Source: Lama guanicoe
Lineage: Eukaryota
DNA length: 64,000 nucleotides
Assembly (NCBI GenBank): GCA_013239625.1
Contig: MU053881.1
Location: 2,108,001-2,172,000, forward strand
Reading direction: 5' to 3'
Part shown: piece after piece, positions 1 to 64,000 of the stretch
Layout: the number at the start of each line of letters is the position of its first letter
Numbering within the stretch: the stretch's first letter is position 1
Program-made: the position numbers and the translations under genes
The notes under the pieces: generated by a model
The model's database searches: none
What the model saw: only the letters and a program-made list of their open reading frames with translations
What the model was told of the DNA's origin: nothing

Positions 1-126
1 TCTTCATTGTGGTCGTGGTTACATGGGTGTATAAAATTCACCAAAATCAATCAAAACATACATTAAAGGGGGTACATTTTACAGTGGGTAGATTATACTT
101 CAGTAGTTGGTTTTTCTAAAAAAAAT
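1..126 (+). mobile_element. Old L1 3' end (partial, runs off window)
   Basis: GTGGTTACATGGGTGTATA..CATTTTA..GTAGATTATACTTCA..(A)n. Confidence 0.65.
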
Positions 127-439
127 AGTTTTGCCTTAGATTAACCTGATTCAGAGAATACTGCGTCGTACTGAAGATGAGACTAGCAAAACTGGATCAC
201 TGGCACGAAAAGGCAAGAAGCTCTCTCTAAGATCAGGCTAACAGAGATACGCACGCACCTACAGTTGGTTTCTAAATTTCATGTACAGGGATGGATGGCA
301 CCATATGGCACAAAACGATCATGAGCCCAACTATGCAGAAGGCAAAATAACCCCACAACTACCCTGTCTTCCGACCTTTCTTCCAGCAGAGCTGAACATG
401 GTGGCAGCAAGACGGAGCAGCTCAATCTGACATGGCCAC

Positions 440-1755
440 CTATTTACAGACACAAGTTGATTCTGTCTCTCATTTTCCACAGGTGGTATTCTAGGCCCAC
501 ACTCTTCCTTTCCCCATCGCTCTCACCAAGCCAAGGGAAAACTTCAGCGTCCTTCATCTTTCTCACAATTACATGGGACACTGCCTTTTATCTTTTCATC
601 TCTTCAAGGCCATCCTCTCCTGTCTCTCTGACTGCACTCTGACAATGACTCCCCCTCCCATCAGGGACATTTATTTCCCTACACAACTCTTAACCTTCAT
701 CCTACAAACACTCGGGATGTCCCTCCTCCTGACGCTCTAGCATCCTCCCTTCAGCTACTGTTCTCTCTCCCACTGAAGTCAAGCTCCTGCAAGAAACAGT
801 GCACGCTGCCACGCAGTCACCTCTCAGTCTGGTTCAGCGTGGCACCCTCTCACTGTGGCACCCTCTCACTGCCAAATACAGAAGTCTCTTCACTCCACCT
901 CCGTGGTCTCTTTGTCACACCCACCTGTGCTGACACCCCATTCTCATGGCCTCAGACATTCTTTTTCAACTGGCCCCTCCTCGCCCTCCAGGAGCCTCCT
1001 TAAGTAGGTACGCCCAGGACTGCCACTGGCCCTCTGCTTACTCTACAGATATTTTCTCTTTGGACAGCAGCACCCGCACCTACAGTTCTAATGACTTACA
1101 AGCATGAGATCTTTACTGTCAGCCCTCGTTTCTTTCCTACTTCAGTACTGTAACTTGCACTCACATTGCTGAAAAAAGAATCTCCTTAGCACGGCTGTGA
1201 GGTGCTTTATAGGCTGGTCTCATCTGACCATTTCCAGTTCTGACTCAATCTGTATACTGTACGCTCCCAAAATATCTCTTTTTTGGAGGTAAAGTTTTAT
1301 TGACATATAATGTACACAGAAAAGTGCCCACATTCTAAGTGAACAGTTCACAATCATGAAGTGAATATATTTATGTAATCACTACTCAGATCAAGAAACA
1401 TAAAATATCACCAGTAACCCAGAAGTCCTCCTTGTCACTGCCTATGCCTCACCCTAAAATATCCAACTCCAAACATACTGATCTAACATTTCTTATTCCC
1501 CAAATATTCCTTCCCCTCCACACACCGACTTCTGTTTCTCTCTGAAAGCCAGACTCAGGCATCTTCCTCTGCGGCACTGGCGCGCGCTTGTCCACACAGC
1601 ACCGTGACATCCACAGCACGTTCTGCTGCCTTATGCTATACGTTCATTACTCACTCGAGCCTTTTTGAGGGCAAAGACCACAGAGAACCTATCTCTGTGT
1701 CTGCAGGAATGAGCCCAGTATTGCCACAAAAATAATGTCTCCAATAAATGTTTTT
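440..1755 (+). mobile_element. LINE-2 remnant
   Basis: C/T-rich decayed L2 3' region ending ..CAATAAATGTTT. Confidence 0.55.
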
Positions 1756-1815
1756 TCCTAAAAAACTTAAAACTCAAAACTTCCTTGGAAAATGACCTTT
1801 CTACATCTACTTTAC

Positions 1816-1939
1816 CTGTGCGACATTCATTGCAGATAAATTTTCCTCTGGGCATTTCAGTTAATCCAAGGCACTCCAGGTGGAAAGCCCCACAGCACTG
1901 AGCCTCACATAACAGCAGCTCACCCAGTTTCTCACAGTT
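1816..1939 (-). CDS. NSD1: NSD1 coding exon (exon 12 equivalent), PHD1 finger
   Basis: [41 protein letters not shown] (C4-H-C3 PHD pattern completed with exon 11); aacag| ... CAG|gtaaag; 124 nt. Confidence 0.97.
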
Positions 1940-2054
1940 CTGTTAAGAGAAAGAAAACAGATCTGTCTACAGAAAAAGGCTTTAAAAATCCCAAGCAGAA
2001 GGCCCTGATTAAAGCAAAAATTAAGAAGCAGCTTTGTCAGAAACAAAAATCCCA

Positions 2055-2670
2055 GCATTCATTAAGCCAGTATTTAATAATTATCTCCTCTATGCCAGGT
2101 ACTGCAAGGTCCCTGGCTCCATGATTCTTATGTTCTAAGGATACAAAGATACAAATAAACGATTAAACAAATGAAAGATATCAGACAAGGTATTTAGGTA
2201 GAGAATTCAAACAGCAACTTTGGATTGGGCGATTAGGAATGGCCTCTCAGACTGGGCTCTGAATGACAAGGTAGCCACGTGGTCTGATGAAAGGACCAAG
2301 AAGGCAAAAAGCACAGAAAGTTCACCGAGAGGAAAAACCAGGGCATGCCTGAGAATCACGAGGAAAGCCAGTGTCACTGAACTAAAGTGAACAAAAGTTA
2401 GAAAGTAGAAATGAAGTAAGAAAGAGGCAGGCAAGGGCCTGACTGTGCGGCCTTACAGATTACGGAACTGAGTTTCAGATTTTATTCTCACTGCAGAAGT
2501 GTACCTTGAGAGAGCTTTACCAAGGGAAGGCTGAAATCAGGGATTCACAGGTCCCTAGTAACTGCTACAAGGAGAATGAGTTCAAGAGCAGAAAGGTGAG
2601 AACAGAAGCAGACGATCAAGGAGGCCACTGCAATGGTTCAAGCAAGAGACACTGACCAGCAGGACTTGGG
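2055..2670 (-). mobile_element. LINE-2 remnant
   Basis: CATTCATT..TATTTA..CTATGCCAGGTACTG start followed by purine-rich L2 antisense text. Confidence 0.6.
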
Positions 2671-3383
2671 TCATAACAATCCCAGAAGAGCTCTGATTAA
2701 GATTTGAACAACCCTTGAAATACATCCAGCACCATCTCAGAGAGATCACTTTTCTGAGACAATCACATCTAAGACAGGGTGTCACTTAAGGTAGAGCCTT
2801 AGGAAATAAAGATCTGGGTCTGTTGCTTTGAAAACATTGTACAATTTATGAAAATCCTGCAAATTCCCAACCTTTGTCACTTTTCACCCCTCTAACACAT
2901 CCTGACTTGTTTCCCATAGTGATCAGCAGAAAACTGCTAAAAATGAAAAAAGTCTTATACTAATTCTAGTATCATTAGATACTAGACTTGCCCAGCCATC
3001 TTTCCCCTTTGTTTTCTCATAGAACAAAGAACCCCCCCAAAATAGAACAGGTCTTGGCCACTTAACATCAAATCTTAAATGAATGAGTAAGTAGAAGAAC
3101 TGCAGAAATAAAGGCCAGAGGCGCCCAGGGATTAATAGGAGGCCCCAAGATAATATGAGCTCGTTCCACATGCCTGGCTCTACCATTACTGCTACTGACA
3201 CACAAAAATTGACAAATGTCATAAATATTATTTATTTTGTTTTGCATATTCAGAGTGCCAGTGACATCAGCTATCATGTACAATAAACAAATTCACTTTC
3301 ATGACTTAAACAGAAGAACTTCAAACATATACTAAAGAGTAAATTATTCAAATCAACCAAATGTTACAAACTAATCCTTTAAC

Positions 3384-3515
3384 TGGGATGACCACATAAT
3401 TCATCCTTCAAACCGGGACACCTGAGAGTGAAAGGAGTCGCTATAAGTAAATTACACAAGCACAACAGATTTAAACAAAGACTGATCCAAACCACAGGGC
3501 CACGGGGTCGCCATA
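3384..3515 (+). mobile_element. MER94-like hAT-Blackjack non-autonomous DNA transposon
   Basis: Degenerate TIRs TGGGATGACC..GGTCGCCATA, internal AAACCGGGACAC..GAGAGTGAAAGG; 8-bp TSD CCTTTAA(C/T) 3376-3383 / 3516-3523. Confidence 0.75.
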
Positions 3516-3869
3516 CCTTTAATCAGTTTTCACTGACAACCTTTGTGGGCATAAGAAGCTCTGAGGACTAACACTCTTTGGGAGCAGGTCTGAGTATGAT
3601 TAACATTCTTTATATAGTTGTAAAGATGAATAGACAAAGAAACTGAGTTGAAATTATATTGGCCATAATAACATTCTGGGCCTGGGGTTATTCTATTTTT
3701 CAGCTGTTTCAGTTAGGAGGACAAAAAAATGTTTTCAACTTTTTATATGCCAAGTTTTAAGAACTGACAAAGGTAAATCAAGACCATAACCAAAGCATCC
3801 ATTTAACTGACTCTACTCTCAAGTAAGATAAAGGCTCTTTAACATTAAAGTGGAGTCACATTTCACAGA

Positions 3870-4105
3870 GAAGCAAGACAACATAGTGGTTAAGACTGTA
3901 AACCCATATTGCTTGGATTTGAATCCTGGCTTCACTGAGTGACTACAAGCAAGCTATTTAACCTCCTTGTGCCTCAGTTTCCTTATCTAGAAAATGAGGA
4001 TAATAATGGTTATCTTATGAGACCGTTATGATAACTAAATGATATATTTCTAAAGTGACTGGAAAAACACGTGACACATAGTAAACACTGTATAACGTTT
4101 ATAAT
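3870..4105 (+). mobile_element. MIR SINE
   Basis: TAGTGGTTAAGA..TTTGAATCCTGGCT..GCCTCAGTTTCCTTATCTAGAAAATGAGGATAATAAT core. Confidence 0.85.
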
Positions 4106-4523
4106 AAACAGAAAAGTAGAGGTGGTAAGTTCTCAAAGTCACTACTTTAATGCAAAACAAACAAACAAAAATCTCAAAGTGAAAATTACCCTTGAAAAAT
4201 TCCATAGAAACCCAAAGATTCTCACACCATGAGAGGTGCAGGAAAAATATCTTTGAGCAACCACAGATCCACCTCTTCTTTCTCAGACTACTTCAGGGCA
4301 TCTACTCATGGGCAAAAAGGGCAGACCATTCATGGACACTCAGTTTTTCTCTTCTTTCCTCTTTTTGTAGGGAGAGAGAAAGAGTTGAATCCTTAAAGGG
4401 AAGTGAGTCCACAGGAATCCAAGAAAATTTTTATTCTAACCATGACTGGGTCATCAGGAGATAGAGTGCTTCTCTTAAAAGATAAGCATGCAGTCAAAAT
4501 GCAAGCGGGCAAACATTCTCTAC

Positions 4524-4667
4524 CTGACAAACATTCTCCTTGAGTGCAGCTCCTCCTCCTCGTTCACCCTGCAGCTTTTTAGACGCAGGCATCCCGTGCT
4601 CATTTTCTATGCCTTCCTCGATGGCATCCTTGGGGCTTGCAGCTGTCCTGTGTGTCATCAGTTCTCC
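4524..4667 (-). CDS. NSD1: NSD1 coding exon (exon 11 equivalent), leads into PHD1
   Basis: GELMTHRTAASPKDAIEEGIENEHGMPASKKLQGERGGGAALKENVCQ; ctgcaag| ... CAG|gtagag; 144 nt. Confidence 0.96.
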
Positions 4668-4778
4668 CTTGCAGAGAAAAAATAATGTCCCACATTTGTA
4701 TTATTGATGTCTCCTCCATGTGACCCCCTCCCTCTGGGCTGCTATTTGTCTAGCCATTAAGCACTTACAGATGTTCAG

Positions 4779-4836
4779 CCAATCACGCGGGCGGACTGCA
4801 TGCAATGTTAGTTCTAACCCTGCTGTGATTGGGCGG
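4779..4836. promoter_or_regulatory. Inverted CCAAT boxes each abutting a GGGCGG GC box, NSD1 intron 10 (candidate element)
   Basis: CCAAT 4779-4783, GGGCGG 4789-4794, ATTGG 4828-4832, GGGCGG 4831-4836; function inferred only. Confidence 0.4.
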
Positions 4837-5853
4837 GTAGTGGGCGCCTCATGCCCTGCCACTAACTGCTCTGAGGCTGTTCCACTGGAACTTTTTGAGC
4901 TGTTCCATTTTAAGGTTTCACTAAGGGAGAGAAAACATTCTTAAGTTTATTTGATTACTTATTTGTCCTTCCAAGATCAGAGTTTCCTAAATAATGCCTT
5001 CCTTGGGCATTCTATTCAAATTGTCCTGGAAAGAAACACTGTATCCTAATATGTGATTCTGACCTGACTTACTCTAATCCTCTTTTAACCTGAGTTGGAA
5101 AGCAACAGACAGCATCAGTGACTGCACTGATGCTCTGCAAGAAAATGGCTTTACTCTATCTTTGTTTCCTAAAAGACCCTGTTCACAAACATTACTCTAA
5201 AATTAAGCAGTTGACGGTCTCAAATAAGCAAATGACTTTCCCCCAATCGCAGCAGGTGCAACCTTTGAAGAGCAAAATCCAAGTTCATTCAGATCATACG
5301 GTTCCCTGATACTGTGCGCTCTCATTTTACAGCATGGTGACTATAGTTAATAATGCTGTACTGAACACCTGAAATTTGCCAAGAGAGTTAACATTAAGTA
5401 AGAAAACTTTCACTAAACGTCAGCACTCTTCTATTTTGGTGTCTTACATAATGTTTCTTACTGGTTTCTGCTTTTATAACTTCATAGCCTCTATTTCTTA
5501 TGTTTAAACTTTCAGATAAATAATATATTTGGTTCAGAGCATCGTGAATGTTCCTTTTGGGTCATGCTGTTGCTCTACACTGCTTCTTTGGTGATGAAAC
5601 AGTTATATGTTTCATCTGACACCTAGAGCAATGGATGGGATCTTTTAAAAGGGTCACACCCACAGTTGCCGTAAGTGCTTGGACTTATTTCTACTAGGAT
5701 CAGGCTCTACTTTTCCTCCAGAATTCCTTATCACTACCGGCTGTTTCAAGAGAAGACTATTTTTAGGAAAACTCAAGGGAAAGAGGAATGTGTCCTCTAC
5801 TGTGAAAAGCAGCTTCGTTCTGGAAGGGCAAAAGATGAAGAACTGAGTAATAC

Positions 5854-5972
5854 CTCGGAGCCTGGAGTTTCCTTTGATGAGTCGTCATTTTTCATTTTTT
5901 TATAATGCATCTTGGCTGTAGCATGCCTCTGTCGTTTTCGCTTCCTTGGCTTATCAAATAGCCTTGTAGTGC
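5854..5972 (-). CDS. NSD1: NSD1 coding exon (exon 10 equivalent), basic NLS-like stretch
   Basis: (G)TTRLFDKPRKRKRQRHATAKMHYKKMKNDDSSKETPGSE; tcacag| ... GAG|gtatta; 119 nt. Confidence 0.95.
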
Positions 5973-8045
5973 CTGTGACAGGAGAACAGGTGTTACCTGC
6001 TGGCTCATCATGCGCATGTCCAAGACTCCTATCCTCAACTAAAGGGACCTCACAGAACTATGGAATGACACAGTAAAAACCAATCTTAAAACCTGCTTAA
6101 TTCTCCAACTTTGTAGATGAGAAAAACAAGGTCAGAGGGAAAAAGAGACTTACCCATGAGTATATAACTAGTAGGGGAAATAGCTACATATATACATAAA
6201 TTCTGCCTCATATAGATTAAATAGTAAATGTGCTGGTTATTAAAGCAATTTCATTTTATATAATTGAAACAAAGGACCTTCTAGTTCATGAAAAGACTTT
6301 ATTATCCTATAGATGAGGAGAAAATGCATTTAGTAGCCAGGCCTCCAAGATTAAAGACAATAAATTGTATCGTTATATGACTTAAGGATTAAGACAAAAA
6401 GCTGAAATACCTACGATCTGGCTTACAGGAAGAGGAAAAAATACCTCCCTCCCCGAATACGTGTACTGGCCCAAACGATGTTCATGCAGAGGTACTGTAA
6501 CCATGAACATCTAACAACATAAAATAGATGTCTCATCTAATCTGACATATTTAGAAAATGGAATCTAATCTCTCCCTCAGTTTTTATTATACATAGTTCA
6601 ACTCTTTGTTAAAGAAACATCAGGAGGAATCTAAAGAAGTATTTGATAAAATGTTCCAGGATATTTAGGCTAAGTATCAACATGAAAGTCAGACGCTAGA
6701 AGACTGCCTCAGTGCTCTCTTCTTGAACTGCCTGATAAGATGGAGAAGTTCTGCTATCAAAGCTGCCGACAGCCTGCAACTAATTAAGAGTTAATATCGT
6801 GGCAGAATCAAGGCCCAAACTTCTCAAAAGTTGAAACATTTAGATGAAATTCACAAAGGATAAAGTGCAAGTTGTAGGCTTTACAAAAAACTGAAGTACA
6901 AAAAGCACAGGGAAAGAACTGATGTTCTGACAACAGATTTTTCTTTAAGCAAGCAAACAAATTGACCAACCTATATTATAATTGCATACAAGGTTAAAAT
7001 AAGCTAACTCATTGCTAGATTTACTTGCTAAACAACTTAATAATCACAGATCACATTTAAAGAAGTGTGCATTTAAGACCTGGTGAAATACAATCTCCCC
7101 ACGGTACCCTTTGCTGGTAGACCATATGTATGCAGTGTGCTCAGATCTAGGCTAATGTTTCAGGAATGACACCAATCAATAAATGGCAATGGTAGACAAA
7201 ATTATGGTCGTGAAAAGAACTGGAGAAAAATGTGGAGTGGATAAGAGATGGCAGTATGGCAATGAATTTGGTCAGGTCTGGATTTAGTTCCCTAACCCTG
7301 CTAACCTCTTTCACCTTCATGTTTCTTCTACAAAATAGGGATAACATGAATAACATCTTAACTTTGTAATGCTTAGATAGATCAGAGGCAACAGTCCTTA
7401 AGCAAAGAGTCTGGTAGAGCAGAGCATTGTGACTATTATGTCTGTTACTCAATGAAAGGCTGCCCACTCCTCCTCTGGGCAGAACCACGAAGAAACAGAA
7501 TTTCCAGGAGAGAGATTCCAATTTAATCTAGAAGATTCCCAAGGCCTTAAGAAGCAACCACAATGGACTAGGCTCAAATGTAAGCTCTCCTCACCAAGCA
7601 TATGCTCACTGACCAAAGGTCACAAATGTGATAAAAGAAACTAAGACTATAAAAGACGGGTTCAGGTGATTTGTAACTTCCCCCTGAACCCAGATTCTGT
7701 ATGTTCTGTCCTGTAGAAATAAACATTGAATCAAAGCCAAGACAGTAACAACACAGTTTGGGAAATTATCTAGTAAGAATATTAAGCAGCTGATTTTTCT
7801 CTACTGTTCCTAACATTTCCTTAACGCTAATGTGATTCTAGTTCCATGTAACTAATTTTAGCATAAAGCTGGAAATGACAATACAATTTTCTAGTGTCAT
7901 GTGTAGCTTCAGAAAGCATATATTGGGCAAATAAGTCTTAGAACGTGCAAGCTCACTGATCTTGCTTTGCAACTTTTCTCATTAACTGACAACATACTTC
8001 ACACAACTTTTGCAATACATTTTTTTAAATCTCAAAAATACTCAC

Positions 8046-8121
8046 CTCCACCAAACTCTTTAGAACGAGATGCAGCACATGATTCAGTAATGTTATTCTC
8101 CAAGTGACCACCTTCATAACA
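8046..8121 (-). CDS. NSD1: NSD1 coding exon (exon 9 equivalent)
   Basis: CYEGGHLENNITESCAASRSKEFGG; ttgtag| ... GAG|gtgagt; 76 nt. Confidence 0.95.
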
Positions 8122-10025
8122 CTACAAGTAAGTAAAATGCATCATGGTTTACAGAGGAATAGAAAACAAACCCTTTAAATTATGTACCAAAAGTTAAACT
8201 ATCTACTGCCATACATACAGAATCCTGGCTGGTTTTGACAATTAAAGGAACAGTATGGTAACAGTACAGGTAAACACCACACACTCCTTTGGGGATAGGG
8301 GTGTTAAAGAGGGGGCTTATCCAGAGACTCCCAATATATAAAGCAGACACAAAATGCTGTACTGGGAAAGAGAAAAGGTTATGTACTCAGAGACCCACCA
8401 GCTCAGTTCTATTCCAAAACACCCTGTACTGAAAATCTACCATCCTTATATTTATAGTCACTGGATTTTACAGACTTATTTATTTGATGAATGCTAAATG
8501 TTAAAAAGCTCTGAATCATGAATGCCTTCCTAAGTGGCTATAGATCAATATAAATTAAAGCAACACTGAAACTAAAAACATTTAAACATCAAGAGTAATT
8601 CATTATACATTTTATTCCTCTAGTACTAATGTTTGTATGAATTAGTTCTATTTCAAGAAAATATCTTCCACAAGAATAATATTCTTCACCATGACTGTAA
8701 AACAAAATTCAGTGTATAATGAATGCTATTCTTGCCATAAAGTTCCCGAAGTCTGAGGTCAAAATAAGATAAAATGCAACTGTGAACTTCTGAATGCTCA
8801 TTATATACATTAATAAATCAGAAGAACACAACTTAACTCATGCTCAATGTAGATCAGAGTCTGACAAAGTCAACGAAAATGAAGGAGCAAGTGCTAGGTA
8901 TCTAGTTAAATAGATCAAAAGACTGGTGGACGAACCCACAAAACAGATTTGCATAACTTAAAGAAAAACACCATCTATATTATTTAGATAACCAATTTAT
9001 AGTTCATTCTGTAACACTCATCCAAAAGCTGTGGCACAAAAACAATTCGAATGTTCCCAAAACTAGTCAGAGAACAATACAAAAAACATGCTCACTTCTG
9101 ATGTCATCAACTTTGTAAGTTAAAACAGAAATAACAGCACATACACCCAAGCAAAAATCACACTACAGGAATAAAAATCCATCTGCTCTGCTTAGAATAA
9201 AAGACCACAGAACTATGTAAGTGCCTTGGAGGACATGACAAAGATGCCGGTAACTTACTTTTGCATAATCTGGTGTGGATATACACCAAGCCAGCGCACT
9301 CTTAAGGTACCACTACCTCAACAGAAAATTCCTCTTTCTCTAACCCACTGACTGATCCATCAGCAGGTAGGATAGCTTGTCTGGTAACTCATGGTGTAGT
9401 CCCAAGGTGGAACTGAATCATGGTTTCAACGTTATGACAAAATATACCTCAGAGTACCCAGGACCTTAACTGTGTGAGGATGACTATGTCAGACAGCAGG
9501 ACTGACTTCTAAAACAGAAAAGAGGTCACTCTTCTCCAGAGTCTGGTTCTAGTCATCACTGTTAATCCTGATTTTCTCTTGTTCAAGTGCCAAATTTGAT
9601 GCCTATCTCTTTATGAAAAAAGCTAAAATTCAAAAGTGACAGTTAATAACGCGCTTAAAGAGGCCAATAATATAAAAGAGTTCAATAGTTATTAGATACT
9701 TAACAAGTGGTACTAAAGCAATTGGACATTCACTTCAAAATTCCATCTTAAAACATGAAGACCTGTACATAAAATCAAAACCATAAAACTCCTAAAAGCA
9801 AACAGAGGAAGTACATCTTTGTGTCCATCAGTAGGCAAAGATTTCTTCAAATAAGCACAAAATATAAATCATGAAAGAAAAAAACTTTAAAAATTTCCTT
9901 CTCATGATTCAATTAAGAAAATGAGTAGGCATGCATCAGACTGGGAAAAAATATTTATTGTACATATACATGACAAAGGACTCATATCCCAAATATAAAA
10001 AGCAGTCTTAAAAAGCAACCATAAC

Positions 10026-10130
10026 GGGGAGGGTATAGCTCAGTGGTAGAGAGGTCCTGGGTTCAACCCCCAGTACCTCCATAAAACAAATAAACAAAAT
10101 AAACCTAATTACCTTCCCCCACAAAAAACA
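10026..10130 (+). mobile_element. tRNA-Ala-derived SINE (Vic-1-like) lacking the anticodon hairpin
   Basis: A box TAGCTCAGTGG, B box GGTTCAACCC, tail AATAAACCTAATTACC; TSD AAA(A/G)GCAACCATAA 10011-10024 / 10131-10144. Confidence 0.9.
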
Positions 10131-10185
10131 AAAGGCAACCATAAAAAAGATGAATAGTCCAATCAAAAATGCGTTTGCTTAGTTA

Positions 10186-10305
10186 GGAGAGTGTAATTCA
10201 GTGGTAGGGTGTGTGCTTAGCATACACAGGTTCCTGGGTTCAATTCCCAGCATCTCCATTTAAATAATTAAATAAATAAACCTAATTACCTAGCCCGCCA
10301 AAATA
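10186..10305 (+). mobile_element. tRNA-derived SINE (Vic-1-like), more diverged
   Basis: Degenerate A/B boxes plus AATAAACCTAATTACC tail. Confidence 0.85.
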
Positions 10306-12440
10306 ATGTTTAATTTTAAATATACATATGTATGTGTGCTTGAACAGTTGTTTTACAAGATACAGGAATGACCAGTAAGCACATACTAAGGAGTTCAAAT
10401 TCATCGACCATTAGTGAAATACAAATTAAAAACATAATTAGGTATAATTTCATATCCACCAGAATGGCAAAATTTAAAATGACTGAAAACCAAATGCTAT
10501 TAAAGATGTGGAGCAACTGAAACTCTGATACACTGCTGATGGGAGTGTGAAGTTGTACAAGCACTTTGGAGAAGTGTTGCACAGTTTCTTTAAAATACAA
10601 ATATTCATGAGCCAGCAATCTCGCCCTTAAGTATTTACATCTAGAGAACTGAAAATGTAAGTACACACACACAAAAAAACCCTCAGAGAGACTACTCATA
10701 CCAGCCTTATGACTAATAGCCCCAAAATGAAAAAACTCACACGTGTATCAACAAGAGAAAGGATAAGCAAATGGTACTTGGAACACTACTCAGCAATAAA
10801 AGGAAATGAACTACTGAAATAGCACCCTTGTGGTATGTATCGCAAATACATGGGTTCAATAAAAGAAGCCAGTTAACAAAAACAAATACATACAACATCC
10901 AAGAAGAAGCAAAAGTAATCTATGGTGACAGAAGTTAGAAAGCGTTGCCTCTGGAAGTGATGAGAATGGGAAACTGAATGAAGAGGGGCAAAAGAGAACT
11001 TTCAGGGGTGATGGATGTAATGCATACTTAGTTTGGGTACTTACATGGTATATATAATTGTCTAGAGCCATCAAACAGAACAGTTAAGATCTGTGCTTTT
11101 TTATTTGTGTGAATTAAATCTCAACTTTAAAAAAGAAAGGAATTCTGAGATACATTTGTCTATATAAATTAAGTATATAAACTAAATCATGCTTTTTATC
11201 CTCTTAGGGAAAAAAAATAACCTAGAAACATGACAAATTAAATTTCAGGTTAGAAAACTACATTTGTCAGAGCAAGGTGATACAAATTAACACTATTTTT
11301 GCAAGTCAGTCAGTCTCAAAACCACTGAAGAATCATCTTACTCCTTCAAAATCAGTCACTTATATACGCCAATTATAGCTCCATAAAACTGGGGGAGAGG
11401 GGATATCATTCACTTAACTGTCTGTCCTGAGTTCTCACTTTCACTGACCTGTATCATCACCTCACCTCCAGCAGTAAGGCAACAGCCTCCTATGACTCAC
11501 CTTACAATGCTACTAAATTTATCATCTGATTGCAAATGTCACTTCCACGCTCAAAACATTCAACTGAATCCCAGTTTCCCTGGTCCTTCCCATCTACCTC
11601 TTCCAACAATCTTGCAGAGTGGCTAAGATTTGAATAAAACAAAGCCAGAAGAGAATGCACAGCAGACGGAGATTATCACGGCCCTACTGGAGTGTAAGCT
11701 AAAATGAGAGGAGAGCGAGCTGGAGACACACTGTCACTGAAGACTGTACACACTGTAGAGAGATTTCAGAGGGCAAGAGATGAGCCTAAGAATAACTGAA
11801 AAGCCCATGTCACAAAGCAGCTCTTAGAAGAATAAAAGAATTAAAAGTACATAATGTGATTTTTAATAAGGTATAAATATACAAGTTAAATTTTACATGT
11901 ACGCACAAATCCAGATGGGTGAATATCTAACAAAAACAAAAACTATGGGCTTTAATATAGGATTAAAGGATAGAAGTTTGTTATAGCTAAAGAAAAGAAT
12001 GCAAAAAACTCAATGTGCTCCTGATTTGATTATATTCCGCATTTTCTTCTTTAAATAAAAAAAATTTTTTAAATAGGGCATCTGTGCACATCCTACAACT
12101 GAATTTCTAACATATACCCTGAGTTACTCCTTGGATGTACGGGGAGAAGAACGTGTCCTAAGGAATCAATACCCAGCTATTGTCTATTACAGAATTAGAA
12201 AATAATTTTCTATTTCCAACTACTATTTAATGATGCCTTCTTGGCTAATGAAAACCAAGTTTGCAGAACTTAAGATCAAATGTTTCTGCCTTAAGCTGGC
12301 TCTTTTCTGAGGTGTTATGCAAAGAGGGCAATGGGGTAAGAACAGATTAGTGGTTTGCAGAGACAGATGTGAAGCAGAAATCAAGTAAGAAAGGTTTTGA
12401 ACCCAGAGAAAAATAAATGAACACAACTTTACTCAATCTT

Positions 12441-12582
12441 TTTATTTACTTTTTTAAAAAAATTTTGTTCAGGGGGAGGTAATTAGGCTTATTTTTTATT
12501 TTTTGATGGAGGTACTGGGGATTGAACCCAGGACCTCGTGCACGTTACGCATGCACTCTACCACTGAGCTATACCATCCCCC
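12441..12582 (-). mobile_element. tRNA-derived SINE (Vic-1-like), young copy
   Basis: Near-consensus head on minus strand; perfect 17-bp TSD CAACTTTACTCAATCTT 12424-12440 / 12583-12599. Confidence 0.93.
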
Positions 12583-12829
12583 CAACTTTACTCAATCTTA
12601 AAAGCTTTTTTCATTTGCCTTTGAAAAGAACACCTAAAACCAAATATACACATGTCCACAAAAATGCAAAATGGCCTCTTAATATAGGATCAGACCAACC
12701 AAATATGCTCTGACATTCTGTAATTTCTAAGTATATGTGCATTGATGTTAAGTATTACAATAAGGTTTGTTTTTAAGACCCCTATTTCCTGGGTTCAACC
12801 CTATTTTAGAATTGACTGAAATAACATAC

Positions 12830-12939
12830 CTTTTTAGTAAGACCAAGATCCCCTTTCTTGGGCATAAATCCAGGGTCTAAATCATTGGATTCAAGAAGTT
12901 TCTTAGTTGGCTTTCTCTGACGCTTACTTTCATAATTTC
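12830..12939 (-). CDS. NSD1: NSD1 coding exon (exon 8 equivalent)
   Basis: (G)NYESKRQRKPTKKLLESNDLDPGFMPKKGDLGLTKK; ttttcag| ... AAG|gtatgt; 110 nt. Confidence 0.96.
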
Positions 12940-14117
12940 CTGAAAAGCATATATCTTTTCATTAGGTGATTCAGAAACTGGGCACAAGCTAATTTAAAAA
13001 AATTCTATACATCATGCAAAAATTGGTCACATTTTAATGTTTTTCTTATCATTTTGTGGGAAGGGACAGGGTAGGAATTTATCTATTCTAAAATATTAGT
13101 TAATGGAAGTGTGTATCTGTAGACTTATAAAAAATACATGTGTTTTTTTTTTAATCACAAAAGAACTAAGGGAGAACTCAAAAGGGTAGAACTGCCTTTA
13201 AAGCAACTAATTGGTGGTAAGAATGAAAGAAGGAGAAATGAGGTAGAGTCTAAATTCTGGGCATAAATGGACCAGGATTAGAATTTTTGTTCTGCTTCTA
13301 AATAAGTAAAAGACACTTATTTACTTTCTAAGACTGCTCTTAAGAATGATATAAAAGAGCCTAATCATAGAGTTTGGCACATGGGGAATAATGAGATGGT
13401 AATTATCTTTATTATTCTCTTTGATTCTGCCTTATTTGATTAAACACAATTGGGATACCTTTATAAGGAATAGCCTCACAAACTACCATTGGGCATGTAA
13501 AAAAGTTACATCCAAAATTGTCCCTGGCTGACTACAACACTCAATTATCAGATGGTGAAATTAGAGACAGTATGTTTAAATCCAATTCTCACCAGGTAAC
13601 AGGTATTTAAAGAATTACAAAGTGAAAAGAAACTGGTTATTAACTTTAAGGGAGTATTTACACTTAGCTGCTTACTATGTGTCAGGTAAATTTCATTGTA
13701 CATTATTACCTTACAGTTTCCATTTTACACAGAGGAAACAAGTTCAGAGCTTAAACAACTTCCCAAGTTGCACAAAAATTGATGAAGTCAATATCTGAAG
13801 TGAAATTTTATGTGTTTACTCCATTAGTAAGCAGCGTCCCTCCCAAAAACCCTGTTATCCTGGGTTGACCAACAATCAGGAAGAGCAACAATGGAGTAAG
13901 GAGAATACTTTTATATATTATGTCTTCTTGGCAGTGTACCACCAGTTCAAGGTCATGAACTACGTCCAATTAGCCAGTACTTTAGGGATTTCCCAGGATG
14001 AAAGGGGGGTTTTTTGTGGTACAGAGATACACTGTCGACTTTCAATCAAAACATACTGAAGTCTTCTGCTTCCTCTAATTATATCTACTTACACATTAAG
14101 ACCCATCCCCATCTTAC

Positions 14118-14388
14118 CTGGTGCTTTAACTAGCAATTCCTCAGACTCAAGGGCAGGCCGGGGAGAGACTTCTGGAACCACAGGCACAGACAAGGTCAGC
14201 TGTGGCAACTCAGCATGTCCACCTCCAAGTTCTGACTGAGCCAAGGGCCCTTCCAAAAATGGAGCCTCCCTTTCAAGAACTGGAGGCTCTTCTTTGGTTG
14301 AAATCAAAGAATTCTCTTCCACCTGCTTGTTCTGAGCACTAGATCGACATCGGGCTAAAAGGCTTTCCTCTTCACAGCGCGAACTTAC
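14118..14388 (-). CDS. NSD1: NSD1 coding exon (exon 7 equivalent)
   Basis: VSSRCEEESLLARCRSSAQNKQVEENSLISTKEEPPVLEREAPFLEGPLAQSELGGGHAELPQLTLSVPVVPEVSPRPALESEELLVKAP; cttag| ... CAG|gtaaga; 271 nt. Confidence 0.97.
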
Positions 14389-15430
14389 CTAAGAGCAAAA
14401 AATAAAAGTAGAATCCATGGGCCAAAGTTGGTGTAATTTGAGCGTCAAAAACAACAAAGCACCTGAAAAGGAACGAAATTCTGACATTCTACAAATGGAT
14501 GAAACTTGAAGACAACATTATGCTAACCGCTATAAACCAGACATAAAAGCAGCTATAAAAATTCATTAAAGCTATAGTGATAATCATAAAAAAAAAAGAT
14601 TCCCTAACATGTCATCAATAAAAGCAGCTAATAATAAAGCTCCTAATGTTAAGTTGGTAAATTAATGAGAAAGAAATAAACTCTTATTCCGCCTTTCATG
14701 TACTTCAGGACAATAAAATGAGAAGTAGAAGAAATCATAAAATCTGAAAGACTTCATTTTGTAACCCTGAATGAAATTATTGATACAGACAAGAATCTTC
14801 AATTGCTATTTTTCAAAAGCATCAGGGAAATGGCTGACTGGGTACAGAACATACTTCTAGAATCAAAGTAATTACGCACATGCTGCTTGATCAAAAGAGG
14901 TAAAACGTAACTCAAAAGAGAGGAATCCACCATGAACTGCTGGATGTTAATACCTCCCAGTGCCACCCACTATACGACACCTAAAATGTAATCCAGCCAA
15001 ACTGTTTCAACTTGAATCAATCAAATTGTTAGTTGTAACTACCACTTAACAGGGAACACTGAGGGCAAAGAAACAAGCTTAGTGACACCTATTTTAACAA
15101 AACAATCACAAAAATCTAGAGGGCAGATACTCTAAATGTGTCACTCTCAGTACTTAGATAGGGTCATAAAAACGGGGAAGACTTTCCTCCATTTAAAGTG
15201 ATTTAAGAAATTTAACAACTACATAAAATGTGTAGCCCTAGACTGGATCTTGATTTGGATAGACTAAATGTCAAGGTTAGGAAATAACTGGGGAAATAGG
15301 AATATGGATTTGTTATTAGATAAAATGATCTTATTAGATGTGACCATGTTAAAATTGGTTATGAAGAAAAATGTTTTTTAGAAGTGCATGTTATTTAGGG
15401 ATATCAAGTCAAAATGTCTCTAATTTGCTT

Positions 15431-15759
15431 TATTTTTTTAATTAAAAAATTTTTTTGAAGTATACAATGTTGTGTCAATCTCTGGTGTACAGCACAATAC
15501 TTCACTCATATAGGAACATACATAATTTGTTTTCATATTCTTTTTCACCATAGGTTACTGCAAGGTACTGAATATATTTCCCTGTGCTATATAGTATAAA
15601 CTTGTTGTTTACTGGATTTTGTGAGAATCCTCCAGTATTTCAAAATGAGAGGCACTCTGCCAGAGTTCAGAAGGTGTTCTGTGCAATTCAACGGGTTTGT
15701 AGACGTAATTCTTGGTGTATTTGTGGGAGTCTCTCTACTCCACCATCTTGGCTCCCTCC
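15431..15759 (-). mobile_element. Internally deleted mini-L1: 5'UTR start (15759-15612) fused to 3'UTR end (15611-15431)
   Basis: Minus strand begins GGAGGGAGCCAAGATGGTGGAGTAG (L1 5' end with YY1-type CAAGATGG); 3' part matches the L1 3' end at 46579-46745 in this window; A tail; TSD 15415-15430 / 15760-15775 (13/16 identical). Confidence 0.8.
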
Positions 15760-15805
15760 TATCTCTAATTAACTTGAAAATATTTTGAGTTTAAATAAAG
15801 CAAAT

Positions 15806-15954
15806 GGTGGGGTGGGTACAGAGTGGTAGAGCGCATGCTTAGCATGCACGAGGTCCTGGGTTTAATCCCCAAGACCTCCATTAAAATAAATAAGCCAATA
15901 AATAAACCTAATTACCACCCCCAAAAATAAATAAAAATTTTAATAAATAAATAA
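15806..15954 (+). mobile_element. tRNA-derived SINE (Vic-1-like)
   Basis: GTGGTAGAGCGCATGCTTAGCATGCACGAGGTCCTGGG head, CCTAATTACC tail; TSD AAATAAAGCAAAT 15793-15805 / 15955-15967. Confidence 0.92.
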
Positions 15955-16321
15955 AAATAAAGCAAATAAGGTATTACAACATTGGTTACAAAATTAGTAT
16001 CATACTATTATTTTTCATATCCTGTATTCTTTATTAAACATTTTACCATAGCAATATTCCCAAATCCTTAAAACACATTTTGAAAGCAATGGGGGAAAGT
16101 ATATTACATACACACACATACAGTACATAGAATCATTTATACATTTCCTGTATAACTAGTATATGCTAAGTACTATGCCAGAAGCTGGAGGCAAAAAAAC
16201 TGAAAAACAAGATCCCAGTGAAGGAAATTATTGTCCCACAAAGATAAAATATGACACTGAAGGCAAAAATTACAGTATCCTCAAGGGACTGATGAAAGGT
16301 TGTTGAAATGCTGGAACATAC

Positions 16322-16446
16322 CTTGTGCACCTGTTCCTGTACTTTCTTTTGTTTTTTCTTAGGGGCAAATATTTGATCATATTCTTCTGTATATTCCAGA
16401 AGCCACTTGCTTGGCTTCCTAAGGCGTTTCTTCTCTGTCCGCACAG
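16322..16446 (-). CDS. NSD1: NSD1 coding exon (exon 6 equivalent)
   Basis: (A)VRTEKKRLRKPSKWLLEYTEEYDQIFAPKKKQKKVQEQVHK; tttag| ... AAG|gtatgt; 125 nt. Confidence 0.97.
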
Positions 16447-17339
16447 CTAAAAGACGAGAAACATGTTCAGTATTAACCAAAAGGTTAGAGGAAAACCCAA
16501 CGTTTTCATGCAGCCATCCCTGCACTCCCAAAGGTAAAGAGACAGAAAACTCTCAAAAACGTTCTGGCTTAAGCTCTTAGATGCTACAAAGATTTGCTAT
16601 GGTTTATCCAATGCAAAAGTTGGGAGGAAGAAGACTTTTTGTTGCTCTATCCACACCCACAACCCATCTGATCGTAAGGAAAAGATTAAATTGAAACTAG
16701 TGTGACAGAGCTAACGTTAGAATACAGATTCTAAATCAGGTAAATTCACAAAATACATCATGAATTAACATTTTAAACAGCATCTCTCTGGATAATGCAG
16801 AATACTGGATGAATATTCAGATAAAATATTTACTGATCAGCACTAACACGAGTTTCAAAAACATTTTACACATCACATTATGGTCATAGTGCATTTCATG
16901 TTAGAAACATCAAAAATATGTAATTAATTACATGTATACCATTATCTCAATGATGTAAAAAAAATTTGCCATGAATGCCAAAGAAAGAAAAGAAGATAAA
17001 AATATAGCATTTGGGGTACTTGCTTTCAGGTGGGAGAAGCTCTTGTAATGTTTTATGGTCGGAAGTATCATACTGTTTTTCTTTGAATTACTGAATGTGG
17101 TAATACTGGTGTTCTCTCAACAAAAGGATCACAAAAGTTGAGACCAAAACAAAAAGAAGGTCACAGCCACAACAAGCTTGGCAAAGACTCTTACTCCTTA
17201 GCACACATGGAAACAAGCCACAAAACCTTCATTAAGATAAGTTGTGGAAAATAATTCGTTTTTACTAATTCTAACTGCTGTAATTTCTTATTAGTAAATA
17301 GTTAATACATCACTTAATTTATTTAAAGTCAATGTAAAA

Positions 17340-19050
17340 GGAAGTGAACACTTATATCCACACAAAATTTTTATGGCAGCACATGAATTTTTATGGTACA
17401 TGAATTTTTATAGCAGCTTTATTTATAACTGTCAAAACTTGAAAGCAACCAAGATGTAGGTGAATGGATAAATAAACTGTGGTACATCCAAACAATGGAA
17501 TATTACTCAGCAATAAAAAGAAATGAACTATCAAAGCCATGAAAAGGCATGGAGGAACCATAAATGCCTATTATTGAATGAAAAAAAAAGCCAATCTGAT
17601 AAGTCTATATACTGTATGATTCCAACTATACAACATTCAAGAAAAGGCAAAATTACAGAGACCAAATAAAATGGCTGCCAAGCTAAGGTAAAGAATTCCA
17701 GGAACAAAAGAAAAATATGACCTTTTGAATACTGAAAGAAAACAGTAAAAGCTACAAAATTACAATGTAGATGGTGCAAACCTCAGTACATCATACACAG
17801 CAAACATGAAACTGAATAGGAGCCAAAAGATACTAAGTGGTAGTATACACCAAATGTTAACACTCGGCAAATAGACATCAATGCCTAGCACAGAACCAGG
17901 ACCTCCTGTGCAGAATGGAGATAAACTGTTCATACAGGACAAGTCTAGCAATAGCCCCAGACTACAGCATGTACACATCCCAGCTCAGATAATAAAATAC
18001 CCCCAAAACTGGAACCTCAAATGTTCACTAACTGATGAGTGGATAAGTAAAAGGTGGTATGTCCATACATTGGAATACTATTCAACAATAAAAAAGAACA
18101 ATATATGTATATATATATTTTAATTGCCCACCATCAGCTCTTGTCTCACCTCACACATGTTACAGGGTCTGGCCAGCACACAGGAACTAACGAGCCTGGT
18201 GCAGGATACTCCGGACTAAAGGCACTAGGCCTGAGGCAAAGGATTCAGAGCACTGGAGCCCCCGGAGGGTGGAGGAGGGCAGCACCCAGGGGGGCAGTCA
18301 GTGCAATGGGGGGACACAACAAGGCACTGGGCCCCCACACAAGGACGGCAAGGTCAGGGATAGAGTGAGAGAGGCAGAGGGCACAGGTGAGCAAAGCCAC
18401 TCATGTCTGAGGCCAGGGTGCCCAAGTTGTTAGGTGCACAGAATATAAAGGTCTCTAAGACACAGGGAGTGGAAAAGTTGGGTGTTCCAGGCACGGGCAC
18501 CTGGATGCCAGGTTTTCTGGCATAGGATTCCCAGAAAGTTGAGGTGCCCAGGAACAGGATGCACAGGACATGGGGTATCCAAGGGACAAGGCACAAGGTA
18601 GGATGCTCAAAGTGAGAAGCACCCTGGGGGTAAGGAGTGCATGTGGCACCTGGGACATGGGTACCTACTAGGCACGTGGCTGGACACACAGCCAAAACAA
18701 ACAAAATACTGATATGTGGCACAATATGGACAAACCACACAAACATGCTAAAAGAGCAAGACACAAAAGATCACATATTGTATGATTCCATTAATATGAA
18801 ATGTCCAGAAAAGGCAAACTATAGAGACTAGATTAGTGGTTGCCTATCACAATGAGTACAAACAGAGAAAACTGCAAATGGGATAGAGGGATCTTACGGG
18901 GATGGTGGAAATATTCTAAAACGGATTTATGGAAATTGTTGTACAACTCAGGAAATTTACTAAAAATCATCTGCTTATATGCTTAAAAGTGTGTGGATTT
19001 TATGGTATGTAAATTATACCCTGAATAAAGTTATTTAATTTAAAAAAAAG
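17340..19050 (+). mobile_element. Fragmented old L1 3'UTR remnants (L1MB-like) with inserted non-L1 segments
   Basis: L1 3'UTR motifs at 17400-17690 and 17995-18100, resuming 18694-19050. Confidence 0.7.
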
Positions 19051-19706
19051 TCTCTTTAAGACTGAATTATAAAGTTTTCTTTTCTTCTTCAAAATGGTGA
19101 ATTTTCCCAGAAAACTAGAGTACTAACAACAACATCCCTCCTCCCATACAGATTATCAGCCCCTGTCATACCCCTGCTCCCCTAGTTCTGGGACCTCAGA
19201 GACAAAAGGATTTAAAGGGGGGCAGGGTAGGGGGGAGGCTAAAACCCGAATAAGTCTTCATAATAATGGTAAGTTCCTCAGTCCAAATCTCCTGTTGAAA
19301 ACAAATTAAAATGCTGTATAAAGTGTTTTAAAACTACCTTAAAAAAAAAAAACCTATCTTAAAAGAAGCAAAGCACTGACAAAAGTATAAAGAACTACAG
19401 ACCAAAACCTAACAGCAAGTAATAACCCTGGGAAATTAGAGCACTCAAACTGATTTTTGTCCTGAGGGCTTTTTGGTGATCCTATTAAAACAGGAGGCAG
19501 AAGTTTAAAGACTAAACTAGGGCCTCAGAGTTAGAGTAAAACAGAAGTAAACCATGTCCCAACCTCTAGGAGATGACAGAAGAGGCATCTTGGCACAAAG
19601 TAGAAGGGGAGCAGGAAGGAAAAAAAGTCCTTGAGAAATTGTGACGGGTCCTCCTATGGATTTGCAGCCTGGTGGGCCAGGAAAATTCAAGCCCCCATGA
19701 AAAGAA

Positions 19707-21401
19707 AATCAATCAATTGTAATTAACATATCATATTAGAAGAATAAAGGAACTAAATAGGAATGATTATCTCAATAAGCACAGAAAAAAATATCTGACA
19801 GACTAAATACATACAGGAAGGAGCTTTCTCAACCTGAAAGACTGTCTATCAAAATCCCAGTTAACATCATAGTAAAATGGTCAAAAACCGGGTGATTTAC
19901 CCTTAAGATCAGAACAAGACAAGGATGTCTGTTCACTCTACTAATTCTCAACAATGCACTGGAGGCTCTAGCTAGGGTAATTAGGCAAGAAAAAGAAATA
20001 AAAGACACCCAGATTAGAAAGGATGAAGCAAAACTATCTCTTTTGGCTGATGACATGATCATATACATTAAAAAAAATCCTAAGGAAATCACAATAAAAT
20101 GATTAGAGCTAAAAAATGAGTTTGGGAAAGTTGTAACATACAAAATCAATATACAAAAATCAACTCTATTTCTATATACTAGCAGTGAGAAATCTAAGGA
20201 AATTCAGAAAACAATTTTACTTACAATAGCATCAAAAAAGGCTAAAATACTTAAAAGGATAAAATACTTACAAATAAGATGAACAGAAGAAGCAAAAGCC
20301 TAGTATACTGAAAACTACAAAACATCATTGAAAGAGATGAAAGACAACCTAAATTAATGGAAAGGCATCCCTTGTTCTTAGTTTGGAAAATTTAACATTG
20401 TTACAATGACAACACTGCCCCAACTAACCTACAGATTCAGCACAACCGCTTTCAAAACCTCAGCTGGCTTTTTTGCAGAAACTGACAAAATGCTCCTAAA
20501 ATTAATACAGAAATGCAAAAAATCCAGGAGCCAAAATGATCTTGAAAAAGGATAAAGTTGGAGGACTTGCACTTTTCAAAGCTAAAATAATTAATTACTA
20601 CAAAGACTGAGTAATTAAGACTTTGTGGTACTGACATAAAGATAGACTTTCATATCAATAAAAAAAGAATTGAAGGCCCAGAAAAGAATCATCACATTTA
20701 TGGTCAAATGATTTTCAAATAGGGTGCCAAGACCTTTCAGTGGGGGAAAGAATACCCTTTTCCACAATTGGTGCTGAGACAACTAGATTGGGCAACGGTT
20801 ACTTAGATGTGACACCAAAAGAATAAGCAACCAAAGAAAAAAGTAGACAAACCAGACTTTATCAAAATTAAGAATGTTTGCGCTTTAAAATATATAATCA
20901 AGAATGTAAAAGGTAAACCCACAAAATGGGAGAAAGTGTGTGCAAATCAATAATGGATGTGTAAAGAATTCTTAAAGTAAAAAAACAGATAGCTCAATTA
21001 AAAATAAGCAAAGGAAGGGGGGAGGGTATGGCTCAGCAGTAGAGTGCGTACTTGGCATGCATGAGGTCCTAGGTTCAATCCCCAGTACCTCCATTAAAAT
21101 AAATAAATAAACCTAATTACCTCCCCCCCAAAAATAGACACCTTTGCAAAATACTCTGGAAGTTCCTCAAAACTTATACATGTAATTACCAAATGACCCA
21201 GGAATTCTACTCCCAGGTATATACCCAATGGGAATAAAAATATAACCATACAGAACACTGCACGTGAATGTTCGTAACAGCATTATTCATAAAGGTCAGG
21301 GAACAGGAACAATCCAAATGTCAATCAATTGATGAAAGAATAAATAAAATATGGCTTATTCATACACTGTAATATTATTTGGCATTAAAAGACATAAAGC
21401 A
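19707..21401 (+). mobile_element. Old L1 (L1M-type) ORF2 RT/3' region, interrupted by a younger L1 and resuming ~26523-26810
   Basis: Degenerate ORF2 RT motifs (..LFADDMI.. at ~20040), typical L1 3'UTR text; many stops. Confidence 0.85.
21017..21134 (+). mobile_element. tRNA-derived SINE (Vic-1-like) nested in L1
   Basis: A/B boxes and AATAAATAAACCTAATTACCTCCCCCC tail. Confidence 0.9.
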
Positions 21402-24400
21402 AGAGTAGACAACAGCAAGAAGACAGTACAGAAAGTCCCCACATTACTTCTCTCAGAGATACCAAACTAATAATACATGCATCAATATATCTTTCTGAGT
21501 ACGCTAGAAACCAGTTAAGAAATTACAGTACCCCAGGGCAAGTGCAAAGCCAAGAACAATAGCCCTGAAATGGATTAGAAGAGCCAATTCACCTTATCTG
21601 ATGTTGCCACTCCCAAAGCAAGCACAGCTGAGCTCCTCCTCATGGCTGGGGGTGGGGGGTTATGTCCAACATTCCACCTTTTCATAGGGCTGCCCAAGGG
21701 GCAGGTTTTTGTCTAACCTGACTGGGAGCACTAACAGAGCCCACAGTGTGGACTCCTGGGCACTGAAAACATCGGAGAGTGGGCAGCATGCTGTGGAGCC
21801 AGAGGGCCTGCAACACAGACAGAGGCCAGTGCGGTTTGCTAAGACTGGGAAAAGGCACTCAACTCCTGGCTTCTCTCTACAAAGGGAGAGAGATGAGGGA
21901 GCATCTGGCAAATCAATTTTTAGAAAACTGCCCAAGGGACTAGTTATCTGTCTTGTCTGCTTCTGGGAGCTGATGAAGAGCCAGCGTGCTTCAGATAGCT
22001 GGAGGCCACAGAGAATTAAAACAAGAAAGCTCGATGCAGGAGCAACAGCTAACCTGCAGAGGTCCCCAGAATCTCTAGCAAAGCTGACTGGTAAGGCTTG
22101 CTCTGTATAAAGCCAGTCTATAAAGACTGAGAAAAGTGGTTGTTTATTCAAATGCATAAAACTCAGGGGGAAACAAAAAATCATAAAGTACATGAAGAAA
22201 TAAGGAAACATGGCCCAACAGTTCAAAATAAATTTCCAAAATTTAAACGCAAAGTAACAGATTTATGAATTATCAAAGAATTCAAAATAATTGTCTTAAA
22301 GAAGCTCCGTAAATCTACAAGAGAACACAGATAACTAAAACAAATCATGAAAAAAGCAACCCAAACAAAATTGTTTTTGAGGATACCAACAAGAGAGAAA
22401 CTATAAAAAGGAACCAAACAGAAATTCTGGAGCTAAAAAATACAATAAATGAATTGAAAAAATTAACTAAAAAGGTTCAACAACGGATTTAAGCACAGGA
22501 CAGAATCAGCAAACTCAAACACAAGTAAGTCATTTGAAATTATCAAGTCAGAGGAACAAAAAGAAAAAAGAATGAAGCAATGAGTATGACTAAGAATAAA
22601 TGATGACCCCAAACTTCCCAAATCTGAAAGAGGAAATGGGACACCCAAAATCAGAAGCTCAAGATCTCCAACCAGGATGAACTCAAAGAGGCCCACACTG
22701 ACGCATAAACTGTCAAAAGACAGAGAATCTTGAAAGCACTGAGAAAAGCAACTAGTCAAGAACAAGGGAATTCACATCAGATTATCAATGAAAACCTTAT
22801 AGGCCAGATGTGGTATGATATATTCAAAGCACTAAAATTAAAATTTCCAACCAACAATACTATATCTGGCAAAACTGCCCTTCAAAAATGAAGTTGAAAT
22901 ACTTTCTAAAACAAAAGCTGAGCTCATAACCATTAGACTTGCCTAACAGGAAACACTAAAGGGAGCTCTGCAAGTTGAAACAAAAGGATATTAGACAGCA
23001 ACCCCAAGGCATATAAAAATAGCTGATACTGACCAACACAATGCTGTAATACTATCATGGTGGTGCAAAAAGCACTTTTAAGTCTGGTATTGAATTTAAA
23101 AGACAAAACCGTAAGAAATAACTATAATTACAAAACTATGTTAATAAATACACAATATATAAAGATGTAATTTGTGTCACCAACAACAAATTGGGAATGG
23201 GGAAATGTAAAAATGTAGAGTTTTTATATACAATTGAAGTTAATTATTATCAGCTTAAAATAGACTGCTATGTTTCATGTAAGCCCTATGACAACCACAA
23301 AGAAAATGCCTACAAAAGATAAAATAAAATGAGAAAGGAATCAAAGTATATCAATATCAAAAAAAAAAGAGAGAGAACAAGAAATACTAAGGAAGGCTGC
23401 AAGAGAGAGGGACAAATTAGCTGCAACACAGAAAATAATGAACAAAATGACAATAAGTGCTTCCCTGTCAATAATTACTTTAAACGTAAATGGGTTAAAC
23501 TCCATCAAAAGACATGGGTGGCTAAATGGATTGAAAAAACAAGATGCAACTATATTCTGTCTATAAGATACATCACCTTAGATGTAAAGACACACACAGG
23601 ATGAAACTGAAAGGATTAAAAAGATATTACATGCAAACGAGAGCAGAGGTGGCTTATTAGACAAAACAGATGAGCCAAAACTATCACTAGAGACAAATAA
23701 GGACATTGTATAATGATAAAAGAATTAATTCAGCAGGAAAATAAACAATTATAAACATATCTTAGAAGGTAACAATCATAAACAATCAAAACTAAATATG
23801 TACAAAACATCAGAGCCCTCAAATATATGAAGCAAACACTTACAGAACAGCAAAAATAGACAGTAAAACAATAGTAGAGTTTAATATTTAGCTTTCAATA
23901 CTGAAGAGAACAACCAGACAGAAGATCAATATGAAAACAGAGAACTTGAGCATCATTACAAACCAACTTGACCTAACAGACAAATACAGAACACTCAACC
24001 TTACATTCTTCTTAAGTACACAGGCAACATTTTCCAGGACAGATCACATAATAGAACACAAAGTAAGTCTTAAATTTTAAAAGACTGAAATCATACCAAG
24101 TGTCTTTTCCAATCACAATGGAATAAAATTAGAAATGAATAGCAGCTGGGAAACAAAACACTCACAAAAGTGTGGAAATTAAGACGCCTGAACAACCAAT
24201 GGGTCAGAGAAGAAACCCCTCCCACCCCCAAATTAGAACATACTCTGAGACAAATGGAAGCAATAACACAATACACCAAAAACTTATGGGACTCAGCGAA
24301 AGCAGCACTAGGCGGGAAGTTTGTAGCAGGAAGTGCCTACATCAAGGAAAAGAAAGATCTTACACGAGCAACCTAAATTTACACTCACAGAACAAGAAAA

Positions 24401-24752
24401 AGAACAAACTAAACTTAAACTTAACAAAAGGAAGTAATAAATATTAGACCAGAAATAAACAAAATAGAGAATTTAAAAAATATATATCAACAAAACCAAG
24501 ACGTTTTTACAAAAAGATGGTGGAGGAGGGGAGGGGTAGGAGAGAAACAAGTAACTAAAACCAGACATTAGCGAAGACATTTCAACTGAAGCCACAGAAA
24601 CAAAAGAGAATTTTAAGAGGCTACTATGAACAATTACATGCCAACAAATTGGATGGATATGCTAGAAGAATTGGATAAACTACCCAGATTCAATCATTAA
24701 AAATAGAAAACCCAAATAGGAGATTAAATCAGACATTAAAAACCTTCCAAAA

Positions 24753-24867
24753 GGGAAGGTATAGCTCAGTGAGAGCACATGGTTAGCATGCATGAGTTCC
24801 TGGATTCTATCCCCAGTAAATGAAACAAACAAACAAACAAACAGGCAGACAGGCAGTAAAAACAAAT
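24753..24867 (+). mobile_element. tRNA-derived SINE (Vic-1-like) nested in L1 ORF2, (AAAC)n tail
   Basis: GGTATAGCTCAGTG..TTAGCATGCATGAG head; imperfect TSD around ACCT(T/C)CCAA. Confidence 0.85.
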
Positions 24868-25231
24868 AGACCTCCCAAGAAAGAAAAGCCCAGGATCAAA
24901 TGGCTTCATCGGAGAAACCTACCAAGCATTTAAAAAACAATTAAAGCCAAACCATCTCAAATTCTTCAAAAAAAAAAACTGGAGAGGAGGGGACATTTCC
25001 AAATTCATTTTATGAGGTAACCATTACTCTGATACCAAAGCCAGACAAATATACTTAAAAAAAAATACAGACTAATATCCCATATGAACACTAATGTGAA
25101 TATCCTCAACAAAGCAGCAAACTGAAATACAGCAGCACATAAAAACGATTATACACTATGACCAAGTGGAACTCATCCCTCAGATGGAAGGATGGTTCAA
25201 CAAACAAAAATCAGTAAATGTAACACAACAC

Positions 25232-25410
25232 GTCTCGCTCCCTCACCTCCTGAGACAGTCTGCACTCTGTGGAGTGTGTACCTATTTCTACTTTAACCAA
25301 CCACCCCCCATGCCTCATGGCCTTTCTCTTGCGTTCTGAGACGGCCTGTACTCTGTGTATGGAGTGCCCTCTCTAAATAAATCTATTTTGACTCAAAAAA
25401 TTTTAAAAAA
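25232..25410 (+). mobile_element. Polyadenylated ERV-LTR-like 3' fragment inserted into L1 ORF2
   Basis: Interrupts L1 ORF2 consensus; internal direct repeat CTGAGAC..CTCTGT..GGAGTG x2; AATAAA 25376-25381 then A-rich tail from 25395. Confidence 0.6.
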
Positions 25411-27248
25411 CAAATAAAAGAATGAAGGAAGAAATCACATGATCATCTCAACTGATGCAGAAAACAGCTTGACAAAATTCAACACTTTTTCCTGATAAAA
25501 ACACTCAAGCAAGGTAAAAGAAAATTATCTAAACATAATCAAGGTAATACATGAAAATTCCACAGCAATGGTGAAAAACTAAAAGCTTTTCCTCTAAGAT
25601 CAGGATCAAGGCTAGGATGCACATTCTTGCCACTTCCAATTAACATAATACTAGACGTCCAAGCCAGAGCAATTAGGCAAGAATTAGAAATAAAAGGCAT
25701 CCAAACTGGAAAGGAAAAAGTAAAATGATCTCTGTTCATAGACGACATGATCTCCTACATAGAAAATCTTACAGATTCCACAAAAAAACCTGTATGAATA
25801 ATAAATGAATTCAGTAAAGCTGCAAAACAGAAAAATCAACATTGAAAAAAATCAGTCGTGTTTCTATACACTAATAAACAATTTAAAAAGGAAATTAAGA
25901 AAACAATCTCACTTACAACAGCACAAAAAAAGAATAAAATACTTAGGAACAAACTTAACCAAGGATGTGAAAGATTTGGGCACCGAAGCGTAAAACATTG
26001 CTGAAAGAAATTAAAGATACAAATAAATGGAAACATATACTGTGTTCATGGATTCAAAGACTTAATGTTTTAAAAATGTCCACACTACTCAAAAGTGATC
26101 TTCAGATTCACTGTTCTATTAAAATCCCAGCAGCATTTTTTGCAGAAATAGGAGAGAGAAAAAAAAAAACAACCCTCTAAAATTCACATGAAATCTCAAA
26201 GGACCCCGAACAGTCAAAACAAAGATATAAAGGTAGAGGTCTCACACATTCTGTTTTCAAACATAGTACAAAGCTACAGAAATGAAAACAATGTATTACC
26301 ATAAAGACAAACACAGCTCAATGAAGCAGAGCAGTGAGCCCAGAAATCAACCCTTACACGTCTGGTCAAAGTACCTTTGACAAGGGCGCTAAGACTATAC
26401 AATGGGGACAAAATAGTCTCTTCAATAAATGGTGTTGTACAACAATGTGCATATAGTTAATATGGTAATGTATACTTAAATTTGTTCAGAGGGTAAATTC
26501 ATGTGTTTTTTCTACAATAAAAATAAAGTACTGATATATGCTAAGTAAAAGAACCGAACACAAAAGTACCATGTAAATCATGATTCCATTTGTACGTCAC
26601 GTACAGGATAGGCAAATCTATAGATTGGGGAGAAACGAAGGGAGATTGATAAAGGGAACAAAGTTTCTCTCTGGGGTGATGCAAATATTCCAAAATTAAT
26701 CATGCTTATGGTTGCACACGTCTGTGAGTATACTAAAAACCACTGAAGTATAAACCTTTAAAAGGTGAATTCTCTAGCATGTGAATTATATTCCAACAAA
26801 GCTGTTAGAAAACAGAATCAACTACAGTAAACAACATTGAGAAAACTATGTTTAAGGAACATCAGTTTTATCATCAATAACAATACTGTGTAACATTAAT
26901 ATCTTTAAAGACTTCTGCCATTTTCCTTCTGCTGCTAAGTACCCTGGTACTTCAGATTTTTAAAAACTATTCTCAAACAACCTCATTCCAGAAGGGATGC
27001 AAGACATCTAAGGCCTTGAAATAAGTACTACGGAATACTTTCAATTTTTCAAAAGCACACGTCCCCTTTGTCTACTTAACAAGTAGATCTTCCTTAAGTT
27101 GTAGTCCAAGAGAACCTAATATTCAATAAAATCTATTTGCTTTCTGTAGACTAACAACTAGATTTAAACCTTAGGCTCAGAGCCTCTCAAATATCTACAA
27201 TACCAGATTAAGTTTCCAGAAGTTCATAGATTTTAAAAGGTAGGAAAT

Positions 27249-27379
27249 AGGGGGTAAGGGTACAGCTCAGTGGCAAAGTGTGTGGCTACTAGCATGCATG
27301 AGGTCCTGGGTTCAATCCCTGGTACCTCCATCAAGAAAAATTAATAAATGAACCTAACTAATCCCCAATAAATAAAAAT
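27249..27379 (+). mobile_element. tRNA-derived SINE (Vic-1-like)
   Basis: Perfect 14-bp TSD AAAAGGTAGGAAAT 27235-27248 / 27380-27393 at a TTTT|AAAA L1-endonuclease site. Confidence 0.92.
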
Positions 27380-27658
27380 AAAAGGTAGGAAATGGTGAGC
27401 AGGAACAAAATGTTCTTGAGACTTACTAAAAGCAAAAGAAAAAAGAAAAAAAGCTTCTTGGTAAAAACAATTTCTGAAAATATATGGAAACCTGGTCTTC
27501 AAAATTCAGGCCCTTCTACAGAAAGCCCTTTCTTTACTTCAAGTGAGAATCCTTCCCTCCCAACTTATACTTAGGGCTTCCATGAAAACAGACCAACTTC
27601 AGAAGGGCATCACTATTATTTCCTCTAATCCCTTTCTTTCACAGTCAGGAGTCCTTAC

Positions 27659-30224
27659 CTGGTTCAGGGAGCTCAGGCTGAGGAGTCAAACTGGGAATTC
27701 CTGGCTCCTTTCCCATCTCTTCAATGCTGGCACTGGATTTATCACAAACATTCAACCCAGCTGAATTTAAGCAGCCAGCATGATTTGGATCTGTCAGTGC
27801 ACCCTCTAGTATGTTTGATGAAGGAGGAGGTCTCTGCTCTGGGAACTCATCTCCCTTCTTTACAGGGTCAGCAGGAAGCAAGACCCCAAAGGCACCCTCA
27901 GAGTTTTCTTTCTCCCTAAATCTGTTAGTGCGCTTACGAGGTTTAGTGCGCCTTTGGTTTATACGCTGCCACCGCTTTTTAGGCACCACTTGATTTACAT
28001 TATTGGGTTCTTCATTCTCACTGTTCATTTCAGAGTCCAGCTCTGGGCCTTTTCTGTTTTCAAAAGAGGAGCCTTTTTCAGGAATTTTACCAGGATCAGA
28101 CTGGTTTACTTTATTGTCAAAATTAACACTGGAAAATTGGGCACCATCCTCAGTTATTAAATGGCCCATTAATTTAAGGGGTTCTTCTTTACCAGGGTCT
28201 TCTGCCTCACCTCTGGAGGAGCCATTCTCTGAACCCTTACTCTCTCTGACTCCCTGCAATGCAGCCTCAAGAGCTACAGCTGGGAGGCGGTTCAGTTTTC
28301 TTTTGCGCTCTGTCTTTAAGGCTTTACGGTTCACTGTGTTCTTTCCCATCTGGTTTGCAAAACCATCTCGTAATTTGGATGATGGCTTTGATCGCCCACA
28401 ATTGCGCCTAGTGACACAGTTTGAACGATTTTTGCCAGAAGGAGGAAGGTCTCTTTTATCGGACACTAAGCTAGGGAGGGACGTAGACAGGTCCCCAGAC
28501 AGTGTAGAGTCACCCGCACTAGGGCTAGGACGGACTGGATCCTGAGCGCCATCTCCATTTTTTTCTGAATTGTGAGTGGAGCCACCTGAAACCAAGACCT
28601 TAGAAGCCCCTACAGGACTACTGGTAGAACAGTCCCCAAGACCAGGACTCCGATAAGAGACCAAATTTTGAGCAGTCATTAACCGTTGCTCCTTGGTCTT
28701 ACTATCATGCATGTCTTTCAACATCATTAGCAATGTACTAAATTTGTAGTCTGGTTCAATGGGTATATGATTCTGAGCAGAGGCAGAAGAAAAAAGTAAT
28801 GGTTTTGATGGCTTTGATGTTCCGGAGTCACTGACATCTTCACCTAAGGATCTATAAGAGAGCTCCTTCAACTCTGACAGAACGTGTTTCACCACTGCTG
28901 TTTCTATGTCACTCGAATCCCTGGTTTTCTCATGCATGTTGCTCAGTAGTTTTAGCCCATCCACTTTCGCACTTCTGGAAATGCTGGCCAAAGGAGAGCC
29001 TTTGGTATCAGAAGAGCAGCATTTCAAATTGCAGTCCTCATTTGCAACAGGAGGGTCTACCACAACTGGATTTTCTTTATGTTTGCACTTGATGCTTCGG
29101 ATCTTGGGCTGTTTGTTTTTTGAATGTAACAGAGCTTGATTTGTAGCCACACCTTTCATTAGTGAGTTCTCACTGGAAATGCTTGACGGTGTGCTGAATT
29201 TTGGAGAAAGACCATCATTTCTAAAATCCAACTGGGACTTTCGGACAAGAGTTGACACTTTAAGATCAGGGAGATTAACCTGAGACGTCTCAGTTCCAGG
29301 CTCTGCTGTCTTGGTACAATCCATTAAATGGTCTGAATGTGAATTAGTAACAAGGGACTTCTGCTTGCCTTTTATCTTAGTGTTTGTAGCAGTATACCTA
29401 GAATACTTTACCTTTTCATTTTTCTGCACAGGTAACATGTTCTCTGTTCTATCAAAAGCATCTGTAATTTCAATGACACAGTTATGAGACTCTGAACTAT
29501 GATCTACGGGATCCAGATCACTGCTCCCATCATCAGAAGTGGTACAGATACTAATGGAATCACTTCGCTTTTCTTCGTCACCTGCTCCAATGTAGCAGAG
29601 CTGCACTTCTGAACTACATACCAGACCTCGTTGGAGTTTCTTCTTCTCCCCAGAACGTTTAGAGATCAAGGCACCCTCAGATAAGCCCAGTAAAGAGTCA
29701 CAATTTGAAGTCTCAAATTCTTTCTTTGCAGTGTTTTTTGTACAAGAAGAAAATAGGAAACTTGCTGGGGCAGTGCTGGACCCTGTGAGGCTGTTTGCTA
29801 TCCTGGAAAGTTCATTAGAGGCTTGCTTATCAGACACATCTGCAGAAATAAAGTTCAGGCCAAGGTTCTCTGGAATCTTTCCCCTCCGTTCTTCTTTATG
29901 TGTTTCAAATTGCATGTGACCCTTTTTCACACTAGTCCTTTTTGGATTATCAGAGCTCTTTCTGGCTCGAGACTTAGCACAAGGTTTTTCCTTCTCATCT
30001 GCAGAATGTTCAGAGTCAAAAGCCAGAGATTTCAAGCAGCCATTAAGCAACAGGTCATGTTCTGATTCAGGATCGTTTGTACAGTCCTCAAATGGCATAT
30101 CCTCCTCACTGTCCAACTTGATCGAACTGGTGACACATTTTCGGTTCTTCGACCCTTTGGGAACATCATACTGCTCAGCAAGACCAACACTGGCTTCCCA
30201 CTTACTCAAAATTTTCTGAGGAAC
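27659..30224 (-). CDS. NSD1: NSD1 giant coding exon (exon 5 equivalent), contains nuclear-receptor interaction region
   Basis: ORF track 27645..30209 (854 aa) lies in frame; exon starts VPQKILSKWEASVG after tttaag| and ends PELPEP at CCAG|gtaagg; 2566 nt; FSTLL (FxxLL) motif at 28728-28742. Confidence 0.98.
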
Positions 30225-32156
30225 CTTAAATTAAAAAGAGGAAAAGATGATCACTTACCTAAGAAACGGAAGGGGAAACAGGGAGATGATCAGTGAACAC
30301 CTCTCAAATCAAAAGCTTTTCTAAGCCTCGTACTTCTGCAAGGAACTTTTACGGGACCAGAAGGTGGTTAACACTCACAGTTCACTCAGAGCTTAACGAA
30401 TGGGGATTCTCAGCACTACTTCTACCACTAAGATCTGTCACTGGAGAAAGACTGATCTTACAAACCCCTCGTTCTCCCTGCCATTAAAAGCACAAAAGAG
30501 TAGACCATAGATCAGACTACATTACATTACTAAATCAAGGAATAACCAGACCATTCCTACTTACCTTCCCAAACCTTAGAATAAAGGTTTATTTTCTTCC
30601 TGGTTTACAAAGGCCAAGCACTTGCTCAGTGGCATAAAAGAGAAAAAGCAAAAGGCTAAAGAAGATAAATGTGGGAAAACTAGGACTGGAGAAATGAACA
30701 GGTCAGACCTGCCCTAGAAGAACTGAAATTTGAAACTCTAGTTATCACCAGGGCCTTGGCTAGTCAAGATTCTTCTAAACACATTATGTACAATCTGGAT
30801 TATAACTAAGCAGTCTCCTGGGCTTAATCATGTGGTCCAGAGACACCAATACGCCCTTGATATGTAACAAATTACATATGCTCTTTTCTTGACTTCCTCA
30901 CAGCGTGAGAACATGGAGGCTCTGTGAAATACACCTAATTTTCCAGACTCTTAATCTCTCCCTGGCTTCATGTAATAGATATTAGCCAAGGTTCTAACTA
31001 TCAATTTATATTCACAAACACTTAAATACTTGTGAAACAGATGTTCTGCTGAGCATGTGAAAATCAGGTCACTAGATGGGTAGCCTTCTCTTATAAAGCA
31101 ATAAACTGATCATCTGGTTTATTTTACATAAAAACATACATTCATTAGTTCTCTGACTACAACCATAGTAATCAATTTTCCAACCTGAAAGCCCTAGTGA
31201 ACTTCTCTGAAAAGGGGGTTAACCTACACAGCTAAAGGCTTGACACAAGAACTGACACCTTCCCACCATCAACTGCCCAAAGGATTAGAAAGGATGCAGT
31301 TGGCCTCTGGTATCCTCACAACAGCACATACTAGCTGTCTCAGAGCATCAGCCTTATAACATATTAAATATTTATTTCTAATCTTCACAATAGTTCTACA
31401 AGGTACATATTATCAACGTTAGTTTCAGAGATGAAGAAACTCAAGTTAAAAACAGCAGGGACTGCATTCTGACTCTAAACTATCCTGGTTATAATTTTTA
31501 TGAAACAGTTAAAAAGTATTTGTACATAGAAGTATGAAATACCAACATAAGAGGAATTATTGTACCTTCTAGAACTGACTATAGAAGAGTAACAAAAGAA
31601 ATAAGCCAAAATTATACTCAACCAACTGTAACCCAACATCAAGCAAATGAAACAAAAATACAGTGTTTTTTATTAAAACATAACAGGTTTGAAACTGCAA
31701 CCTTAAGCATTAACCACACACAAGTCAAAACAACAAACATAACAAAGATGTTTAAAGCCTCATCTTTCTCATTTTTAAGAGAAATAATTAATCCCGAGTG
31801 AGAAGTAGAGTACTTCATCTGATGATTATCTTCTTCCTACATCAGATACAACCGAAGACGACTGGTCACGCCACTTTACACTGTCCCATCTAAGTGACAA
31901 GGCAAAAGTTAGCTGAAATCACTTCTCAAAAACTTGAGTATAAATATTTGGAAGGCTAGCCTTGCAAAAAACCTTGCTTCCTACCAATTTTCTCACCAAC
32001 ATCCTACTACTAAAGAACATAACTTACATTTCAAAAATATAATACTTCTTCCTTCGATTGATCCTGTACACCCTCCATTCCCTCTTCCCTACCCTTCCCC
32101 AAGAAGATAATTTGAGAGGCTTTCTTTAAACAAAAAAACAAAAAAACCAGTAATAC

Positions 32157-32329
32157 CTTATGCCTATATCCTTTTTCTTTCTGCTTCCCTCTTCTTCTAA
32201 GGACAGGTAGCTCTTCAAATTGATGTCTGCCTTCGAACATGACGATTGCTTTTCCTGCCACCCAGGCTCTCTCAGAAGGGTCTCCAAAGGCCTCCACGTA
32301 GTACTGTCGATAGGGCCTCCGGTTAGAAA
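32157..32329 (-). CDS. NSD1: NSD1 coding exon (exon 4 equivalent), PWWP1 continuation
   Basis: (V)SNRRPYRQYYVEAFGDPSERAWVAGKAIVMFEGRHQFEELPVLRRRGKQKEKGYRHK; acceptor tctctag| and donor AAG|gtatta; 173 nt, phase-compatible with exon 3. Confidence 0.97.
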
Positions 32330-33266
32330 CTAGAGAAAAATAAAAACCACAGCGTCATTACTTTAAAAAGAGACCACTCATCATCAAGAGAACAGCCACA
32401 TCACTGTTGCCACAGAAGTCCCTTTTAACCTCAAAAAACAAGTAAAATAAAAATCAACAACCTATAAAATCTACAGAACAAGAAAATGTGATTGATGTAG
32501 GCCAGCCAGAAGGTAAAGTTTCAATTTCAATTCATGTGGCAAGAAAATGGTTAAGAGTTTAATGAAAGAATTCAACGGTTTGGTCTGGTAATACGCTATA
32601 TATTCCAAACCACTTAGAGGTTGATTAGCTAATCATAGAACAAATTAATATAACAGCCAACTAAGCTCCTTTTACCATCTGTCTCTAATTATCAGACGTT
32701 ACAAAGGGTATATCATAAGCTATAGCACCACAAATGTAGTAATCAATAAGAACTAACCACCAAACAAACCCTTAAAAACACTCTGCTAAAATATGAAAAG
32801 GAAGAAATGTCTCAACACTATGCCAAGTATGATGCGCTCACATTATGGCACTGAGAATCTGGGCAAGCTACTACGCTAGGTGCTTGCTGTGTATTCTTCG
32901 CAAGAACCAACTCTAAGAAGTAAGTAGCATAATCCCCACTTTACAGACAGAGTAATAAGTCCAATGACTTCAGAGAGGGCAAATTCAGAGTGAAACACTG
33001 GCTTTGCAGAGAAAGTGGAACTTGATATTCCAAAATACAGAAGCTAAGAAAAGAAAAAAGAAATCTCAACAGCAGAAACAAAAAGAAATCCAGTATTTTA
33101 CAGTTTCTTGGTTGTCCAAGGTTCTGTGCAAATAATTACCAAAAATAATACAAATCTCATCTGGAAAATATTAAAATCAACTTTACTAAGTATATGTATC
33201 TTCCATACACTTACCACTTTAGCATTTTCATACCAATAAAAAATGTCACAAAAGAAATGTAGTCGG

Positions 33267-33323
33267 ATTAACACACGTTGCAAACCAACTATACTTCAAT
33301 TAAAAAAAAAAAAAAACAAACAG
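33267..33323 (+). mobile_element. Extremely 5'-truncated young L1 3' end
   Basis: ..CAAACCAACTATACTTCAATT(A)n; perfect 17-bp TSD AAAAGAAATGTAGTCGG 33250-33266 / 33324-33340. Confidence 0.88.
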
Positions 33324-34578
33324 AAAAGAAATGTAGTCGGGGCCACACAGTATGATTTGCCTCTTTTCAGAAAAGGAAATCATCTCATGTAAAGATTCAT
33401 TTTTACTCACTGAAATTCCCTTACAATAACCATATCCTGTTTCAAAACAAACAAGAATCCAAACATCTCTGAAAAATTAGGAAAAGCTTATTTCCTTCAA
33501 AATGAAAAAAAAAAGAAAGAAAAAAGGAAAAGGAAAGAACAAAAAGAAAGGAGAAATTTATAAACTGAACTTTAGGACAAGTATAGAGGCTGTGAATACT
33601 TTCCGAACTCCTGACCCTGCAGTTATTTTAAGAGCAGCCAAAATTTCAAGTAAATTTCTATGGCAACTTATTTATAAATGCTAATTTCAAAACTATACAA
33701 CCAAAGAACGAAAAGTACCTATGAGCTATCATAAAACTTTAGATTAAATGGCTTTTTCTATAAAAATATAGCTTAATAATAAAATTACAACCTGGTTAAA
33801 TTTTTTGTTTTGTTGCACATTTTTAAAAAAAGTTCTGTGAAAAAACGGAACTCCTTACTCTCTACCTACTAAATAGTTCAATAGAAATCACCTAAAAAGG
33901 GGGATTAAAATTGTCAAGATACATTTGCACCTACATAGAGATTCTTAAAGTCAATTTGAAAAGTAAATCATTCTCTTAATTCAACTAACACAGACTGAAC
34001 ATTCATGATGTACCAGGACTACACAGAGGACAGAAAAGAACTCACTGCCTGATGGGTAAGAAATATACAGTATAAATAGATTGTGGTAAGACAGCATGAT
34101 AATTGCAATAACACAAAAATATGCTTTTTAAAAAGTGAAAATCATTAATTGGAAGACAAATAGGATACCTGAGCAAAATTTTAAATGTTAACAGATTGTT
34201 GAGAGAATTCCAATATGAGGGCCTAGGACCCTTAAAGGAATGAATAAAACAAATGAAATAACTGGGAACTAGAAATTCAAAACACTAAGCAGGTAGCAGT
34301 GGCCAGACCAGAAAGACCTCAGAGGCCATGTTAAGAACTTGATCATTATCCAGTTGGCACTGAACCACATTTAAACTCTGGAACCACAGGATCAGTTCTG
34401 CATCTTAAAAAGATAATCTCCTTGACCTCTGAATGACATATTTAAGATGAAACAGAGAGGAGACCAGAGATTACCAAAATAGTGTATATGCAAGATGACT
34501 AGAACCTAAACTAAGGCGGTAGCAATGGGAATTAAAAGAACAAAATTTGAAAGATTTTTTAAGACAAATCAAAAAGAC

Positions 34579-34632
34579 TACACACACACACACACATACA
34601 CACACACACACATATACATACATATATATATA
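34579..34632 (+). repeat. (CA)n/(TA)n compound microsatellite
   Basis: Read directly. Confidence 0.95.
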
Positions 34633-36335
34633 AAATAAAAGATAGAAAAGACACCTGAACACCAATCACAGCAGCATTACTCACAACAGCCAAAAGATGG
34701 AAACAACCCAAATGTCCACTGAGGATGAACAGATGAATAAAATGTGGTGTACATATCAGCGGAATATTATGGGGCCTTAAGAATAAATGTTACACATAAT
34801 ACAACATGAATGAACTTTAAAGACATTATGCTAAGTGAAATAAGCCAGACACAAATGGACAAAGACTCTATGATTCCACTTATATAAAGTACCTAGAATA
34901 GTCAAATTCATAGAGACAGCAGAATAGTGTTTACCAGAAACTGGGGTTACTGTTAAATAGGTAGAGTTTCAGTTTTTGGAATATGAAAAACTTCTGGAAA
35001 TGGGTAGAGGTAATAACTGCACAAAAATGTGTATGCACTTAATGTCACTAAACTATACACTTAAAAATGGATAAAATGATAATTTTATGTTATGTGTACT
35101 TCAACCAAAAATTTTTTAAAAATCAGGTAACAACTGGTGGTGAGGATGTGGAGAAAGCAGCACCCTCACCCACTGCTAGTGGGGATGTAAAATGGCACAG
35201 CAGCTTTTCAAAACAGTCTGGGAGACCCAGCTATTTCACTCCTGAGTATTTATCCAAAGAACACGAAAGCACTAACTCAAAAAGATACATGCAACCCTAC
35301 GTTCACTGAGGCATTATTTCCAATAGCTAAGATACGGAAACAACTTAAGTGTCCATCAGTGGATGAATGGGTAAAGAAGATGTGGTATCCATACGCAGTG
35401 GACTACTACTCAGCCACAGAACAACGAAACCCTAGCATCTGAGACAACGTGGATGGACCTTGAGGGTATGATGCCAAGTAAAGTAAATCAGACACAGAAA
35501 GATAAATACCATATGATTTCACTCGTGTGTAGAATCTAAAAACAACAAAAACAAAAAACAAATGAACAAGTAAATAAAGCAAAAACTAATAGATACAGAG
35601 ATCAGATAAGTGGTTACTAGAGGGGAAGAGGGCTGGGGGGTAGAGAAAATGGGTGAAGGGTTTCAACTGTATGGTGATGGATGGTAACTAGACTTGCGGT
35701 GCTGTGCCCCTGAAATTTACACAATAAAATTTAAATTAAAAAAAAAAGGCAGGCGGTACCTCAAAAAGTTAAACAGAGTTACCATTTGAGTCAGCAATTC
35801 CACTCCTGGGTATAAACCCAAAAGACAGGAAAATATGTCTACATAAAAACTTATCATGTGAATATTCACAGCAGCACTATTCATAATAGCCAAAAGGTAG
35901 AAACAGTCCATATGTCCATTGACTGATGAACTTATAAATAAAATGCAATCTATTCATACAATGGAATATTATCCACTATAAAAAGGAATGCAGTACTGAT
36001 ACATGGGCAGACCCTGAAAACATTATGTTAAGTGAAAGAAGCAGTCACAAGGGATATACGATTCCATGTATATTAAGTACTCAGAATAGGCAAACTATAG
36101 AGACAGAAAGTAGACTACTGGTTGCTCAGGGCAAAGAGGTATGTACAAGGGGTAAAATGATTGGGGGAGAGAAGCTAAGGGACACAGGATTTCTTTTTGG
36201 GGTGGTGAAATGGTCTAAAATTAACTGGTTACACAACTCTGTGAATATATCAAAAATCACTGAATTGTATACTTTAAAGGGGTGAGTTGTATGTTACATG
36301 AATTGTATCTCAATAAAGCTGTTTGAAAAAGAAAA
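34630..36335 (+). mobile_element. Cluster of nested L1 3' ends (L1MB-like, with L1MA-like insert ~35225-35748)
   Basis: Three successive L1 3'UTR passages, each ending in A-rich tails. Confidence 0.8.
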
Positions 36336-37069
36336 AAATGACTTAATGGGTGGTATAGGACACAAGAAGAAAAAGTGACTCCTACGTATTCGGTTTAAGT
36401 AACTAAGAGGCAGTGATCTACTCACTTTGGCAGGAAATGAAAGAGAGAGTACTGGTTTCAGGAGGAAAATAATTAGTTCAGTTTTAAACAAGTTGAGTTT
36501 AACTGACTAAAAGACCTCCTGGTGAAAGCGTCACGTACACAGTTAGGCATGCAGAGCTGAAGCCCGGGGGAACAACAGCACGATGGGTATGAATTCAGTT
36601 TACTGGCAACAGCTAAAACTCAGCGTTAGTAAGGATGGAAAAGGGAGAAAGATTAAAAAAAAAAAAAAGAATTACCAACATTTAATGGCAAAGTAGAAGA
36701 GGATCCAGCAAAGAAGAACGAAAAGAATTAGATAAAAATAGTACCAAGAGTACATGCTTAGAGCAAGCTTAGTGGAATAAAAGGAGAGAATGAGAAATTT
36801 GAGTATGTTCAGAAATGAGTGGCACATCTGAAAGTGAAGAAAGCGGACGATTCTTCCAAGCACGGTTATGAAAGGAAGGGGACAGCTGTCACTGGAAGAG
36901 AGAGTCATGGAAGGAATTTTAGGACAACAGATTGATTCACATGTTAGTTCCCTCCAGTACTATAAAGAGCCACAGTAATTCTATGCTTTAGTAAATCAAA
37001 TTAAGAAGAATCCTTTCAAAAACTATTATTAAACAATGTTAAAGTGAAAATCTTTAAAGGTAAAGAATG

Positions 37070-39400
37070 AAGACTGAATACTCAACTTCAGTTCTGCTCC
37101 CTTCTGAAACCCCACTAAAATAACAGGAAAAGCAGTTTTTAAAAGAAACAAATACAAACGAAAAGAAACAACAATAAAAATCTAGAAAAGCTGAAGGTCA
37201 GAGTTAAACCAAATGAGAGGCCAGTCTTGAGAAAAGCTAAGAAGCAGTCTGATGCACTCCCAGATTGCTTTGCTAAGGGTAAACCTACTTGTAAAGGGTA
37301 CCCTAGAAGAAGTATGGAAAGGTGTAGAAACAAGACTGGCTGAAAAACTCTTCGAGATGAAGTTAGAGTATTTCCAGGTCAAGATGAAGAACTGAATAAA
37401 CACTTCTAAATTCACCCTGCCCTCCTAATCTCCACTAAAGCTATAGTAAAGAGACTTTCAAAGATAGACCCATTAAGAACAGGGAGAGCAAGAGAGAACA
37501 GCTGAATAAATTACCAGCTGTGCAGGTATATTACACAGATTTGGAAGCTGGAAAGCACGTGGATAAGTATTATGTTAACTTACTTAATAACAGACCCAAG
37601 AAAGCTAAATCCTAAATCATCAGTGAGCAAAGCCATGAACCAACTGTATCAACACCACTCATCCTCAAAAGGCCCAGGAAATGGCAACACCTGGTACTTC
37701 CGGAGTTTGGGAGGATAAAATACAGATGACTGACTGAAAGCTGTCAATCAGCCTTGGATACCTAAATTTTCTCCTCCACTCCAAGCCACCAGATCACTGC
37801 CTTTCCCCTCCAGTCAATAGAAGACTAGAGGTTTTTCCACTAGGTGGAGTAAAACAGGCCTCCAGACTGAGTACCACCAGACACAGTCCAGGGGGATAAC
37901 TATACCAAAATAGAGGGAGGGAGTGAACTGAATGCTAAAACCATGCAGTCATCTTCCCTCATTGAGCTCCCAGAACACAAGAAGCCAGATTCTTATTCTC
38001 TAAGTAGGAGACCAAAGACTGACTCATCTCTGAGTGAGTCTCAGCAAGCCAAGAAAAAAATGGAGAAGGTACTCAGAAGGGACTGGGAGAAGGAGGGAGG
38101 TCACCCTACAAGGAAATTAAAAGTATGCAAGCTCCGCACATTCAGAAGTGTCCACATGCTCTTTAGTTTTAACTCTTGAACACAGATTTCAGTAAAGCCT
38201 CAAACAAACCAAAAAAAGAACAAAGGTACAAACAGTGAAGATGAAAAGGAATTTGAAAACAGACTATATACGAAACAGAAAACTTCACAAAAGCTATCAT
38301 TAATATCATCAGAAATAGAAAGGATATTGCACTAATGAAATAAGATGCAGGAACAAAAACAAATTCTTGAAAATTAAAAGCATTAGAGCAGAAATGTAAC
38401 ACTGAAAAGGGGGCTCTGAAGAAAAAGTTGAGGGAACTCCCATAAAATAGGGCAAAAACAACAAAAATTCAACAAAAAAAGATGGAAAAATTATTAAGTC
38501 CAACACAGGAAAGTCAATTTCTAAGTGAGAATTATAGAGTATAAGCAAAGGAAATAAATCAATGAAAAAATTCAAGAAAATGTTCCAGAACTAAAGAAAC
38601 TAAATTATAGATCAAAAGGGCCCACTATATACCCATTACGAAGAGTAAAAACTGACTCACAGCAAGGAACAGCCTGTGAACTACAGGAACAGAAGAGTCT
38701 ACAAGCTTTCAGGGAGAGGGACAAAAGTCGCATACAAAAGATCAGATCAAAACAATCTCAGATTTTACAGCAACTCTGGAAGATAGAAGACAATGGAACA
38801 ATGCCTTCAGAATTTCGAGCAAAAATGATTTCCAGCCTAGTGTTTATAGAGCCAACTACCAAACAGGTGTAGGAAAAGAATAAAAATATGTCCAGATAAT
38901 GCAAGGCCTCAGAAAATGTATCTCCCACATCCCCTTCTCCAGGAAACTATTGAAGGATTTGCTATACATTCAAAATGAGTGAGTAAACTCAAAACAAGGA
39001 AGACATGAAATTCAACACAAAAGAGAGCTGAAGGCAATCCCCAACCTGACAGCTGTTAACCAGGCACAGAAGGTAATCTGTGCAGACTGAAGGAGTCTAG
39101 TAAAGACTCCAGGTGGGATTTCCTCAAGATGATGAAAAATGACAAATTACTGGTGTATCAGTTCATGGGGAGAGAACAAAAACTAAGAACCACCCCCCTT
39201 CACTGAAACACACATACACACAAAGGTCATTACAAACACACACACAAAGGAAAAAGGCTGTGAGGGCAGAGTGAGCATAGGACTCTACATGGCTAAGCTG
39301 TATGGTGTTAACATAATAATGTGCACACATTCAACTCCTAACCAAAATTAGAGCACACTAGGGAAGACAGGGGTGCTGGAGGTAAGGACGGCAGGACAGA
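37070..39400 (+). mobile_element. Ancient L1 (L1ME-like) 5'UTR/ORF1 remnant
   Basis: A-rich ORF1-like text (..GAAGACAATGGAACAATGCCTTCAGAATT..), heavily decayed. Confidence 0.6.
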
Positions 39401-39479
39401 TAGGAGTCCTTAAGGTTACCACACCAAGCCTCCAATCACAGCACCCTCATCCGCTCCTAATGTTAACACTTGAAGGGTA

Positions 39480-40945
39480 CTGCTATTACTCTCGCCACGG
39501 CCAGTTCCTCATTGTGATATGAATTCCTTCAACCTCTTCCCTTCTCAGAAATCCTGTCATGTTCCCATCTTGGATCCCTTATTACTCCTGTCTTCAATCT
39601 CTATCCCCAGAACTCTTCTCATCAACACTAACTGCATGATCATTCCCATTTTAAAAAATCTTCCGGACCTCATGTATCTCTCTAGCTCTCTCTCTGGCGT
39701 AGTATCCCCACTTCTCTGCCCTTGTCTCTGTTTCCTCAAACCAGCCTAACTGAACTTCACACCACCAAATACCACAATCATACCACCAAAAAGATTACCA
39801 ATGATCTCTAGCCCTTTACACCTAATGGCCTCTTATCTGATCGGTGCCTAGGCACCGCTCAACCAAACTAACCACACTTCCTTCTTAAAACATTCTAGTC
39901 ACCAAAGTGCTCTAGTCCACCGTATTCTCCTGGTTTTCCTCTTCCCGATTCTTCTATCTGATTTTTTCACCTCTCTTTTGCAGGTTCAGTGTCCTCAACA
40001 GACCTCAAATGTTGGCTTCCTCAGAGCTACCTTTATTCCCACTGTGTATTTTGTACCGAGGTCATGTCATCCATGCCCTATCCATGGCTTCAATTAATAT
40101 CAGCAAGCAGATGTCACCTCCAAGTTATGGATGTCCCAGTGCTCTCTGCAAATGGCAACACTATTTATGCTCTGGTGAAGCTAAAAATTTGGGAGCCATC
40201 CTAACATACAGAGACCTTAGGACTTCATTCCCCCCCATTATCCACCCATTACCAAAACGTATAGACTTCATCCCCCAAGTAGTTCTTCATTCCCTATCAC
40301 CACTTTCATCTCACCATAACCACTGCAATGGCCCTTTTAACTCTCTCCTCTGATTTACTTGTGTCCCTCTCCAAGTCATTTTCCTCACTGCAGTCAGAGT
40401 GAACTTGAAAACACAGATCAGATCACATCTCCCTCTACACACAGCCCTTTGATGGTATCCTACTGTTCTTAGGAAAAAGTTTAAATTTTGAATGAAGTCT
40501 ACAAAATGCTGCATGATTTGACACGTATCTACTTCTCCAGCTTCATAATGAGCCACTTCCATTACTTTACAGGCTGCAGCCCTCTCGGGGCAGAGCACAA
40601 ACTCCATTCTGTGCTCCGAACCACCTTCTTTTTTTCCTAGTTAATTCCTACTCATCCTCTCAGGTTTCAGGTTAAAGATAGTTTTACCAGCAAAACTGAC
40701 CTTGACTACCTCACAACAAAAGTCCAGATTAGGTGTCCCCCGTATTACTGACTACACACCAATACTTCTCCTTGAACACACTTCTCAGTTAAGTTATTAT
40801 CTACTTGATTATTTGCTGGTGACTTGTCTCTTTAACTAGACTCTGAGGATACACAAGCGCAAGCAAAACTGATGTTTTGCCAACTACTAGATCCCAATAT
40901 CTAGCACAGCACCTGCAGAATGTACCTATTATTTGTTGACTAAAT
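39480..40945 (+). mobile_element. LINE-2 remnant
   Basis: L2 3' motifs (TATTCTCCTGGTTTTCCTC, GATCAGATCACATCTCCCTCT, CTAGCACAGCACCTG..TATTTGTTGACTAAAT). Confidence 0.7.
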
Positions 40946-42098
40946 GGCACAGACCTAACTAGTGTGCCCAAGGAACACCACAGTGAGTAAGAAGCCAGCA
41001 GTCTCGTGGGCACAGGAAGGGTACAAGGGGAAGACTAAAAGAATTTTCTACCAGTAGAATTTAAATGTGCAAATAGGTCGGTCACAAAGTTTGATATTAT
41101 CTTCTTTAAAATGGTGAGCTATAAAGGTCTTTGGGCACCTCAATATTAATATTCAAAATATAAAATCAAGTCCAGCATCCCACTTTGGGTAAATCGTCCT
41201 ACAGACAGACATGCACACGTGACACACAGTCATTCTTTACGGTACTGTTTGTGTTGCACATAAACACATGCACGTACGCAGACAGGCAGTCTTTACGACA
41301 CAAGGTTAGAAACAGCCCGCACATCCATCAACAGCGAAACGGTTATAAGAAGGATACCATACTCAAGAAGTGGAAAACCATGCACTTAAAAAAGAAAACG
41401 GGGAAAGTTTTCAATAAGCTCACATGGAAAAATCTCCAAGTGAACAAACTGCAGAATATACATACAATACGCTACTTTTATGTTAAAATCAAAGAGGGTA
41501 GGGAGATGAATATATACATCTGGACTTACATAAAGAAAGTCTAGAAAAAAAGTATTAGTAACAATTGGTTACTCTTTGAAAGGAAAGGTAAAGAATGGGG
41601 TAAATCACAAACTATCTTAATAGAAAAAAGGGAGCTCAAAATGAAGTTCTGGCCTCTATATTATAGCATTTTAAAGTTATGATACATGAAATTCAAATAG
41701 AACAATCAAATAAGAAACTATAGTAGCTAAAGAGAATAAATCAAGATTTAAAAATTCAAAATAACTTCTAAGCATTCTTTATAACCATTTCAGCTTTCAA
41801 ACTAACAAAAAAGATACAAACCTGAAGACTGAAGTAGAAAAACAATATACTGAAAAGTAATTCTGGACAAAATAAACTTTAGGTAATAAGCCTAACATTT
41901 TCCTGGCTTCTACAGATAGAGTAATTGAGAATTTTAAAATCATACAGTAAAATAAATTAGAACAAAAAGATTCAAAAAACCCAAGTAATAACAATTCATT
42001 TATGAAATGCTCAAAGGTAAAAATGAATTATTACTGAAGGCAACTGCAGGTTTGTAATTCCATACTGTATCTTATGTATAATCAACTGCAAGTATTAC

Positions 42099-42234
42099 CT
42101 TTCATTTTTGAGTGTGTGTTAATCAACGGATCAGAACAAATTCTGCAGGGCCACCATGGGCGTCTCTTGAATTTTGCCCAGATGAGGTCTCCAACTTCAT
42201 ACTTCAGTGGTGTAGCCTTTTTCTTGGGTTGACA
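42099..42234 (-). CDS. NSD1: NSD1 coding exon (human exon 3 equivalent), N-terminal part of PWWP1
   Basis: Translates CQPKKKATPLKYEVGDLIWAKFKRRPWWPCRICSDPLINTHSKMK (PWWP motif); acceptor ..ctaaag| and donor AAAG|gtaata; 136 nt. Confidence 0.97.
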
Positions 42235-43809
42235 CTTTAGACAGACAAAACAGGGAACATCAGTAAGAATCAAAACCTTTTGAAACAATACATCATCTTC
42301 CCATTAGCCTTCTGAGAAAGCATTACCTAAAAAATACTGGATGAAAACACTCCAGGCTTAATAACAATTATAACATATGTACAACAAAATTACTTTGCAC
42401 TAACTGTTCATAACATAGCCCTTGATACAGTCAGTACTAGCTCTCAATTTATATTTATTTTACCCAAGTAATCTACCTGCATTCTGGTAAAATAAGTAAA
42501 CTATTCCATTTTTAAAGAGCTAAAAACTGAAATAACAGATAAACAGTATCATTCCAAAGAAAAGATACCTTTGCCCTAGTCCTTGAATCACAACATGGCT
42601 GGGGCAGGAGAGCAGAGAATGCGGTCCCTTCTGCAGGTGATGCTCTACGTCCTTCTCAAACACACATATTCCTATTAAGTAGTTAACAATAATGGCCCTA
42701 ACAAAATATTCCTGAAAGCTACAAGATAGATTCCTGCAATGTCAATACAACTGACCTGGATTTTTCCCAGGACATCCAAGAGAGGCTGCATCTAGAACAG
42801 TCTACTACACAATTCCAAGAGCATTCATTCATGCAAGCACAATACGAGTCAAGCTCCTTGGACCTATCCAAAGTAGAGACTCTGGCTGCATCTTTTCTCC
42901 AAAAATATACCTAATTAGCCTGCAATCCAGATGCTTCCATCTCAGCTTTTAAACCCATGTCCATAACACCCTATAAACAGTACACGTCTCCTGCCCTGAG
43001 AGGAAGACAGCTTTTTGTTCAGTGGGACCCAGCTTCCCACCTGATAAATCACGCAAAGGAGTTCACATGTGCTAAAATATTTCTGGGTAGCTAAAAGAAG
43101 CACCCAGGGTACTTGGACAAAGGACAGTCTACTCCATTTACTCCAAGGGGACATACAAATATTCTGACTTTCTATAAATGCCATGTCTTGAAAAAGACTT
43201 GGCAAGTTACTCCCTCAGATTCAACTGTCCCCCCTTAATGCCTAGAACAGTACCCACCTGACACAGATTAAGTGTTCAATAAAGAATATGCTGAATGAAA
43301 TGACTGAAATCATTCAGATAAAAATGATGAACAATATCTGAGGCTCAAGGATATCAAAGTATTGAGCTCAATTCAATGATTTATAAGTTATCATTCATCC
43401 AAGATTGTGCATTCAGAGAGAAATAAGTTAAATTTCATGGAATGCCTTTATTGAAAACAGTGTGATTAGTTCTTCACGTATATAGTTACTAGGAAATGAG
43501 ACAGAAAGTACACCTTTTAAAAAACAAAGTCCCAAGGGGCCATTTTTGCCTCTTATCATTTTGTAAGTTATCAGAAAAAAACATGACTTCAAAGCATGTT
43601 GGCTTTGAAACTTTAGAAACAAGATACCAAGATGGGATGGAAAAACAAATCTTTCACATGCCTCTGTACTGAAAACCACAATTTGAATAGGTTCCCATAA
43701 ATTTCTGATATAATTTGACTTGTAATGAATCGAGTTAATTTGGCAATTATTGCTAAATACAGAATTTGCTTGTTTATCTGAGTACTAAATGATTTTATAT
43801 GTAGTACTA

Positions 43810-43995
43810 CCATTCACTTAATGTTTGCTATATGCCAGGCACTGTTCTCTCTTTAATACTCTTAAGGTAGATACTATATTATTACTCCTAATTTACTATA
43901 TGCCTGTAGTCATATAGTTATTTAGTAAGTGGCAGAGACAGGATTCAGATCTGAGCAGTCCAACTCAGGATCCCAAATTATCAACTACTATCCAG
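43810..43995 (-). mobile_element. MIR SINE fragment
   Basis: TATGCCAGGCACTGTT..AGTAAGTGGCAGAGACAGGATTCAGATCTGAGCAGT. Confidence 0.65.
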
Positions 43996-45187
43996 TAACA
44001 ATAAAACCCCATGATTATTACATGCTTTATGACAAATTCAGCCATAATCAATCTATGACATGATACTAGTTCCATCTCTCCCTCATATTACTACTGCAAA
44101 GTGATTATATTATTAGGAACTAAAGCCATAAAAACACATGCCTTCAGTAACAGACAGATGAGAAAGAACACGAGTGGTATCAGGTAAAGCCAGAAGCCAG
44201 AATCACACAACCAGACAAAGCAGTAATAAGCTGCCTCCTTCACAAATTGTGTCATCTTAAACATATCAGTTAATTCAGCCTCAGTTTCCTAAGCCATAAA
44301 ATCAGGAAAGAAACACTGCTCTACCACTGTAAAACCATCAAACTATTAATTCCACTCCTAACATTTTAACCCAAAGGAAATATTCTAAACAAGTAAAAGA
44401 ATTGTAGAAAGATATCTAAAGCTGTTACTTATGACAACAAAAAGTTAACATCCAACAAGAGACATCTTAAATTATGCTGAAAACTCAATGAAATATGCAA
44501 AATGCAAATGAAGTTATGGGATATTGAAAATGTAGTACACAGCCACACATACAATATACCAACTATTTAGAAACTATGCTAAAACTATGATGATTAAAAA
44601 CAATAAAGTCACTGAGAAACACAAAAGTATAGTTTCATTAAACTAATCATGGGTGAAGACGTTCATAAACCTGAAACATTCATTTTCTGCTAATTATTTA
44701 AATCATTTACCGTGATGACCAAATAAAACAATATATACAACCAACTGGGAAGAAAACGTCTATACAGACACATATTATTAATGAACAACATCTAAATCCA
44801 AATGACCTTAATACATAAAAAACTAGAAACAGGAAAGAATTCTAGAGGCCTCCAAAACATGAAAAGAGAGAAAGTAACAACGAGGTAAAACTAAAGGGGG
44901 GTTGGGGGGGAATACAACTCTTGTCATACGGCTTAAAAATTCAACTTGGAAAGACTCCCAAATAACTTCTTATAAAGCTCACAATTCAATTAAATATCTA
45001 CACACAAAGCTCAACGAGAAACACAAAGATGAATTCCTGACCCCAAGACACGTGGAGAGTATCAGGGAATACTGGAATGAAGAATGTCCCCTAAGCTTAG
45101 ACGGTCAGGATAGGCATATTTCAGAACAGCTTTCTCTGTATGTCCGGTTGGATGAAATACACCAGTGCTAGGCCTTTTTATAAACAC

Positions 45188-45590
45188 TATTGGGTTGAAC
45201 TGTGGTCACTCAAAAGATATACTCTCCGGTACCTGTAAATGTGACCTTATTTGAAAAGTGTTCTGGCAGATGATCAAGATGTCAATTAGGGTGGTCCCCT
45301 AATCCAATATAACTTGTGTTCTTATAAAAAGGGAAAATTTGGACACAGAGACAGACATGCATAGAAGATGATGTGAAGACACAAGGAGAATGCCATCCAC
45401 AAACCAAGGTACCCCAGACACTAAGAGAGGCATGGGACAGATTCTCACAGCCCTCGGAAGGAACCAGTCCTTACCGACAACTTGATGCTTGACTTCTAGC
45501 CTCCAGAACTCTGAGACAATTACATTTGTATTGTTTAAGCCACCCGGCCTGTGGTACTTCGTTATGGCAGTCCCAGAAAACATTTGATTA
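45188..45590 (+). mobile_element. MLT1 (ERVL-MaLR) solo LTR, MLT1B/C-like
   Basis: TGGGTTGAACTGTG..ATGTGACCTTATTTG..GACTTCTAGCCTCCAGAACT..TTGTTTAAGCCACCC..TGTGGTACTTCGTTATGGCAG. Confidence 0.85.
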
Positions 45591-45985
45591 ACTCTAAAGA
45601 CCATGTTATTTGCAGGACAACCCACTGTTTCCCTCTAGTGTTAATTATGGACAGAATTTGTTCCAAAGTGTTTAAATCAAATCTAAAAAGCAACTAGGTT
45701 CAAAATCTCCATTTCCTTTTTTTATTGACAGTAACATGTCATCTCACATTAAACTAAGAAAATGACCATATGTGTGTGGGAGATATAAATGACAAGGGAA
45801 TTAAAATGTTATACTAGAAATAGAGATTTAATTTTTAAAAAATATCTAACACAAAGGCAGTGACAGAGGATTAGAGGAACATAAATACAAGACGTATAAA
45901 AAAACAAATACCAAAGTGACAGACATCAATCCTACCTTATCACTAATTATACAAAATGTGTATGGACTTAAAATTTAAGGCAGAT

Positions 45986-46100
45986 GGGTAGGTATAGCTC
46001 CATGGTAGAGTACATGCTTAGCATGCACAAGGTTCTGGGTTCAATCCCCAGTAGCTCCATTGAAAAATAAACCTAATTACCTCCTCCCAAAAGATAAATA
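45986..46100 (+). mobile_element. tRNA-derived SINE (Vic-1-like), no TSD found
   Basis: A/B boxes and AATAAACCTAATTACCTCC tail. Confidence 0.9.
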
Positions 46101-46130
46101 TATACTTTTTTAAAAAAAAATACACTATGA

Positions 46131-46750
46131 CTTACCATATGATCCAGCAATCCCACTCCTGGGCATATATCCTGGAACTTTAATTTGAAAAGATATATGC
46201 ACCCAGTGTTCACAGCAGCACTATTTACAATAGCCAAGACATGGAAACAATCTAAATGCCCATCAACAGATGACTGGATAAAGAAATTGTGGTATATTTA
46301 TACAATGGAATACTACTCAGCCATAAAAAAGAATAAAATAATGCCATTTGCAACAACATGGATAGATCTGGAGATTGTCGTTCTAAGTGAAGTAAGCCAG
46401 AAAGAGAACGAAAAATACCATATGATGCCACTTATATGTGGAATCTAAAAAGACAAATGAACTTATTTACAAAGCAGACGTAGAAAACAAACTTATGGTT
46501 ACCAGGAGGGGAAGGGGGCAGGAAGGGATAAATTGGGGTTTGAGATTTGCAGATATTAACTACAATATATAAAACAGATAAACAACAAGTTTATACTGCA
46601 TAGCACAGGGCACTATATTCAATATCTTGCAGTAACCTATAATGAAGGAGAACGTGAAAACAAATATATGTATATGTAAGACTGAACTATTTCATGCTGC
46701 ACAGCAGAAATTGACACATTGTAAACTGACTATATTTCAATTTTAAAAAA
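46131..46750 (+). mobile_element. Young lineage-specific L1 3' end (~620 bp, 5'-truncated)
   Basis: ORF2 C-terminus-like peptide FTAALFTIAKTWKQSKCPSTDDWIKKLWYIYTMEYYSAIKKN; ends GTAAACTGACTATATTTCAATT(A)n; TSD core ACACTATGA 46122-46130 / 46754-46762. Confidence 0.9.
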
Positions 46751-47401
46751 AGGACACTATGAAGAAAACAAAAGGATAACTCAAAATGGGAGAAAATATT
46801 CTCAAATCACATTATCTAAAAAGGGACTTACATTGGGGTATATAAGGAACTATACATTGCAATATATAAGGAACTACTACAACTCAACAATAAAAAGGCA
46901 AACATCTCCATCTTCTAAAAATGGAGAAAGAATTTTATAGACATTTCTCTAGAGAAGATATACAAATGGCTAACATGCGCATGAAAGTACACTCAACAAC
47001 ATTGGTAATGAGGGAAATGAAAATCGAAACTATAATTAGATACTTCACATCCAGTAAGAGAATTTTTAAAAAGAAAATGACAATCATTGGTGAGGATGTG
47101 AAAAGTCAAAACTTTCTAACTGCTGCTCAGAAAGTAAAATGATGCAGCCCATTTTGGAACAGTTTGCATTTCCTCAAAAGGTTGAACACAAAGTTTCCAT
47201 GTGACCCAGCAGTCCTACTCTTAGGTGTATCACACCCAAGAGAAATGAAACATAAATCCACACAAGAGCTTGTACACAGATGTTCACAGAAGTATTATTC
47301 AACACAGCCAAAAGGAAGAAACAAACCTAACAGTCACCAAACTGATAAATAAATGAATGTAATACATCTATACAGTGGAATAATGTTAACAATGAAAAGA
47401 A

Positions 47402-47542
47402 GGGGGAGGCTGTAGCTCAAATGGTATAGAGCACATGCTTAACATGCATGAGGTCCTGGGTTCAATACTCAGTACCTCCTCCAAATGTAAATAAATGAAT
47501 AAATCTAATTACTTCCCCCCCATAAAAATAAAAAAAAGAAAG
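47402..47542 (+). mobile_element. tRNA-derived SINE (Vic-1-like)
   Basis: Perfect 14-bp TSD AACAATGAAAAGAA 47388-47401 / 47543-47556. Confidence 0.92.
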
Positions 47543-48588
47543 AACAATGAAAAGAAATAATGTACTGATACATGCTATGGATGAACATTAAAGAATATGC
47601 TAAGTGAAAGAAGCCAGTCGCAAAGGACCACATATCCTTTAATTTTGCTTATATGAAATATCCAAAATTAGCATATACACAGAGACAGATAACACTGGTA
47701 TAATACTAAATTAATGCTATCACCACAGTATCTCTGCAAAATTGGTTATTATTAGGTCTATTTTCTGGAAGAAACTAAATTTTTAACTATGCTGATATGA
47801 TCTTCTCATGCCACAGTTACAATGTCACCCTTGTCATTAGTACTCACCTATTCAAGAAGAATTTACTGAACCATTTTTATATCCAAGCAGCATTCTAGGT
47901 ATTGAAAATACAACAGTTCACTAAACAGGAAAAAAATACCTGCCTTCAAGGAGTTATTAGCATTTCAGTGAGAAGTAACGGCTCGCCCCTACAGAAAGTA
48001 AAATTTGAAGGGAGCAGAAATGAGAGTGCTTGATAGTTATGGGGTTTCAGTTTGGGGTGATGAAAAGGTCTGAAGCCAGATAGTGGTGATGTTTGTACAA
48101 CACTGTGACTGTACTTAATGCCACTGAACTGTGCACTTGAAAATAGTTACAATAGTAAAATTCTCTTGTTTATTTTTCCACACACACAAAAAAAGAGCAG
48201 GAAGAGACACATACTGACATATGCATATATACATATAAATATATAATAGAATAGAGAGAGGTAAGAGACATAAGAGGTAAGAATACACAATGATAAGGGT
48301 CAACATACACTTAATCGGGGTCTCAGAAGATCAGAAGAGAATAAGGCAGAGAGAATAATAAAAATTGGCTGAGAATTTTCCAGAATTTATCAGTCACTAA
48401 ATCCACTGCTTCAAGGAGACTATCAAATCCTGAGAAGAATAAACAAACAGAAATCCACACTTAGACACATCAAACTCAGAAACAAAACAAAACCAACCCT
48501 GCCTCCTGACAAAAAAAGAAAAGAGAGAAAATCTTTAAAAGCAACCAGAGGAAAAAAGACACATTATCTTTAAAGGCACAAGGTTTCT

Positions 48589-48654
48589 TTTCTTTTTTTT
48601 TTCTTAATTGAAGTATAGTCAGTTACAATGTACTCTGGTGTACAGCATAATGTC
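48589..48654 (-). mobile_element. Very short 5'-truncated L1 3' end
   Basis: (T)n-AATTGAAGTATAGTCAGTTACAATGT; 18-bp TSD with 3 mismatches 48571-48588 / 48655-48672. Confidence 0.82.
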
Positions 48655-49079
48655 TAAAGGCTTAAGCTTTCTAATTCTTCTGGCTTACCAGCAACAATGG
48701 GAGTCAGAAGACAGTGGAATGATATTTTCTGCATGCGATTAAGAAAATAGCTCCTAATCTAGACTTATTTATCCAGCAAAAATATCTTTCAAGAAAGAGA
48801 GCTAAATATAATTTCAGACAAACCAAAACTAGGAGAGTTAGACACCAGTAGACTCTCAGAAAGGAAAATTTTAAAAGATACATATTTCAGTCAAAAGGAA
48901 ACCATCATGGGTCTGATATATGAAAAATAAAGGAATAAATGTGCAAAATGAACAGTGACTATTTAAAACAATGTCTAATGAAGTCTAAAACAAAAACAGT
49001 AAATTAGAACTCACAACAATACTCCATGTTGGAAAGGAGTAAACGATGTTAAAGTGCTCTTAAGATTTACATATTATCG

Positions 49080-49974
49080 CTCTTTACCATCTTGCAATGT
49101 GGCGGTGAAAAAACTGAGAAGCCAGACACTAAGGAGAAAAAGCCTGGAGCCAAGAAGGCTGATGCTGGTGGCAAGGTTAAAAAGGTTAAGAAGGGTAAGC
49201 CCCACTGCAGCCAAAACCCTGTCCTATTTCCAATCAGCTACGTATTCCAGAAAGGCCTTGTACAAGAGGAAGTATTCAGCAGCTAAATCCAAGGTTGAAA
49301 AGAAAAAGTAGGTAAGGATTCTTGCTACTGTCACAAGACAAGTTGGTGGTGACAAGAATGGTGGTACCCAAGTGGTCAAACTTCACGAAATGACTAGATA
49401 TTATCCTACTGAAGATGCGCCTTGAAAGCTGCTGAGCCACGGCAAGAAACCCTTCAGTAAGCACGTGAGTAAACTGCACACCAGCATCACTTCAGGGACC
49501 ATTCTCACCATCCTCACCGGGTGCCACAGAGACAAGAGGGTCATTTTCCTGAAGCACCTGAGCAGTGGTTTACTTCTTGTGACCAGAACTCTATCCCTCA
49601 ATTGAGCACCCTCTGCACAGAACACACCAGAAATTTGTCATTGCCACCTCCACCAGAACTGACATCAGTGGTGTGAAAATCCCAGAACATCTCACTGATG
49701 CTTACTTCAAAAAGAAGCTGCCTAAGCTCAGACACCAGGAAGATGAGATCTTTGACACAGAGAAAGAGAAGTATGAGATTACAGAGCGGCGCAAGGTTGA
49801 TCAGAAAGCTGTGGACTCACAAATTCTGTGAAGAATCAAAGCTGTTCCTCAGCTCCAGGGCTACTTCCACTCTGTGTTTGCATTCACAGATGGAATTTAT
49901 CCTCACAAATTGGTGTTCTAAACTTACTGCAGAGGACCTAATTAAATAACTGATCCATTTTTAAAAAGGGGGTG
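49080..49974 (+). pseudogene. RPL6: Processed pseudogene of 60S ribosomal protein L6 (eL6), antisense in NSD1 intron 2
   Basis: Intronless; 5'TOP-like CTCTTT start; [45 protein letters not shown], ..GIYPHKLVF-TAA (49919-49921); ATTAAA at 49941; frameshifts and in-frame stops (TAG 49309-49311); flanking TSD GATTTA(C/T)ATATTAT at 49064-49077 and 49975-49988. Confidence 0.95.
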
Positions 49975-50166
49975 GATTTATATATTATTAAGAAGGAATA
50001 TTTTAAAGTCTACATATTGTCAGGGAGGAAGGCATAGGGATTTTAAAAATTGATGTTAGAAAGGCCTGTTGTAATTTCTAGGGTACCCTCCAAAACAAAG
50101 AGAAACCAAATATGTAATTCGCAAGCTTGAATGGGAGTGAGAGGAACATAAAAAGAAAGGTGAGCA

Positions 50167-50296
50167 GGGAAGCATAGCTCAGTGGCAGAGTGCAGGCTTA
50201 GCACGTCCAGCATGCCTGACGTTCTGGGTTCAATCTCCAGTACATCCATTAAAAAATACATAAATAAATAAACCTAACCCCCCACACACAAAAAAA
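50167..50296 (+). mobile_element. tRNA-derived SINE (Vic-1-like) with short insertion in anticodon arm
   Basis: ATAGCTCAGTGGCAGAG head, GGTTCAATCTCC B box, AATAAACCTAA tail. Confidence 0.88.
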
Positions 50297-50887
50297 CTAT
50301 TAACAAAAAAGAATTAGGCTCTTCAAATAAAACCAAAAACAAAGAAAGAAAAGAAAAAAAATTAATTGAAAAGAAGGCAGGAAAGCAGAGAAAAAGAGTA
50401 AGACAAATAGCATAAAATAATACAGCAAACTTACACGCAAATGTCCCTAATTAAATTAAAGTGGACTAAATGTTGCAGTTCACTTGACCAAAAACATTCT
50501 TTTTTAATTTTATGCCTCTAACAACATAGCCTCAAAATACAAAAAGCAAAAACTGGCAGAACTACAAGAAAAAATTAATAAAATTATAATCATAGTGAAG
50601 ATAAATCTCTCTCAGTAATTAAAAGAATAAGCTAAGAAAAAAAATCACTAAAGGTTTAAACAAATTCCAACACCATGAATAACAAATTTGACCTAACTGG
50701 ATATATATATAAACTACTACACTCTAATTGTGAAATATACTTTTTTTTTTTTTTAGCACAGGGAGTATTTACAAACATTCTCCATGTACTGGGCCATAAG
50801 GTGTATCTCAAACAATTTGAAAGAATTAGAACATCTGAAATATATCCTCTGTTCTACAATAAGTAAGTTTTATTAATTATAAAAATG

Positions 50888-51176
50888 AGGGGGTGGGGGC
50901 GGCTACAGCTCAGTGGTAGAGTGCATGCCTTGTATGCACAAGGTCCTAGGTTCAATCCCCAGTACCTCCATGAAAAAAAAATAGGTGCAGTGTACTGTCT
51001 ATATGTATTTACATGCAATATAATGCATATGTGCATTGAACTGTAATAATTCTACCTAGTAGAACTGAAAAAGGAAATACATACATACATACATACACAC
51101 ACACATACATACAATAAATGTAACAAAATGCAATTTTAATTAAAGAAAAACCTAATTACCTGCCCTCCAAGAAAAA
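50888..51176 (+). mobile_element. tRNA-derived SINE (Vic-1-like) interrupted by ~160-bp insertion
   Basis: Head 50888-50972, tail CCTAATTACC 51151-51160; TSD AATTATAAAAA 50875-50885 / 51177-51187. Confidence 0.88.
51078..51113 (+). repeat. (TACA)n/(CA)n microsatellite
   Basis: Read directly. Confidence 0.9.
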
Positions 51177-54100
51177 AATTATAAAAAATAACTATTAGAA
51201 TATTTCCATGTTTGGAAGTGAAGAAGTATATAGCTTTAAATAATCCTTAGGTCAAAGAATAAGTCATAGTGAAACTTAGAAAATGTTTTAAACTGAATGA
51301 TGAAATACCACATCAAAGATCATGAGAAAGGAATATACTCTAGCATTTTTCAAGGAACATCAAGAAAATCTGTATGGCCCAGGAAATAGGAACAAATGAG
51401 GTCAAAGAAAGGATTCAGGGAGAGGAAGACGTGTTTTCTTACGCCCTTTTACCCTGAGGTAAAAGTTTTTGAAGGGTTGATGTTTTAAAAGGCTTACTTT
51501 GAGTGTCATACTGAAAACAACCTTAGGGGGTTGAGGTGGAAAGCAGAGAGACCTACTTAAGGCCACTGCAATAATCCAGATGAGATGTAACAGCTATGTG
51601 AACCTGGCTGGGATTGGTGGAGGGAGGAGAAGCAGGAAGTGCCAGTGAAACCTGCTAATGGATTGGATATGGGGAACGCTATAGAAATAGAGAACTCAAG
51701 GATCACTCTAAGGGTGTATGCTTTAAATATTGCAAAGATGGAGTTTCCATTTATTAAAATGGAGAAGGCTACAGGAGAAGCAGGTTTTTGGAAGTAATGT
51801 CTGGAAGTTTGGTTTTGAACAAGTTAATTATAAAACTCTAATTTCACAACCTAGTAAAAATGCCAAGAAAGCCCATGTATATGATTCTGGAGTTCTGGAG
51901 ATCTCAGCTAGAGAGATAACTGGGAGTCATGACCGTCAAGATAAAAGATCTTCAAAAGAAAGTGAGTATAGCAGGGAAAGGCCACTGAGGGCTAAGTCCT
52001 GAAGCACAGAAATAGGTAAGAATTCTTTTTAAGCTCTGCTGAATTACCTGAGCACGACTACTCAATTCTTTTTTTTTTTTTTTTGCTTTTTAAATATTTC
52101 CTTTTATTCTGGAACAGAAATTATAGAAAGGACAGTAATTCATTCAGAAAGCAATGATTCAGTTCCAGTTGCTACTTTACATTTCCGCATCACTCAAAGA
52201 GTATACATAAATTAAAGCAAGTGCTTCCTGTTTGCCAATCACTATACTAGCTACATAGGTACGTGCTGCAGAGGGAAGAGGTTGGGGGTGGGGGAGAAAA
52301 AGAAATAGCAAAGTTCTTGGAAATAACTTACCACTACGGTTTAATCAATTTTAGTATCATCTCTTGGTGAGCAACATGGCAGTACTCTTTGACATAATAC
52401 TCACATTCCTGGGATTCTAACCTATGAAAATACTCTAAAAGAAGGAAAATGACTAAAGGCTACGAACACATTTTCCCTGCATCTTTAACTGTATCAACTA
52501 AAGTACAGATAAAAACTAACTCAAACTATAAGATGTCTAAGCAAACTCAGAACAATTTGCTAGTCTGTTAAGCAGTCATTAAAAATTACTATGGGAAGGC
52601 AGAAAAATGTTAGAAAGAAGAAAAAATACAAAACCTCTAAAGATGTTATTACCACTATGAAAAAATAATATGTGCATAATAAAGGAATACGCAAATTTTA
52701 ATTGTTAGGTATAGAACCCTGATTTTTTTTTTTGCCTTTTTAAACTTTCTTGAATCATGTAATTGTTTATGCAATTCGGTCAAAAAGATAAAACGAAGTA
52801 AAACTTGCCAAACAGGCTTTTAAATTCCTCCCATTGCTTCTCTGGTCATTTTAGGATACATTGTTTTAATAATACAAAAAAAACCCTTGAGGTCACTTCA
52901 TAGTAGAGACTATTGTTTTATCTCTGTCTCCCTAGTCACACAGTAGCAGATGCTCAGATGATGTTTGCTGAGTTGACTAAATTTAGCTTAAATAATTCAT
53001 GTCAATCACTCATTCATGCAAATATTTACTAAGTTTGGAAAGTGGTAAACAATGATTATTTCTAGGGGGTGAAAATTATGGAAGACTCGCTTGCTCTTTA
53101 TTATATTTCTTTTTACAGCAAACACTTATTTTCAAGAAAAATAGTTTATATTTAAGCAGTTTATAAATATTCTGAGTGGCATATAACTAAATATAGGGAG
53201 GGAACAAACAAGTCCTCTGGGAGCTCACAGTCTCTTTGGAAGAGGGAAGTTGAGTAAAACGCAGCAGCTGCTAAGGTGGGCAGGTAGAAGGGTTTTGGGG
53301 AAGGAAAGTCACTAGCTATTACTAGTAACAAATTTTTTAAAACATACTTCAAAAGATAGTAACACTCAAGGTAAGAAGAGCTGGCTCCTTCTTATGAGAT
53401 AAGGCTAGCACCTAGACACTGTCTTCAATCTCATGTGTTACCACTCATAGTTCCCCTTTTAGATCCCATTCTTTATCCTCCCATCTCCTCTCTGCCTAGA
53501 ACTCCTCTTTCTCCCTGATCCCTTAAGCCTTCCTTCCATCACTTCGCTGGGCTGAGCACCTCTGCACTACACTATCCCATGCCTACCTCTTTGCTCAACT
53601 TTATGTTCAGTTTCCAGTTTATGTTTATCTATTCCATAAATCTCTAAACTTCATGAGGACAAGGTGACATTTACTTCTGTATCTTCATTATCTATGACAA
53701 AGTACATGTTCAGTTAAAATTTTTCAAAGTTTTTAATTGAACCGAAACAGGCTACAATGAGCCATTTCCCAAGCAGCAAAATCAGGTGTCATTCTGTCCC
53801 CTCAACACCTGTCAAAACTTATGGGTCTTTAATCCACAAAACTCTTATTTGTCTTAAAAAGATAAATGACGTATTTAAACACATCTCCATTAAAAGTCTT
53901 CATTTCAAAGACAGCCAGCAGTCAGTGTCTATCCCCAGAACCTCTTGGTGTGGGAATGGGCAGTACCACTGAATCTGGGACACGGAAAGCAGAGCAGAAT
54001 TTAGGCACAGAGTATTAAATTTTGAAACTATAGTTCTCTAGGCAACTTTCAGATTACCAATTAGTCTCCCAAACATCCAGGTTTTTGGAAAGGGGGTACT

Positions 54101-54619
54101 CTGGCTATTTAAAACAACTATTTTGGTACAGTGGAAGTGTCTCTCCCCAACATTTATTCATCATGGTGGCACAGGCTGCAGTTAGTCTATTCCCAAACTG
54201 GGTACCTGACAAACTTGGTTTTCTGCAGGGCTATGGAGTTGACCCTAGGTTCTGGGAAGGGTAACAGATCAACCTTCCTCTCTGAAGCCTCTTTCAGCTC
54301 TAACTTCAACCCTTCTACACACAAGTGAAAATGGAACCCACTTTTAATGTTTTGTTACTATGTGTTGTAAAGATTCCTGGCTGTCTTCAGTCTAAGCATT
54401 CATAATCACGTGTGAGCGCTCAAAATCATTCTAGGGTCCCCAGCCTCTTCAAAGATACAAAAAACATACCAAAATAACTCTCCAGTCCAGTCTTACAACA
54501 GCATTTCATTCAAGTCAGAACTGAAGAGGTTTAAAGTGCATCTCAACCACATCGTACACTGAGTAATTACTAAGTAAAATAACTGCATGAAGCATAGTGA
54601 TCTAGCCAGCTACATTTGG

Positions 54620-54850
54620 GCACAATAAAAATCAGGCACTTTGCTGAACACTTACCACTTAATACTTAATTACCTCTGGCTTTAAAGTAGCTTCTAAGAA
54701 TAGGCTAGGAACGTATTTTTCTCCATATCATGGATGCAAAAACTGAGGCAGAAATTAAGTCATTTGCCCAGTTTCTCCAAACTAGTACCAGTATCAATGA
54801 AGGGATTCAAACCTGACTCCAAAAAAAGATGCTTTTAACATTACACCAGC
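54620..54850 (-). mobile_element. MIR SINE fragment
   Basis: GGATGCAAAAACTGAGGCAGAAATTAAGTCATTTGCCCA..GGGATTCAAACC. Confidence 0.7.
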
Positions 54851-57535
54851 CTAATTCCCAGAAAAAAAACCAGAACTTTTTTTACATAGGATTCTACACT
54901 TTACAAATGAATTTTCCATAATACTTAAATATGACTCACATCCCCCCAAATATTTTGGAAACCCAAATATTTCCCGATCAAGAACAACTAACCTTAAAAA
55001 GTCCATTCACACTAGCAAAGCCACTGAAGCTGTTCTGCAGCTGTCAGCACATTTTCTGGTTTGCCAACAGCTTTTTCTTGAGCCAAGGAGGGCACTGATG
55101 ACTAAAATTTCAGAAACAAGGAACTACACTTCAATTAAAAACAAAAACCTCAGACTATTTGAGAGAATTTGGCATAGTTTAGAACAGCAGTACTTTAAAT
55201 GTAACTTAGTCTCATCACTTGTTAAATGGCCAAGAAATGGAAATAATCTAGATGCTGGACAGGAACTTGGCTAAATAAATTATAGGACATCTATACACTG
55301 GAATGCTATACAGAAACTTTATACATATGTAGTAAGGGAAAAGGCATGTATACAATGACCTCAGATTTTATAGATATATTTTCATATGCATACATACACA
55401 GGGAAAAGTCTGGAAGGACAGAGGCTGGAATGGTAATAAGTGGATCTATGGCTATTACCAAGACATTTTGGCTCATCTACATTTTCTAAGTTTTGTACAG
55501 TGAACATGTATTATGTGCATAGGTTTTTTAAATTGAGCTGAAATTAACATCACAAAAATCACCTTTTTAACCATTTTAAAGTATCCTAGTCTGTGGTTTT
55601 TAGTATATCTTGCGTAATATTTTTAAGTAAATTTTAACACACATTTCCTTTGTAAGGAAAAATAAAATGCAGAGAACGTCCTCTCTGAGGGATAAACTAT
55701 TCCCAAACAGAATGTAAAGGACAGAGGGACCAAAGGACTTGCCCAAGACTGTGGGATAAGAAGGGTTAAGAAGATAAATATCTATACTATTCTGTGCATT
55801 TGTAATCCACTAAATCTCTGAAACCTTAATTTCCTACATACATTACATTTGCTTAAAATTAAATGAGGAATTATACACACTGAATCATACTTCCTATGCC
55901 AGCGTAACACAGCAGCTCTATGTTATGCTAGAAATGCATCGACTTAATTCCTGCTATGCCCTTAACCACCTGTGTGAGATTTTGGAACGTCACCTTCTCT
56001 CTCTGAGCTTGTTTCTTTGCATGTAAAAGTAGGATGCTACTGCCCCTGATTCTGTAGGAAATTGTTTTGACTGAACAATTCTCACTGTTCTCTACAGGGC
56101 ATCAAAAATAAATGAATCAGCTAAAAATTAGTCGGAGATTACAATTCTTCTACCTTATAAAAGAACTGTGATTTCCTTTCCCTGTCTCAGCTCAAAATTC
56201 CAAAGGAAGTGTTGAACTATAGAATAGTATGATGAAGTAAAATACTACTATAAGCCACATAACCTAATAAATGCATGTGTGTGTGCTAGTTGTCAAAACT
56301 CTGTCAGCATCCACTGTATCTCAAAAACAACCAGATGAGGTAGGCAGCACAGATTTTATTATCCCATATTTACAGACAAGGAGACAGAGGCTGAGGGACC
56401 CTGTCAGAGGTCTAGAGCCCTTTAGCAAAAAGCAGAGATTAGAGGAAAGCACCTTCTGACCCCTACTCCACCACACCAACCAGAGAACAAAGGATGAACT
56501 AGACTACCTGACTACCTGAGTGTCCTCCCACCAATCTTCTCCACCTGGTAGACAGGAGTCAGAGCTCAGTCTGTTAACTTTCACTGAGAAGAAAAAGGGG
56601 ATCTGGGACCCAGGTAAGAAAATCTAGCAAAGAGTAACTAGACAAATTATTTCTGGCAGCAATACAATTTTAGACTGCAGCAATCTAAGGCAAAAGACTA
56701 AACATTATGGTGTGAAACTTAATTGTTACTGAGTAAGAAATGATCCTTGCTTACTGGCTAGATCCCAGGAACAATAGATCAAAGAGAAAGCCTGGACAAT
56801 AGATCAAAGGGAATCATTGAGGTCTTGGGAAAAGACAATGGAAAAGCAGGGAACTGGTCTAGTAAAAGCTGGAAAGCAGAGCAGCTGCTAGGTTAGTAGT
56901 GGAAACTGGTATGAGACCACACCGTAAGGTTGGGCTAGGAGACTATCAGTGGAAGCCCAGCCTGGAAGTAGCACGAAAACTACTCAGAGAGAGCAGCCTG
57001 CTCAAGAGGCAGCACAGAAACGTGCAAGCCAAGGCATTCCTGCTAGCCCAGGCCTTTGACTTATGCCTTAAAAATTCTCAGACCCACAACAAAACAGGTT
57101 TGGTGACAATGCAGAACACAGGCCTGAAAGGGTGCAGGCCTCCACAACCCCAGGAGGCTTAAAGAAGGGAAGAGAGCTAGACTCTCTGGCCTGACGCAAC
57201 AAAAGAAATTGGAACTGAAGGATTTAATAAGCATTAGTTCCGGGGCCACTCTGGGGCTCTTAACCTGGGGAATTTCATAACACTGACCATAGGTATTTTC
57301 TCTACAATAAAAAATCTAGTGCCAAATCATTCCAACAAAAATCAGTTTTATTCTGCATAGTCTTTCTGCCCATAACTTTTTCTTTCAGTGTTTGAGAACC
57401 TACTACGTACCCAGCAATTCTTATTTATCATTGCGTCATGAAGCTTGTTGGGTATGACCTGGTGCTTTTTTTTTTTCTGACTTCTACTTGAGTCTGTGCC
57501 CTCTAGGGATTTGTTTTAGAGTGCTAGAGGAAGAT

Positions 57536-57714
57536 CAGTGGTTCTCAATCCTGGGTGTACATCAGAGTCACCTGAAGAGTTGTAGAATAATACAGAACCC
57601 TACCCCCAGGCCTGGAGATTCTGACTCAGTACATCTGCGGTGAAACTCTTGGCAACTGATTTTTTAAAAGCTCCATGGGTGATTCTGATGAACAGCCAAG
57701 GTTGAAAACAAATG
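57536..57714. mobile_element. MER5A-like hAT-Charlie MITE
   Basis: TIRs CAGTGGTTCTCAA..TTGAAAACAAATG; internal CATCAGAGTCACCTG / GGTGATTCTGATG inverted pair. Confidence 0.85.
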
Positions 57715-59904
57715 CATCATATAGCTAGTTAGTAGTTGATTGTAATTATAGGCCTGAGTAAGTTTGTTTTGGGGGGGGAATGGCGTAAGACAGGACAATC
57801 AAAAAGTATGATCTTGCCAGAAGCAAGAGCTGACTATATAATTACAATGTTGTCTTATTCACACAAGAAAAAGCATTTAATTGATACCCCAAGTACCAGA
57901 AACTGCTGAGAACATTCCTATGTTTTGTTTCTCTTTTAAACCTCACAGTGACAATGAGGCACTACTATCTCCATGTTATAGATGGTAGAATTTGAGGCTC
58001 AGAAATGAGAAGTGAGCTGGCCAGATACCAGACAGAGCCTTGTCTGTGCTCTGCTCAATCGCTTGTGCTCTTTCTACCAGGCCACAACACAGAAAAACAA
58101 AAACATCAGCCTTTAGTATCAGTAAATGCACTTAACCTCAATGAGTGACCTTACTCTCTCAATCAATAAGGAAATTCTGCTTATAAACTCTAACCAAGAA
58201 AATGCTCCTCACAACACCTTTATACTGTAATTGAACTAACAGAAGATGCCCCAGTCTCTTCAAAGGACACATCACACACGTCTGTGCTCCGCACTGTACT
58301 TCTTTACCTGGGTCAAAACTAATCAATGATGTTAAAAGGCAAGCCACCAATAGATAATTCTAAACTTGAGTCTAGAGTTAGCTTATGTTTATAAACAAAA
58401 ATGCCTTTAGAAAACATAACAATTTGTCTATAGCCTTTTGCAATTTAAAAAAGAGCAATTTTTACTCATAGTAACCTAAACTTTACATGTATCCTTATAA
58501 AAACAAAACAAAACAAAACAATGCTCTTTTTACCACACCTAAGTGATTTTCTTCAAGACAATAAAAAAGCTAGAACATCTGGCCTTCTATTCTAGTGCCT
58601 TTTCCCTAAAGCCTTGCTGTCTTTCCAGTCTTAGTATCATATATCCCTGGCCCTCATTCAGTGGAGAGGCACAGGATGCAAGAATTCTGGCGCAGGCTGT
58701 GTGCTCTGCAAAACTAGGTATGAATGAATCCTAACTCTAACACTTGCTAATTGTAAATTTAGACAAGTTACTTACTTCCTGAACCACATTTGTAAAATGG
58801 AGATAATGTAAGTAGAAATAAATATCTACACAGGGTCTGGCAAAGTTACAGTACAAAACAGGCACTCAATAAATGATTGGCATTTATTACTTGAAATTCA
58901 TCCACAACTCATGACTCAAATCACTGAAAACCTTAAGTCAAAGACAGGCTTTGGTTATCCAGACAATTATGCCATTTCAGGGTCTGTGACTCACCTCTGC
59001 CAGGCCTCTGAAGTCCCTCCAGCACTGCTTCAGCAGGGAGAATACACGAGAAGGAGAAGACTCACAAGGACAAGAAAGTGAGTTTATTTTTTGTACTTTT
59101 TTTCCCTCCTTTAATGGAGTCCTTTTATGAAACTATAATGAACCTGTGAAAATATCACTTTCATTTACTCATCCATTCACTCCACAAACATTTACTGACC
59201 ACTAGGCTAGGCTAGGCCCTGGGGCTTGCACCACAGGGATGATAAAGACAGTATCTTCCTCAAGAAACCAAGTCTAGCTCAAGGTTTGAATCTGTTCTCC
59301 AACTATACAATAAGATATCAGCCTTACTTCAAGTGGGATGCTCAATTATGGAGCCTGACCTTCAAATAAAGTGATGATAGTCCAGGGCCTATGAAGGTTC
59401 TACAATACTGTTCACTCCCTAGAAACAGCAATGTGTAATCTCGCGCACTCAATTCCCTTGAAGCTCATCTATAAAATGGTTATAATACAAACTGATACTA
59501 GATCCTGGTTAAGTACTGCCGGACTTGCTCTGAGTACTCAGATATATACAGGCTGCAGCACTCTAATCAAAATGCCCATCACATGAAGCCAGTATCAGGA
59601 CAAAGCTTCCTAATGAATTAAAACCAATTCCAAAGCAACCCAAACTAAAGTAAATTAATCTGTCTACCACTGATTACTAACAATAGCTTACAAGTGACAA
59701 CAGAAATTAACTTGTTAATCACCTGAAGATATAAAATCATAATAACTGAAATCCTTCCTCATAATAACCAAAAATAATGACTTAGTTTGAAAGGCATAAT
59801 TAGGTATAAAACTATACCTGGACATTTAAATAACTAAAAGAAGTTTCCTTCCAATAAAAGCATTAGAAAAATGGTAAGACGTTTTCTCATATAGTTTAAA
59901 ATTA

Positions 59905-60132
59905 AAGGTGACCCTTAAAAGACATCAGGGGTTAGGGGCACCAACCCTCTGCTCCACATAGCTGAAAATCTACGTACAACTTTACAGCCAGCCCCTCAGT
60001 ATCCGTGGTTCTGCATCCGTGAATTCAATCAACCATAGATCATGCATGATGCAGTACTCACTTATTGGGAAAAAAAATCCCCGTGTAAATGGACCCATGT
60101 AGTTAAAACTCATGTTGTTCTAGGGTCCACTG
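59905..60132. mobile_element. Tigger2a-like TcMar-Tigger MITE
   Basis: TIRs (c)AGGTGACCCTT..AGGGTCCACTG flanked by TA; internal GGGGTTAGGGGCACC, ATCCGTGGTTCTGCATCCG. Confidence 0.8.
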
Positions 60133-60719
60133 TAGTCTTTAAACACATTTTAAAACATTTATCTCAGTCTAAGTACTAATATTTATCTTCTGATTCATAA
60201 TAATCAATCAGTAAAAACATAATTTTCCATTCAGTCTAAAACTTATCCACAGAACTTTCATTTTTTTAATTTTTATGGAAAATGTCAAATATACACAAAA
60301 GAAAAAACAGCACAATGAATTCCCATACAACTACTACTCAGCTTCAACAAATACCAATTCATGCCCCACTCTGTTCATTCTTAACCCCACCTCCTTCCTA
60401 CCTGCTATTTCCATCCCACAGAAGGCATACTTGGATTGTTTTGAACCAAATCCCCAGATATCATATCATTTCATTCATAGCATTTCAGTATGTATTTCTA
60501 AAAGAAGTTTTAATATTAATCATCTATCAATAGACTATTTTAAAGAACAGAGATAATTTCAGAACCACCCAAGTATTTGTGACTGGCTTCCTTCCTCCTT
60601 GCCCTCCTCCACATGGGACACCAAGTTTTCTCCCCCTCTAACAATGTATTTTACATTGATTGGTTTAGGTAATCTCTCCCTCTGGACTTCTCAAAATCCT
60701 TCTGTTGAAACTCCATCCC

Positions 60720-60910
60720 CTACGTAGTTTCAATCACATTCCTCAGAGAAGAGTGTTCTGGAGAGTCCCTCAGGGGCTGCCCAAGAGAGTGAGAAGAAAA
60801 CCTGCCTACTCTGTCCCAAATTAAAGCAGCTCCACCTTTTTTCTTTTCTATACTGATGTTCTGTATGAGATTTCATTTGAAATTAAAAAGTAAAAAAAAC
60901 ACAAAACCAA
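60720..60910. mobile_element. hAT-Charlie fossil (MER103C/MER113-like)
   Basis: GCAGCTCCACCTTTT..TATACTG..TTCTGTATGAGATTTCATTTGAA recalled motif. Confidence 0.4.
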
Positions 60911-63525
60911 GTCCAAGTTCTTAGATTAACAAACACATCTCTCCCTGACCCCTATTCACTCATCCAAATTTATGTCCCATCACTACCTGCATCACACGAT
61001 TTATACTTTGCAGTTACACATAAATCTTATGCTGTTATACCTCCAGGCCCTCGATCCTGCTGTTCCGTCTATGTAAAGCATTCTTTCTTTCCCTTTCTGT
61101 CTGATATCTACTCACACTTCAAGATTTGGCTCTAAGAAGCCTCTCCTGGAGTTCACATTACCCCTACTTAAAGATCTGCACTGCCTTGTGCATGTACCTT
61201 ATTACTGCACTTCACACATTACATTGAATTAACCTCAGATTCTAAAAGTCTTAAGGACAGGACAATCTTATTTTTTATTCATTTTTCACCTTATTCATTT
61301 TTTAATCCCTGGCAACTTATAAGGTATTCAAAAAAAGTCTGCTCAAAAACTGTTAACAAAACTTACGACAATGCAGGAGCTCAGTAAGTATTTGTTAAAA
61401 AATTAATAATTTATCTTATAGATACATGCTCCATTATGGAATGAGATACACACAAAGTTAATCGCTACAGTACAGTTTGTAACCGTAAAAGATCAGGAAA
61501 CAAACTAAACATCCATCACTAAGGACTAAATTAGGGTACATCCATCCAATGATGTATTGTGCAGTCATAAAAATAAGTGAGGCGGTTCTTTACATACAGA
61601 TATAGAATGATCTATCAGATACAATAGTGAAAAAAAGAAGGGGACAAAAATACTACAGAGTGCTACCATCATTTAAAAAAAAACAAAACTGGAGTGGAGA
61701 CCATATGCATTTGCTTGCATTATGTATAAGATATCTCAAAGGATAACACATAAGAACAGATAACTGATTACCAGGGTGGGGGGGACTGGCTGATTTAGAC
61801 TCTTCATCATAAATCTTTATAAATTTAAAGCATATAGTTGTTACAAATTTAATAAATAATGTCATTTTCAAGCAGGAAACAAAGAATGCTCTAAAATCTT
61901 AACTGAAATAAATAAAATATTTCTTTAGAAGGCACCTTGAGAAAGGGGGGCAGGGAGAAACAGGAAAAGCAGAGGAAAATCTGGGCGTTGGTATAAAGTT
62001 TTCTCCTATGCTAGTCAGTGTGCATGCACAATCTAATACTGAATTAAAAGAAGATGAAGAAGACAAAGGAGACAAAGGAGAGATGGAGAAGAATAAAGGA
62101 AAGGAAACCTGAAGGACAGACTCTCAGGATGCCCAGGATTCAACCAGAAGCTCATAGCTTTTGCAAAGTTACTAAAACTACTCTAGCTCCCTTTAGCTTT
62201 TACTCAAGCTGGTTCCTCTGCCTAAAATGCTCTTTAAATCTCTTTCTCCCATTCTTACTATCACCCTCCCAGCTCTTCTATGTCCCAGTTAACTGTTACT
62301 TAATCTTTGGATTCCCAGGCTCCATATCACTTTCCTAGGGCAGAAATCCCTGAGCACTAAACTGGATCAGGTCTCCCCAGGTTCCATGCTCTAAATTCCC
62401 TACACTCCTCTTCCTAATCCTCAGTTTAGCCACCACAAGTGTTGTGGAGTTTGCTGTTTAGTATTTGTCTTCCCCACGAGATCTTTCTTTCAGTCTGGCA
62501 CATTGTTAACACTCAATATTTGTTGAACAATGAATGAATAAATCAAAGACCAAAAATATAACTTAGTGAGATATTGTGAAAGCTTTTATCTTCCACTTCA
62601 GTCTTTGGAACATAAGGCAACTTTAAGTACTAAACACATGTAGGCAGGAAAACAGAACATGCAACGCAAAGGGAAAGCTTGAATGCACAAAGCTGCAAAG
62701 CATCTGCTGAAGTGTCACACACATTTAAAAAACACAGCCAATGGGCACTTCATCCTCCAGTTGCCAGCAGTCTGCTGGGAATATTCCTCGTATTTAGCTA
62801 GTCTCCTTCAGTGGTATATAGTGATTCCCACACAGAGGGAGGGATGACAAAATACAAGGAACAGTCGAGAAAAGAAAGCTATGGCTCCCGACACAAATAT
62901 AAAGGGACTAGAAAAAAATGTTTCACAGTTTACCCATGTTTCTTAGATTCTCAAAGCTAAACCTGTTGGATTTATGGAAATTCTGTATCTAAAGTTTCTG
63001 GTGAACAAATAGGCTCAAACACCAACTTCAATGAAGAGCCAACAGGTCTTAAGCCTACTGCGTCAAATAACTATGGTGAGCTAATCACTGACATGCATAA
63101 CTTGAAATCCCAATGTTTGTGCGCCAGTATCTGAACTGTTAAAGAGAAGTCTTGACATTTTAAAAGCAGGGAGCAAGCTGAATCTCTTAGAGGAAAATAA
63201 CATTTCTGAGAGTCTTCTACGTGCCAAGCCCTTTCACATGTAATGTAACAGAGTCACAAAAATGCTAACGGGTAGATATTACCTCCATTTACTACCGAGA
63301 AACCCGAAACAGAACGTTTCCAGTGAGACACCATTAACTGCTGAGCTCAACTCTGACTGATCCCCAAAGTCTGAGTATCCACCATTTTGCTCTCTTGGAA
63401 GAGTTGGGCCCAGGCTCTGAACTAAATTCTGGAGTTAAGAGTCCTGTGGTCACTACCAGAGGGTTTTTTGCAAAAGACAAAAAAAAAAAAAAAAAAAGGT
63501 TGTCATAAGCTCTTCCAACACAATT

Positions 63526-63638
63526 CTTTTTACTTTTTTTATTATTTATCATTTTTTAAAACAGAGGTACTGGGTATTGAGTCCAGGACCTCATGCATGC
63601 TAAGCACACACTCTACCCCTAAAGTTATACCCTCCCCC
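63526..63638 (-). mobile_element. tRNA-derived SINE (Vic-1-like)
   Basis: Reverse complement of head (GAGGTACTGGG..AGGACCTCATGCATGCTAAGCAC..CCCTCCCCC) preceded by T-rich tail. Confidence 0.88.
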
Positions 63639-64000
63639 ACCTCAAAACAATCCTCTTAGGTCTATACTGTACTAATCAGGAAAAGTAATGACAAAGCCAA
63701 TTTTAAACATTTCAGGTAAATGCAGACAGTGTACTAGATTTGCAATCATAAAAACAAAAAGAATAATTTAGTTTTCAACACTTCAAAACACTGAGTCTGA
63801 AGAAAATAAAATGAAGAAAAGGTAGCACTTCCTAATTTGAATGTTCACATTGCAAATAAACTTTGCTGTAAAATGCAGACAGGATATACCATTTGCCATT
63901 CTGGAGATTAATTTATTAAAACTTTACCCAGCAAGTTATTATTTTAAATATACATACAAAGTAGCCTTTCCCATGTGGTTTAGATAAGCCTCATGTTACA

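Follow-up and report, generated by a model that had tools for sequence, protein, structure and literature searches.

Locus and Exon Structure

The window analyzed here (the whole stretch of 64,000 nucleotides) belongs to a mammalian genome of 2.05 Gb and contains exons 3–12 of a gene read from the minus strand. The gene is named NSD1 on the basis of database matches, in which its exon-4 peptide is 100% identical over 57 amino acids to that of several mammals. The locus is single-copy in the genome, which rules out a pseudogene or a repeat as its origin, and none of the repeat finders marks a repeat at the position described below. NSD1 haploinsufficiency is the dosage mechanism of Sotos syndrome. 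The syndrome is named together with the gene in the literature (PMC12215727, PMC7347940).

Donor strength is expressed throughout as U1 pairing scores calculated for this analysis (matches out of 11 positions, and kcal/mol). By this measure the donors of exons 3, 4, and 6 are weak (−5.7 to −6.8), with that of exon 4 pairing at 6 of 11 positions (−5.7), and those of exons 5 and 7 are strong (about −11). Four of the six tabulated exons (3, 4, 6, and 8) end in AAG. The features of the locus are collected in Table 1.

TABLE 1. Features of the NSD1 locus around the 3′ end of intron 4, with exon 7 for comparison (positions in the window).
Feature	Position	Strand	Description	Basis
Exon 4	32157..32329	−	173 nt; ends CATAAG; own donor weak	Sequence, U1 pairing, database matches
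Intron 4	30225..32156	−	1932 nt	Exon table
Second branch-like A	30294	−	Directly before first TGATCATCT; YTNAY match	Consensus only
First TGATCATCT	30284..30292	−	Palindromic TGATCA; branch-like A at 30290, 32 nt from upstream AG	Sequence; branch point by consensus only
Upstream pyrimidine tract	30261..30283	−	16/17 pyrimidines at −20 to −4	Sequence
Upstream AG (putatively latent)	30259..30260	−	Preceded by T	Sequence
GTAAGT, donor-like hexamer	30253..30258	−	Overlaps second branch-like motif	Sequence
Second TGATCATCT	30245..30253	−	Branch-like A at 30251, 27 nt from real acceptor	Sequence; position kept in other mammals
Real tract and AG	30225..30246	−	15/17 pyrimidines; AG preceded by A	Sequence
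Segment retained if upstream AG used	30225..30258	−	34 nt; 10 codons, then stop TAA	Translation in exon-4 frame
Predicted hairpin	30248..30292	−	45 nt; −8.6 kcal/mol; 11 pairs	Folding prediction
Exon 5	27659..30224	−	2566 nt (1 mod 3)	Exon table
Exon 6	16322..16446	−	125 nt; ends CAAG; target of exon-5 skip	Exon table
Exon 7	14118..14388	−	271 nt; begins GTAAGT; putative recursive (RS) exon, comparison case	Sequence, U1 pairing, literature

The Upstream Acceptor Module

Two acceptor modules, each opening with TGATCATCT, had been described at the 3′ end of intron 4, the upstream one running into AG|GTAAGT. The sequence and all coordinates of the motif proved correct letter for letter, with the two copies of TGATCATCT at 30292–30284 and 30253–30245 and the upstream AG 34 nt away from the real exon-5 AG (30226–30225). 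The description of the module as duplicated holds in part: the 9-mer is repeated exactly and the whole modules, which were selected for their likeness, outscore all 1000 shuffles in alignment, but the similarity of the tracts by themselves stays at chance level, being equaled by 559 of 1000 shuffles. The spacing is 39 nt between the 9-mers and 34 nt between the AGs, and the homology does not run along the whole unit, as it would in a tandem duplication of an acceptor. An exact complex 9-mer is present twice in 29 of 3155 80-nt windows (0.9%).

Judged by consensus, the upstream acceptor appears to equal or surpass the real one (TAG after 16 of 17 pyrimidines vs. AAG after 15 of 17), and its AG is directly followed by GT after a tract, as in intronic recursive splice sites. 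Exon 4 joined to it rebuilds a strong donor, as had been proposed (8 of 11 positions, −11.4 kcal/mol). The donor rebuilt by joining exon 4 to the real AG is poor (5 of 11, −4.1), and the exon 4–5 junction thus lacks the RS-exon feature of an annotated junction that rebuilds a donor. Within the pre-mRNA, GTAAGT pairs with U1 like the true donor of exon 5 (−11.3 vs. −11.5). An intron of 34 nt between the rebuilt donor and the real AG is ruled out as too short to splice, the minimum being about 65–70 nt. The consequences foreseen for the message are borne out by the reading frames: retention of the 34 nt brings ten codons and a TAA in the exon-4 frame, a premature stop with later junctions far downstream of it, as at poison 3′ splice sites, and skipping of exon 5, at 1 mod 3, shifts the frame.

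Elsewhere in intron 4, 340 nt before exon 5, a stronger donor-like site was observed at 30567–30557 (minus strand; 9 of 11 positions, −12.2 kcal/mol); the candidate acceptors for it give exons of 60–149 nt, all with stops in the exon-4 frame, a possible poison exon.

A Predicted Hairpin at the Intron End

The original prediction did not include the palindromic pairing of the two modules. As the core TGATCA is a palindrome, the two direct copies of TGATCATCT can pair with each other, and in the predicted hairpin they do so, with CCUG pairing with the upstream UAG|G. Predicted pair probabilities within the hairpin are 0.89–0.99; in a 400-nt context the mean pairing probability is 0.97 for the upstream TAG, and at 0.99 the real branch-like motif would be buried by the hairpin as well. 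Folding of 30320–30200 gives −25.8 kcal/mol and a z-score of −2.3, with 4 of 200 shuffles equally good, and among 10 acceptors compared (the exon-12 start being one base off) that of exon 5 gives the lowest folding z at either window size. The hairpin z-score depends on window size, ranging from −2.75 to about +0.6 overall and from −2.45 to +0.62 across seven further window sizes, and the hairpin is to be regarded as a lead, not a result.

Conservation

A bird-like contig recovered in a metagenome scan with an exon-4 query (L002) spans intron 4 (2008 nt) and keeps TTTAAG|GTTCCT at the exon-5 acceptor. It has no AG between −73 and −2, no GTAAGT, and no second module, and its intron end gives no folding signal (z 0.16); the upstream AG|GTAAGT is absent from this orthologue, which is represented by one contig. 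A metagenome scan for orthologous DNA with an exon-5 query returned 155 pattern matches, of which 0 were confirmed.

Five open reading frames (ORFs) on unspliced DNA of other mammals start in the intron exactly ten codons before exon 5 and cover the last 30 intron nt only, not the upstream AG. The read-through of the window is matched at 8 of 10 codons, start counted, by P0131 and P0136, and at 7 of 10 codons by P0132, P0138, and P0143 (closest to a bat protein). To judge from these codons, the downstream module keeps its length and the position of its TGAT in at least two other lineages, as expected if TGAT is the working branch point. The starts of P0131 and P0132 are ruled out as proof of a conserved upstream stop: they are uninformative because no further start in that frame is present within 17 codons upstream in the window, and the ORFs would begin at this position in any case.

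Frequency of the Motif

A tract (at least 11 of 14 pyrimidines, a threshold chosen after the site was seen) followed by YAG|GTAAGT occurs twice in the 508,000 strand-bases of the window and its flanks, at the upstream site and at the start of exon 7, both in NSD1, and 0 times in each of five Markov shuffles. Genome-wide, a strict form with 12 pyrimidines, from which the NSD1 upstream site deviates by a single G, shows no enrichment (75 matches vs. 89 in the reversed control), and a form fitted to the upstream site gives 106 vs. 75. Many of these 106 are near-identical, which suggests an interspersed repeat family carrying the tract and AG|GTAAGT. The strict double-acceptor form gives 1 match vs. 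1 in the control, the single match (L023; G000:C5673:11526524-11526568) having a 46-codon open frame after its second AG. The loose double-acceptor layout gives 172 vs. 75, an excess that may reflect real splice sites and repeats; GTAAGT is present in 18 of the 100 matches listed (hand count). Base composition alone predicts ~170 such octamers per 200,000 intron ends. From this estimate and the counts against controls, the genome has other such sites by chance; the upstream site is unusual for one gene and is among the stronger examples, and genome-wide the motif is not clearly selected.

Evidence on Use of the Upstream AG

The end of exon 4 is held by 129 of the 238 database proteins fetched. 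After it, 55 continue into exon 5 (many of these being gene models, or from birds and reptiles), 67 resemble read-through of intron 4, two continue into exon 6, and five have other continuations; among the spliced products the normal join dominates. None of the 129 contains the peptide encoded by the 34 nt, a negative weakened by the fact that protein clusters hide short NMD isoforms. A profile search with exon 4 over 1.84 billion representatives gave 77 matches and no 34-nt isoform, and of 11 spliced Logan/ENA entries nine are normal, two skip exon 5, and none is joined via the upstream AG.

The two proteins in which exon 4 is joined to exon 6, with exon 6 in the shifted frame (P0109, from four contigs, and P0111, from two), both skip exon 7 too. 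P0111 lands on the normal exon-8 acceptor, and P0109 on an AG 63 nt inside exon 8 (12878–12877, minus strand), which, on the sequence, would fit re-splicing of an already spliced mRNA. Exon-5 skipping thus exists and occurs along with that of the putative recursive exon, which favors the original prediction; general splicing inhibition would give the same picture. The logic of the predicted splice switch holds (rebuilt donor, stop, frameshift, and exon 4–6 joins in two proteins), but the product of the upstream AG was found in 0 of 129 proteins.

Other isoforms were observed at this exon boundary. Annotated short NSD1 isoforms in four mammals (P0106, P0107, P0108, and P0042) leave exon 4 into unmatched sequence and soon stop, and are distinct from the 34-nt product. 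In a lemming protein (P0144) exon 2 sequence is joined straight to exon 5, and in a human table exons 2 and 5 flank a single annotated intron (PMC6110456, S1); an isoform without exons 3–4 uses the normal exon-5 acceptor.

In human tissue, four NSD1 NMD events were catalogued by Lim 2020, three exon inclusions and one 271-nt skip (PMC7347940). Within the part of that catalogue available, which scored only GENCODE/RefSeq-annotated events at ≥ 3%, no NSD1 alternative acceptor or exon-5 skip is among the NMD events (PMC7347940). A cryptic NSD1 poison exon was validated, with a change of about 2% (PMC11632617). In the literature on NSD1 splicing, recursive splicing, and the exon junction complex (EJC), no paper on the upstream AG of NSD1 intron 4 was found, and none of the EJC papers listed connects NSD1 with re-splicing; supplements may bear on the question. 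The negatives on use of this AG carry weak, limited weight, coming as they do from protein clusters, gene models, and an annotated-only catalogue.

Exon 7 as a Comparison Case

Exon 7, preceded by a good tract, begins with GTAAGT and exon 6 closes with CAAG, so that a strong donor is rebuilt where the two are normally joined (8 of 11 positions, −10.6 kcal/mol; the own donor of exon 6 scores −6.8). This AG|GTAAGT was missed in the original prediction. From its sequence exon 7 appears to be a better candidate for a recursive exon or switch than the upstream AG of exon 5, as the same AG|GTAAGT stands at its real start and the mechanism would need no unused acceptor. The 271-nt skip catalogued as a human NMD event equals exon 7 in length (PMC7347940), and r.3922_4192del corresponds to exon 7, the skipped form being called an Ensembl NMD transcript (PMC12215727). 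No description of NSD1 exon 7 as a recursive exon was found in the literature searched on NSD1, recursive splicing, and the EJC. With a donor motif at its start and a catalogued human NMD skip, exon 7 is a firmer lead than the upstream AG.

Interpretation

Located in the branch-point region of NSD1 intron 4, the upstream AG is, with better than even probability, a latent cryptic acceptor overlapped by a sequence resembling a donor, a leak and not a switch. Exon 4 is normally joined to the real AG, in the simplest case through the branch A at 30251, 27 nt before it; as this A lies downstream of the upstream AG, scanning from there would never meet that AG. The upstream AG would probably be further silenced by the local hairpin, in which the TGATCA copies pair and UAG|G lies in the stem. 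Rare use of this AG would yield a message 34 nt longer that is destroyed by NMD; alternatively, the rare product could re-splice past exon 5. We infer the working branch point, the folding of the hairpin in cells, and the silence of the AG, whereas the sequence, the reading frames, the predicted pairing, and the dominance of the normal join in database proteins are observed.

In the regulated switch originally proposed, the upstream AG is used and the EJC blocks the rebuilt donor, so that the 34-nt product goes to NMD; without the EJC, exon 5 is removed by re-splicing to exon 6, and the two routes together tune NSD1 dose. The good upstream acceptor and the contrast between a weak native donor and a strong rebuilt one speak for this proposal, as do P0109 and P0111, which join exon 4 to exon 6 and skip the putative RS-exon 7, P0109 landing inside exon 8. 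The donor at the normal exon 4–5 junction is poor (5 of 11, −4.1), so that re-splicing at the normal junction cannot easily explain exon-5 skipping, and the catalogues are blind at this position, sites within 2 kb of splice sites having been dropped by Zhang 2018 (PMC6110456). The 34-nt product that the switch predicts in normal cells is, however, found neither among the 129 proteins nor in the available part of the Lim 2020 catalogue (PMC7347940). The double skip is equally expected from general splicing inhibition or from weak definition of a 2.5-kb exon, and the site is missing in the bird-like orthologue and predicted to be buried in a hairpin; a switch is thus considered unlikely. GTAAGT could instead act as a U1 decoy, a mode of repression known from other genes: it overlaps the real branch-like motif, and competition between U1 and U2 would weaken the exon-5 acceptor and cause a one-step skip, with the upstream AG unused. 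The near-equality of its U1 pairing to that of the exon-5 donor (−11.3 vs. −11.5), the bases it shares with the branch-like GTGAT, the non-consensus AAG of the real acceptor, and the existence of exon-5 skips are consistent with a decoy. Exon-5 skipping is nevertheless absent from the human NMD events in the available, annotated-only catalogue (PMC7347940), and the decoy is held to be quite unlikely.

Two further readings give the hairpin a function. If the real acceptor used the branch-like A at 30294, the predicted fold would hide both intervening AGs and shorten a 70-nt gap to about 25 nt, and melting would expose the upstream AG. The fold covers the AGs at −36 and −31 and begins 2 nt downstream of the YTNAY match, and of 10 acceptors that of exon 5 ranks lowest in folding z at both window sizes; on the other side, the z-score is fragile across seven window sizes, the hairpin has only 11 pairs at −8.6 kcal/mol, and a corresponding signal is missing at the bird-like intron end (z 0.16); this arrangement is considered very unlikely. 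In yeast, AGs lying between the branch point and the 3′ splice site and hidden by structure have reportedly been described by Meyer (2011) and Plass (2012). The hairpin could also gate a recursive site 34 nt before a giant constitutive exon: when it melts, exon 4 would be spliced to the upstream AG, and the EJC would decide between NMD and two-step removal of exon 5, coupled to RS-exon 7. Under such gating, also quite improbable, the dose of NSD1 would depend on EJC level at two points, and a haploinsufficient gene would gain oligonucleotide targets, at a site in the blind spot of recursive-splicing catalogues. Finally, GTAAGT could be the donor of a cryptic exon within intron 4 that is spliced to exon 6, exon 5 being too close. 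For such an exon, ending at 30259, candidate acceptors give lengths of 126 or 271 nt, but both have only 12 of 17 pyrimidines and bring stops in the exon-4 frame, and no such continuation is seen among the 129 proteins; a cryptic exon is hardly to be expected.

The sequence observation is confirmed, and the switch interpretation, coherent but unproven, is partly supported. A spare splice signal that would ruin the message if used is present, and it is probably a silent site. If silent, the site matters only as a latent one that variants near the exon-5 acceptor could unmask. If used, it would provide a non-productive splice route in a dosage-sensitive gene, with a geometry excluded by design from one genome-wide recursive-site screen (PMC6110456).

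Comparison with Known Systems

Recursive sites were sought by Zhang 2018 in introns > 5 kb, at > 2 kb from splice sites, with conservation and junction reads (PMC6110456). Like the NSD1 site, the ratchet points of that study have a tract followed by AG|GT, a branch-like motif 20–50 nt upstream, and a strong rebuilt donor; unlike them, the NSD1 site lies in an intron of 1932 nt with an acceptor 34 nt away, and the rest of the intron, spliceable from the rebuilt donor at a ratchet point, amounts here to 34 nt (PMC6110456). Table S1 of the same study has at least 11 NSD1 rows, with none at the end of intron 4 among the rows listed, a silence that is uninformative because the design of the study left out anything closer than 2 kb to a splice site (PMC6110456).

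RS-exons, defined by Blazquez 2018 through the annotated junction, make up 3.6% of human exons (n = 6,837; PMC6224609), and EJC-suppressed donors lie at or within 40 nt of exon starts (reviewed in PMC7355637). In EJC-repressed RS-exons a strong rebuilt donor competes with the downstream donor of the exon, which is skipped, and the same logic would apply here; RS-exons use the annotated junction, however, whereas NSD1 exon 5 would need an unannotated AG 34 nt upstream, and by sequence exon 7 fits the class and exon 5 does not (PMC6224609). The supplementary files searched of four studies contain no NSD1 entry, and fuller tables may exist (PMC6224609, PMC10156609, PMC10259345, PMC10809524). The intrasplicing model resembles the proposed NSD1 model in that an intronic acceptor is used first, followed by NMD or skipping, in introns < 5 kb, but intrasplicing removes the tract and at NSD1 the real tract stays (bioRxiv 10.1101/159350). 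NSD1 is not named in the available main text of that preprint or of a further study (bioRxiv 10.1101/159350; PMC13078869).

In yeast, used 3′ splice sites are more accessible than unused ones, and stems hide upstream AGs and shorten the effective distance, much as predicted at NSD1; AG hiding is shown in yeast, whereas the NSD1 hairpin is only predicted, and in a mammal (PMC10711555). The NMD 3′ splice site of SYNGAP1 is comparable in that the gene is haploinsufficient and an intronic acceptor ahead of the normal one introduces a stop, but that event was measured (47% under CHX) and is oligonucleotide-reversible, whereas none is listed for NSD1 in the available part of the catalogue (PMC7347940). 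The upstream AG of NSD1 would show RS-exon or SYNGAP1-type behavior only if used; as it lacks two features of intronic recursive sites as well as the junction that characterizes RS-exons, it is assigned to a known kind, the latent cryptic acceptor.
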